Origin: Squalus acanthias
Taxonomy: Eukaryota
Reading direction: 5' to 3'
Assembly (NCBI GenBank): GCA_030390025.1
Contig: CM059431.1
Span: 99,388,001-99,452,000, forward strand
DNA length: 64,000 bases
Each line of letters begins with the position of its first letter. The first letter of the stretch is position 1. A program made the position numbers and the translations under genes. Shown piece by piece: positions 1 through 64,000 of this stretch. The notes beneath the pieces are model-generated. The model was not told the origin of the DNA and searched no databases. It saw nothing but the letters and a program-made list of their open reading frames with translations.

Positions 1-416
1 CATTTTTTATCTTGGCATTTGGAAGTGAAAATGTTTCTTCAAGGATTTGTTCCGACCTGGAGAAATCTCTCCCACTCCTGCTCCCTGGTGCTGTGCCTTT
101 CTTGAGCAGAGAGTATTGTTTGAGTGTAATGTTTGCATCGTCAATGCTGTCAGCCCTGCTGATTCTCTGATTTAACTGTAAGATGAATTGTTTGTGTTGT
201 TTGATGATTCCTAGGCAGTGTGTATTCATTACACGGTTGGCTTAATGCCCTGTTTGATTTGCCGTAAGATACATTTTTAAATCAAATTAAACGGTATTCA
301 TTCTTTTTTTTTGGCATGAGTCAATTTCTGTGAAATTTCTTGTGTGTTTAAAAAGCATTGTCCTAATCCTACAGCACATTCTTCCCTCACCCTTTGTGTT
401 CAATTTCAAAATCATT

Positions 417-1153
417 GGCCCAGAATTTGCTGCCAAAACGGCGGTGGGTTTAATGGCGCTCGCCGTTATTGACGTGCGAATCGGCCAGCAACTTGTGGCG
501 AGGGAGAGATTCCCCATCAGTTGCGAATCGCCACAAGTTGCCGGACGATTTGCGCCGCTCGGCGAAAATGGGATCTCCCCGAGACTCAGGAAATTGCTGG
601 ATGTTGGCATCAATTACCCATTAAACTCACCGCAGCAAGTTAGGGCTGGTACTTAACAGCGTAAGGACCCTTTTAATGAGGAGATTTATGTTCCTGCAAT
701 GCCGCTCAACCTCTCCGGCCCAGAAAGGGAACAATTTAAACTGTGGAGTCTCACTCCTGCAGGTAGCAAATTGTTCTAAGAGATTTTTAATGTTTGTATT
801 TTTTCCTTACTTTTCCTTTCCGTCTCTTTTCTCTCTCTCTTTTAATCCAGTCTTTCTTTCCCTCTCTTTATTTCTCTCTCTGTATCTGATTTGACTCTAA
901 TTCACCCGATTTCCTTCTCCGTCGTTCCTCTGTTTCTTTCTCAATCCTTTAATCCTATTGGTTAAGGAGATAGACTGTTGGTCCCGTCGTTCACCGAGGT
1001 CCCAGATGCCCCGTTGCCCTCGCCGTGCCGTTAGCAGCTCGCACTGCCAGCGAGTTACAGGGCAAATGATATTCGAGCTGAATATAAGTGTGGGAAAAAA
1101 GTCTAACTAACAGGGCATGCTGCGAGATGCCCCACGCCAGCAAGATCTGGGTC
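417..1153. mobile_element. Non-autonomous DNA transposon (PIF/Harbinger-type MITE), family H1
   Basis: Imperfect terminal inverted repeats (TIRs) GGCCCAGAATTTGCTG...CAGCAAGATCTGGGTC with 3-bp TSD ATT/ATT. Homologous, in opposite orientation, to 31352-32127 and 6249-6969. Confidence 0.8.
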
Positions 1154-1403
1154 ATTGTTACAGTTTGAAACTCACTTTGCAGTAAATTACAAAGCAAGTT
1201 TAAAAAAATACAGGACGGAGTATATAGTGCATCAAAAAAAATCAAAACTCGGTATTTACATTCTGTACCACAGTAAACACGGGAATAGAAATGTGCTGAA
1301 TGTTCACTTGATCTCCTGATGCTCATCGCTACATATGAAATACGAACAAAAAATGCTGGAAACACTCAGCAGGTCAGGCAGCCTCTGTGGAGAGAGAAAC
1401 AGA

Positions 1404-1438
1404 GTTAACCTCTCAGGTCGATGACCTTTCGTCAGAAC
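1404..1438 (-). ncRNA. Degenerate minimal type-I hammerhead ribozyme of a PLE pLTR
   Basis: Minus strand reads GUU-CUGACGA-A-AGGUC-AUC-GACCU-GAGA-GG-UU-AAC. Stems I and II are intact, but GAAA is GAGA and the expected ACGU palindrome is AGGU, so it is probably inactive. Confidence 0.65.
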
Positions 1439-1633
1439 TGGAAGATGTTAGAGTTTTAACAGTTTATAAGCAAATACGGAGGCAGGGAAAAGGGGGAGGA
1501 GAACAACAAAAGGGAAGGTCTGTGATAGGGTGGAAGGCAGGAGAGATTAAATGACAAAAGGGTTGATGGTGCAAGGCGAAAGGAGGTGGTAATGGATCAA
1601 GTAAAGAAACAAAGATGGGTTCAGAGGAGGTAT

Positions 1634-2668
1634 ACATAAGAACATAAAAATTAGGAGCAGGAGTAGGCCATTCGGCCCTTTGAGCCTGCTCTGCCATTGA
1701 CTGATGATCTTCTACTTCAACTCCCACTTTCCCACCCTATCCCCATATCCCTTGATTCCCTAAGTGTCCAAAAATCTATCGATCTCAGTCTTGAATATAC
1801 ACAATGACTGAGCATCCACAGCCCTCTGGGGCATGGAATTCCAAAGATTCACAACCCTTTGAGTGAAGATATTTCTCTTCATCTCAGTCCTAAATGGCTG
1901 ACCCCTTATTCTGAGACTGTGACCCCTGGTTCTAGACTCCTCAGCCAGGGGAAGCATCCTCCCTGTATCTACCCTGTCAAGGCCCTTAAGAATTTTGTAT
2001 GTTTCAATGTGATCACCTCTTATTCTTCTAAACTCTAGGCCTAGTCTACTCAATCTCTTCTCCTAGGACAATCCCCTCATCCCAGGAATCAGTCTAGTGA
2101 ACCTTCGTTGCACTCCCTCTAAGGCAAGTATATTCTTCCTTAGGTAAGGAGACCAAAACTGTACACAATACTCCAGGTGTGGTCTCACCAGGGCCCTATA
2201 TAATTGCAGTAAGACATCTTTACCCTTATACTCAAATCCTCTTGTAATAAAGGCTAACATACTATTTGCTTTCCTAATTGCTTGTTGTACCTGCATGTTA
2301 ACTTTCAGTGATTCTTGTACAAGGACACCCAGGTCCCTCTGAACACCAACATTTCCCAATCTCTCACCATTTTAAAAAATACTCTGCTTTTTTCCTATTT
2401 TTCCTACCAAAGTGGATAACTTCACATTTCTCCACATTATATTCCATCGACCACGTTCTTGCCCGCTCACTTAACCTGTCTATATTCCCTTGCAGCCTCT
2501 TTGTGTCCTCACAGCTTACTTTTCCACCTAGCTTTGTATCGGCAGCAAACTTGGATACATTACACTCGGTCTCCTCACCTAAGTCATGGATGTAGATTGT
2601 GAATAGCTGAGGCCCAAGCACTGATCCTTGTGGCACCCCACTAGTTACAGCCTGCCAACCCGAAAATG
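1634..2668 (-). mobile_element. CR1 LINE, 5'-truncated (RT C-terminal half and 3' tail)
   Basis: ORF pieces PQGSVLGPQLF..SKFAADTKLGG, LVRPHLEYCVQFWSP and FTQRVVNLWNS, with frameshifts; ends in a short-repeat CR1 tail. Confidence 0.95.
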
Positions 2669-3109
2669 GTTACAGCCGAACCATTATCAACACCTGCTGT
2701 CTGAAAAAAATGGGAGCAGTGTTTATGATCTGAAATTGTTGAACTCGATGTTGAATCCGGAAGGCTGTAAAGTACCTAATTGAAAGTTGAGGTGCTGTTC
2801 CTCGAGCTTCCGTAGAGCTTTATTGGAATTCTACATCTCGGTTTCCTTTAGTTGCGGTTCTCGCTCTGACCTTTGATTCCCAGTTTCCCAATTACTCTTA
2901 TTTCTATCATTCTTGGTCACCTGGAATCAGCCCCAGTTTGTACTAAGGATTGTCTAAATCAACAGCTTGTCTTTAATTCTTTAATATTTGGCGTCAAACC
3001 GTTCACCAATCTTATTCTGTGGATGTTGAAATAAAAGTTTTTCTTGGGTATTACCAGCTGATGTGTGTCTTTTTTTCACCATTGCTCCCTTCTTTGTGCA
3101 ACTAACTCG

Positions 3110-3503
3110 GCACCTTGTTTTCAAATCCCTCCATGGCCTCGCCCCTCCCTATCTCTGTAATCTCCTCCAGCCCCACAACCCCCCGAGATATCTGCGCTCC
3201 TTCAATTCTGGCTTCTTACACATCCTTGATTATAATCGCTCCACCATTGGCGGCCGTGCCTTCAGCTGCCTGGGCCCTAAGCTCTGGAATTCCTTCCCTA
3301 AACCTCTCCGCCTCTCTACCTCTCTCTCTCCTCCTTTAAGACGCTTCTTAAAACCTACCTCTTTGACCAAGCTTTTGGTCACCTGCCCTAATATCTCCTT
3401 CTGTGGCTCGGTGTCAAATTTTGTTTGATAATCGCTCCCGTGAAGCGCCTTGGGACGTTTTACTACGTTAAAGGCGCTATATTAATGCAGGTTGCTGTTG
3501 TTC
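3110..3503 (+). mobile_element. L2 LINE 3' fragment
   Basis: FKSLHGLAPPYL..GGRAFSCLGPKLWNS, followed by the stem-loop tail and (GTT)n. Confidence 0.9.
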
Positions 3504-4132
3504 CCAATGCGGTATGGTGTTGGGCTCTTTGTGAAGTGTAGGATGTGCAATTGACACAATTCAATAATGACTTCGCGGAGAGGCAATGAGAAACTTTAAC
3601 TCGAACATCGCAGCACTCTGAAATGAATGCGATACCACGAGCAATTCATTAAACACAATGCAGGCTATGTTGGCATTGTTGGTCATTATTATGCACACTT
3701 TCTGCCACATAGTAATTAAGCAGCTGTGGTGTTGTATTAATAATCCTTCTCAAATCCTGATATAGGTTTATCAGAATAATAAATTGCGACCTAAAGCAAT
3801 TATTGGTGCACATTCAATTAATTTAAATAACACTGCTAATTCCAAATAATACAATGATGCACTCTACTAGTGACATAAATCACACTTGGGATCCAACCTT
3901 AACACTGATAGACTTCAACCAATACAATTCAAGCAGGATTTGTTTCTTGCAACCTCTGATAGTAGCTGTAATATATAATGATACTGAGTTATCCTGTGCT
4001 AACACTGCTGATTTACTCCCGTGTTCTTTCATAGTGCCATCTATTCAATTATCTTTGATTCCATTGCATTATGTTAGTGCATTATTTTAATTAGATGCAA
4101 CAGAAAGTTATGCAAGTACAACATACAACAAG

Positions 4133-4333
4133 AATGCGCTGCCTGAAAGGGCGGTGAAAGCAGATTCAATACCAACTTTCAACAAGGGAATTGGATAAAT
4201 ACTTGGAGGGGAAAAAATTTGCAGGGCTATGGGGAAAGAGCAGGGGGGAGTGGGACTAATTGGAGAGCTCGTTCAAAGAGCCGGCACAGGCACGATGGGC
4301 CGAATGGCCCCCTCCTGTGCTGTATCATTCTAA
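4133..4333 (+). mobile_element. CR1 3' end fragment
   Basis: Matches the 3' ends at 13910-14118 and 20140-20330. Confidence 0.85.
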
Positions 4334-4576
4334 TATTGGAACAAATCTGTGTCCGAGTTGGTCAAACGACAGCAACTCAGGAGAATCATGAAAGGTGAGC
4401 CAATACTTGAAGGCAGCTTGTAATGAAATGCTTCAAATTGATGCAGAAGTTGCAAACTATGAAATAGCTGGGACACACCAAGGAATTTTTTTTTACAATC
4501 TGTAGCAGGCCCTTAATTTGCAGAATGTCGTAGGAAATAGGTGTATAGATTTTTACAGGATGTTTCTTTTCGCTGT

Positions 4577-5218
4577 AACATCGTCCATCTCCGCCCTTGC
4601 CTCAGCTAATTGCTGCTGAAACCCTCATCCATGCCTTTGTTACCTCCATACTTGACTATTCCAACGCACTCCTGGCCGGCCTCCCACCTTGCACCCTCTG
4701 TAAACTTCAGCTCATACAAAACTCGGCAGCCTGTGTCCTAACTCGCACCGAGTCCCGTTCACCCATCACCCCCTGTGCTCGCTGACCTACATTGGCTCCC
4801 GGTCCGGCAACGCCTCGATTTAAAAATTCTCATCCTTGTTCTCAAACCCCTCCATGGACTCGCCCCCCTCGCCCCCCCCTCCCTATCTCTGTAACCAACC
4901 CAGCCCCACAACCCTCCGAGATCTCTGCGCTCCTCCAATTCTGGCCTCTTGCCTATCCCTGATTTTAATCGCTCCACCATTGGTGGCCGTGCCTTCAGCT
5001 GCCTGGGCCCCAAGCTCTGGAATTCCCTCCCTAAACCTCTCCACCTCTCTCTCCTTTAAGACGCTCCTTAAAACCTTTACTTTGACCAGGCTTTAGGTCA
5101 CCTGTCCTAATATCTCCTTATGTGGCTCGGTGTCAAATTGTGTCTGATTACGCTCCTGTGAAGCCCTTTGGGGCGTTTTACTGCATTAAAGGCGCTAGAT
5201 AAATACGAGTTGTTGTTG
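4577..5218 (+). mobile_element. L2 LINE 3' fragment
   Basis: [24 protein letters not shown] motif, same tail, (GTT)n. Confidence 0.9.
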
Positions 5219-5875
5219 ATCGGAGGCTAAGTAGCAGCTAACAGACATGCGCACAGCCTTAAAAAATAATTAAATCATTTTCAATACTAGAATGTACACG
5301 AGGAAAAATAGGTTGTTGCTGATGTTCACTAGTCCAGTGTGTTGCTGAATATTGAAGCAATTTTTATATGTGAAATATACTTATTTAAATAGAATGCTGG
5401 AGTCGCGAGATAAATGGTGCTAATATTCATCAAAATGTGTGAGAGTTGATAATGAAAATCTTACTATTAAAGAAAAGGTAAGTGTGGCTGTTAAGTGCTG
5501 AATTAATTTTTTTTTGCATGATCTAACCTGAGTTCCCAGATTCCAAATATACATCTCTAATTCTGGTTTCATTTAATATTGCTTCATGTTAAATATTACT
5601 CGAGGCTGTTGTATCAGTAATTTCTTTTCTATTTGAAACCTGCACAAATTAATTATCAAAATCAGCCTGTCCTTTTATTGCCTCCTTCGCAAACAATTAC
5701 TCAGATCATTTAATTCACTTGCCTCCTTTTAAGAAAAGTTAATGGCATAGGACCCTCAGCGTGTGAATTCATACGCTTTCCTTTTAATGATAGACTGATT
5801 GGGACAAAACACAATAAAGCCCACACGCGCACTACTTGTGTATTACTCTGAAGATCTACTTGTAAACCTTAAAAA

Positions 5876-5948
5876 AAAGAACTTGCATTTCTATAGCGCC
5901 TTTCACGACCTCAGGACATCCCAAAGAGTTTTACAGCCAATGAAGTAC
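5876..5948 (-). mobile_element. Deu-SINE (SacSINE1-like) 3' tail
   Basis: Reverse complement of the tail at 19810-19878. Confidence 0.8.
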
Positions 5949-6248
5949 AAACCCTTTAAAGTTCCTGATAAGTTATTAAAATATACAGTTTTGAGGTTGG
6001 TGCCTGCTTGCAGTTTTTGACTTAAATCTTTTTAATTTTTAAACTGCCTGTACACCGTACAGTGAATTGTACACATGTAGTGAAATGCCGTGTGCACCAT
6101 TTATGCCACAGAAATATGGAGGTGACGAAAGCTGAATGTGTTTTGGTTATTCATCTGTCTCTCAGTGACTTAATTTAATCGGCTGTGTGGACTGAGACCA
6201 ATTTCTAACTCAACTCGGTCCAGACTTGTTAATGCTCCAAAAAACACT

Positions 6249-6969
6249 GGCCCAAAAACTGCTGTCAGGACAATGAAGGAATGACGCCTGCCGTTGGTTA
6301 GACTTGGCCTTGCCCGTTTCATCTCCATGAGCTTTTGCACAGCAAGTTGCCACAAGTGGGCGATGGAAACAGCGCAGCGCCCTCTACAGGGCATCCGGGA
6401 CCTGTGTGAACAGGGCAAGCAACTGTGTGTCTCCTTGACCAATCAGATTGAAGAATTGTTAATGAACAGCACAGTCTGAACCAGGAAGTATTAGTTAGAA
6501 TATTGAATTCAATGTCAAATCAGGTACAGAAAGCCAAATAAAGAAAGATTGGTTTAAGAGAGAGAGAGAAAAAAAGAGAGAGAAAGGAAAAAAGTTAAAA
6601 GCTGAAAGAATGAGACTCCACACTTGTAAAAGTTCATTTTCAGTGCCAGTGAGATTGTTTGGCAGTAATTAAGACTTAGTTCGCTGGCTAAAAGGGGACT
6701 TAGATTGAAATGGACAAGCCCTAACTTTCTGTGGCGAGTTTAGTTCATATGTACACTGCAAGTACAGGAACCTCACGACATTCAATGCATCTCAATAGTG
6801 AGCCAGATGGCGAGATGCCGTTTCCATGAAGCTAACTGCAGAGCGGCGCAACTCGGACAGCAACCTTTCCACTTCCGCGTTTAATCGCCTGAATCTGCTG
6901 CGGCATTTGCACATAAGTAACGGCGAGCGCCATTAGCCTCACCATTATTTTGACAGCAATTTGTCGGCC
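6249..6969. mobile_element. Harbinger-type MITE family H1, older diverged copy
   Basis: TIRs GGCCCAAAAACTGCTGTC...GACAGCAATTTGTCGGCC, flanks ACT/AAT (1 mismatch), internal homology to 417-1153. Confidence 0.7.
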
Positions 6970-7644
6970 AATATATTTTAATCATTTGACTCAGTGCTCG
7001 TCTCTCTTGCTGTCTCCGTCACTCATTTGGCAATGTGAAGTGAAAAGGTAAAGTTGGGAAAATCCTGAAGTGAGGATTGTATCTGTTGTAGTGTTTGCTC
7101 ATTGGTACTGATTCAAAAAAAATGTTCTTATTCTTATTTAGAAAGGGAGAGTGTCAAAGGATTTAAATAAAACACTAGCTCCTTGATAAGTTAACAAAAT
7201 ATACAGTTTTGAGGTTGTACCTGCTCGTAGTTTTTAACTTAATCCCTGCTGATGAGATTTTTAAGATGATCTACAAAACCTTACGATGAAAGCTCTATCA
7301 CATTGTATCAAAGCACACTCTGCATCTACAGTCACCTGAACCATATTGAAATTGATACAGTAATGAACACTTCTTAATAATGTCATATTTAATGCTATAT
7401 TTGTGCTATATAAACCAAACTCGATAGTAAATCATAGATTATGCATTAAAAAAGTTATTGGACTTGTGTGTGGGACATGCAGACTTCACTCATTCCAAAC
7501 AGTAAACTTGAAGAATGGGCATATAATTGGCAAATTAATTTTAACATAGATAAGTGTGAGGTATTACATTTTGGTAAGAAAAATAAGGAGGTCACATATT
7601 ACTTGGAAAATAAGAATCTAAAAGGGGTAGAGGAGCAAAGGGAT

Positions 7645-8110
7645 AAGAACATAAGAATTAGGAGCAGGAGTCGATCATATGGCCCTCGAGCCTGCTCCGC
7701 CCCTCAGTCCCTCGAGCCTGCTCCGCCATTCAATAAGATCATGGCTGATCATCGACCTCAACTCCACTTTCCCGCCCGATCCCCATATCCCTCGATTCCC
7801 CTAGAGTCTGAAATCTATCGATCTCAGCCTTGAATATACTCAACGACTGAGCCGCCACAGCCCTCTGGGGTAGAGAATTCCAAAGATTCACCACCCTCTG
7901 AGTGAAGAAATTTCTCCTCATCTCAGTCCGAAATGGCCGACCCCTTATCCTGAGACTGTGACCCCTGGTTCTAGACTCCCCAGCCAGGGGAAAACAACCT
8001 CTCAGCATCTACCCTGTCAATCCCCCTCAGAATCCAGAATCTTGTATGTTTCAATGAGATCACCTCTCATTCTTCTAAACTCCAGAGAGTATAGGCCCAA
8101 TCTACTCAAT
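7645..8110 (-). mobile_element. CR1 3' fragment nested in CR1
   Basis: FPLAGESRTRGHSLRIRGRPFRTEMRRNFFTQRVVNLWNSLP on the minus strand. Confidence 0.9.
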
Positions 8111-8311
8111 AAATCTGGGCGTACAAATACACAAATCGCTAAAAGTAGCGACTCAGGTTAAAAAAGCAAACCAGGCACCAGCGTTTATTTCTAGATGGAT
8201 AGAATTGAAAAGTGGTGAAGTTATGCTGAACTTGAATCGAACCTTGGTTAGACCACACTTGGAGTATTGTGTACAATTCTGGTCGCCATATTATAAAAAG
8301 GATATAGAGGC

Positions 8312-8816
8312 ACTGGGATGCTCAAGAGGCCAGAATCAGAGGATGGCAGATATCTCGGAGGGTTACATAAAAACACAAGAAATAGGAGCAGGCATAGGCC
8401 AATCGGCCCTTCGAGCCTGCTCTGCCAGTTAATAAGATCATGGCTGATCTTCTATCTCATCTCCACTTTCCCACACTATCCCCACATCCCTTGATTCCCT
8501 TAGTATTCAAAAATTTATCGACCTCTGTCTCGAATATACTCAATAACTGAGCATCCACAGCTCTCTGGGGCAGAGAATTCCAAACATTCACAACCCTCTG
8601 AGTGAAGAGATTTCTCTTCATCTCAGTCCTAAATGGCCGACCACTTCGTCTGAGTCTGTAACTAGACTAGGGTTGTGGAGTTGGAAGAGATTACAGAGAT
8701 AGGGAGGGGTGAGGCTATGGAGGGATTTGAAAACAAGGAGGAGAATTTTAAAATCGAGCTGTTGCTTAACTGGGAGCCAAAATAGGTCAGCGAGCACAGG
8801 GGTGATGGGTGATGTG
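8312..8816 (-). mobile_element. L2 fragment, itself interrupted by a CR1 3' end (8364-8661, minus)
   Basis: L2 sequence on both sides of a CR1 3' tail. Confidence 0.8.
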
Positions 8817-9017
8817 AGGTTATACGTATTAGGAAAGGATGAACAGGCTGGGTCTCTTTTCTATTGAAAAGAGAAGACTGAGGGGTGACCTTAAAGACTT
8901 CCTTAAAATGATGCAAGGTTTTGATAGAGTAGATACAGAGAGAGTGTTTCCACCACGAGAGTCTCGGTATGGACTCGATAGGCCGAATGGCCTCCTTCTG
9001 TGCCGTTATGACTCTAT

Positions 9018-9906
9018 GGGGGAAAAATTCAGTTGGTTGCGCTTCCCGTTAGCGCCTTAAGAGGGCGCTAATGGGGCACAAAGCATCTAGCGCCCAGGCG
9101 CGGCGAAGTTTGCTCCGCTCGTGAAATTAACTAGACATTTTGCGGCGGCGCTAAACACTACCGCCACGATCTCCTGCGCCGGCAGATCGTGACGTCAGTC
9201 GAGTGCGCAACGCCCCGGTATCGCCCCGGAGCGGATATTGAGTGGCGCCCCCTGCCTTACCACCTGACGCTAGCAACGACAGGTTGAGGGGAGCGTTCTC
9301 CAGTCATGAAGGGAAAGGGGGAGCGCTATTTAAAGGTGACCGCTTCCTGCCTTTTATTGTTGGTGCCATTTTTGAACTACACATTCTGAGAGAGAGAGAG
9401 ACTTCTGGAGAGATTCAACGTTGTGTGAAGGAGTTTTGGGTACTGAGCAGCACTTTGCAGGTTCATTTTGATTTGCCATTCCTTGTATCGATTTAGAAGA
9501 GACTGTGGGGGCTGTACTCTGAGCTCTTTGCCTGGTACTCTCCATTGTTCTTTCCAGCAGATTTGATGTGCAGGTCTCTCCAGGCCGAGATTCAAGGCTG
9601 CAATGAGCAGGATGTGGATGGAAAGCAAGATTAACCATCCCCTTTAAGAACTGGCCCGTGCCATTGTGTGTGTGTTCCATTGCTGACTGACATTACATGA
9701 GTTTCGCCAGCGCTCTGAGGTAGCGCCTCGCTCCTCGGCCTTTGCGCCTTAAGACAGGTGTGAAGCACCTGATTTAGCGCTCCAATCACCTCCAGGGGCG
9801 ATAAAAGTCAAGTTTGCAGTCGGTGGCGATAATTAGCGCCAGGCGCTAATCTTTGCGCCCGGCCGATAATTGCACCCCAAATGGGGCGATACTGAATTTC
9901 TCCCCC
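9018..9906. mobile_element. Harbinger-type MITE family H2, core A
   Basis: TIRs GGGGGAAAAATTCAGT...ACTGAATTTCTCCCCC, TSD TAT/TAT. Inserted in a short CR1 3' tail. Paralog of 41402-42219. Confidence 0.88.
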
Positions 9907-10544
9907 TATGACTATGACTTGTGGAGAACAGCAAAACTAGAGGCCATCAATATGAGATAGTCACCAAAAAATCCAATAGGAAATTCAGGAGAAACTTTTT
10001 TCCCCAGAGAGTGGTGAGAATGTGGAACTCACTACCACAGGGAGTGGTTGAGGCGAATAGTATAGATGCATTTAAGGGGAAGCTAGATTAGCATATGAGA
10101 GAGAAGGGAATAGAGGGTTATGCTGATAGAGTTAGAGGAGGAAAGTCGGGAGGAGGCTCGTGTGGAGCATAAACGCCGGCATGGACTGGTTGGACCGAAT
10201 GGCCTGTTTCTGTGCCGTATATCCTATGTAATTTAAACATTTAAGGTTTTGCAGGCAGGTGCCTATAGGGTGTATATCTCCCTAAAACATTTGTAACATC
10301 ATAAAGAAATAAAAAGTTGAACAATTATGCAAGAAAATCATGAATCGCATCATTAAATTTATTCATCCTATTTTCTAATGCCTAAAATAATCTTTTCCCG
10401 CAAAAGATCTCTGTCTCTTTGGGGTCTAGCACTTCCCTTCAGTCGTGTTCCAGAGCTTCAACCCTTCAGCTCGGACTGATATAGAATCTATGTCCTCTGG
10501 TGACTGACCCTCCCGCTAGAGGAAACAGTTTCTCCTTATTATAA

Positions 10545-12117
10545 CATCTGTCTGAGGCTGAACCACACTGGTCGCAACCTTGGGGGGTGATTTTGCCAAT
10601 GGGGGCGCGTTGGAGGCGGGACTGCTGCTTGTCGGGTTTTGGTCCCACCTCCATCAACCTGTGGCCAACCCACGCTATTTTCCCTTGATTGACCTTGTTA
10701 AGCCCACCCAGCGGGCTTAGCAGGCCAATTAAGGGAAAGCCGGTTACAGAGAACGTCAGCGTATGACGTTTCATCTGTCAAAAATTTTTGACAGATGAAT
10801 TGTCATCGTTTGACAGCTCTGTGAAACTGTCAAACACTGACATTCTCTGTTGTTTGATGAGTTCTTGTATTCAAGACTCATCAAACCTCTTTCTTTAGCA
10901 GAAATTAGATGGTTGTTGCATTGGAGAATGCAGCAGCCATCTGTCATCTCTGCCGGTGAGATGCGGGAGTCTCCGGTTCCCCAACTGTTGAAGCCTGCAG
11001 GAAGAAACAAAGGTAAATAAACATTTTCTATCACTTTTCACTCACCTCACATACTTACCTCTCCACACTTGCACCCATCACTCACCTCCACAGCACACTT
11101 TTGGACCCCTCTCACCCCCGCAGACCCACTGCTCGCCTCGATGACCCTGGCGGGATTTCCCGACGTCAGGAAGCCCGCGCCTCTGCTGGAAAAATGGGGA
11201 TAATCCTCTTAACTACCTGTAAACAGGCAGTTAAGTGGCTGTAATCCCCTTCCCGCCTCCAGGAGACGGGACCCGGCGTGGGTCGGGCACCCGCCTCCTG
11301 GAAAGATGGCACGGAGGCGGGATGGGGGCAGGATGGGTACCCAGCCCCAGATTCTGCCATTTTCCCGGCAGTCCCGCCTCCAAACCCACCTCCCCAGGGC
11401 TGGCAAAATCGCCCCCTTGGTGTCATATTTGACTCTGAAATGAGCTTCTGTCCACATATCCGCGGCATAACAAAGACCGCCTACTTTCACCTCCTTAACA
11501 TCGCCTGTCTCCGCCCCTGCCTCAGCTCATCCGCTGCTGAAATCCTCATCTATGCCTTTGTTACCTCTAGACTTGACTATTCCAATGCACTCCTGGCTGG
11601 CCTCCCACATCCAAAACTCGGCTGCCTGTGTCCTAACTTGCACAAAGTCCCGTTCACCCATCACCCCCTGTGCTCGCTGACCTACATTGGCTCCCGGTTA
11701 AGCAGCCCCTCGATTTCAAAATTCTCATCCTTGTTTTCAAATCCCTCCATGACCTCGCCCCTCCCTATCTCTGTAATCTCCTTCAGCCCCACAACCCCCC
11801 GAGATATCTGCGCTCCTCTAATTCTGCCCTCTTGAGCATCCCTGATTATAATCACTCAACCATTGGTGGCCGTGCCTTCTGTTACCTGGGCCCTAAGCTC
11901 TGGAATTCCCTCCCTCAACCTCTCCGCCTCGCTACCTCTCTCTCCTCCTATAAGACACTCCTTAAAATCTACCTCTTTGACCAAACTTTTGGTCACCTGC
12001 CCTAATTTATCCTTATGTGGCTCGGTGTCAATTTTTTTTTCTTAAAATACTCCTGTGAAGCGCCTTGGGACCTTTTACTACGTTAAAGGCGCTATATAAA
12101 TACAAGTTGTTGTTGTT
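10545..12117 (+). mobile_element. L2 LINE 3' part, interrupted by a MITE
   Basis: L2 sequence GCAACCTTG|GTGTCATATTTGAC resumes exactly after the MITE; RT C-terminus and tail follow. Confidence 0.9.
10583..11416. mobile_element. Harbinger-type MITE family H3
   Basis: TIRs GGGGGTGATTTTGCCA...TGGCAAAATCGCCCCC, TSD TTG/TTG. The empty site is visible in other L2 copies (e.g. ~40225 and ~44560). Confidence 0.9.
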
Positions 12118-12595
12118 ATTTACTCTATCGAAACCTTTCATGGATAGGTCAACCCTATCTTGTTCAAAATGAGGACGAGGTCCTAGAATTCGAAATGCAG
12201 GAGACAGAGAATCCTTGGAGTTTGCAAGGACTGGGGTACTGGGATTTTGTGCAAGTGAGGACTTGTGCCACAGAATTCTGGATTAAATGAAGTTTGTAAA
12301 GGGTAGAAGAGAATGGCATTTGAGAAATTAAGCCTTGAGGTGATGACGGAAAGTAATAAGAGTTTTGCCAGCAAAGAGTGGGAGGGGTTCCTAAAGTGGA
12401 AAAAGTGCAATTGAGCGAGTGAGAGTTCAGGTCAGCACATGGTCAAGCATAACTAGGGAGGCTCTACACCACCTTGTTCAACCTGGGTTTCTGGGTAGGT
12501 TTATGCAACTAAAGTCAGAGAAATATAAGAGCTGATGAGAATTACAAATGATCGATTTGATTTTGCCTGTATTTAACTAAAGGGAAGAAAGAAAC

Positions 12596-12824
12596 AAAGA
12601 CTGGCATTTCTACAGCGCCTTTCACGACCTCATGACGTCCCAAAGCGCTTTACAGCCAATGAAACACTTTTAAAGTGTAGTCACTGTTGTAATGTAGGAA
12701 ATGCAATTTGCACACAGCAAGCTCCCACAAACAGCAATGAGATAATGACCAGATCATCATATTGGTTGAGGGATAAAGATTGGCCAGGACACCGGGGAGA
12801 ACTCCCCTGCTCTTCTTCGAATAG
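12596..12824 (-). mobile_element. Deu-SINE 3' half, abutting a CR1
   Basis: Reverse-complement homology to 19630-19878. Confidence 0.85.
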
Positions 12825-12825
12825 A

Positions 12826-14118
12826 TTGTGTGGATTAATTAAGGAAAGCCAGCACGGATTTGTTAAAGGCAAATCCTGTTTAACTAACTTAATTGAATTT
12901 TTTGATGAGGTAACAGAGAGGGTTGATGAGGGCAATGCGGTTGACGTGGTGTATATGGACTTCCAAAAAGCATTTGATAAAGTGCCACATAATAGGCTTG
13001 CCAACAAAGTTGAAGCCTATGGAATAAAAGAGACAGTGGCAGCATGGATACGAAATTGGCTAAGTGACAGGAAACAGAGAGTAGTGCTGAACGGTTGTTT
13101 TTCGGACTGGAGGAAGGTATACAGTGGTGTTCCCCAGGGGTCGGTTCTAGGACCACTGCTTTTCTTCATATATATTAATGAATTGGACGTGGGTGTACAG
13201 GGCACAATTTCAAAATCTGCAGATGACACAAAACTTGGAAGTATAGCGAACAGTGAGAAGGATAGTGATAGACTTCAAGAAGACATAGACATGTGGCAGA
13301 TGAAATTTAAAGCAGAAAAGTGCGAAGTGATACATTTTGGTAGGAAGAACGAGGAGAGGCAATATAAACTAAAGGGTGCAATCCTAAAGGGGGTGCATGA
13401 ACAGAGAGACCTGGGGGTATATGTGCACAAATTGTTGAAGGTGGCAGGGCAGGTTGAGAAAGCAATTAAAAAAGCATACAGGATACTGGGCTTCATAAAT
13501 AGAGGCATAGAGTACAAAAGCAAGCAAGTTATGATGAACCTTTATAAAACACTGGTTCGGCCTCAACTGGAGTATTGTGTCCAATTCTGGGCACCGCACT
13601 TTAGGAAGGATGTGAAGGCCTTAGAGAGGGTGCAGAAAAGATTTACGAGAATGATTCCAGGGATGAGGAACTTCCAGTTACGTGGATAGACTGGAGAAGC
13701 TGGGGTTGTTCTCCTTAGAGCAGAGAAGGTTGAGAGGGGATTTGATAGAGGTGTCCAAAATCATGAGGGGTCAGGACAGAGTAGATAGAGAGAAACTGTT
13801 CCCATTGGTGGAAGGGTCGAGAACCAGAGGACACAGATTTAAGGTGATTGGCAAAAGAACCAAAGGCGACATGAGGAAAAACTTTTTTACGCAGCGAGTG
13901 GTTAGGGTCTGGAATGCACTGCCTGAAAGGGTGGTGGAGGCAGACTCAATCGTGGCTCTCAAAAGGGAGTTGGATAAGTACCTGAAGGAAAATAAATTTG
14001 CAGGGCTACGGGGAAAGGGCGGGGGAGTGGGACTAGCTGAAATGATCTTGCAGAGAGCCGGCACGGGCTCGAGGGGCCGAACGGCCTCCTTTCGTGCTGT
14101 AAACATTCTATGATTCTA
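12826..14118 (+). mobile_element. CR1 LINE, 1.3-kb 3' portion with most of the RT domain (ORF2 pseudogene)
   Basis: SQHGFVKGKSCLTNLIEFF, VYMDFQKAFDKVPH, GVPQGSVLGPLLF and SADDTKL. Frameshift near 13675. Ends in ATTCTATGATTCTA. Confidence 0.97.
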
Positions 14119-14667
14119 GTGCCCGTGGAATCTTTTAAGCAAGTACAGTTTGGCTCCTAGAAATGAACATTCGATTGTATATAACAAGTACTTACTTCAT
14201 TATCTTATCAGATGTGTGGGTCACATAATGTCTCCATATTTAGATAAGCACAGCAGCCAGAAATTGACTATAAAAGGCAACAGTTTGGTGCAGTGAAGGT
14301 GCCTTTTGAGCTATGACTCAATTCTGAGCACTCAACGAGTAATGACTGTCGAAATTGCTTGTAGTTGTGTTATTTTTAGCCTATAAAAGGGTGGTACAAT
14401 GGACAACCATTCCTAAACTACATTTTCAGAATTTGTATGCCACTCATAGTTAGTCATCACTGTGCGTACAATGAATTGGTGTGTGGTGAAAATATGTTCA
14501 ACATAATTTTGTGGCGGTGAGTAATTTTGATTTTCTGTGGCTGTGTTGAAGTACTACTTTCAATCCTTACCTTAAAACCTTCATTTCGAGATACCTGACC
14601 CACTTCAGCCACGAATTATCTCCCAGTGTTTACTTCTGCCCTAAAAGGTAGAACATTGTTCTTCTTC

Positions 14668-14983
14668 GGAAGCACCTCCCAAACCCGCGACCTCTTCCAC
14701 CTAGAAGGACAAGGGTAGCAGGCGCATGGGAACACCACCACCTCCAAGTTCCCCTCCAAGTCACACACCATCCTGACCTGGAAATATATCGGCCAATCCT
14801 TCATTGTCGCTGGGTCAAAATCCTGGAACTCCTTCTCGAGCAGCATTGTAGGAGCACCTTCACCACACGGACTGCAGCGGTTCAAGAAGGCGGCTCATCA
14901 CCACCTCCTCGAGGGCAATTAGGGACGGGCAATAAATGCTGGCCTTGCCAGCAACGCCCACATCCCATGAACGAATAAAAAAG
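14668..14983 (+). mobile_element. 3' end of a second CR1-group LINE family (family J)
   Basis: Shared with 52075-52600 and 55280-55720. Tail GGGCAATAAATGCTGGCCTTGCCAGC...CCCATGAACGAATAAAAAA. Confidence 0.8.
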
Positions 14984-15639
14984 AGATTCTCAGGCTCCCA
15001 AGATTTTCATGACTGGAGAGGGTGAAAAACTCATTTCTGCCTGAGTGGGGGTTGGGGGGTGGGGGCAGGAATTTGGGGCACAACCTCCTTATCCCAGGAT
15101 TCCGCCACAGTTCTGTTGGCCTTCTAAATTTTTGGGAAGGTGGGTAGATCTTCTTCCCGTTCCTCCAATGTAAGTGGGGCAGGTCTAGGAGAGTTCCCAG
15201 GCTTCTTTGGGAATGACGCACTCGTTGTTCTCTGAAAGCTGGCATGAATCCCACTGAGTGGCTTAAAGAACCCCCTAACCGGTGCTCGGGAAAGGTAATC
15301 GATCCAAGAGGGGATCAGTTGGCTTCCCAAAGAGGCCCGCTTGCTTCATGGCGAGCAGAAGATCTGAAGAGAAACGTTTCCTTTGAGAGCTCACTGGGCC
15401 GCCTCTCTGCTATCAGAATGACCTGTCGCTGCCCTGAGGGGTTGGTAGGAATTTGAGGGGGTAGTGGGAAGGTGAACGGGTAGGGGATACAATGGGAGTG
15501 AAGTGTCAGTGGGAATGACAAATGATTAGGGGAGGGGAGGGGAAGGGAGCCATTGAGGGCCACATTTCCCCCACAACTCCCACCTCAAATCCAACCTGTT
15601 ACTGTTGGCAGCTCCTTTCCCCATCACACCGCCCTATAC

Positions 15640-15970
15640 ATGCATTTATATACCATCGTTAACGTAGTAAAACATCCCCACGCGCTTCACAGGAGCGAAT
15701 CTCAAACAAATTTTGACACCGAGCCACATGAGATATTAGGACAGGTGACCAAAAGCTTGGTCAAAGAGGTAGGTTTTAAGGATCATCTTAAATGAGGGAA
15801 GAGATTCAGAGAGGTTGAGGGAGGGAATTCCAGAGCTTGGGGCCCAGGCAGCTGAAGGCACGGCCGCCAATGGTGGAGCGATTAAAAGCGGGGATGCTCA
15901 AGAGGCCAGAATTAGAGGAGCGCAGAGATCTCGGAGGGTTGTAGGGCTGGAGGAGGTTACAGAGATGTGG
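15640..15970 (-). mobile_element. L2 3' fragment
   Basis: GGRAFSCLGPKLWNSLP and tail on the minus strand. Confidence 0.88.
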
Positions 15971-16597
15971 AGGAGGGCTGGGGGGAAAGAAAAGAGAGAG
16001 AGAGAGAGAGAAGCAAAACGAGTTCGGGAGAAGTAGAGGAGAACGAGAGAGACAGATGCAGAGGAGGAGACACCGAGAGCGGAACAGCAACACAAAGACA
16101 AGAGAGAGAGGTAAAAGAAAGGGGCTATTCTCTGACTTACTGTATGCAACACCTCAGAGATCGAACATTTTACTTCTCGTGTTGTCACCAATGGGTACAA
16201 GCTGATTGCGCTGTTGGCCGCAATAATCTGGAGTATCTCCCACTGGAATACACGTTGCTTACCTTCTCCGAAAAATACAGCGGCTAAAGCAATTCGTAGT
16301 GCACAAGTCAGCTTTTTAGAAGTTCTAATAGAAAAAGCAGTGACCCCATGCTGTGCACACCGTACTTAAACAACACATCACTAAATCAATCAATCAATCA
16401 ATCAATCTATCGCTGATCCCACTGTTTGGAACTTGAAAAAAAATGTGGTTTTGATTTCAGAGGGATGGCTGGCCTGTTCCAAATAATTACTCATGAAGAA
16501 AAGCAAGGAGGATGATGAGGTGAAGCTATAGTAGACTGTGAGTCCTACGAAACAATCTGAGAGTACTTGACTAAAGAGACTTGTAGTTACCAGTAAT

Positions 16598-17310
16598 TAC
16601 ATAGAATCTACAGCACAGAAACAGGCCATTCGGCCCAACTGGTCCGTGCCGGTTTTTATGCTCCACACGAGCCTCCTCCCGCCCCTCTTCATCTCACCCC
16701 ATCAGCGTAACTTTCTATTCCTTGCTCCCTCATGTGTTTACCTAGCTTTCCCTTAAATAAATTTATGCTATTCGCCTCAACCACTCCTTTTTTTTTATTT
16801 GTTCATGGGATGTGGGTGTCACTGGCAAGGCCAGCATTTATTGCCCATCCCTAAGTTTCACATTCTCACCACTCTCTGAGTAAAGAAGTTTCTCCTGAAT
16901 TCCCTATTGGATTTATTGGTGACTATCTTATATTGATGGCCCCTAGTTCTGGTCTCCCCCACAAATGGAAACATCTTCTCTACGTCTACCCTATCGAACC
17001 CCTTCAGAATTTTAAAGACCTCGATCAGGTCACCCCTCAGCCTTCTCTTTTCTAGAGAAAAGAGCCCCAGCCTGTTCAGTCTTTCCTGATAGTTAAAACC
17101 GCTCAGTTCTGGTATCATCCTTGTAAATTTCTTTTGTACTTTCTCCCGTGCTTCTACATTCCTTTTGTAATATGGAGACCAGACCAGGTGCTCCAAGTGT
17201 GGTCTAACCAAGGTTCTATATAAGTTTAACATAACTTCTCTGCTTTTGAATTCTATTCCTCTAGAAATGAACCCCAGTGCTTTGTTTTTTTTAAACCTGC
17301 GCTGCTACCT
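16598..17310 (-). mobile_element. CR1 3' fragment containing a family J tail insertion (~16788-16855)
   Basis: LVRPHLE..RLGLFSLEKRRLRGDLIEVFKI. The inserted poly-A-tailed J tail interrupts it. Confidence 0.9.
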
Positions 17311-17825
17311 TTAAGTAAGATTAATATTTGTCAGATGAATGGAAGTTATTAAACTTGACTGTGTGGAAGAAATCTCAAAGGTACGTGTGCATATTTTACC
17401 AGGGTGATTATTGATTTAAAATAGTTATTGGGATTTCACTCATAACACATAATCTGTGAGTTGTTTCCTGTTAATACTAATTGGGGAAGAATTTAATCTT
17501 ATAGATCACAATTTGTCAATATAACAAAACAGCAAGGCTGTACAGCATTTCCTACCATAAATACAACAAACTCACTCGGCTAGGTGGAATGTGGAGAGGA
17601 AAGTTGGGGCACTGAGGGACGCACAGCCATCATGGATCCCATACAACTATCCTTCTATTAACTTTATTGCAAGGAAAATTGTGCAGACTCCATAATGGGG
17701 AGCGTTCCTTCACTGCTCGATTTCCCTCTCTACACTCCTCCCGTGAGGTACCGTCGATTCAACATATCGCATTAAATGGTTGAAAAGTTTAGCAGTTATG
17801 GAAGCAGAATAAGTTTATGAGCCTC

Positions 17826-18360
17826 TACTCTCTAGAGTTTAGAAGAATGAGCGGTGATCTCATTGAAACATAAGATTCTGAGTGCTTGACAGGGTAGATG
17901 CAGGGAGGATGTTTCCCCTGGCTGGAGAGTCTAGAACCAAGGGTTACAGTCTCAGAATAAGGGGTCGGCCATTTAGGACTGAGATGAGAAAAAAAAAGAA
18001 ATACTTGCATTTATATAGCGCCTTTCACGACCTCCAGACGTCTCAAAGCGCTTTACAGCCAATGAAGTACTTTTGGAGTGTAGTCACTGTTGTAATGTAG
18101 GAAAAAAATTAGGAGGAATTTCTTCACTCAGAGGGTGGTGAATCGTTGGAATTCTCTACCCCAGAGGGTTGGTGATGCTCAGTCTTTGAGTATATTCAAG
18201 GCTGAGATCGATAGATTTTTGGACACTCGGGGAATCAAGGGATCTGGGGATCGGGTGGGAAAGTGGAGTTGAGGTCAATGATCAGCCGTGATCTTATTGA
18301 ATGGCGGAGCAGGCTCGAGGGGCTGTGTGGCCCACTCCTGCTCCTAATTCTTATGTTCTG
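17826..18360 (+). mobile_element. CR1 3' fragment with a Deu-SINE tail inserted (~17990-18100, minus)
   Basis: The CR1 sequence RTEMR|RNFFTQRVV is split by the SINE tail. Confidence 0.88.
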
Positions 18361-19410
18361 TTTAATGGTATCGGTCATTTATTTGTTTGTGTGTTTTTTT
18401 TCACCATTACATATTTTCCCCCCAAAAATCAGCAGATCTTGATTTATTAATGGCAGCGCCAAGATCTTCTAACCCTGAATTCTTTGCATCATCCGCTATG
18501 TTTCTGCTGTGCGTCACATCAGTAACCAAGCACATCCATCATTGTGCAGACACAGTGCCGCCAAGCCTCGTTTATGTTTGTAGTGTTTAAATGGGGAATT
18601 GCCGAGACACTGTGACTCAGGTTATGTAAATATGTATTATCGCAGAAGTCTAGGTATCCAAAAAAAAAGGCAAAAGTCGACCAATGATGGAATACGTTAC
18701 ATTGAACAGACGCTGCCACTTAAATTAGCATTGAGCCCAATGAGGTGCAAGGAATAATGAGCCGTTGTATTAGCTACATTTCATTTACCAAGGTGCATTT
18801 ATTAAAAGTAGATTTGCACGCTGTTTGAGAGTATTAATGGCTTTTTCATTTCAACAGTAAAGAATGTTAATGTGAGCAAATGATTTAACAACATCTGATT
18901 TCTGGAAGACTGAAATTCTAAATTTGCATCTGTGTGCAGTTGTACTGCAATGCACACAACTTCTGACATAGTGATGTGCTTGGTAAATAATAATCGCTGA
19001 TTATGGTACAGTATTTCAACAGTAAAAGACATGTTCAATTCTTTTTTTAATAAAAGAAAGTAGCGTTCAAAATTCATGAAATAAAAGGACTGAAATGTTT
19101 ACTTTTTGATTACCCCTGATGGAATTGTGATGGATATTTGCATCCTGCGTTAGCTCGTGAAAACAATTCTGCATTATATTCATTAAATCTGTGTCCTCTG
19201 GTTACCGACCCTCCTACCAGTGGAAACAGTGTCTCCTTATTTACTCTACCCTAATTTTGAACGCCTCTATTAAATCTTCCATTAACCTACTCTGCTCTAA
19301 AGAGAACAATCTCAGCTTTAGATGACTGTAGATAGATAGAGCAAATGAGAATTGAACATTGGCTTTCCTTACGAAGAGTTCCTTTGTCTTTATGTCAAGA
19401 CTTTTGATGT

Positions 19411-19878
19411 GTCAGCTGTGGCTCAGTGGGTCGCACACTCGCCTCTGAGTCAGAAGGTTGTGGGTTCAAGTCCCACTCCATGAGACTTGAGATCAAAATC
19501 TAGGCTGACACTCCCAGTGCAGTGCTGAGGGAGTGCTGCACTGTCAGAAGTGTCGTCTTTCAGATGAGACGTTAAACCGAGGCCCCGTCTGCTCTCTCAG
19601 GTGGATGTAAAAGATCCCATGGCACTATTTCGAAGAAGAGCAGGGGGAGTTCTCCCCGGTGTCCTGAGCCAATATTTATCCCTCAGTCAGCATCACTGAA
19701 ACAGATTATCTGGTCATTGTCACATCGCTGTTTGTGGGAGCTTGCTGTGCACAAATTGGCTGCCACGTTTCCTACATTACAGCAGTGACTACACTTCAAA
19801 AAGTACTTAATTGACTGTAAAGCGCTTTGGGGCATCCTGAGGTCATGAAAGGGGCTGTAGAAATACAAGTCTTTCTTT
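19411..19878 (+). mobile_element. Full-length tRNA-headed Deu-SINE (SacSINE1-like)
   Basis: A box TGGCTCAGTGG, B box GGTTCAAGTCC, Deu-type core (GGTGGATGTAAAAGATCCCATGGCACTATTTCGAAGAAGAG), L2-like 3' stem-loop tail. Confidence 0.85.
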
Positions 19879-20330
19879 AGAGAGGGTGCAGATTTACTAG
19901 AATGGTACCAGGGATGAGAGACTTCGGTTATGTAGAAAAGCTGGGGTTGTTCTCTTTAGAGCAGCGAAGGTTAATGGAAGATTTAATAGAGGCGTTCAAA
20001 ATTAGGATAGAGTAAATAGGGAGAAACTGTTTCCAGTGGCAGGAGGGTCGGTAACCAGAGGACACAGATTTAAGGTCATTGGCAAAAGAACCAGAGGGGA
20101 GATGAGGAGAATTTTTTTACTCAGTGAGTTGTTGTGATCTGGAATGCGCTGCCTGAAAGGGCGGTGGAAGCAGATTCAATAATAACTTTCAAAAGGAATT
20201 TGATAAATACTTGAAAAGGAAAAATTTGCAGGGTTATGGAGAAAGAGCAGGGGAGTGGGACTAATTTTATAGCTCTTTCAAAGAGCCGTCACAGGCACGA
20301 TGGGCTGAATGGCCTCCCTCTGTGCTGTAC
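19879..20330 (+). mobile_element. CR1 3' fragment
   Basis: Homologous to 13620-14100. Confidence 0.88.
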
Positions 20331-20789
20331 TGGCTGTTTTTGATCATGAATTTTCCAGATAGGGGCCAGAACACTGCTGTCTACAAGGTGTAGTTTTTTT
20401 TTGATTTGAGATTAGCCAGGCTGTAGAAATTTGGCCTTAGATGCCAATCCAATTTGTCTTGGTCAAAGCATCAATACAAGACCTGGAGGAGGTGAGGACT
20501 CCTACTTGTCAAGTGATTCCATGCTAAGGCTGCACCTTAATGCCTTTTGAATGATTGATTTGCAGTTCTTTATGGAGAGGCCTTTTGGGGTGAGATATAT
20601 GTTGAAGACTTTTCCTCCCGATGTCTTTACTTCAGTTTATTGCAATTGTCCTTTGGGCTCTATTCAAGGTGATCAACCCAGAGCTCGCTCTTCTGTACCA
20701 ATTACAGGTGCTGGGCTGGCTCACCATATAAATGCAACCGTAGGAAGAAAACGCATCTTCTAGGATGCAAGGTGTCATCGGCTAGGGCT

Positions 20790-21060
20790 AGGGGTCGCCA
20801 AGCCTCCAGGATTGCCCTGGCGTCTCCAGGAATTGAAGATTAATCTCCTGGACACGGCCGCCAGCAAACCCCAGGAGAAAAACCCATTGGGGGGCATTAC
20901 AAGCACAATGATTCTTTTCATGTTCTTTCAACACTTGTTTATCAGTAATAGAATTATTGGAAAATGGGAAAACGTGCTGTTTGACTGTCCAGGGCTGTTA
21001 GAGGCAGGAGGCCACGTGATGAAACCTCCAGGAATATGTCTAAGCAGGGTCGGCGACCCT
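20790..21060. mobile_element. Short TIR element, possibly a hAT-type MITE
   Basis: Ends AGGGGTCGCCAA...TCGGCGACCCT resemble (T/C)AGGGTTGCCA hAT termini; repeated CTCCAGGA subterminal motifs. No clear 8-bp TSD. Confidence 0.5.
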
Positions 21061-21069
21061 CTCTCGAGG

Positions 21070-21760
21070 GTGTTGCCAGTAGCAGCTTCTTCCGACCATT
21101 CGGGCCATGCTCTTTCACTTGTGCTTCATGGTTAGTAAGGCCCAGGCTGTTGAGAAGCACTTTTAGATTGTCATCCCATCTTGTTCTGGCTCTGCCTCCT
21201 GGCCTCTCCCATGTTGGTGGTGAATGGTCAGGCAGCATCACCACCAGAGGTCCACACCAGAGGAGTTGGTGATGATCAACTAACGGGACAGCGGTGGTTG
21301 ACTAATCAGGTTGCCCACAGTCTGATTTAAGATTTTGTCCTGATGCTTAACCTTGCACGAGTTGGCAGCCGCGTTTCCTACATTACAACAGTGACGACGC
21401 AAAATTGGCTGTAAAGCGCTTTGGGACGTCCTGAGGTCGTGAAAGATGCAGTATGAGCGCAAGTTCTTTCTTCCATTTCAGTCGTGTGCGAAGTGATCTA
21501 GAATCGAATCCAGCGATTTGCCTGTTCGTTTACTCTGGAGCAAAGCCGCATTTCTGAGCCATATTTAAACATCACTGACATTACTAATACATTGTGGAGC
21601 CGGACTTTGAGACTGCGACTTACGGTCGATCTCCATATAAGGGATGAGGGGATCATCGTGGAGCTCGTAAGTGCGACGCTACTACGGCAATCGGGAAAAC
21701 CGTCCCCAGTGTATCAAATCACACCACCTCAGTAAGTGGATTGTGTCTCTGATTCCACCG
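21070..21760 (-). mobile_element. Ancient RTE-clade LINE relic, interrupted by a Deu-SINE tail (21355-21470)
   Basis: Minus-strand peptides LIWRSTVSRSLKVRLHNVLVMSVMFKYGSE (RTE 'KLRLY..LV.SVLLYG.E' motif) and WERPGGRARTRWDDNLK (RTE 'RPRGRP..RW.D' motif). Confidence 0.7.
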
Positions 21761-22526
21761 TCCTGGATGGAACGTCATGTATTATGGAGGTAGCTGCAGT
21801 GGTATTACGTTCTGGCCAAACGTTTGTAGAGCTTCGGTGAGGGTGCGCACATTTTTAGCCGAGTCCTTTATGTCGTCTGTACAGTCCAGATCTGTTTACA
21901 TATAACTATTGCCTAGGCTGGTCCCACCTCCACTTTTAAAGGATGGGAGTAGAAGAGAGAAGGGTGCAGATGCTGCCTGACCTGAGTGCCTTTATTTCCC
22001 TGCACTTCATTGGCTGTGAAGCGCTTTGGGACATCCTGAGGGTATGAAAGGCGCTATAGAAATGCAGGTCCTTCTTTTCACTGGGTAGCAATTATCCGGA
22101 TTTAGGTCTCAGAGATATATTTTTTTAATAACCGGTTTATTTCTTGCCAATGCCAATTTGCACAGTTTATACAACACTTTCCAAAGCAGAACTCGCGTAA
22201 GTGACATGTTCCTACAGCAGTGAACCATTAGTCACTGTCCCAATAAGCACAAATAAACTAAAAATAACAATTGATGGTCGCGATGTATGGAAGATGCGAC
22301 ACACACACACAGTGGTGTGCAGGTAGAATGCCAAGACCTCAATACTTTCTGTTCAGGATAGTTTGACAAGTTTCTTTTTCTGTTTAATGAGAAACCGAGG
22401 TGAAAGGCTCAAGTCTTAGAAACATAGAAACTAGGAGCAGGAGTAGGCCATTCGGCCCGTCGAGCCTGCTCCACCATTCAATACGATCATGGCTGATCAT
22501 CCAAATCCAGTACCCTGTCCCTGCTA

Positions 22527-22852
22527 TCTCACACAGAATCCCCATCGAGCCTGCACCGACACATATCCCACCCTATTCCCGTAACCCCACGTATTTAATT
22601 CCCCCTAACATATCCCATCCTATCCCCGTAACCCCACATATTTAATCCCCCCCTAACACTAAGGGTCAATTTATCATAGCCAAATCAACCTAACCCGCAC
22701 ATTTTTGGACTGTGGGAGGAAACCGGAGCACCCGGAGGAAACCCACGCAGAGAATGTGCAAACTCCACACAGACAGTCACCCGAGGCCAGATTCGAACCC
22801 GGGTCTCTGGCGCTGTGAGGCACCAGTGCTAACCACTATGCCACCGTGTTGC
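22527..22852 (-). mobile_element. HE1-like V-SINE
   Basis: tRNA head GGTGGCATAGTGGTTAGCACT...GGTTCGAATC and V-core GTGTGGAGTTTGCAC...GGGTTTCCTCCGGGTGCTCCGGTTTCCTCCCACAGTCCAAA. A CR1 3' piece is adjacent at 22418-22525. Confidence 0.88.
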
Positions 22853-23267
22853 ACCGTCTTGTTGTACAGAGCACCACCAGGATTATTTTAAAAGTAGGAA
22901 AGACGACCGGGTAAACCAAGAAGTAGTTGACACCAAACTTGGATTTCTAAAAGTTTTGTAAGTTGTAAAAGGAAGAGAGAATTGAGGGAGGTGAGGAATT
23001 TGGTAGTTGTGAGGCCCGAGGAAAGAATGGGTGTGTGTACGAGATAGTCACACGAGTCTTTCAATAGTTAGGATGCAGAAAGGAAGGACAACGTGGGGGA
23101 TGGGATACATGGGTGTTTGGAGGTGATGGGGCTGATTTTCCTCTTCCCCCTCCCCCTACCTTTGGCTGGGTGTAAGTCAGGCACCAGAAGAGCAAAAGGA
23201 GACAGGAGTTGCCACTACATCACTCCCAACTCGTCTAAATGTGGTTTGAATATTTACATCTGCTCCA

Positions 23268-23675
23268 CATAGGAACAGGAGGAGGCCATTCAGTCCCTCG
23301 AGCCTGTGCCGCCATTCAGTTAGATCACGGCTGATCTGTATCTTAACTCTATCTGCCCGTCTTGGTTCCGTAACCCTTAATACCTTTACCCAACAAAAAT
23401 CTATCAATCTCAGTTTTGAAATTTCCAATTGACCCCCAGCCTCAACAGCTTTTTGGGGGAGAGAGTTCCAGATTTCCACCATCCTTTGTGTGAAGAAGTG
23501 CTTCCTGACATCACCCCTGAACGGCCTGGCTCTAATTTTAAGGTGATGCCCCCTTGTTCTGGACTCCCCCCACCAGAGGAAATAGTTTCTTTCTATCTAC
23601 CCTATCAACTCCTTTAATCATCTTAAACACCTCGATTAAATCACCCCTTAATCTTCTACACTCGAGGGAATACAA
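23268..23675 (-). mobile_element. CR1 3' fragment (same subfamily as 43830-44103)
   Basis: VEIWNSLPQKAVEA motif and tail. Confidence 0.85.
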
Positions 23676-24127
23676 GTACTTGTCCCGGCAGAAACCCTGG
23701 AAATCTCACGGTAACGCAATAGGCGCCGAGAACCAGCTCTATAGATCTCCACTCCTTTGTCCCCTACTTTGCGCCTTAACAAGAAATAAGCATTTTCTCA
23801 GTGCAAACTAGTGATATCAGAGTTAACTAATGTAATGAACACAGTCGTATTGATAAAGTTGGGAGAGATAGAGAGCAGCAACGAAACAAAGTTAGAGGCT
23901 AGAGGATAATACAGAATCAGAAATATCAATGAAACGTTAAACTTCTACAATAACTCCTTTGAAAGCATCTATCCTGCTTTACTTCAGTCCAGTCCAAATC
24001 ACTTTGGCTGAGAATTTACTGATCAATCAATATGTTAAAAAATGTAGCATTAAGTCGAAACTGGTTGTTATTTAATTAGGAAGAGAAGCTGTTCAAAAGC
24101 AGACTTATATATTTGTGAAAAGTTTCC

Positions 24128-24440
24128 ATAGAGTAAATAAGGAGAAACTGTTTCCAGTGGCAGGAGGGTCGGGAACCAGAGGACACAGATTGAAGGTCAT
24201 TGGCAAAAGAGCCAGAGGTGAGCTGTGGAGAATTTGTTTTTTACGTGAGTTGTTATGATCTGGAATGCGCTACAATGACTTTCAAAAGGGAATTGGATAA
24301 ATATTTGAAAAGGAAAAAATTATGCAGGGCTATGGGGAAAGAGCAGGGGGGGAGTGGGACTAATTGGAGAGCTCGTTCAAAGAGCCGGCACAGGCATGAT
24401 GGGTCGAATGGCCTCCTTCTGTGCTGTATCATTCTATGAT
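24128..24440 (+). mobile_element. CR1 3' fragment
   Basis: Homology to 20010-20330; ATTCTATGATT tail. Confidence 0.85.
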
Positions 24441-25224
24441 TCCAACAATTTACAGCATTGTTTGGATTCTGGTTTATAGGCCATAAACCCTGCATGACTG
24501 ACAACATATTGGTTCCTTCAATAGAAGACAATTTGATGCCTCTGTCTTCTATTGAAACCGATAAAACCTCGCATGCATCAGCGACGTGCTGAGTTTTTTT
24601 TTGGAGTGTTCGAAGCAGTGGAAATTGCTGACTGCACTTTCAAAAGATGTGTCTATATGCAGATAGATTAGCTGGCCGAGCTTTGTAGAGAGGTAAAATA
24701 TCACGATCGTGACATTGCGATGATTATTGTAAGAACCTCTGTAAAGATTAGTAACATTAGCAATTTTAATTTACCAAAATTTGCTCACTGTTTGTGGATG
24801 TTTAATTGTGTGACTATCAACCAGCTAATGGAGCTGCTTCAGAACTAGAGGAAATAGCACTTTAAAAAAAAAACACAGAGAGGATGAAGAGATGAGTCAC
24901 GTCTAAATTAATTGAGCAAATCATAACCAGCTCACTTGTAGGTTATTTGGCTTGCTCTTTTGTAAAATTTCAAAGACCTTTCCTTCCGTTTCGTGTGCAT
25001 TAGACCCCTGGAACAGTCCACCATACTGAACAGTAGACCAACTGGCAGCACATGGTGAGCAGTGCCCCAGTGATCTTTAAGCGCCTTGGGACATTGCCTA
25101 CATTAAAGGTGCGATATTAATGTTATTGAGCTGTTGTTCTTAGCTTCATGGACTGAAACCTCAGCAACCGGCAGGCAAAGAAGTGCCTGAGTGCTCCCGT
25201 ACGTGGGACAAGGACTTCCCAAAT

Positions 25225-26036
25225 TCTTTCTCTCTCTTTCTCTCTTTCTCTTTCTTTTACTCTCTTTCTCTATCTCTCTCTGTCTCTTTCTCTCTCTCTC
25301 TCTCTCTTTCCTCTCTCTTTCTCTCTCTCCCTTTCTCTCTTCCTTTCTCTCACTCTCTCTCCCTTTCTCTCTCTCTTTCACTCACTCTCACTTTCTTTCT
25401 CTCACTCTCTCTCCCTTTCCCTCTTTGTCTCTTTCTCTTTCTCTCTCTCTTTTTTCTCTATCTCTTTTTTCTCTCACTCTCCCCCTTTCTCTCTCTCTGT
25501 CTCTCTGACTTTCTCTCTCTCTCCCTTTCTCTCACTCTCTCTCCCTTTCTCTCTTCCTTTCTCTAACACTCTCTCTCTTTTTCACTCACCCTCTCTTTCT
25601 GTGTGTGTAGCTCTTTTTTTCTCTCTTCTTTCTCTCACTCTCTCCCTTTCTCTCACACTCTCTCCCTTTCTCTTTCTGTCTTTCTCCCTTTCTCTCACTC
25701 TCTCCCTTTCTCCCTCTCTCCCTTTCTCTCTCTGTCTCTCTCTCCCTTTCTCTCACTCTCTCCTTTTCTCTCTTACTTTCTCTCTTTCTCTCTCCCTTTC
25801 TCTTTCTGTCTCTCTTACTTTGTCTCTCTTACTCTTTCTCTTTCTCGCTCTCTCTCTTTCTCTCACTCTCTCTCTCCCTTTCTCACTCTCTCTCTATTTC
25901 TCTTTGTCTCTCTCTTTCTCTCACTCTCTCTCCCTTTCTCTCACTCTCTCTCCCTTTCTCACTCTGTCTCTCTCTTTCTCTCACTCTCTTTTTCTCTCTC
26001 ACTCTCTCTCTGTGTGTATCTCTCTCACACACACAC
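25225..26036. repeat. ~810-bp imperfect (CT)n polypyrimidine tract
   Basis: Almost pure C/T on the + strand, with a recurring higher-order motif CTCTCCCTTTCTCTCACTCT. Confidence 0.97.
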
Positions 26037-26756
26037 AATCTATTAAAATAATATTCAATTAAAATAGCAGTACCAAATGAAAATTCTTCCTGTAAGGATT
26101 TTTGTCTGAGTTATCTGTTGCTTTCTGCTGTGCAGGCAGCCCGAGAAGTACAGGTTTATTTGATAAAAGACAGCTACTCGACAGGGGTGAGTAACCTATT
26201 ATTCTAGACGACATTTGAGCTTCCATATAAATGGTGTAGTGAAGCTTAAACCCGATTCAATCCGATCTACCGTAAAACGTGCCCTCAGTGTTTCATCTTT
26301 TGCTTTTGACCTTCGGGGGAACTTTTGCCGTGAGATGCTTCTAACTAATTACACCAGTAATTAATTAATTACACTCATAATACCCTATTTTAATGACTTG
26401 AAAATAATACAATTAGATAAACACTGATTTATAAACAACAGCATGAATCAGTCCAACGCTCACTTGTTACAGAAGGTTTGTGCTTTTACAACATTCCAAA
26501 TCCTTGGCCCACAATTTGCAATCGGGATGAGGGTGAACTGGCAACGTGTGCAGCCCTATTGCTCGCTCACTTTAACTTACAGTTGTATTTTTTATATGTA
26601 TTTACCTATATTTATATATTTACATTTATATACATATAAATATACACATTCTTTTAAAATAAGCCTGATACTTAACTAAGATTAAAATGGCTGTAAAATG
26701 GACTTGCTCCTAAATTATGCAGTATACACACAAGGTAACAGTGCCATTAAGGTGGA

Positions 26757-27818
26757 AGCTGTGACTCAGTGGGCAGTACTCTCGCCTCTGAGTCAGAAGG
26801 TTGTGAGCTCAGGTCCCGCTCCAGAGACTTCAGCACAAAAATCCAGGCTGACACTCCAGTGCAGTACTGAGGGAGAGCCGCACTGTCGGAGGGGCAGTAC
26901 TGAGGGAGCGCCGCACTGTCTGAGGGGCAGTACTGAGGGAGCGTTGCACTGTCTGAGGGGCAGTACTGAGGGAGCGTTGCACTGTCTGAGGGGCAGTACT
27001 GAGGGAGAGCCGCACTGTCGGAGGGGCAGTACTGAGGGAGCGCCGCACTGTCTGAGGGGCAGTACTGAGGGAGCGTTGCACTGTCTGAGGGGCAGTACTG
27101 AGGGAGCGTTGCACTGTCGGAGGGGCAGTACTGAGGGAGTGCCGCACTGTCGGAGGGGCAATACTGAGGGAGCGCCGCACTGTCGGAGGGGCAGTACTGA
27201 GGGAGCGCCGCACTGTCGGAGGGGCAGTACTGAGGGAGCGCTGTACTGTCGGAGGGGCAGTACTGAGGGGGCGCTGCACTGTCGGAGGGGCAGTACTGAG
27301 GGAGCGCTGCACTGTCGGGGGGCAGTACTGAGGGAGCGCTGCACTGTCAGAGGGGCGGTACTGAGGGAGCGCTGCACTGTCGGAGGGGCAGTACTGAGGG
27401 AGTGCTGCAGTTTTGGAAGGTCAGTACTGAGGGAGCGCTGTACTGTCGGAGGGGCAGTACTGAGGGAGCGCTGCACTGTCGGAGGTGCCGTCTTTTGGAT
27501 GAGACGTTAAACCGAGGCCCCGTCTGCTCTCTCGGGTGAATGTAAAAGATCCCATGGCAGTATTTTGAAGAAGAACAGGGGAGTTCTCCCCAGTGTCCTG
27601 GGGCCAATATTTATCCCTCAACCAACATCACTAAAAAACAGATTATCTGGTCATTTATCACGTTGCTGTTTGTGGGAGCTTGCTGTGCGCAAATTGGCTG
27701 CCGCGTTTCCCACATTACAACAGTGACTACACTTCAGAAAAGTACTTCATTGGCTGTGAAGCGCTTTGAGACGTCCGGTGGTCGTGAAAGGCGCTGGAGA
27801 AATGCAAGTTCTTTGTTT
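26757..27818 (+). mobile_element. Deu-SINE with internal minisatellite expansion
   Basis: Head and core as in 19411-19878. Confidence 0.9.
26862..27485 (+). repeat. 33-bp minisatellite, ~19 units
   Basis: Unit CAGTACTGAGGGAGCGCYGCACTGTCGGAGGGG. Confidence 0.97.
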
Positions 27819-28179
27819 TTGTAGCTGTCATTGCTTGGTAGAGCTGCTAACTCAGCATTATTAAGCATTTGGCTGCAATAAGGTCAAAGATATTCCCTTC
27901 GGGCAGCTGATGTTTAGTTTTGTGCGGCAAGCTGCTACGAATCAGACAGTCAGCCAGGGGCTGTTTGTGGTTATTGAGGGAAGTTGTTGATAGTGTCGCG
28001 TTACTCCGATAGACACAGGCGATGTTTCTCTGACATGAAGAAGGATTTATGTCTCTCTGTGAAATCAGTCAATTGACACAGATCAATAGAAAAATGATGT
28101 GCTTGTTGCTGTTGAGGTTTGCAACAGAAAGGAGCAGAAAACACAATTTAAATAAAGGCCTGTGTTGCAGAAATAAATT

Positions 28180-28686
28180 ATCGAGGCACTGGAGAAAGTG
28201 CAAAAAAGATTTAGCAGGATGTTACCAGAACTGAGAGGCTCTAACCATCGGGAAAGACTGGACAGGCTGGGGCTCTTTTCTCTAGAAAAGTGAAGGTTGA
28301 GGGGTGACCTGATAGAGAACTTTAAAATTCTGAAGGGGTTCGATCGGGTAGACGTAGAGAAGATGTTTCCACTTGTGGGGGAATCCAAAACTAGGGGCCA
28401 TAAATATAAGATAGTCACTAATAAATCCAATAAGGAATTCAGGAGAAACTTCTTTACCCAGAGAGTGGTGAGAATGTAGAACTCGCTACCACAGGGAGTG
28501 GTTGAGGTGAATAGCAGAGATGTATTTAAGGGGAAGCTAAATAAACACATGAAGGAGAAAGGAATAGAAGGATATGCTGATAGGGTGAGATGAAGAGGGG
28601 TGGGAGGAGGCTCGTGTGGAGCAGAAACACCGGCACGGACCAGTTGGGCCGAATGGCTGGTTTCTGTGTGGTAAATTCTATGTAAA
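28180..28686 (+). mobile_element. CR1 3' fragment
   Basis: RGDLIENFKILKGFDRVDVEKMFPLVGE...FFTQRVVRM. Confidence 0.9.
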
Positions 28687-29046
28687 TGGCATTTGATGTA
28701 TATCATTACGCTCTTTTATAAACATCTCTTTTAACCAGAAAATGTATTTGTTGAACAAAGTAAGTTATAATGAAAACTAGCAACATCTGAGTGTCCATGA
28801 GGCACCAGGCTCTGCTCAATGGAAAGATTTTACTGGGCCAGTTAGATTATTACACCAATATCAAGTGAATTTAGCTCCAAATCATTGCAAAGTATAAACC
28901 ATTTCAAGCCCATCAGCTTTGCATCGGGTGCAGTGTAACTAGAACTGGTGCAAATAGAACTTTAATTTGTTCAGTGGATCAACTGCAAATATTTTATTTC
29001 CAATCTCCAATAATATAGGGAAAGAGCTGACTATCCTGTAGACTGT

Positions 29047-30778
29047 TCATAGAATCGTAGAATCATAGAAAGTTACGGCACAGAAGGAGGCCATTCGGCC
29101 CATCGTGTCCGCGCCGGCCGACAAAGAGCTCTCCAGCCTAATCCCACTTTCCAGCTCTTGGTCCGTAGCCCTGTAGGTTACGGCACTTCAAGTGCATATC
29201 CAAGTACTTTTTAAATGTGATGAGGGTTTCTGCCTCTACCACCCTTTCAGGCAGTGAGTTCCAGACTCTCACCACCCTCTGGGTGAAAAAAGTTCTCCTC
29301 AACTCCCCTTTAAACCTCCGACCAATTACTTTAAATCTGTGTCCCCTGGTTATTGACCCTTCTGCTAAGGGAAATAGGTCCTTCCTATCCACTCTATCTC
29401 GGCCCCTCATAATTTTATACACCTCAATCAAGTCTCCTCTCAGCCTCCTCTGTTCCAAAGAAAACAACCCCAGCCTATCCAATCTTTCCTCATAGCTGAA
29501 ATTCTCCAGTCCAGGCAACATCCTTGTAAATCTCCTCTGCACCCACTCTAGTGCAATCACATCCTTCCTGTAATGTGGTGACCAGAACTGTACACAGTAT
29601 TCTAGCTGTGGCCTAACTAGCGTTTTATACAGTTCAAGCATAACCTCCCTGCTCTTGTATTCTCTGCCTCGACTAATAAAGGCAAGTAATCCGTAAGCCT
29701 TCTTAACCACCTTATCTACCTGGCCTGCTACCTTCAGGGATCTGTGGGCATGCACTCCAAGGTCCCTCTGTTCCTCTACACTTCTCAGTATCCTGCCATT
29801 TATTGTATATTCCCTTGCCTTGTTAGCCCTCCCCAAATGCATTACCTCACACTTCTCCGGATTGAATTCAATTTGCACTGTTCTGCCCACCTGACCAGTC
29901 CATTGATATCTTCCTGCAGTCTACAGCTTCCTTCTTCAGTATCAACCACACGGCCGATTTTTGTATCATCTGCAAACTTCTTTATCATACCCCCTACATT
30001 CAAGTCTAAATCATTGATATATACCACAAAAAGCAAGGGACCCAGTACTGAACCCTGCGGAACCCCACTGGAAACAGCCTTCCAGTCACAAAAACACCCT
30101 TCGACCATTACCCTTTGCTTCCTGCCACTGAGCCAGTTTTGAATCCAACTTGCCACTTTCCTTTGGATCCCATGGGTTTTACTTTTGTGACCAGTCTGCC
30201 GTGTGAGACCTTATCAAAAGCCTTGCTAAAATCCATATACACTACATCAAACGCACTACCCTCATCGACCCTCCTTGTTAGCTCCTCAAAAAATTCAATT
30301 AAGTTAGTCAGATATGACCTTCCCTTAACAAATCCGTGCTGACTGTCCTTGATTAATCCATGCCTTTCTAAATGAAGATTTATCCTGTCCCTCAGAAGTT
30401 TTTCCAATAATTTTCCCACTACCGAGGTTAGGCTGACTGGCCTGTAATTACTCGGTCTGTCCCTTTCTCCCTTTTTAAACAAAGGTACAACGTTCGCAGT
30501 CATCCAGTCCTCCGGCACCACACCTGTAGCCAGAGAGGATTGGAAAATGATGGTCAGAGCCTCTGCTATTTCCTCTTTTGCTTCTCTTAACAGTCTGGGA
30601 TACATTTCATCCGGGCCTGGGGATTTATCCACTTTCAAAACTGCTAAGCCCCTTAATACTTCCTCTCTCACTATGTTTATTTCATCTAATATTTCACACT
30701 CCTCCCCCCCCTCCCCGATTGCAATGCCTACATCGCCCCTCTCTTTTGTGAAAACAGACGCAAAGTATTCATTAAGAA
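29047..30778 (-). mobile_element. CR1 LINE, 1.7 kb, RT domain (frameshifted ORF2 pseudogene)
   Basis: KSPGPDEMYPRLL, NYRPVSLTSVVGKLLE, SQHGFVKGRS, FADDTK and LVRPQLEYCVQFWSP, spread over three reading frames. Confidence 0.97.
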
Positions 30779-30830
30779 GTATGTTCTCTTAACATTTGAA
30801 ATGTAACCAGTCTGGCGAGAGTAAATCGAG

Positions 30831-30895
30831 CTCTGCATGTGTGTTGGTGAATGGAACTCTGCATGTGTGTTGGTGAATGAAACTCTGCATGTGTG
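30831..30895 (+). repeat. 26-bp tandem repeat, 2.5 units
   Basis: CTCTGCATGTGTGTTGGTGAATG(G/A)AA repeated. Confidence 0.9.
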
Positions 30896-31351
30896 CACTC
30901 GCATGCACGCACACAACTCTGCTTTGTCTGATCAGAGAGCAGTGTGGAGCCAGCAGTATAACTCAGCACTGCCGTGTCTCTGTTGCTTTAAGTATGTATT
31001 AGTCTCGTGCATGGTGTCTGCAGTATAACAGCAACTTGAGGTAATGTGATGATGAAGTGTACTGTAGTTCAGTCTCTAGCCTCATGGGTGGTTGAACACG
31101 GACTCATACTCTTGATTCCCCACAACCTCAGGAGTGCACTTGTGGGAAAACCAAGAACAGAGGCCAGAACTTACACACACGGAAGAAAAATTGTAAGGAG
31201 AATTATTTCCAGGCTATTTGTGTGGAACTCCCAAGTTGCTTAACTTAGTGCGGCATTGGTAGATGGCTGGATAGGTGGACTATGGATGGTGTGTGAATGT
31301 GCAATTGGGGAAAAAAAGTAGCAATGTTACACTCTGACAAGAATTTAAGAT

Positions 31352-32127
31352 GGGCTAGATCTTGCTGGAGAGGGGCATCTTACAGCGTGCCCCGTTAGTT
31401 AGACTTTATCCCTCAACCTTCAGCACAACATTTTTTTGCTCTGTAACTCGCTGGCAGTGCGAGCTGATAACGGCGCAGCGAGGGCAACGGAGCATCTGGG
31501 ACCTCGGTGAACGACAGGACCAACAGTCTGTCTCCTCAACCACTGAGAGTACAGGATTGAGAAAGAAACAGAGGAATGACGGAGAAGGAAATCGGGTGAA
31601 TTAGAGTCAAATCAGGTAGAGAAAGAGAAATAAAGAGAGGGAAAGAAAGATTGGATTAAGAGAGAGAGAGAGAAAAGAGATAGAAAGGAATAGTAAGAAA
31701 AAAATGTAAAAATTTAAAATTTGCCATTTTTAAAATCACTAACAACAATTTACTACCTGCAGGAATGAGATTTAACAGTTTAAATTGTTCTCTTTCTGGG
31801 CCAGAGAGGTTGATTGGCATCGCACTAACAATTATCATGTCGTTAAAAAGGTACTTGTGCTGTTCATTACCAGCCCTAACTTTCTGCGGCGAGTTTAATG
31901 GGCAATTAATGTGCAAGTCCAGCAATTTGTTAAAAATACCGGGGAGGCTGAGGGCGAGATGCCGTTTGTGCGAAGCAAACAGCGGAGCGACGTAAATCCA
32001 CCAGCGAGTTCTGGAGATTCGCAACTGACGCCGTATCTCCCCATCCCCTGAACTCGCTGGATGATTTCCGCATTAATAACGGCGCGCGACGTGAACACAC
32101 CGTTATTGTTCCAGCAAGTTCCGGTCC
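31352..32127. mobile_element. Harbinger-type MITE family H1 (inverted relative to 417-1153)
   Basis: TIRs GGGCTAGATCTTGCTGG...CCAGCAAGTTCCGGTCC, flanks GAT/AAT. Confidence 0.8.
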
Positions 32128-32992
32128 AATATCTCGGTGGTGCCTAGAGCAGATTAAATCTGAACTAAACTATGTGTAGATAGCTTCTTCCATACTGTGA
32201 TTACAGAATCTCTACACATGGATTGGAAATGATGTTGATTTTAAACAATACAACTGCTCATAGTCACATATATGCTCCTACATTCAAATAAAGCTACCCA
32301 AACAAATAATCCTGCCAAGGTGCAGTACACTCTCTTGAACTGAGAACTTCAATTGAAATTATGCAATTATAATAACGATATAATGACAATTAGTCATTTA
32401 ATGATAATTTAATCATCCAAACATCGATTTTATTTCAGAGAAAATGGACTACATCAAATCAATCCAAGTACGTTCATCAGAGATGAATAAAGCATTTGAG
32501 CATCAGATACTGGTATTTGACTGAATTGTACAGAATCTTAACCCATTGAACTCGGAATCAGAAGCGAGCCTAACTGACTCCTTAATGCTGTTCGGTGGAA
32601 TACGGCCAAATGATCTTTTCCAGCCTGGGGAACATTGTTATCCTCTTAAGAACCTGATTGACCTGAAATCCGTGCTCTAAACTATACTACACCGTAGGAT
32701 AAATGTTATGCACAGTGCTTCACACATCGAGAGTGCCGATTGGGAGTTTGGGTGCAGAGGTCAGTAGGTCCTGCAAGATATTCCATCAATTAACACGAGT
32801 GGATGAAAAATCTTACGGGACCTCTTGACCTCTCTGCATAAATTCCCACTGTCTACTCCCAGTGCAGGAAGGAAGCTAAGTGCCAATTCATAAAAGCTAC
32901 CTTCATATTGTGTCAATTAACTGGTCATAACATAGAACCCCACAAACAGCCTTCCTGGAGCCCAAGGTGATCCAGCTCTTCATACATAGAAT

Positions 32993-33200
32993 GACATAGA
33001 ATGTACAGCACGGAAACAGGCCATTCGGCCCAACTGGTCCGTGCCGGTGTTTATGCTCCACACCAGCCTCCTCCCACCCCTCTTCATCTCATCCTATCGG
33101 CATATCCTTCTATTCCTTCTCCCTCATGTGTTTATCCAGCTTCCCCTTAAATGCATCTCTGCTTTTTGCCTCAACCACTCCCTGTGGTAGCGAGTTCCAC
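32993..33200 (-). mobile_element. CR1 3' end
   Basis: Reverse complement of 28480-28686. Confidence 0.85.
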
Positions 33201-33369
33201 AAGCCAGGATACAACCCAGGATTTCAATGGTTATTTCAAAATTCAAGGAACACATCAGGGCTCAATTACCCTTAGTTATTAATGGAGTTCACCCAATATT
33301 CATAATAATCCCTTTCTCCCATTGAACACTCTGGAACCTGACTTACATTGATTCATCTTCTTACTACTA

Positions 33370-33990
33370 CAACAACTTGCATTTATACAGCGCCTTTAAC
33401 ATAGTAAAACGTCCCAAGGCGCTTCACAGGAGCGATTATCAAACAAAATTTGACACCGAGCCACATAAGGAGATATTAGGACAGATGGCCAAAAGCTTGG
33501 TCAAAGAGGTCGGTTTTAAAGAGCATCTTAAAGGAGGAGAGAGAGGCGGAGAGGTTTAGGGAGGGAATTCCAGAGCTTAGGGCCCAGGCAGCTGAAGGCA
33601 CGGCCGCCAATGGTGGGGCGAAGGAAATCGAGGATGCACAAGAGGCCAGAATTAGAGGAGCGCAGAGATCTCCATGGGTTGTAGGGCTGAAGGAGATTAC
33701 AGAGATAGGGAGGGGGTGAGGGCCATGGAGGGATTTGAAAACAAGGACGAGAGTTTTAAAATTGAGGCGTTCCCGGACAGGAAGCCAATGTAGGTCAGTG
33801 GGCACAGGGGGTGATGGGTGAACCGGACTTGGTACGAGTTAGGACACGGGCAGCTGAGTTTTGGATGAGTTCAAGTTTATGGAGGGTGGAAGATGGGAGG
33901 CTGGCCAGGAGAGCGTTGGAATAGTCAAGTCTGGAGGAACAAAGGCTTGGATGAGAGTTTGAGCAGCAGATGGGTTGAGGTGGGGCGGAG
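33370..33990 (-). mobile_element. L2 3' fragment
   Basis: DLHWLPV..FKSLHG motif and tail. Confidence 0.9.
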
Positions 33991-34220
33991 ACACACTACA
34001 GGCTAATCTATTTTGACACCTTCTCACAACAAATAATCCAGGACAGACAGAAAATGACATTTCTATCAAAACAGGTGCTTGAAGCCCTAAGCAGTGTGCA
34101 CCTCTTCCGGCCTTGAACATTGATGAGCAGTAGACCAATTGCTTGCATTATACAGCACTGACTACTGTCTCTACACATGCTCTTTTCCCTCATGGACGAT
34201 CCTGAATCAGTGAAGACTTA

Positions 34221-34965
34221 GGCCGGAATTTTGTTCAGGGAGGCGGGTTGGGGGCGGGGGAGATCTGAGGCGGGCGGGAAACCTGTGAGGCTGGGTCTCC
34301 CACAGGCCCTGCAGACTTTAGCGGCAGGGCCTGATTTGAATGCGAGACCTCAGTTTCCCGCTCGCAGCCAGATTGAGAGGCTGGCTGGCAGGCTGCCGGT
34401 GGGTAGGCCTCAGTTGCAAGGCGTCAGTCTGAGGGAGGGATCGCATGGCGGGGGGGGGGGTGTCGGCCTGGGATCGGGGGGCGGAGGATCGTGGCCGGCC
34501 TTCACATCATCATTGGGGGGGGAGGCCTGGGGAGGCGATCGGAGGCCTCGTGAGGGGGTCTCCGATCACGGGGGTGGGTATGGTCGGGACCCTGGATCCA
34601 GGCGGTGGGTGTAAAGCCACTTACCTCCTGGATCCACCAGTCCCCGCCTCGGTTTAACTGCCGGGTTTCACGAATTGTGCGAAACCCATCCACAGGCAGT
34701 TAAACACAAACTGGATGGAGGGGAATATAGAGGTTTCCAGCCTCATTACAATATTTAAATTCAGGTTACGCCCCCTGGGAGCGGGTCTGTCGCCCGCCCC
34801 TCGCCCCGCCCCCTCGCCCCACCCCTGTCCTGCCCCCTCGCCCTGCCCCTCGCCCCGTCTCCTCCCCCTGCCCCTCTCCCCGTCTCCTCCCCCCGCCCCT
34901 CACCCCGCCCCTGTCCTGCCCCCACACTCCAAACCCACCCATTTTTTGAGGGGAAATTTCTGGCC
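34221..34965. mobile_element. Harbinger-type MITE with C-rich (minus-strand G-quadruplex-prone) subterminal tract
   Basis: TIRs GGCCGGAATTTT...AAATTTCTGGCC with canonical TTA/TTA TSD. Confidence 0.8.
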
Positions 34966-35114
34966 TTACTTTCTGAGGTGAACAATCAATAAAATTATTT
35001 TCAGGGTAATTTATATATTTTTCTTAAAATATAGTTTTCAGTTTGACAAAACACAATCTTTATGTTCATTGCGAATGTATTTGGAAATACTACACAGTTG
35101 TACCTCACAGTTGT

Positions 35115-35425
35115 AACATCTTTCGGATGAGACGTTAAACCAAGGCCCCGTCTGGGCTCTCAGGTGGATGTAAAAGATCCCATGGCCACTATTTCGAAGA
35201 AGAGCAGGGGAGTTCTCCCCGGTGTCCTGGGGTGAATACTTATCCCTCAATCAACATCATTAATCAGATTATCTGGTCATTATCACATTGCTATTTGTGG
35301 GAGCTTGCTGTGCAGTAATTGACTGCTGCGTTTCCTACACTCCACAAAGTACTTCATTGGCTGTAAAGCGCTTTGGGACGTCCTGAGGTCGTGAAAGGCG
35401 CTATAGAAATGCAAGTCTTTCTTTC
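35115..35425 (+). mobile_element. Deu-SINE, 5'-truncated
   Basis: Core and tail homology to 19555-19878. Confidence 0.88.
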
Positions 35426-35744
35426 ATTTTCTCTCTTTAGCATTGCATTGGCACACAGTTGTTATCGGTGCTGACTTTGTTTCTGATTAAGAACTTTGTA
35501 AATATATTCATACAAATTCAGAAAGAATTTTGCTCCGCTACAAGAAAGAATAAAGTAAAGAACATTGGTGATTGGACATGTTGAAAGCTCTTTCTATCTT
35601 CTCGAATTCTCCTTCCCCTTCGAGCTGCAGGAATGGCCAGAGAACCTGCTCCATCTGCATTTTGCATGTTTGAACACTGAGCTGAATCTTGAGCTTAGTG
35701 CATTTCCTCAAGGCATGGCTTAAATAAGCAACTGACCATGTAGG

Positions 35745-37070
35745 GAATAGAATGACACAGCACAGGAGGAGGCCGTTCGGCCCATCGTGCCTGTGCCGGC
35801 TCTTTGAAAGAGCTGTCTAATTGAAACATATAAGATTCTGAGGGGGTTGGACAGGGTAGATGCTGGGAGGATGTTTCCCCTCGTGGGGGAATCTAGAACT
35901 AGGGGACACAGTTTCAGGATAAGGGGGTCACACATTTAAGACGGAGATGAGGAGGAATTTCTTCTCTCTGAGGGTCGTGAATCTTTGGAATTCTTTACCC
36001 CAGAGAGCTGTGGAGGCTGGGTCATTGAATATATTCAAGGCGGAGATAGACAGATTTTTGAGCAACAGGGGAGTCGAGGGTTATGGGGAGCGGGCAGGGA
36101 AGTGGAGTTGAGGCCAAAATCGGATCAGCCTTGATCTCATTAAATGGCGGAGCAGGTTCGAGGGGGCGAATGGCCTGCTCCTATTTCTAATGTTCTTATG
36201 TTCTATCCAGTTAGTCCCACTCCCCCCTGCTCTTTCCTCATAGCCCTGCAAATTTCTCCTTTTCAAGTATTTATCCAATTCCCTTTTGAAAGTTACTATT
36301 GAATCTGCTTCCAGGCAGCGCATTCCAGATCACAACAACTCGCTGCGTAAAATGTATTTCCTCATGTCGCCTCCCGTTCTTTTGCCTATCACCTGAAATC
36401 TGTGCCCTCTAGTTACCGACCCTTCTGCCACAGTTTCTCCTTATTTAATCTATCAAATCCCTTCAAGATTTTAAACACCTTTATCAAATCTCCTCTTAAC
36501 CTTCTCTGCTCTAAGGAGAACAATCCCAGCTTCTCCAGTCTCTCCACGTAACTGAAGTCCCTCATCCCTGGTACCATTCTGGTCAATCTCCTCTGCACCC
36601 TCTCCAAGGCCTTGACATCTTTCCTAAAGTGCGGTGCCCAGAATTGGACACAATACTCCAGCTGTGTTTTATTAAGTTTTAGCATAACTTCCTTGCTTTT
36701 GTACTCTATGCCTCTATTTATAAAATTGAGAGGTCGCACAACACCAGGTTATAGTCCAACAGTTTTATTTGAAATCACAAGCTTTCGGAGCTATCGATCG
36801 CTTGTGATTTCAAATAAAACTGTTGGACTATAACCTGGTGTTGTGCGACCTCTCAATTTTATAAATAGAGGCATAGAGTCTCAATTTTGTCCACCCCAGT
36901 CCAACACCGGCATCTCCGCATCATGACCTCTATTTATAAAGCCATGGATCCCGTACGCTTTTTTAACAGCCTTCTCAACTTGTCCTGCCACCTTCAAAGA
37001 CTTGTTTACGTACACCCCCAGGTCTCTCTGTTGCTGCTCCCCCTTTAGAATTGTACCAATTCGTTTATGC
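35745..37070 (-). mobile_element. CR1 fragment hosting an antisense CR1 (35818-36205, +) and a PLE mini-element
   Basis: QRDLGVYVNKSLKVAGQVEKAVKKAYG / FINRGIEYKSKEV / LEYCVQFWAP are collinear around the insertions. Confidence 0.9.
36725..36926 (+). mobile_element. Palindromic Penelope-pLTR mini-element, copy 1
   Basis: 14-bp TSD CCTCTATTTATAAA (36711-36724 / 36927-36940), inverted arms, and the same tail (TTTGTCCACCCCAGTCCAACACCGGC) as 60896-61111. Confidence 0.85.
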
Positions 37071-38407
37071 TGCCTTGAATCATCACCTTGAACCACATAC
37101 CAGGCCACTCGTGACACTGCAGTCTGCTGCTGTGATGAGTGGAAGGACATTACTTCTTACTCAATTGTGGCTTAAAGAATGATGGAGCATGGAATTGTGA
37201 TGGATCGATAAAATAACTCAGCCTTCAGCCCTGTTCTACAACCAAACTCCTTGTGTAAACCACAGACAATGACAACAAAAAAGAATTAGAAATGTATTAC
37301 AAATAATATTGGGCCGGATTTTCCAATGCGTTGGTGCCCGATGGACTGGTCCATGAGCCACCGTGTTCTTGCCTCAATACCGTGTGCAACATTTCTTGCC
37401 CAAAGTGATGGCAATTTGCAAATTCAATTTCCGCTGGGGGAAATGCCGATCAAATCATTTTTTTGTGCAATTTTGTGCTAAGCTTAATGCCAGTGGCGTA
37501 ATTATATAATATGGCCGAGCACATTTCCTAATTGGTTTGTACTTTTGCTGCACAATGGCTAAAGCAGAGGCTGTCTGCCCATTAACACAGTGAACAGTTG
37601 CCTGTTATCAAAGATCAAACATCGCATTTGTGAGTCCATGAATAAATCTGCATGCTACATTAAGAGTTACTCTTCAGCTAGACTTTTTAGTTTCTGGTGG
37701 GTTTTGTTTTAGGAGGGGATTGGCTTTTATTCTTTCTCAGTTTCATGCAGTGTGGTGTGTTTCTTGTGCTTTGACAAACTTATTTTATTGGTAAAACAGT
37801 GGAACCGTACACATCTCATCTAAATAGGCAGCACCTCTCAAACCCGCGACTTCCACCACCTGGAAGGACAAGGGCAGCAGGTGCCAGTGGGAACACCACC
37901 ACCTCCAAGTTCCAGTTTTATAGCGTCCCATCAGCTGGTAACACAGGGAGGAAAGGATAGAGGGGCACAGGAGTGGCAGTACACCAGCTCTGTGTGTAGG
38001 AAGAAAGCTTAGCCTAGCAAAGGAAAACTCACTTATCGCAAGTCCAGAACTGCTCATGGATCAGAAAGTCGACCAGAAAAAGTTAAGCACGCCCCCCAGT
38101 AGAAATAATGCTCCACACTTTATTATTTTTCTTATTCTCAAGGAAGGTTCTGTAGTCAGATGATCAAGGTGAGATTTGATTCCATCTGTTACTCTGTATG
38201 TTCACTTGCTGTATGTAAAATAAAGCAGCTTAATTATTCGTAACAGACCTCCTCTTGCTTCAGAAAGATTGGGGAAGCGCTTATGAAGGCATGTGCGAAA
38301 GACATGACTTTGCGTTCAGATCTCAAGAGGGTCCTATTGTTACACTCCCAGGTTATACCATTGCATAATTAGATATTGGACATTATGGGCACACTCCTGG
38401 ACATAAG

Positions 38408-38817
38408 GGGCTGGATTTTCATTGACCCGTGGAGGCGGGTTTGGAGGCGTGTGGGGGGTTAAAATTGCAAAAACTGGCGGGCGGGCACAAGTCCGCCTCC
38501 ATCCCACCTCCACGCAATTTTCATTAAATCGTGTCTGCTGGTCCCAACTCCGTCTCGCCTTTAAGAGGCGGGATAGGCTGTTAAGGCCCTTAACAAGCAC
38601 TAAATTGACTCTATAATGCCATTTTGAAAGGCCTTTGTGATTTTAACCCTTGTTCTACGTGAAGCACGCCTGTTCTGAACCACGATTGTGAAACCTGGCG
38701 GGAGCACATTTTGAAAGCTGACTATCAGCAGGTCCACTATTACAACGGAGTAGTAGTAGTAAGAGGAAAAATATCTGGGAGCAGACCTAGGGCTGCTGCT
38801 CCTCATTTTGCCTTCAG

Positions 38818-38848
<31 letters not shown>

Positions 38849-38878
38849 CTCTCTCTCTCTCTCTCTCTGTGTCTCTCT

Positions 38879-38911
<33 letters not shown>

Positions 38912-39174
38912 CTGCTGCTGCTGCTGCTCATTTTGCATCCAGGTCCTCTCACAGCAAAGGCCAGAAGACCTTCAATGCAGCAGCAATGATGACATCATCA
39001 GAGGCGACTTTCAGACTGAAAACACTAATTGGTTCATGGGTTCCCACATGCTGGAACTGAGTTGCCCAATTAGGTGAAAATTGCATCAATCTCCCACATC
39101 CAATTGCAGTTGGGTGGATAACACGAAAAGTGGATGACACGACCCCAACCCGCCCCAGTATCAAAATCCAGCCC
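38408..39174. mobile_element. Harbinger-type MITE with internal (CT)n/(CTG)n microsatellite
   Basis: TIRs GGGCTGGATTTT...AAAATCCAGCCC, TSD AAG/AAG. Confidence 0.85.
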
Positions 39175-39370
39175 AAGATGTTCAGGCCACTAACCGGAGT
39201 GACCAGGACTGTCACACACGAGATTATATCTTAAGGCCTACCCAAAACCATGCAATAGCCACTTATTTATTTTTTCAGATTAACAATCTATCAATTGTTC
39301 AGTACAAATGTTAAGTATAAACCTGTTCCAGAATTAAGCAGAATACACCATGAGTGAAGTAACAATCCAA

Positions 39371-39583
39371 AATTGTATGCAAATTGGTCCCATGCTATAA
39401 AATCATTGACCTTTACCACCTTCACAGTAGTTGGGAGTCCAACGTCTGAATTTTAGAAGATTGTCTCTGAATGGTGTAATGACACTTTACGATGGTGGTT
39501 AAAGTTCTTTGATTTTGCTTTTTGCTGTATCTGAATTATCTGTAAATCGCTGCTAGTGTCGGCTGATGCATTTTCGCATTGCA
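39371..39583. repeat. Copy 1 of a local ~210-bp duplication (copy 2 = 41252-41401 + 42220-42294)
   Basis: Direct alignment by eye, with high similarity over the full length. Confidence 0.9.
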
Positions 39584-39840
39584 ATCCAAAGGAACAGACT
39601 TCTAGATCAGTTGGAAAATCCACCCTGTACTCCCCACATTTCCACAGATTAATATCTAAAATTTGCTTTAATAATCCGGTGTACACCTAACCCGAGGCGA
39701 ACCTTCCTCTGTTCGCAAGTTGTGGAGCAATGAATCGAGTTGTGCACCTACCAGGAATATCGCTGCAAGACTTGCTACTTTGGAAATGGTGTGAGGTGGA
39801 CAATTGGTGAACGACGGCTGCTTCAGTCGAATCAGTGCAT

Positions 39841-40962
39841 CTATCTAATCGTAGCCAGAGAATCACCTGCAACGGCTTCTCTTCCCGCTCCCACATCGTT
39901 ACCTCTGGTGTCCCCCAAGGATCTATCCTTGGCCCCCTCCTATTTCTCATCTACCTGTTGCCCCTTGGCGACATCATCTGAAAATGCAGCGTCAGTTTCC
40001 CCATGTACGCTGACGACACCCAGCTCTACCTCACCACCACTTCTCTCGACCCCTCCACGGTCTCTAAATTGTCAGACTGCTTGTCCGACATCCAGTTCTG
40101 GATGAGCAGAAATTTTCTATTGGGAAGACCGAAGCCATTGTTTTCGATCCCCGCCACAAACTCCGTTCCCTAGCCACTGACTCCATCCCTCTTCCTAACA
40201 TCTGTCTGAGGCTGAACCACACTGTTCGCAACCTTGGTGTTATATTTGACCCTGAAATGAGCTTCCGACCTCATATCCGCGACATAACTAAGATCGCCTA
40301 TTTCCACCTCCGTAACATCGCCCGTCTCCGCCCTTGCCTCAGCTCATCCACTGCTGAAACCCTCATCCATGCCTTTGTTACCTCTAGACATGACTATTCC
40401 AACGCACTCCTGGCTGGCCTCCCACATTCCACCCTACGTAAACTTGAGGTCATCCAAAACTCAGCTGCCTGTGTCCTAACTCGCACCAAGTCCCATTCAC
40501 CCATCACCCCTGTGCTCACTGACCTACATTGGCTCCCGGTTAAGCAACACCTCGATTTCAAAATTCTCATCCTTGTTTTCAAATCCCTCCATGGCCTCGC
40601 CCCTCCCTATCCCTGTAATCTCCTTCAGCCCCACAACCCCCCGAGATATCTGCGATCCTCTAATTCTGCCCTCTTGCGCATCCCTGATTATAATCACTCC
40701 ACCATTGGTGGCCGTGCCTTCTGTTGCCTAGGCCCTAAGCTCTGGAATTCCCTCCCTCAACCTCTCCGCCTCTCTACCTCTCTCTCCTCCAAGACGCTCC
40801 TTAAAACCTACCTCTTTGACCAAGCTTTTGGTCACTTGCCCTAATTTCTCCTTATGTGGCTTGGTGTCAAATTTTTGTCTTATAATACTGCTGTGAAGCG
40901 CCTTGGGACGTTTTACTATGTTAAAGGCGCTATATAAATACAAGTTGTTGTTGTTGTTGTTG
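39841..40962 (+). mobile_element. L2 LINE 3' 1.1 kb (RT pseudogene)
   Basis: [40 protein letters not shown] and a (GTT)n tail. Confidence 0.95.
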
Positions 40963-41401
40963 CATCCATAATTAAAACGGAAGGCTTACTCTGCTTGAAA
41001 TTAATGTTTTTTTTACATTCTACCAACAATGCTAATCTAGGCCAACAGCTTCCTTAAAGTAATGACTCCAGGTGAAATCTATAGGACGAGGCATAATATG
41101 TTAGTGCGCACAGGTAGTCTAGACACATTCCTCATTGATTTAGACTGTCTGATTCACAAGGTGCTGAATTCAGTGACTTAAGTACTCACTAACTTCTTTG
41201 AGCCCTCACACAGACCATACTTGAACTTCATTACACCTTGTGCTTGTGGTTAATTGTATGCAAATTGGTCCCGTGGTATAAAATCATTGACCTTTGCCAC
41301 CTATTCCCTCTTTCGCAGTAGTTGGGAGTTCAACGTCTGAATTTTAGAAGTTTGCCTCTGAATGGTGTAATGACAGGTTACGATGGTGCTTAAAGCTCTT
41401 T

Positions 41402-42219
41402 GGGGGAAAACTTCAGTTGGTTAGCGCTTCCCGTTAGCGCCTCCGGGGGGCGCTAGGAACTTAGTGCCCGAGCGCGGCGATTTTTGTGCCGCTCGCAAAA
41501 TTGACCAGTCATTTTGCAGCGCTGCTAAACACTGCCACCACGATCTCCTGCGCCCGCAGATCATGACATCAGTCGAGCGTGCAACGCCCCGGACCGGATA
41601 TTGAGTCGCGCCCCCTGCCTTAGCGCCTGCCGCTAGGAACGACAGGTAGAGGGGAACGTTTTCATTCGGGAAGGGGCTGGGGGAGCGCTATTTAAAGGCG
41701 GGCGCTTCCTGCCTTTTCTTGTCTGCAAAATTTTTGTTACACGCAGGTTAAGAGAGAGAGAGACGTCTGGAGGGATTTAACGCTGTCCTAAGGAGTTTTG
41801 GCCCTCAGCACCACTTTTGAGGTTCCTAAGCGCCGAGCTCTTTCCCTGGGCCTATCCATTAGTGCTTCCAACACCATTGCTTTCGAGGTCTCTCCAGGCC
41901 GAGATTCAAGGCTGCAATGAGCAGGGAGTGGCTGGCCAGCAAGATGGCCCCTCCCCTTTAAGAACTGGACGGCGCCAGTCTGTCTGGCTTCCATGGTAAC
42001 GGACATCGCCTGAGCTTCGGTAGCAGTCTGAGGTAGCGCCTCGCTCCCCGACGTTACCGCTTTCAGAGAGGAGTGTAGCGCCTGATTTAGCGCTGAAATC
42101 ACCTCCAGGGGCGATAGAGGCGAATTTTGCAGTCGGAGGCAATAATTAGCGCCGGGCGCTAAACTTTGCGCCCAGCCGATATTAGAACACCAAAATGGGC
42201 GATACCCAATTTTCCCCCC
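41402..42219. mobile_element. Harbinger-type MITE family H2, core A
   Basis: GGGGGAAAACTTCAGTTGG...CCAATTTTCCCCCC. Collinear with 9018-9906 and interrupts duplication copy 2. TSD not clean. Confidence 0.85.
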
Positions 42220-42704
42220 AAGTTTTTGCTTTGTGCTGTATCTGAATTATCTTTAAATCGCTGCTAGTGTCGGCTGATGCATTTTCACATTGCAGTGGCC
42301 GTTTTGCACATGCTATTCCCATGGTACTGTTGCTGCTACATTAGCAGCAGTCATGAGGTTCAGTGTGAGAATTCCACTGGGCATCCCAACGCCGGTGATC
42401 GATTTGGAGGATAAAGACTAAGGGGAACAAAGGCAGGTGTAATTCTAACTGGATCCCAATTGGCCGGGTCCCAGGAGCAGAGTCTTCAAGCTGAGGCTCA
42501 CCTCCCTGGGGATGTTTGAACAGATCAGCCCTCAACCATCTACACTTCTCAAGGAAGGCAGTCACAGAGTTGTGCCAATTCCAGTGAGATCGACCAAAGG
42601 GGCGGCTCTGGACCTGCTTGTCAACGTTATTACAAATATGATATATTTATGCAAAATCAGGACGGGAGCTTCCTGTAACTAGAGCTTCAGGTTTCAAAGG
42701 TTTT

Positions 42705-43700
42705 GCCTCGCCGCTCCCTATCTCTGTAACCTCTTCTAGCCGTACAACCCTCTGGGCTATCTGCATTCCTCCGCTTCCACCATCAGCGGCCGTGCCTTCA
42801 GCGGCCGAGGCCCTGAGCTCTGGAATTCCCCTCCCTAAACCTCTCCACTTCTCTAACTCGCTCCCCTCCTTTAAGACACTCTGTAAAACCTACGGGGGAA
42901 ACATTGAGTCGCCCCCCCCTTTGGGGCGCTAACTTCGCCGGGGCGCTAATTTTAGCGGCCCGAAAAAATTAGCGCCCCCGCGGCTGAAATTCATCGGTAG
43001 CGCCCCAAGAGGGAAGTGGGGTGCTACTGATAGTGCCCCCGCCTCCCTCTTGGGGCGCTGCGAGGGAATATTGCGGCGCTACGTGCCGCGGCATTGCAGG
43101 CCTTCCTCCCCTTCTTAATGGGGAGGGGCCTAGCGCAGCACGACCCGGGGCCCAGCTGGGACACCAGGGATCGGAGTGCCGGCAAAAGAGCGCAGCCGGC
43201 TGGTCAGGAGGCCGGCAACAGCAACGGGGGCAGGTGCTGGCAGGCAGCCAGCAACAAAACTGGCCGCCCGACACCTCGCCTTTAATTAGCGCCGCCCCGG
43301 CCGCAGGTAGGCCCCCCTGACCCCGTCGGACATAGCGTCCGGCGGTAAGTCGGGGCGCTACCGAAGATCGCAGCCGGGGCGCTGCGCACGGCCATGACGT
43401 CATCGCTGGTGGCGCAGCGCCGTGGGGCACTAATGGTTACCGCTGCCGCTAACCTCCTGCTGAATTTCGCAGGAGGCATTGGGGGCGCCGCGCCCGGGCG
43501 CTAGTTGCTTTGCGCCCTGTTAATGCCCTCTTAGGGCGCTAACGGGAAGCGCAAAGCAACCGAATTTCTCCCCCTACATCTCTCTGTCCTAATATCTCTT
43601 TATGTGGCTCGGTGTCAAATTTTGTTTGATAATCGCTCCTGTGAAGCGCCTTGGGACGTTTTACTACGTTAAAGGTGCTATATAAATACAAGTTGTTGTT
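42705..43700 (+). mobile_element. L2 3' fragment, interrupted by a MITE
   Basis: L2 sequence up to AAAACCTAC, resuming after the MITE with the tail. Confidence 0.85.
42894..43574. mobile_element. Harbinger-type MITE family H2, core B
   Basis: GGGGGAAACATTGAGT...CCGAATTTCTCCCCC, TSD TAC/TAC. Inverted paralog of 54235-54971. Confidence 0.9.
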
Positions 43701-44245
43701 TTGTATCTCTATCCTTGGGGCGGATGGTGTCGTCACTGACTCCGTGATGGGCTGCAGGTTTCCTTGTCCCTCTCGACTAGCCTGTTGAAGCAGCACTTCT
43801 GCAGACTCTCTGATATACCATGCAGGTAACGTAAGACCAGGAGGAGGCCACTCAGCCCCTCGAGCCTGTTCCGCCATTCAATCAGATCACGGCTGATCTG
43901 TATCTTAACTCCATTTACCCGCCTTGGTTCCGTAACCCTTAATACCCTTTAGCGAATAAAAATCTATCAATCTCAGTTTTGAAATTTCCAATTTACCCCC
44001 GGCTTCAACAGCTTTTTGGGGGGCGAGAGTTCCAGTTTTCCACCACCCTTTGTGTGAAGAAAGGCTTCCTGACATCACCCCTGAACGGCCTGGCTCTAAT
44101 TTTAGATTCTGAAGATTCTCAAAAGGGACGGCATAAAGTGTTTCTGCTTAATAGCTCTCCACACAGGCAGCCCTGTTTAAGAATGTGTTGGAACCTGCAG
44201 CAGGGCAATGCCTGGTCGTAGGTCTCTGTTCTGGCTGTTGGACCA

Positions 44246-45290
44246 ATCCTTGGCCCCTCCTATTTCTCATCTACATGTTGCCCCTTGGTGACATCATCCG
44301 AAAATGCAGCGTCAGTTTCCACAGATACGCTGACGACACCCAGCTCTACCTCACCACCACTTCTCTCGACCCCTCCACAGCGTCTAAATTGTCAGACTGC
44401 TTCTCCGACATCCAGTTCTGGATGAGTAGAAATTTTCTCCAATTAAATATTGGGAAGACCGAAGCCATTGTTTTCGGTCCCCGCCACAAACTCCGTTCCC
44501 TAGCCACCGACTCCATCCCTCTCCCTAACATCTGTCTGAGGCTGAACCACACTGTTCGCAACCTTGGTGTCATATTTGACCCTGAAATGAGCTTCCGACC
44601 ACATATCCGCAGCATAACAAAGACCGCCTACTTCCATCTCCGTAACATCGCCCGTCTCCGCCCTTGCCTCAGCTCATCCGCTGCTGAAACCCTCAACCAT
44701 GCCTTTGTTACCTCTAGACTTGACTATTCCAACGCACTCCTGGCCGGCCTCCCACATTCCACCCTAAGTAAACTTGAGGTGATCCAAAGCTCGGCTGCCC
44801 GTGTCCTAACTCGCACCAAGTCCCGTTCGCCCATCTCCCCTGTGCTCGCTGACCTACATTGTCTCCCGGTTAAGCAGCGCCTCGATTTCAAAATTCTCAT
44901 CCTTGTTTTCAAATCCCTCCATGGCCTCGCCCCTTCCTATCTCTGTAATCTCCTCCAGCCCCACAACCCCCCGAGATATCTGCGCTCCTCTAATTCTGCC
45001 CCCTTGAGCATCCCTGATTATAATCGCTCAACCTTTGGTGGCTGTGCCTTCTGTTACCGAGAAGCTCTGGAATTCCCTCCCTAAACCTCTCCGCCTCGCT
45101 ACCTCTCTCTCCTCCTTTAAGACGCTCCTTAAAACCTACCTCTTTGACCAAGCTTTTGGTCACCTGCCCTAATTTCTGCTTATGTGGCTCGGTGTCAAAT
45201 TTTTGTCTTTTAATACTCCTGTGAAGCGTCTTGGGACGTTTTACTACGTTAAAGGCTCTATATAAATACAAGCTGTTGTTGTTGATGTTG
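44246..45290 (+). mobile_element. L2 LINE 3' 1 kb (RT pseudogene)
   Basis: RYADDTQLY, LQLNIGKTE, HAFVTSRLDYSN and tail. Confidence 0.95.
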
Positions 45291-45520
45291 CAGTTCCTTT
45301 GAAGTCACTTCCATTTGCCAGTGAACGTCAGCACATGCTCTCTTCAGCCTCCATCGACATGAGTTCACTGAACTGAATGTACCTGGGCTGCTGAATGAAA
45401 TACACACGGTGCCAGTGGCAATACCTTGCGTGCCGTGCTGCTACTGGGCAAACGGGAATACATCAGTGAGATAAGTTGAGGGAAGAGCAAGGAGAAGTGG
45501 TTTAAGAAAAGGAAAGTATA

Positions 45521-46117
45521 AACTGCCATTTCTACAGCGCCTTTCAAAACATCAGGACGTCCCAAAGCGCTTTACAGCCAATGAAGTACTTTTTGAAGTG
45601 TAGTCACTGTGGTAATGTGGGAAACGCGGCAGCCAATTTGTGCACAGCAAGATCCCACAAACAGCAATGTGATAAATGATCACATAATCTGTTTCAGTGA
45701 TGTTGGTTGAGGGATAAATATTGGCCCCAGGACACCGGGGATAACTCCCCTGCTCTTCTTCAAAATAGTGGCCGTGGGATCTTTTACATCTACCTGAGAG
45801 AGCAGACGGGGCCTCGGTTTAGCATCTCATCTGAAAGACGGCACCTCCGACAGTGCAGCACTCCCTCAGTACTGCCCCTCCGACAGTGCGGCGCTCCCTC
45901 AGTACTGCCCCTCCGACAGTGCGGCGCTCCCTCAGTACTGCCCCTCCGACAGTGCTGTGCTCCATCAGTACTGCCCCTCCGATAGTACGGCGCTCCTCAG
46001 TACTGCCCCCCGACAGTGCGGTGCTCCCTCAGTACCGCCCCTCTGACAGCACAGCCCTGCCTCAGCACAGCGCTCCCTCAGCACAGCGCTCCCTCAGCAC
46101 AGTGCTCCCTCAGTACT
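45521..46117 (-). mobile_element. Deu-SINE with 33-bp expansion (~6 units plus 16-bp subunits, 45844-46116), head missing
   Basis: Reverse complement of the SINE core and of the minisatellite unit. Confidence 0.9.
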
Positions 46118-46699
46118 GACACTGAAGTTTAAGAGTACACTTGCCTTGTTCTGCTGCCAATAAGCTGTCAAGCTGTTTGTGGCCTGCCTCAACTATGGTC
46201 TGCACTCCCAAAATTTGAAGAGGTACCTCCTCTCGGTGACTCTGCCATCCGTCTGATTCGTATCCCCTGTGGTTGTGTGCAGTTGCATTCTTTAAAAATA
46301 GGCTGAACAAATGCTTTGTGGTTTGGGGAACGACACAGAGTAGCAGCTCGTGTCCAGCCCACATCTCATCTTGTGTAAACGGAATAGTAAACAGTGTGCA
46401 GCTAATTTTGGGTTCGACTTTGACTTTGCACAGCATGCTACAGTTTAGGTGTGGAATTAGAAGCGTCAAAGTGGCAACCACAACGTTTGAGTTTCAGTAT
46501 TCTAGATATGAAGCTTTCATTCTGGGGCACAGTACTTGGACCATCTGTATTGTTGGCATATACGTTGTTTGATTTCTTATAGTTTGGACTGTCCTACCTT
46601 TGACACTGTTGGAGAATCCTTCCTCATCTGCTCCCACGTTTTATGGATGCGGAGGACTACAGTGACCGAGCACCTCCCTGACCTGTTTGCTGCACATTA

Positions 46700-47063
46700 G
46701 TGATGCTCTCCTGGCCGGCCTCCCACCTGCCCGTGTCCTAACTCGCACCAAGTCCCGTTCACCCATCACCCCTGTGCTCGCTGACCTACATTGGCTCCCG
46801 GTTGAGCAATGCCTCGATTTCAAAATTCTCATCCTTGTTTTCAAATCCCTCCATGGTCGGGAATTCCCTCCCTAAACCTCTCCACCTCTCTCTCCTCCTT
46901 TAAGATGCTCCTTAAAACCTTCCTCTTTGGCCAACCTTTTGGTCACCTGTCCTAATATCTCCTATGTGGCTTGTTGTTAAATTTTGTTTGATAATTGCTC
47001 CTGTGAAGCGCCTTGGGACGTTTTACTACATTAAAGGCGCTATATAAATGCAGGTTGGTGTTG
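46700..47063 (+). mobile_element. L2 3' fragment with internal deletions
   Basis: [25 protein letters not shown] and tail. Confidence 0.88.
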
Positions 47064-47229
47064 AGTAGGGTTCCCACTATCTTCCTCTCTTTCACCTCTT
47101 CCAGCAGAAAATCCAAAATTAATCAAAGGGCAACAGTTCTGCCCATGTGCATTTGCCAACCTTCCATAGCTGCTCTCCAATTCAGCCAAAGCGACAAGGT
47201 GCGCCGAAATGGATCAGCAGCAGGCCTTT

Positions 47230-48020
47230 AATCCCGGGAAAAATGCAGCCAGTGCTCCTGCAATCTTTTTCCAAAATAGAGTTGAGAGATGATTTCACTG
47301 GGTTCATCAAGGTGGACCTATTATAATAGACTCCCCACCACTTCAAACGTCCATGTTTTAGCCAAAAATGAAAAACCAAGAACCATTTGCATTGTCGTCA
47401 ATTTCAAAACTGCTCTCATGATTGGCCACCTCATCCATTCATTGCATTTCCTGTGATCATGGAGAACTTGCAGTGCACACCTACAAATATAAATGACAGT
47501 CCCCACCGTTCACAGCGGGGGTGTTTTTGCGAAGGCGATTTGCCCGCTATACGCGATGGTCGGTATGACGGGGTACTGCTATGACAGTACTCTACTGCAT
47601 ACTGTAGATCAGTATTGAAGTCATGTTTGCTATTGCAGTCAGTGCTTAGTTCAAGCTGTAATCCCACACCACTTATAGGGGATTCGAAGAGTTTAAGTAA
47701 GGTCCAAGTAACTCTTGTGTAAAGAGGTGCTATTTACTTCTCTCTGTTCTTGCATTCAGCGCAGCTTAACCAGGTGCGAACTAGTGCGTAAACACAAATG
47801 CCCCAAATAAACGGAGCGCTTAAGACGCTGTAACCGGCAACTTTGAAATTGACGACAATGCAAATGGTTCTTGGTTTTTCCTTTTTGGCTGAAACATGGA
47901 CGTTTGAAGTGGTGGGGAGTCTATTACAATAGGTCCACCTTGATGAACCCAGTGAAATCATCTCTCAACTCTATTTTGGAAAAAGATTGCAGGAGCACAG
48001 GCTGCAACTTTCCCGGGATT
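47230..48020. repeat. Long inverted repeat: 184-bp arms (47230-47413 / 47837-48020), 423-bp spacer
   Basis: Manual alignment gives 8 mismatches and no indels. Confidence 0.95.
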
Positions 48021-48489
48021 GCAGAATCAATCTTTGTATGTTGACAAACCCCACGGAAACATTTTGGGTGGAAAATGCATTGGATCAGGTCAAGGACATT
48101 ATATACGGTGCACTGTATCCGACTGAGGCACCCCTCATGCTACAGGTGATGCCTGCAGAAGGGACTTAGACAACCGAAGCTCAGGTCAGGAGATGTTGGG
48201 AAATAGCTCTTCACCGAAGGAAACAAATGAGATCTGATTGGTCTAGAGAAAATACTGCAGTAACTTTCTGCTTAAATTCCATTTAAATTGTTTAATTAAT
48301 GAGATAATGATTGTCTTGCCGTTGTATGCTCTTGACCCATTTCTGCATCGTCACTCTGTCAGACAAGTTGAGGTTTGCAAAGTTAGTACAAGAGTTGGGC
48401 ATCTCTTCATGCTGCTCCATTTCAGAAACTTTCCTGCACAGAAATGTTTCCCCCCTCCCGAATTCACCAGGGACTTGATTCAAATCGGA

Positions 48490-48905
48490 GAACTTTTCTC
48501 TAGAAAAGAGAAGGCTGAGGGGGGGCGACCCGATAGAGGTCTTTAAAATTATGAAGGAGTTCGATAGGGTAGATGTAGAGAAGATGTTTCCACTTGTGGG
48601 GGAGACCAAAACTAGGGGCCATCAATATAAGATAATCACTAATAAATCCAATAGGGAATTCAGGAGAAACTTCTTTACTCAGAGTGGTGAGAATGTGGAA
48701 CTCACTAACACAGGGAGTGGTTGAGGAGAATAGCAGAGAGACATTGAAGGGGAAGCTGGTTAAACACAGGAGGGAGAAAGGAATAGAAGGATATGTTGAT
48801 GGGGTGAGATGAAGAGGGGTGGGAGGAGGCTGGTGTGGAGCATAAACACCGGCACGGACCAGTTGGGCTGAATGGCCTGTTTCTGTGCTGTAGATTCGAT
48901 GTAAA
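48490..48905 (+). mobile_element. CR1 3' fragment
   Basis: Homologous to 28270-28686. Confidence 0.88.
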
Positions 48906-49127
48906 TACAACTTTGTGAGCTTCCGATGTAGAAACACAGACATGCTTTATCAAAGGCTTAGCTATGTTAACAAGATTACTGTCCTATTCTACTGCTCATC
49001 TTTCATGCTGAAAATCGAGTGTTGCTAATTTTTGTCTTGATACTTTGTACTTTAAAAACAAAACCACCTCAATATCCTTTGGAGAAGTTTGTAATTATTA
49101 ATTTGCTTTTTTGTCAACAAACTTAAG

Positions 49128-49812
49128 TCATAGAATCACACACAGAAGGAGGCCATTCGGCCCATCGTGCCTGTGCCGGCTCTTTGAAAGAGCTCTCCAA
49201 TTAGTCCCACTCCCCCTGCCCTTTCCCCGTAGCCCTGCAAATATTTTTCAGTTCAAGTATTGATCCAATTCCCTTTTGAAAGTTACTATTGAATCTGCTT
49301 CCACCGCCCTTTCAGACAGCGCATTCCAGATCACAACAACTCACTTGTAAAAACATTCCTCATCTCCCCTCTGGTTCTTTTGACAATTACCAGGCCAAAA
49401 ACCTCACTGTTTTAATCATATCTGCTGATTATCCACATTGATTGGAAAAAGTAATTAAGATAAGTGGCCAGGCTCTAGTCAATGCACCTGCCATGTATAA
49501 GTGAATACAATAACAACAACAATCTGTATTTATAGAGCACCTTTAACATAGTAAAACCTCCCAAGGCGATTCAAGGAGTGTTATCAGATAAAATTTGACA
49601 CCGAGCCACATATAGAGATATTAGGACAGGTGACCAAAAGCTTGGTCGAAGAGGTAAGTTTTAAGGAGCGTCCTAAAGGAGGAGAGAGAGGCGGAGAGGT
49701 TTAGGGAGGGAATTCCAGAGCTTAGGGCCCAGGCAGCTGAAGGCACGGCCGCCAGTGGTGGGGCAATGGAAATCGGTGATGCTTAAGAGGCCAGAATTGG
49801 AGGAGCGCAGAG
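49128..49812 (-). mobile_element. CR1 3' end (49128-49390) and L2 3' end (49510-49812)
   Basis: Homology to the other CR1 and L2 tails in the window. Confidence 0.85.
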
Positions 49813-50971
49813 TTATGCAATACACCTCATAGGGATTGTGCTGTAACTCATACAAATGACATTGAATTGGATTGTAACAATGTCCAAACACCTGTATCGC
49901 GGTTTGTGAATCACATATTGTGGCTATAATACAATTAGAATTTCTTTCTAATGAAGGCTTCGCAGATTTTCAGATTAGAATCCCAGATAATTCAGGCCTG
50001 CGTAAAATAATGTCTAAAGAGCAGCTTCAGACTGGAAAGCAAGTTTCTTTTACGAATAAACTTAAACTGACTTTCTACATTGCCTGCATGGGAATAATTG
50101 CAAGGGTAATTGAAGGGACGGTTAAGGGTGAGAGATTCAGTGAGCCTTACATTGGGAAAGAAAGAAATTGCATTTCTATAGCGCCTTTCACGACCGCAGG
50201 GCGTCCCAAAGCACTTTACAACCAATGAAGTACTTTTGAAATGCAACGGCACCGTGCATGGTATAGCTAATGGAGTGGTAGGGCATCAGTTCATGGCTAA
50301 AGTCCCTCACACAATGAGCTCTGAATTTCTGTCAAGCTCTGTGGAGGGGCTGAGAGAAGGTCGGTAACAGGAAGAGGGAAAATTAGAGGATAAATCAACC
50401 ACAACATCTCTGCCTGTCCTCTGAGCCGCTGGTTCCAGGGTGACATAACTATTAGGAGGGGCTCACTATCCCAAAAGAATGAAAGACTTGCATTTCTATA
50501 GCGCCTTTCACGACCACCGGACGTCCCAAAGCGCTTTACAGTCAATGAGGTACTTTTGAAGTGGAGTCACTGTTGTAATGTGGGAACAGGGGGAAATGAA
50601 ACTAAAGGAGATGGGTAAAAGCAGAAGAATATATATCTATATATACACCACACATTAGGAACTAACCAATTTAACGGTAATTGAAATTGTCATGATCCCA
50701 CAATTTTTTTTTGATTTAATCTGAAATATTTTGATTTTATTTTTTTCAAAGAAGTAGTTTTCCTTTTGTTGCTATGATCCAGCTGTGTGAAGTTTCTCAA
50801 TTGCTCATAACCTGTGTCACAGAGCCCGGGGATCTACTTATATTACAGATGATCTGGGAAACGATGGCAGGATGGCTTGGTTAAAAATACTGAAGGAACA
50901 TTCGACTTGCTGATGCACAGTTAAACCTCCCGCAGCGCACTCCTTGTGAACAGACCGCTCACCCTACACAA

Positions 50972-51322
50972 GATCATAAGAATTAGGAGCAGGAGGAGGC
51001 CATTCGGCCCCTCGAGCCTGCTCCGCCATTCAATAAGATCATGGCTGACCTTCAACCTCAACTCCACTTTCCCGCCCGATCCCCATATCCCTTGATTCCC
51101 TTAGTGCCCAAAAATCTGTCGATCTCAGTCTTGAATATACTCAATGACTGAGCCTCCACAGCCCTCTGGGGTAGAGAATGACAAAGATTCACCACCCTCT
51201 GAGTGAAGAAATTCCTCCTCATCTCAGTCCTAAATGGCCGACCCCCTATCCTGGGAAACATCCTCCCTGCATCTACCCTGTCAAGCCCTCTAAGAATTTT
51301 ATACATTTCAATGAGATCACCT
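50972..51322 (-). mobile_element. CR1 3' fragment
   Basis: RPFRTEMRRNFFTQRVVNL. Confidence 0.9.
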
Positions 51323-51654
51323 CTCTACATTTAGAAAGCAAGGTAGAGCCCATCAGTGCGTTAATTGTCATTTAATGACTATGTGTCTGGCCTTCACATC
51401 ATTGCAAACATCCCTGTCATTTCGTGGAGTATATTTTGTCTTTTTTTAAAACACTTGGCAGACAATTCATCTATTTTCAGCTCACTGCCTGTGCATGCTA
51501 TAATAGATGGCAGGCAATAGGTTACAAGGCCATAATTCAAGCAACCAGTTTTGATGATATAAATCGCCAGAGTCAAGCTCCAGATTTTTATTGATGATAT
51601 CAGGGCCCCAATTTTCATCCACTACCTTGTACACGACCAGCTTTTCGTTATTAA

Positions 51655-51947
51655 AGAAAGACTTGCATTTCTACAGCTCCTTTCACAACATCAGGACGCC
51701 CCGAAGCGCTTGACGGCCAATGAATACTTTTGAAATTTAGTCACTGTTGTAATGTAGGAAACGCGGCAGCCAATTTATGCACAGCAAGCTCCCACAAACA
51801 GCAATGTGATAATGACCAGATAATCTGTTTTTGTTGTGTTGGTTGAGGGATAAATATTGGCCCCAGGACACCGGGGAGAACTCCCCTGCTCTTCTTCGAA
51901 TAGTGCCACCTGAGAGGGCAGACGGGGCCTCGGTTTTACGTCTCATC
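51655..51947 (-). mobile_element. Deu-SINE 3' part (further short tails at 50157-50240, 50476-50586, 22000-22077)
   Basis: Core and tail homology. Confidence 0.85.
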
Positions 51948-52074
51948 CTTTACAACAGAAAGCATGTGTATTTTTAAATTAAAAAAAAATGCGTTCTGCC
52001 TGTTGTGTGATGGATATAATGGGCGTTGAAAGCAGCATTTTGCACATCTGACCACAACTTTAAAAAAAATTATT

Positions 52075-52600
52075 CTTCTAAGGCCAGCATTTATTGCCCA
52101 TCCCTAGTTGCCCTCGAGAAGGTGTTGGTGAGCTGCCTTCTTGAACCGCTGCAGTCCGTGTGGTGATGGTACTCCCACAGTGCTGTTAGGGAGGGAGTTC
52201 CAGAATTTTGACCCAGCGACGATGAAGGAACGACTGATATATTTCCAAGTCAAGATGGTGTGTGACTTGGAGGGGAACTTGGAGGTGGTGGTGTTCCCAT
52301 GCGCCTGCTGCCCTTGTCCTTCTAAGTGGTAGAGGTCACGGGTTTGGGAGGTGCTGTCGAAGAAGCCTTGGCAAGTTGCTGCAGTGCATCTTGTAGATGG
52401 TACACACTGCAGCCATGGTGCGTTGGTGGTGGAGGGAGTGAATGTTTAAGGTGGTGGATGGGGTGCCGATCAAGTGGGCTGCTTTGTCTTGGATGGTGTT
52501 GAGCTTCTTGAGTGTTGTTGGAGCTGCACTCTTCCAGGCAAGTGGAGAGTATTCCATCACACTCCTGACTTGTGCCTTGTATGTGGTGGAGAGGCTTTGG
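52075..52600 (-). mobile_element. LINE family J, RT C-terminus and tail
   Basis: YKAQVRSVMEYSPLAWKSAAPTTLKKLNTIQDKAAHLIG, a CR1-group-like RT C-terminal motif distinct from the dominant CR1. Confidence 0.85.
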
Positions 52601-53147
52601 GGAGTTCCCAAGCTCTGGCCCTCAGTCAGTACCTGGTGTAGCATTGACGCAGGTAGACCAGGACTCTCTTCACCTGGTCAAAAATGGCAGAAGTGAGTTC
52701 AGGATGGGTTGTGGGGGTTAGTTTTTTTCACCTTTTTAAATGACACCCCGCTTTGTAAAGGGACCCTCGAGGCAGCCAGGTTCTCCGCCCCAGTGGGAAG
52801 CCTCGTCCCTTTTCCCTCCCAGGGATGGCCAGCTTCTATTGACGTTTCTGGGTAATTCAGTGGAGCAAGGAGGAGAAGGGGCACCACGAATGCAACCCAA
52901 ACCGCAAAGGCCTGTTCCTTGATGCCTTCTCTCCCACCCCCACCCCCACCCCCAACCCCTGACCACGCAAACTTTCATTAGGGTCATCGGTGGAGTTCCA
53001 CGCCACTGCGGATTTTCTGGCCCATTGAGTCTGTACTCAAGAGAGAGAGAGAGAGTCCGTGAATAATCAGATGGACAAAATTCAGAATATTTAGGTGCAA
53101 ACTTCAGAGAATTACGATTTTTGGGAATTGAGCAAATAAAACTTAAA

Positions 53148-53864
53148 GGGCGCGAAATTCGGTTCGGGGGCGTAACTGAGTTAAGGCCGGACATTTAGCG
53201 CCTGGCGCAGAAGTACGCAATCTCGGGCGCTCCACTTCCTGCTGGGGCGGTAACTGAGGCGATGTCGGGGCGCGATCGGCTGCGCTCCGCGGAGCACTGC
53301 CACGTTTCAACACCCCTCCCCTTCCGTTAAAGGGGAGGGCCGCTGCGCACTCTGCAGGGCCTCTGATGGCCCACACTAGGCCACCAGGATGGCGTGGTGC
53401 CGCAGCCGCAGCCCGGCGCCGAGAAGCGGTGCCAGGCTGTGCGCGATGGTGGCCAGGCCCACCACGGAGGGCTGACCTGGAGGTTGGCCGAAAAAAGAAA
53501 ATGGCGGCGCGGGTCGTGGCCGCACTGTCCCTTTAAATACTGGCCCGCGATCGGAGGTCGGCCCAGCTCGCGACCCGCGAGGCTGGCGCGGACATCGGCC
53601 GCAGCAGCCTCGCGGGGCGCAGGCAAATTTCTACCGTGGGGTGGTAAGGGGCTGTGGCGCACAGCAATGACGTCATCGTCGGCAGTGCAGCGGCCCGGGG
53701 CGCTACCAGTGGGGGCGCACCGCTATCGGGTAGCGCCTCGACAATGCCCCGCCGAATTCCTCGGGAGGCGCTTCTTTCGCACCCCCCGGCCGATAAGCCC
53801 TTTGCGCCCGTTAGCGCCCCCCGGAGGCGCTAACGGCAGGCGCAAATTGCCGAATTTCTAGCCC
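53148..53864. mobile_element. GC/CpG-rich MITE related to H2
   Basis: TIRs GGGCGCGAAATTCGG...CCGAATTTCTAGCCC; shares the TTAGCGCC...GGCGCTAA subterminal motifs. Confidence 0.8.
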
Positions 53865-54234
53865 TTTAAATAGTTAGCATTCACTGCTCGCCGGCTGGTC
53901 GAGTTTACTCAAGCATAAGGTTGTAAGAAGTGCAATGAAGCAATGTTTTATGAACTGCAGTATCTTAGCAACAGGGAACAGATTTTATGACATCAACATT
54001 GCAGCGAGCTTTCATCACACAAGAATGGCACCTGGGCAGATTATTTTGCTGCAACCTCTTACTTTGTGGCTCCAATTGGGGTAATTCATATTTTTTCCCG
54101 TTTCAAAGCAACCCCGGTTTGTGCTGGCGAGACGATTTATTGCTGCTTTTCACAAGTTCAAGATACTTCAGATACTTTTCAACTACCAGAATTCAAAATA
54201 TTTCATCTGCTGATGAGACTATATAGTAATGAAT

Positions 54235-54971
54235 GGGGGAAAAATTCAGTTGATTTGCGCCTCCCATTAGCGCCCTAAGGGGGCACTAATGGGATGCAAA
54301 GCAACTAGCGCCTGGGCGCGGCGCCGCTAATGCCTCCCGCGAAATTCAGCGGGAGGTTAGCGGCGGCGGTAACCGTTAGCGCCCCATGGTGCTGCGCCTC
54401 TGGCGATGACGTCATCGCCGTGCGCAGTGCCCTGCTTGCGCCCCGGCCACGATCTTCGTTAGCGCCCCCTGACTTACCGCCGGACGCTATGTCCGACAGG
54501 GTCAAGGGGAACTACCTGCGGTCGGGGCGGCGCTAATTAAAGGGGAGGTGCCAGGCGGCCATTTTTGTTGCTTGCTGCCTGCCAGCACCTGCCCCCGTTG
54601 CTGTTCCCGGCCTCCTGTGCAGCCCCCCTCACGGGGTGCCGGCTGCGCTCCGTGAGCCCGGCACTCCTCTTTTGCCAGCACTCCAATCCCTGGTGGCCCA
54701 GCTGGGCCCCGGGTCGCGCTGCGCTAGGCCCCTCCCCTTTAATAAGGGGAGGAAGGCCTGCAGTACCGCGGCGCGACGTGCCGCAGAGCATGGCGCTGCT
54801 GCACATAACGCCGTGATATTCACTCCCAGCGCCCCAAGACGGAGGCGGAGTGCTTCCAGTAGTGCCCCGCCTCCCTCTTGGGGCGCTACCAGTGAATTTC
54901 GGGCGCGGGGGCACTAACTTTTTCGGGGCGAAGTTAGCGCCTCAAAGGGGGCGCGACCCAATTTTGCCCCC
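54235..54971. mobile_element. Harbinger-type MITE family H2, core B
   Basis: GGGGGAAAAATTCAGTTG...CCAATTTTGCCCCC, TSD AAT/AAT. Confidence 0.9.
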
Positions 54972-55279
54972 AATATGTCTTATTTATGATAACGCTTTCT
55001 CTCTCTCGATCGTTCCTATTTCTATCGTTTTATCATTCTTCCTGTTAAGTGCTGACTGAGCCCAATTGTCAGGTAGTGTTTATCATTACCGTGGTTGTTT
55101 GTTGAGCTAGTGGTGTAAAATAAGCAGTGACGATGGATTCATGTCCAGGGCAAAATTGGGTGTGATGGGTTCAGGTCCTCCCGTAGCCAGAGATCAGGCA
55201 ATGCTCTTGACTACATGACCGATTATCAGCTTAGACAGTTATACATCCAACAATTAATGATTGAGAGGGAAGGAGGGTC

Positions 55280-55720
55280 ACTCAGCCTGCTTGATTGGCA
55301 CCCCATCCACCGCCTTAAACATTCACTCCCTCCACCACCGGCGTACCATGGCTGCAGTGTGCACCATCTACAAGATGCACTGCAGCAACTCGCCAAGGCT
55401 TCTTCGACAGCACCTCCCAAACCCGCGACCTCTACCACCTAGAAAGACAAGGGCAGCAGGCGCATCAGAACACCACCATCTCCGAGTTCCCCTCCAAGTC
55501 ACACACCATCCTGACTTGGAAATTTATCGACCCTTCCTTCATCGTCGCTGGGTCAAAATCCTGGAATTCCCTCCCTAACAGCACTGTGGGAGTACTTTCA
55601 CCACATGGACAGCAGCGGTTCAAGAAGGCGGCTCACCACCACCTTCTCAAGGGGCGACTAGGGATGGGCAATAAATGCTGGCCTTGCAAGCGACGCCCAC
55701 ATCCCATAAACTAATTAAAA
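55280..55720 (+). mobile_element. LINE family J 3' fragment
   Basis: LIGTPSTALNIHSLHHRRTMAAVCTIYKMHC. Confidence 0.85.
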
Positions 55721-56081
55721 GAAGCAGCATCCACTTCCTGTGCATGGTCAAAATCAAACCAGAAACCGATGTACTGTAGCTGCAAATACTCCTCTTTAGT
55801 CTTCTTAGGCAGTCCCTCGGAACCGAGGATGACTTTAGTACACCAGCAACAGAAATGTTACTTTTTGCGGGTGAAAGTCCTAAATTGATGTATTTCACTT
55901 GACGCATTTCCGTTTTGTTGCTAAGATTGTAAAGGAGATTTCCCGTGGGTTTAAGAGACATGATATTGCCCTTGGAGCTGTCTCTGCTTCACATGCAGAT
56001 GACATTGTGGCTTCCTTTACTAAACGTTGCCTTCATCACTAACAAATGAAGTCGTACAGATCTAATTGTAGGCTGCCGTGG

Positions 56082-56507
56082 TTACATAGCATAGAATGTA
56101 CAGCACAGAAACAGGCCATTCGGCCCAACTGGTCCGTGCCGGTGTTTCTGCTCCACACCAGCCTCCTCCCACCCCTCTTCATCTCACCCCATCAGCATAT
56201 CCTCCTATTCCTGTCTCCCTCCTGTGTTTATCCAGCTTCCCCTTAAATGCATCTCTGCTATTCGCCTCAACCACTCCCTGTTCCACATTCTAACCACTCT
56301 CTGGGTAAAGAAGTTTCTCCTGAATTCCTCATTTGACTTAATAATGACTTTGTTATATTTATGGCCCCTAGGTTTGGTCTCTCCCACAAGTAGAAACATC
56401 TTCTCTATGTCTACCCTATCAAACTGCTTCAAAATTTTGAAGCCCTCTATCGGGACACCCCCCCTCAGCCTTCTCTTTTCTAGAGTAACGAGCCCCCGCC
56501 TGTTCAA
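56082..56507 (-). mobile_element. CR1 3' fragment
   Basis: FRRNFFTQRVVRMWN. Confidence 0.88.
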
Positions 56508-56834
56508 TTAAGATGAAGAAGTAAAGTGTAACAACAGTGGACATGGTATGTGGGGCCACATATATCTTAGCATCAAGGCATAATTTTAAAGCAAGGATCA
56601 CTTTTTTAAAAATATCAAAAAATATCAGGCGGATGAAGAGAATTGGGATTAACTTTTAACGTGCAGTTTCGGTTAAATAGTAACCTCTGGTGACATCATC
56701 AGGGGAACTTGCTGGAAGAAGTTACTGTACCCAACAAAGAGAGAAGGCCAATTAGTACATGGTGCCGATGAATAAGTGGTTTAACGCGCTGCATTAATCA
56801 CAGTACTGAGTGACTGTAATAAATCCTGACAACT

Positions 56835-57585
56835 GTCAGCTGCGGCTCAGTGGGCAGCACCCTCGCCTCGGAGTCAGAAGATCGTGGGTTCAAGTCCCAC
56901 TCCAGAGACTTTAGCACATAATCCAGGCTGACACTCCCAGTGCAGTACTGAGGGAGTGCCGCACTGTCGGAGGGGCAGTGCTGAGGGAGTGCCGCACTGT
57001 CGGAGGGGCAGTACTGAGGGAGTGCCGCACTGTCGGAGGGGCAGTACTGAGGGAGTGCCGCACTGTCTGAGGGGCAATACTGAGGGAGTGCTGCACTGTC
57101 GGAGGGGCAGTACTGAGGGAACGCTGCACTGTCGGAGGGGCAGTACTGAGGGAGCGCCGCACTGTCGGAGGGGCAATACTGAGGGAGTGCTGCCCTGTCG
57201 GAGGGGCAGTACTGAGGGAGCGCTGCACTGTCGGAGGGGCAGTACTGAGGGAGCGCCACACTGTCGGAGGTGCCGTCTTTTGGATGAGATGTTAAACCCG
57301 TCTGCTGTCTCAGGTGGACGTAAAAGATCCCACGGCACTATTTCGAAGAGCAGGGGAGTTCTCTCCGGTGTCCTGGGCCAATATTTATCCCTCAGTCAAT
57401 ATCACTAAAACAGATTATCTGGTCATTATCACATTGCTGTTTGTGGGAGCTTGCTGTGCGCAAATTGGCTGCTACGTTTCCCACATTACAACAGTGACCA
57501 CACTTCAAAAATACTTCATTGGCTGTAAAGCGCTTTGGGACGTCCTTAAGTCGTGAAAGGCGCTGTAGAAATGCAAGTCTTTTTT
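56835..57585 (+). mobile_element. Full-length Deu-SINE with 10 x 33-bp expansion (56943-57270)
   Basis: A and B boxes, array, core and tail all present. Confidence 0.92.
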
Positions 57586-57602
57586 TCTTTTAACTCCCAA
57601 CC

Positions 57603-57735
57603 AATTCTGAGGAACAGCTCCACCTCAAATATTGACTCACTTTTTCGCAATACTGACACACAGGCCTGCCTTGGATTTCCAACATTTTCTGTTCGATTTC
57701 AGATTTCCAGAATTCCTGTTTTTGCTGTTTATTTC
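57603..57735 (+). mobile_element. Strongly decayed PLE pLTR fragment
   Basis: Weak reverse-complement similarity to 1340-1440 (TTCTGAGGAA..., TTTCCAACATTTTCTGTT). Confidence 0.45.
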
Positions 57736-58358
57736 TCAGGGTGCAATTACACTGGACAATTTTTGCACCATGAAGAGATTCTGACTGCATGTTGGCACAA
57801 ACCTGGGCAGGATTATCCAAAATTCAGCTGCCCGTGTCCTAACCTGAACCAGGCCTCTCTCATCATTTGCCCCGTTTTCACTGGTCTACCTTGTTCCACG
57901 GGGCCTCCAATTTAAAGTTCTTGTCGCTGTGTTTAAATCCCTCTATGGCCTTTCTCCTCCCTATGTCTGTGCCCATCTCCCGTCCTACAAACACCCGCTT
58001 CCTGAACTCACCGGCCTCTCGTGTCTCGCTCCTCCCATTGCCATTAGTGTTCCCTCAGACGCATAATTCCCACTCTTTGGTATTCGCTCCGTAGACCCCT
58101 CTGTCTCTCCATCTCCCTGCACTTCTCCACTGTCCACCGCCTTTCCATCACCCTCCATCTCCCCCCTCCGTCTCCCCCATCCGTCTCCCCCTCCATTGTC
58201 TCCCCCTCCCCTGTCTCTTTCTCTCTCGCTCTCTCCTTGCTCTGTCTCTCTCTCTCTTATTTTCTCTCTTTAACATAATTGCGAGGCAAGGCTTTCCAGG
58301 AAATTGGACACCATGGAACTATTGAAACTTAATTTTTAATCATTTTAATGTTAACCGA

Positions 58359-58546
58359 GCTCTCTCTCTGTCTCTCTCTCTCTCTGTCTGTCTCTCTCTC
58401 TCTCTGTCTGTCTCTCTCTCTCTCTGTCTCTCTCTCTCTCTGTCTTTCTCTCTGTCTCTCTCTCTCTCTCTCTGTGTCTCTCTCTCTGTGTGTGTCTCTC
58501 TTTCTCTCTGTCTGTCTCTGTCTCTCTGTGTCTCTCTCTCTGTCTG

Positions 58547-58580
<34 letters not shown>

Positions 58581-58584
58581 TGTG

Positions 58585-58616
<32 letters not shown>

Positions 58617-58650
58617 TCTGTCTCTCTCTCTCTCTCTGTCTCTCTCTGTG
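58359..58650. repeat. (CT)n/(CTGT)n microsatellite
   Basis: Seen directly. Confidence 0.97.
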
Positions 58651-58814
58651 TTGGTTCTTTGTTCAAGTGTTCAGAGGGTGGAGAGCAGAACTCCACTCTC
58701 GATGTCTAAAGAGCAATCAGCAGTTGGTGCTGTAAGTGGTGCTCGCTGGTCCAGCAAGTCCTTCTCTCGAGCTGGTGTTTGGAATATGATGAAGCCTCAA
58801 GATTGCTCCAGTCC

Positions 58815-59440
58815 TAAGAACATAAGAACATAAGAAATAGGAGCAGGAGTCGGCCATTTGGCCCCTCGAGCCTGCTCCGCCATTCAATAAGATCCTGGCT
58901 GATCTTCGACCTCAACTCCACTTTCCCGCCCGATCTCCATATCCCTTGATTCCCCTAGAGTCCAAAAATCTATCGATCTCAGCCTTGAATATACTCAAAG
59001 ACTCTGCATCCACAGCCCTCTGAGGCAGACAATTCCAAAGATTCACAACCCTCTGAGTGAAGAAATTCCTCCTCATCTCGGTCTTAAATGACCGACCCCT
59101 TATCCTGAGACTATGCCCCTAGTTCTAGACACTCCAGCCAGGGGAAACAACCTCTCAGCATCTACCCTGTCAATCCCCTTCAGAATCTTGTATGTTTCAA
59201 TGAGATCACCTCTCATTCTTCTAAACTCCAGAGAGTATAGGCCTAATCTACTCAATCTCTCATCATAGGACAGCCCTCTCATCCCAGGAATCAATCTAGT
59301 GAACCTTTGTTGCACTGCCTCCAAGGCAAGTATATCCTTCCTTAGATAAGGAGACCAAAACTGTGCACAGTACTCCAGGTGTGGTGTCACCAAGGCCCTG
59401 TACAATTGTAGCAAGACTTCCTTACTCTTATACTCCAACC
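58815..59440 (-). mobile_element. CR1 3' fragment
   Basis: EYKSKEVLLQLYRALVTPHLEYCAQFWSP and tail. Confidence 0.92.
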
Positions 59441-60944
59441 CTGTTTTAGTGGGACTTGTGAACTCTAGTCAACAGGTGTCAAAAGGCTAACAGTGATGCA
59501 AGGAAGAGTGAATCTAACCTTCCATCAGAAGTATTGATTGTGTTTTACGTACAAATGCTTTAAGGTCACTGCACAGAGAATCTAATCTCACATAATCTTT
59601 CTCAGTTTGCCCATGGCTAAGTGGGTGAAGATGACATGGAAAAAGTATTAACAGGAAACAGTTACAACATGCACAGTGGTTGAAAATAACCAGTATTTGA
59701 GACTATATTGAGTCACAACTTATAGTGTCAGCCTTAATTTTTGACGGAATCCAACAAAACTGCTGAAAGATGAACTGCTTCGACCCAGACATGATTATTG
59801 TGTTCAATTTGATTGCAGCCATGCTCGGCTATTACCTGCCTGTCTTTTCTAACACTTTGGAGAATTTCAGTTTCATTTACAGCCTCTGTTCGATGCAGGG
59901 GTGAATGTGCTGCTGCCCTTGGCAAAGTCCATTTGAGCAAATGAACAAAGGATATCATCATGGTATTGACCCTGCATCTATCGGAGTTTAATTATCAACC
60001 ACTGAGACCAGTTGAGATTCAGTTACAACCAATATCCTACCAGCAGAATGGATGAACAGTGTCAACACAGGGTTTGAGAAGGAGTCGCAGATTTACACAG
60101 GTACAGAGCGAGAACCAATGCTAGACAGGGAGAAGCTACTAATACACACACAGGGCGAGGGGCACACAGGAGAGAGACTGAGAAAGGCATAGATACAGTG
60201 GGTGAAAAAGAACAGAAGACCGCAGATAGAGAGAGAGGGGGGAAACCACAGGTACACATGGAAGGGAAAGAGAGAGATCATAGAATCTTAGAATCATAGA
60301 AATTTACAGCACATAAGGAGGTCATTAGGCCCACTTTGTCCGTGCCGGCCGACAAAGAGCTATCCAGCCTAATCCCACTTTCCAGCTCTTGGTCCGTAGC
60401 CCTGTAGGTTACGGCACTTCGAGTGCATATCCAAGTACTTTTTAAATGTGATGAGGGTTTCTGCCTCGACCACCCTTTCAGGCAGTGAGTTCCAGACCCC
60501 CACCACCCTCTGGGTGAAGAAATTTCTCCTCAACTCCCCTCTAAACCTCCTGCCAATTACTTTAAATCTATGCCCCCTGGTTATTGACCTCTCTGCTAAG
60601 GGAAATAGGTCCTTCCTATCCACTCTATCTAGGCCCCTCATAATTTTATACACCTCAATTAAATCTCCCCTCAGCCTCCTCTGTTCCAAAGAAAACAACC
60701 CCAGCCTATCCAATCTTTCCTCATAGCTAAAATTCCCCAGCCCAGGCAACATCCTCGTAAATCTCCTCTGCACCCTCTCTAGTGCAATCACATCCTTCCT
60801 GTAATGTGGTGACCAGAACTGCACGCAGTACTCTAGCTGTGGCCTAACTAGTGTTTAATACAGTTCAAGCATAACCTCCCTGCTCTTATATTCTAGTGAG
60901 AAGTCGCACAACACCAGGTTATAGTCCAACAGCTTTATTTGAAA

Positions 60945-60977
60945 TCACAAGCTTTCGGAGCGCTGCTCCTTCATCAG
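60945..60977 (-). ncRNA. Second hammerhead core on the opposite strand (5' strand of stem I missing)
   Basis: Minus strand CUGAUGA-A-GGAG-CAGCG-CUCC-GAAA-GCUU-GUGA. Confidence 0.65.
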
Positions 60978-60980
60978 ACT

Positions 60981-61017
60981 TCACCTGATGAAGGAGCAGC
61001 ACTCTGAAAGCTTGTGA
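60981..61017 (+). ncRNA. Minimal type-I hammerhead ribozyme (PLE type)
   Basis: UCAC-CUGAUGA-A-GGAG-CAGCA-CUCU-GAAA-GC-UU^GUGA. Stem I is UCAC/GUGA, the core is intact, and palindromic AGCU replaces stem III. Predicted cut after 61013. Confidence 0.75.
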
Positions 61018-62017
61018 TTTCAAATAAAGCTGTTGGACTATAACCTGGTGTTGTGCAACTTCTCACATTTGTCCACCCCAGTCCAACACCGGCAACTCCA
61101 CATCATGGACACTTATATTCTATGCCTCGGCTAATAAAGGCAAGTATCCCGTATGCCTTCTTAACCACTTTATCTACCTGTCCTGCTACCTTCAGGGATC
61201 TGTGGACATGCACTCCAAGGTCCCTCTGATCTTCTGCACTTCTCAGTGTCCTACCATTTATTGTGCATTCCCTTGCCTTGTTAGCCCTCCCCAAATGCAT
61301 TACCTCACACTTCTCCAGATTGAATTCCATTTGTCACTTTTCTGCCCACCTGACCAGTCTATTGATATCTTCCTGCAGTCTGCAGCTTTTTTCTTCATTA
61401 TCAACCCCACGGCCGATTTTTGTATCATCTGCAAACTTCTTAATCATACTTCCTACATTCAAGTCCAAATCATAGATACATACCACAAAAAGCAAGGGAC
61501 CTAGTACTGAGCCCTGCGGAACCCCACTGGAAACAGCCTTCCAGTCACAAAAACACCCGTCGACCATTACTCTTTGTTTCCTGCCTCTGAGCCAATTTTG
61601 GATCTAACTTGCTACTTTGCCTTGGATCCACTGATAAAACCACTGACAGACAGTGAAGGAATGAAAACCAAGATGTGCAGAGGAAAGCAAAGAGAAAGAG
61701 AATATTAAAAACCAGCAAGAGAAAAGTTCAGATGCAGAGACAGAGAACGAAACACTGCGGGTAAAGAGAAATAGAGAAACCACAAGTAGTGACACAGAAA
61801 GTGAAAACTGCAGAAACAGAAAAAGGAAAGAAAACAGAGATAGAGAACAAGAAAGAAAGAGAAAGGCATTGCGAGTGAAAATGACAGATGTATACCGAGG
61901 AGATAGAGAGATAGAGAGAGCACTTGAGAACCCGTATACCTTTGGTTAAGGATGCGTGTCGTCATTAAGCTGCGCTGTTCTACATGTCACAATCATTATT
62001 GTCTACAGTACTGGGAT

Positions 62018-62482
62018 TGGTAGCATTGTGGTTATGTTACTGGACTACCAATCCACAGTAAACGAGTTCAAATCCTGCCACGGCAGCTGGGGAATTTAAA
62101 TTCGCTTACTTTTTCTTCCAGATTTAAAAAAAATGATCAGTAATGGTGGCCATGAAACTATCGGATTGTCGTAAAAACCCATCTGGTTCACTAATGTCCT
62201 TTAGGGAAGGAAATCTGCTGTCCTTACCCGGTCTGGCCTATATGTGACTCCAGACCCACAGCAATGTGGTTGACTCTTAACTGCCCTCTGAGATGCCCTA
62301 GCGAGACACTCAGTTGTAACAAACCGCTACGAAACACAATAATAAGAATAAAACCGGACGGACCACCACTGGCTTTGGACATGACAATGGCACATTGCAA
62401 CGGCTCACCACCACCTTCTCGAGGGCAATAAATGCCCACCTTGCCAGCAACACCCACATCCCAGGAACAAACAAAAAAAAAG
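62018..62482 (+). mobile_element. tRNA-headed SINE-like element with the family J LINE 3' tail
   Basis: A-box-like TAGCATTGTGG, B box GAGTTCAAATC; 62400-62480 matches the J tail; poly-A end. Confidence 0.7.
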
Positions 62483-62723
62483 ATAAATCCTTTCTGTGTA
62501 ATATAACATTGACTGACCATTGTAAGGGCTGGGGATTGAATCCTGTGTTCATCTGAACTTGGAACCTTAAGACAGAAAAACGCCCCTATTTAGTTCTAAA
62601 TAGGTTCAGTGGTTTGGATGTGCTTAAGTAAAAATCAAGGGCCAGTTCTGGCTATATAATGCTGGGAACTGTACCAAAAAGTGACAAAAATCAACATTTT
62701 CTGGGGGGAGCACGTTCACAAAT

Positions 62724-62823
62724 GCCCCCCCCCCCCCGCCCCACCCACCACCCCCCCACGGCCCCCCCGCCCCGCCCACTACCCACCCCACGGCCCCACC
62801 CCCCGCCCCGCCCACCGCCCCAC
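62724..62823. repeat. C-rich low-complexity tract (G-quadruplex-prone on the minus strand)
   Basis: More than 10 C-runs of 3 or more with short spacers. Confidence 0.85.
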
Positions 62824-62869
62824 TGAAGTAGACGTTGCACCTTTACAGTCCACTTTCTCTTTCAACAAT

Positions 62870-63385
62870 TTTCATCGCTCCACCATTGCCGGCCGTGCCT
62901 TCAGCTGCCTGGGCCCTAAGCTCTGGAATTCCCTCCCTAAACCTCTCCGGCTCTCTCTCCTCCTTTAAGACGCTCCTTAAAGCCTACCCTTTTCCTGTCC
63001 TAATATCTCCTTATGTGGCTCGATGTCAAATTTTGTTTGATAATCGATCCTGTGAAGCACCTTGGGATGTTTTACCACGTTAAAGGCGCTATATAAATGC
63101 AAGTTGCTGTTGTATCTGTATATGTATTTTTTTATTCTAAGAAGAGCAGGGGAGTTCTCCCCGGTGCCCTGGCCAATATTTACCCCTCAATCAACATCAC
63201 TAAAAACAGATTATCTGGTCATTATCACATTGCTGTTTGTGGGATCTTGCTGTGCACAAATTGGCTGCCGTGTTTCCTACATTACAGCAGTGACTACACT
63301 TCAAAAAAAATACTTAATTGGTTGTAAAGCACATTGGGACGTCCTGAGGTGGTGAAAGGCGCTGTAGAAATGCAAGTCTTTCTAT
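62870..63385 (+). mobile_element. L2 3' end (62870-63112) followed by Deu-SINE 3' half (63140-63385)
   Basis: Homology to other copies in the window. Confidence 0.88.
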
Positions 63386-64000
63386 CTTTTTATTTTCAAT
63401 TCCATTGGTCAGAGGGCTGACTTTTATCGATTTATAGAATAGATTTATTTTGGAATGTGTCAGAGGTTTACATAAAGGCCTTTCCTCCATGGTATTCGTC
63501 CCACAGCTGTAGTACAAGAGGGTCTGTGAATCGAATCCCAAGTAATGATTGCTCCTCCGGATGACCTGGATTCCCCACTTTCAGTGTCTCTTGAAACACA
63601 AATCGACAGCTAAGTATTCAAAACATCCTTTCCAAATTACACGAGAGAAAGGAAAGCACAGCTCCAGTCAGGCTGCTTTGATTGTGATGGTGTTCAGTTG
63701 ATTGAAGATAATTGTCCATTAATGTAGATGCTACCTGTGTCATATCACCATTCTCAAAGAGTTGTTGTAGTCTGTTGTAGAGATCTTGTTCCCAACAATG
63801 TCAAACCTATAAGTTGCTTTTAAATGCTCTGTTCCAGTCCTGTTTTATGTTCCATATGTGATCCACAGTAAAGGAGGAAACTCCTCTATCTCTTTATCTT
63901 GCCAGACTCATGTTGTCTATGAAATATGGCTGTCATTCCTTCGCTTTATATTTGAATTAAAGGTCACTCTCCTACTGTTCACCCATCACCCCCTGTGCTC

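Follow-up and report, generated by a model that had tools for sequence, protein, structure and literature searches.

Penelope-like elements (PLEs) that are endonuclease-positive (EN+) are described as inserting in a characteristic unit, which comprises an inverted pLTR, a tail of 30-40 bp at one end and a target-site duplication (TSD), and junction palindromes are typical of their insertions (PMC3846280, PMC8557442). Pairs of minimal hammerhead ribozymes (min-HHRs) on opposite strands have been attributed in PMC4209133 to truncated PLEs. In the in vitro work of PMC11167929, AT-rich DNA is cleaved on both strands by a PLE protein that then extends each of them, its reverse transcriptase (RT) begins at two positions of the RNA, one on either side of the tail, and the hammerhead, which the protein assists, is dispensable for insertion. 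The origin of the inverted copies and of the tails is still presented as open in PMC8557442 and PMC11167929.

In a 64-kb window, the whole stretch of DNA that was analysed, sequence self-comparison delimited a fold-back insertion of 216 bp at 60896..61111. We conclude that this insertion is very probably a dead-on-arrival, heavily 5'-truncated stub of an abundant endonuclease-positive PLE, with the hammerhead that it contains being a passenger of the pLTR. An initial annotation had described an 11-bp TSD, 82-bp arms that start at a CUGAUGA core (one per strand), a 7-nt centre and a 45-nt tail; all of these, together with the coordinates, were reproduced, and the core was found on both arms (Table 1).

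The two arms (60896-60977 and 60985-61066) are complementary at 79 of 82 bases, and the hairpin that they form has a folding energy of -155 kcal/mol (z -22), a value equalled by none of 200 shuffles. CpG transitions account for all three mismatches between the arms, and in each case the letter that departs from CpG stands in the right arm. Because the left-arm letters at 61005 and 61057 are those of the family majority in contigs of two sequencing runs, X3 and X15 (the majority letter at 61005 being C), it is the right arm that has decayed. With regard to the target site, an uninterrupted LINE paralogue (29549-29802), which is 91-95% identical, holds the 11 bp once, and the TSD is therefore real.

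Table 1. Positions of the features of the two insertions and of their target, in window coordinates.
Feature	Position	Strand	Details
Left TSD copy	60885..60895	.	11 bp, CTTATATTCTA; 9/11 A/T
Right TSD copy	61112..61122	.	same 11 bp, CTTATATTCTA
Inverted PLE end, without tail, 5'-truncated	60896..60977	-	outer end corresponds to 61066, the first 3' end of the family
Centre, 7 nt	60978..60984	+	5' edge of the direct copy; 60979-60984 identical in PLE contig L004
Direct arm	60985..61066	+	3' part of PLE pLTR
PLE tail, 45 nt	61067..61111	+	
Minimal type-I hammerhead, plus	60981..61017	+	stem I 60981-84/61014-17; extra A 60992; stem II 60993-97/61001-05, with two CpG changes; AGCU 61009-12; predicted cut after 61013
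Hammerhead core, minus	60945..60977	-	5-bp stem II intact; 5' strand of stem I missing
Host LINE remnant (RT ORF region)	60289..61500	-	right limit is where reading stopped
Second insertion, same family, 202 bp	36725..36926	.	inverted arm, palindromic junction, direct arm without hammerhead core, captured flank, tail
Inverted left target flank, 22 nt	36858..36879	-	copy of 36703-36724, between arm and tail of the second insertion
TSD of this insertion, 14 bp	36711..36724	.	other copy 36927-36940

PLE relatives and the hammerhead cores

The assignment to PLEs comes from relatives of the insertion. A degenerate hammerhead pattern matched six metagenome loci, of which L002, L003 and L004 were kept and L001, L005 and L006 were dropped as chance matches, consisting of one repeated sequence that lacks hammerhead stems; the same pattern had no match in genome contigs or in viral contigs, and exact 23-nt patterns had none in viral or metagenome contigs. 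L003 resembles the focal arm (78% over 74 nt) and carries the C-terminus of a PLE-type endonuclease (GIY-YIG) ~250 nt upstream (E 6e-4 and 0.003). In L004 a 177-aa endonuclease-like frame lies upstream of the hammerhead motif, and two longer relatives of this ORF contain RVT_1 (P0002, E 5.6e-8) and a weak GIY-YIG match (P0001, E 0.0086, below the cut-off); as L004 was the query, its match to P0001 and P0002 is circular, and the information added is the RT domain. In L002 the hammerhead motif is accompanied by a fragment of RT that the other strand encodes. What L003 and L004 share with the focal copy includes the stems and the motif that follows the core. Pfam recognised neither the L004 ORF nor the L003 frame, and tblastn found no PLE ORF within the window. 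The link to PLEs runs through relatives that are 78-87% alike over 39-74 nt, the ORF of the exact family being absent from the material compared.

These relatives also account for the centre of the focal insertion. CTTCAC precedes the core in both L004 and L002, and six of the seven centre bases are therefore PLE sequence; read in this way, truncation of the direct copy simply falls 6-7 nt upstream of that of the inverted copy. A short way behind the focal hammerhead lies an AATAAA hexamer (61023-61028), which L004 and L002 likewise have downstream of their motif and which is absent from L003. A Zn-finger-like linker between RT and endonuclease is a mark of the Neptune clade. A CxxxxCxxC linker precedes the endonuclease in L004, P0001 and P0002, all of which are relatives of the focal family; the focal element may be of the Neptune type. 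This Cys-rich linker of the relatives (Neptune/Nematis-like) is a difference from PAc, the Poseidon element of Anolis carolinensis described in PMC11167929, which resembles the focal family in having two RNA starts that bound the tail, an AT-rich target and an uncleaved template; the PAc start sites lie inside the ORF according to that source.

Two of the metagenome loci have features of their own. L004, a marine metagenome contig, contains a 109-nt inverted repeat (94%; 1-109 and 983-1091) around the endonuclease ORF and 3' region. L003:520-990 is a truncated PLE end inside AT-rich sequence that appears gene-dense and microbial or viral, for which either chimerism of the contig or insertion of a PLE into the genome of an organism other than an animal could account.

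Several features identify the window copies as EN+ PLE insertions. Through L003 and L004 the focal sequence is the 3' end, or pLTR, of an element with RT and GIY-YIG domains; a neighbouring inverted, 5'-truncated copy is present in 2/2 window copies; a tail of ~30-40 bp is confined to one arm in both, with two alternative 3' ends; and TSDs of variable length, 11 bp (82% AT) and 14 bp (79% AT), mark targets that are AT-rich relative to the window (54%). Of the readings put forward in the initial annotation, that of a minimal PLE insertion, in which an inverted partial pLTR goes together with a minimal type-I hammerhead, is supported. Like the canonical unit, the insertions combine a head-to-head inverted copy, a one-sided tail and a TSD (11 and 14 bp, beside 8-10 bp in the rotifer examples), and the second copy has a junction palindrome. 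Unlike that unit, the focal copy is without any ORF and its tail is about 40-45 nt, and in the second copy inverted target flank separates the arm from the tail. New PLE insertions in an alga have a median length of 128 bp as given in PMC9977147, so the size of the focal insertion is ordinary, and the single locus, one stub among very many, matters little in itself.

With regard to the ribozyme, the plus copy has the CUGANGA, GAAA and UH core, helix I, helix II, an extra base after A9 and palindromic 15.2-16.2 of a minimal type-I hammerhead. The UCAC/GUGA stem I, extra A and AGCU that had been annotated are all present, with cleavage predicted after 61013, and bases 60981-60984, within the centre, form the 5' strand of stem I. 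Of the features that PMC4209133 lists for the minimal PLE hammerhead, it lacks just the G10.1-C11.1 pair, one of the stem II changes having replaced it with G10.1-U11.1, and stem II has -1.5 kcal/mol here compared with -5.8 kcal/mol in the other arm. The minus core lacks helix I; AAGU lies where the 5' strand of stem I belongs, giving two wobbles and two mismatches, and judged from this sequence the core cannot fold by itself as a type-I ribozyme. The claim of two hammerhead cores accordingly stands for the core sequence, which is present on each strand, but neither core is intact, the minus one being without stem I and the plus one having two changes in stem II. The plus copy resembles the min-HHRs of PMC4209133 in its 4-bp helix I, the extra base between 9 and 10.1, palindromic 15.2-16.2 and the lack of helix III, and the opposite-strand pair resembles those ascribed there to truncated PLEs; it differs from them in the 5-bp focal helix II, in the loss of G10.1-C11.1 from the plus copy and in the distance between the cores (7 nt, as against 100-700 bp in the pairs of that source).

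Across four rows (the focal copy, L002, L003 and L004, two of the rows being one family), 35/36 cells of the two stems are paired, stem I contains one compensatory change, and position 17 varies (U/C/A). This pairing is well above that of slid controls (25-56%), but 125/500 shuffles reach it, and the stem covariation appears consistent with a hammerhead without being strong. An Rfam search of 58000-64000 gave no hammerhead match at E<=10; its miRNA-hairpin matches were rejected as generic hairpin matches below the gathering scores. Folding of 60978-61030 as a single copy gave no hammerhead fold (z 0.66), which is expected for the minimal motif and uninformative. Most likely, the focal hammerhead is a decayed passenger from the pLTR.

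Family ends, inversion junctions and routes of insertion

In order to follow the family beyond the window, we compared a query (60978-61140) with four sequencing runs: X3, a DNA run that is possibly from the source sample and hence not independent; X15, guessed to be RNA; and two runs of raw reads from other organisms, X22 and X23, which added almost nothing (9 and 0 reads matched). The query was matched by 8510 of 18.6 million contigs in X3 and by 1540 of 1.08 million in X15. Among the matches listed, the best-supported loose ends in X3 lie behind 61070 (41 contigs) and at 61106-61108 (52, 52 and 29 contigs), with 13 rows of loose ends listed and 141 more, as well as 10101 pieces, beyond them. 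The flanks at these ends agree at 0.37-0.42 around an AT-rich consensus and are mixed. The two clusters are those of the arm end and of the tail end, in agreement with the pair of RT start sites published for PLEs, and as family ends cluster at 61106-61108, the final 3 nt of the focal tail may be junction filler. Contig depth falls toward the hammerhead side, a trend confounded with the query edge, and the focal junction (60977/60978) sits at that edge, where the comparison cannot count its copies. One X3 contig, on reaching 61105, returns to 61074 after 15 further letters, so that the tail is duplicated.

The inversion junctions differ in 4/4 visible cases, two of which are single rows among the matches listed. 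In direct-arm coordinates the 5' edges are 60985/60978 in the focal copy, about 61001/61010 in the second window copy and 60982/61026 in one single X3 contig; a loose end in X15 (2 contigs), read from a 30-letter consensus, is made up of 18 nt of the inverted arm that abut 61062. The last of these reads as an ultra-short insertion in which the inverted arm runs straight onto the tail. Three of the eight junction edges fall within 60978-60985. A pause of the RT at the hammerhead structure is possible, and the near coincidence of the focal arm ends (7 nt apart, at the hammerhead) is beyond what random truncation explains.

These junctions bear on the explanation that the insertion belongs to a discrete fold-back family without autonomy, whose copies would be transcribed in their own right and mobilised again by PLE proteins, an explanation that we consider very unlikely. 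The tidy symmetry of the focal arms at the hammerhead core would suit such a family, as would the fold-back form and size (about 200 bp) of both window copies, the presence of the family in X15 and the non-autonomous PLE families that PMC8557442 describes. However, many copies with one inversion junction would be its hallmark, and the junctions found all differ, albeit in a small and partly filtered sample; the initial annotation, which had suggested a retrozyme-like family, had itself named scattered inversion points as the outcome that would speak against one, and no tandem arrangement was seen in 59000-63000. Moreover, the second copy is without the core and holds its own target flank, which argues that it was built at its site, and among the matches listed just one single contig has an opposite-strand joint, a weak point given the query edge. 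Our search of open papers returned nothing on a fold-back hammerhead mini-family.

For the PLE stub that we favour, a staggered cut (the TSD), two 3' ends and a head-to-head join are directly evident in the focal copy. A PLE protein would have cut the AT-rich site in the LINE remnant with an 11-nt stagger, giving rise to the TSD; two short copies of the RNA 3' region would have been made, one from the inner start (the arm end) and one from the outer start (the tail end); and the two would have been joined head to head. As both focal arms cross the hammerhead cut site, we infer that the RNA template was uncleaved. L1-style twin priming uses non-overlapping RNA segments, and it was rejected for the focal copy because both arms copy the same segment. 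Two routes may be envisaged. In the first, each nick would prime its own cDNA, such that the left arm would derive from the top-strand nick and the inner start site, and the tail and right arm would be cDNA that began at the outer start site with the bottom-strand nick as primer. In the second, a single cDNA would snap back and copy itself. For the focal copy we place these routes close to level, leaning slightly towards two-nick priming.

The most informative single clue is the captured flank of the second copy. The inverted repeat of this copy spans 80 nt at 100% identity with the 22 nt of flank included, and palindromic filler lies at its arm junction. Since the 22-nt flank can have been copied only from DNA of the site, snap-back or template switching occurs at least sometimes. 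The search of open papers found nothing on capture of a flank between arm and tail. Short insertions hold both junctions within 200 bp, and a population of them could separate two-nick priming from snap-back.

RNA-based alternatives

A functional role for the locus, as an RNA switch or a source of small RNAs whose read-through transcript either self-cleaves or forms a hairpin of dsRNA that contributes to silencing the family, is highly improbable. The focal hairpin is very stable, and small RNAs from Penelope copies have been described in a rotifer (PMC3846280). Against this, the antisense arm is transcribed ahead of the ribozyme strand on both strands, the bases of the core are paired with the opposite arm (P about 0.97), opening the plus hammerhead costs 53.5 kcal/mol and both cores are damaged; the annotated switch between cleavage and dsRNA is not supported. 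A host gene was not found: none of 150 non-repeat ORFs matched Pfam (of 175 listed, the other 25 being low-complexity or overlapping ones and a few others), a search that would miss short exons. Any read-through transcript of the focal locus would, according to the folding model, be a stable hairpin. A passive source of siRNA is conceivable, and a switch is nearly excluded. A discrete family or a switch, if true, would be a new kind of ribozyme element, and the evidence points against both.

That the insertion is a solo monomer of a non-LTR retrozyme, a tandem hammerhead repeat spread via circular RNA, is scarcely credible: its length (within 150-450 bp), GC content (<50%) and TSD (>4 bp) are those of retrozymes in PMC7229834, where the metazoan examples are likewise small, non-coding, PLE-linked and equipped with a type-I hammerhead, and retrozymes are reported to derive from PLE pLTRs and to occur in one chondrichthyan genome (bioRxiv 10.64898/2026.07.22.740005), but they are head-to-tail repeats with a canonical hammerhead per unit on one strand, whereas the focal copies are head to head with cores of the minimal PLE type on opposite strands, and 59000-63000 contains no head-to-tail tandem units with hammerheads.

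The LINE target site and its surroundings

The host of the focal insertion is the RT-coding region of a LINE remnant, putatively CR1. The LINE ORF at 60369-60854 shares 95% identity with a paralogue at 29138-29920, and the adjacent and paralogous LINE ORFs match Pfam RVT_1. When LINE RT-coding copies are aligned, the TSDs at 60885-60895 and 36711-36724 adjoin, the subfamilies concerned being ~75% alike, and approximately six LINE copies in the window cover the target site. By an after-the-fact estimate, the chance of a second insertion within 20 bp is roughly 0.4%, or ~5% if only AT-rich 11-mers (8% of the window) are counted. In five single X3 contigs, arm positions 61044-61065 run on into 61110-61116 (in four of them after unknown letters), which hints at further insertions at this site; the query of that comparison included just 29 nt of LINE and lacked a control site, and most flanks are mixed. 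The LINE target site would on these sequences be at most a hotspot, and the search of open papers found nothing on PLE targeting of a LINE site. A broader proposal, that such mini-insertions are in-vivo prints of PLE integration (two RNA starts, two staggered nicks and snap-back into the flank) and that the focal family has a preferred site, beyond AT-richness, in the RT-coding region of an abundant LINE, we regard as doubtful.

By self-comparison, about half of the window, which is probably DNA of a cartilaginous fish, consists of repeats. Elsewhere in it are two arrays of a roughly 33-nt tandem unit with long repetitive open frames (26747-27510 and 56798-57408), and long CT-rich microsatellite tracts at 25106-26110 and 58326-58833.
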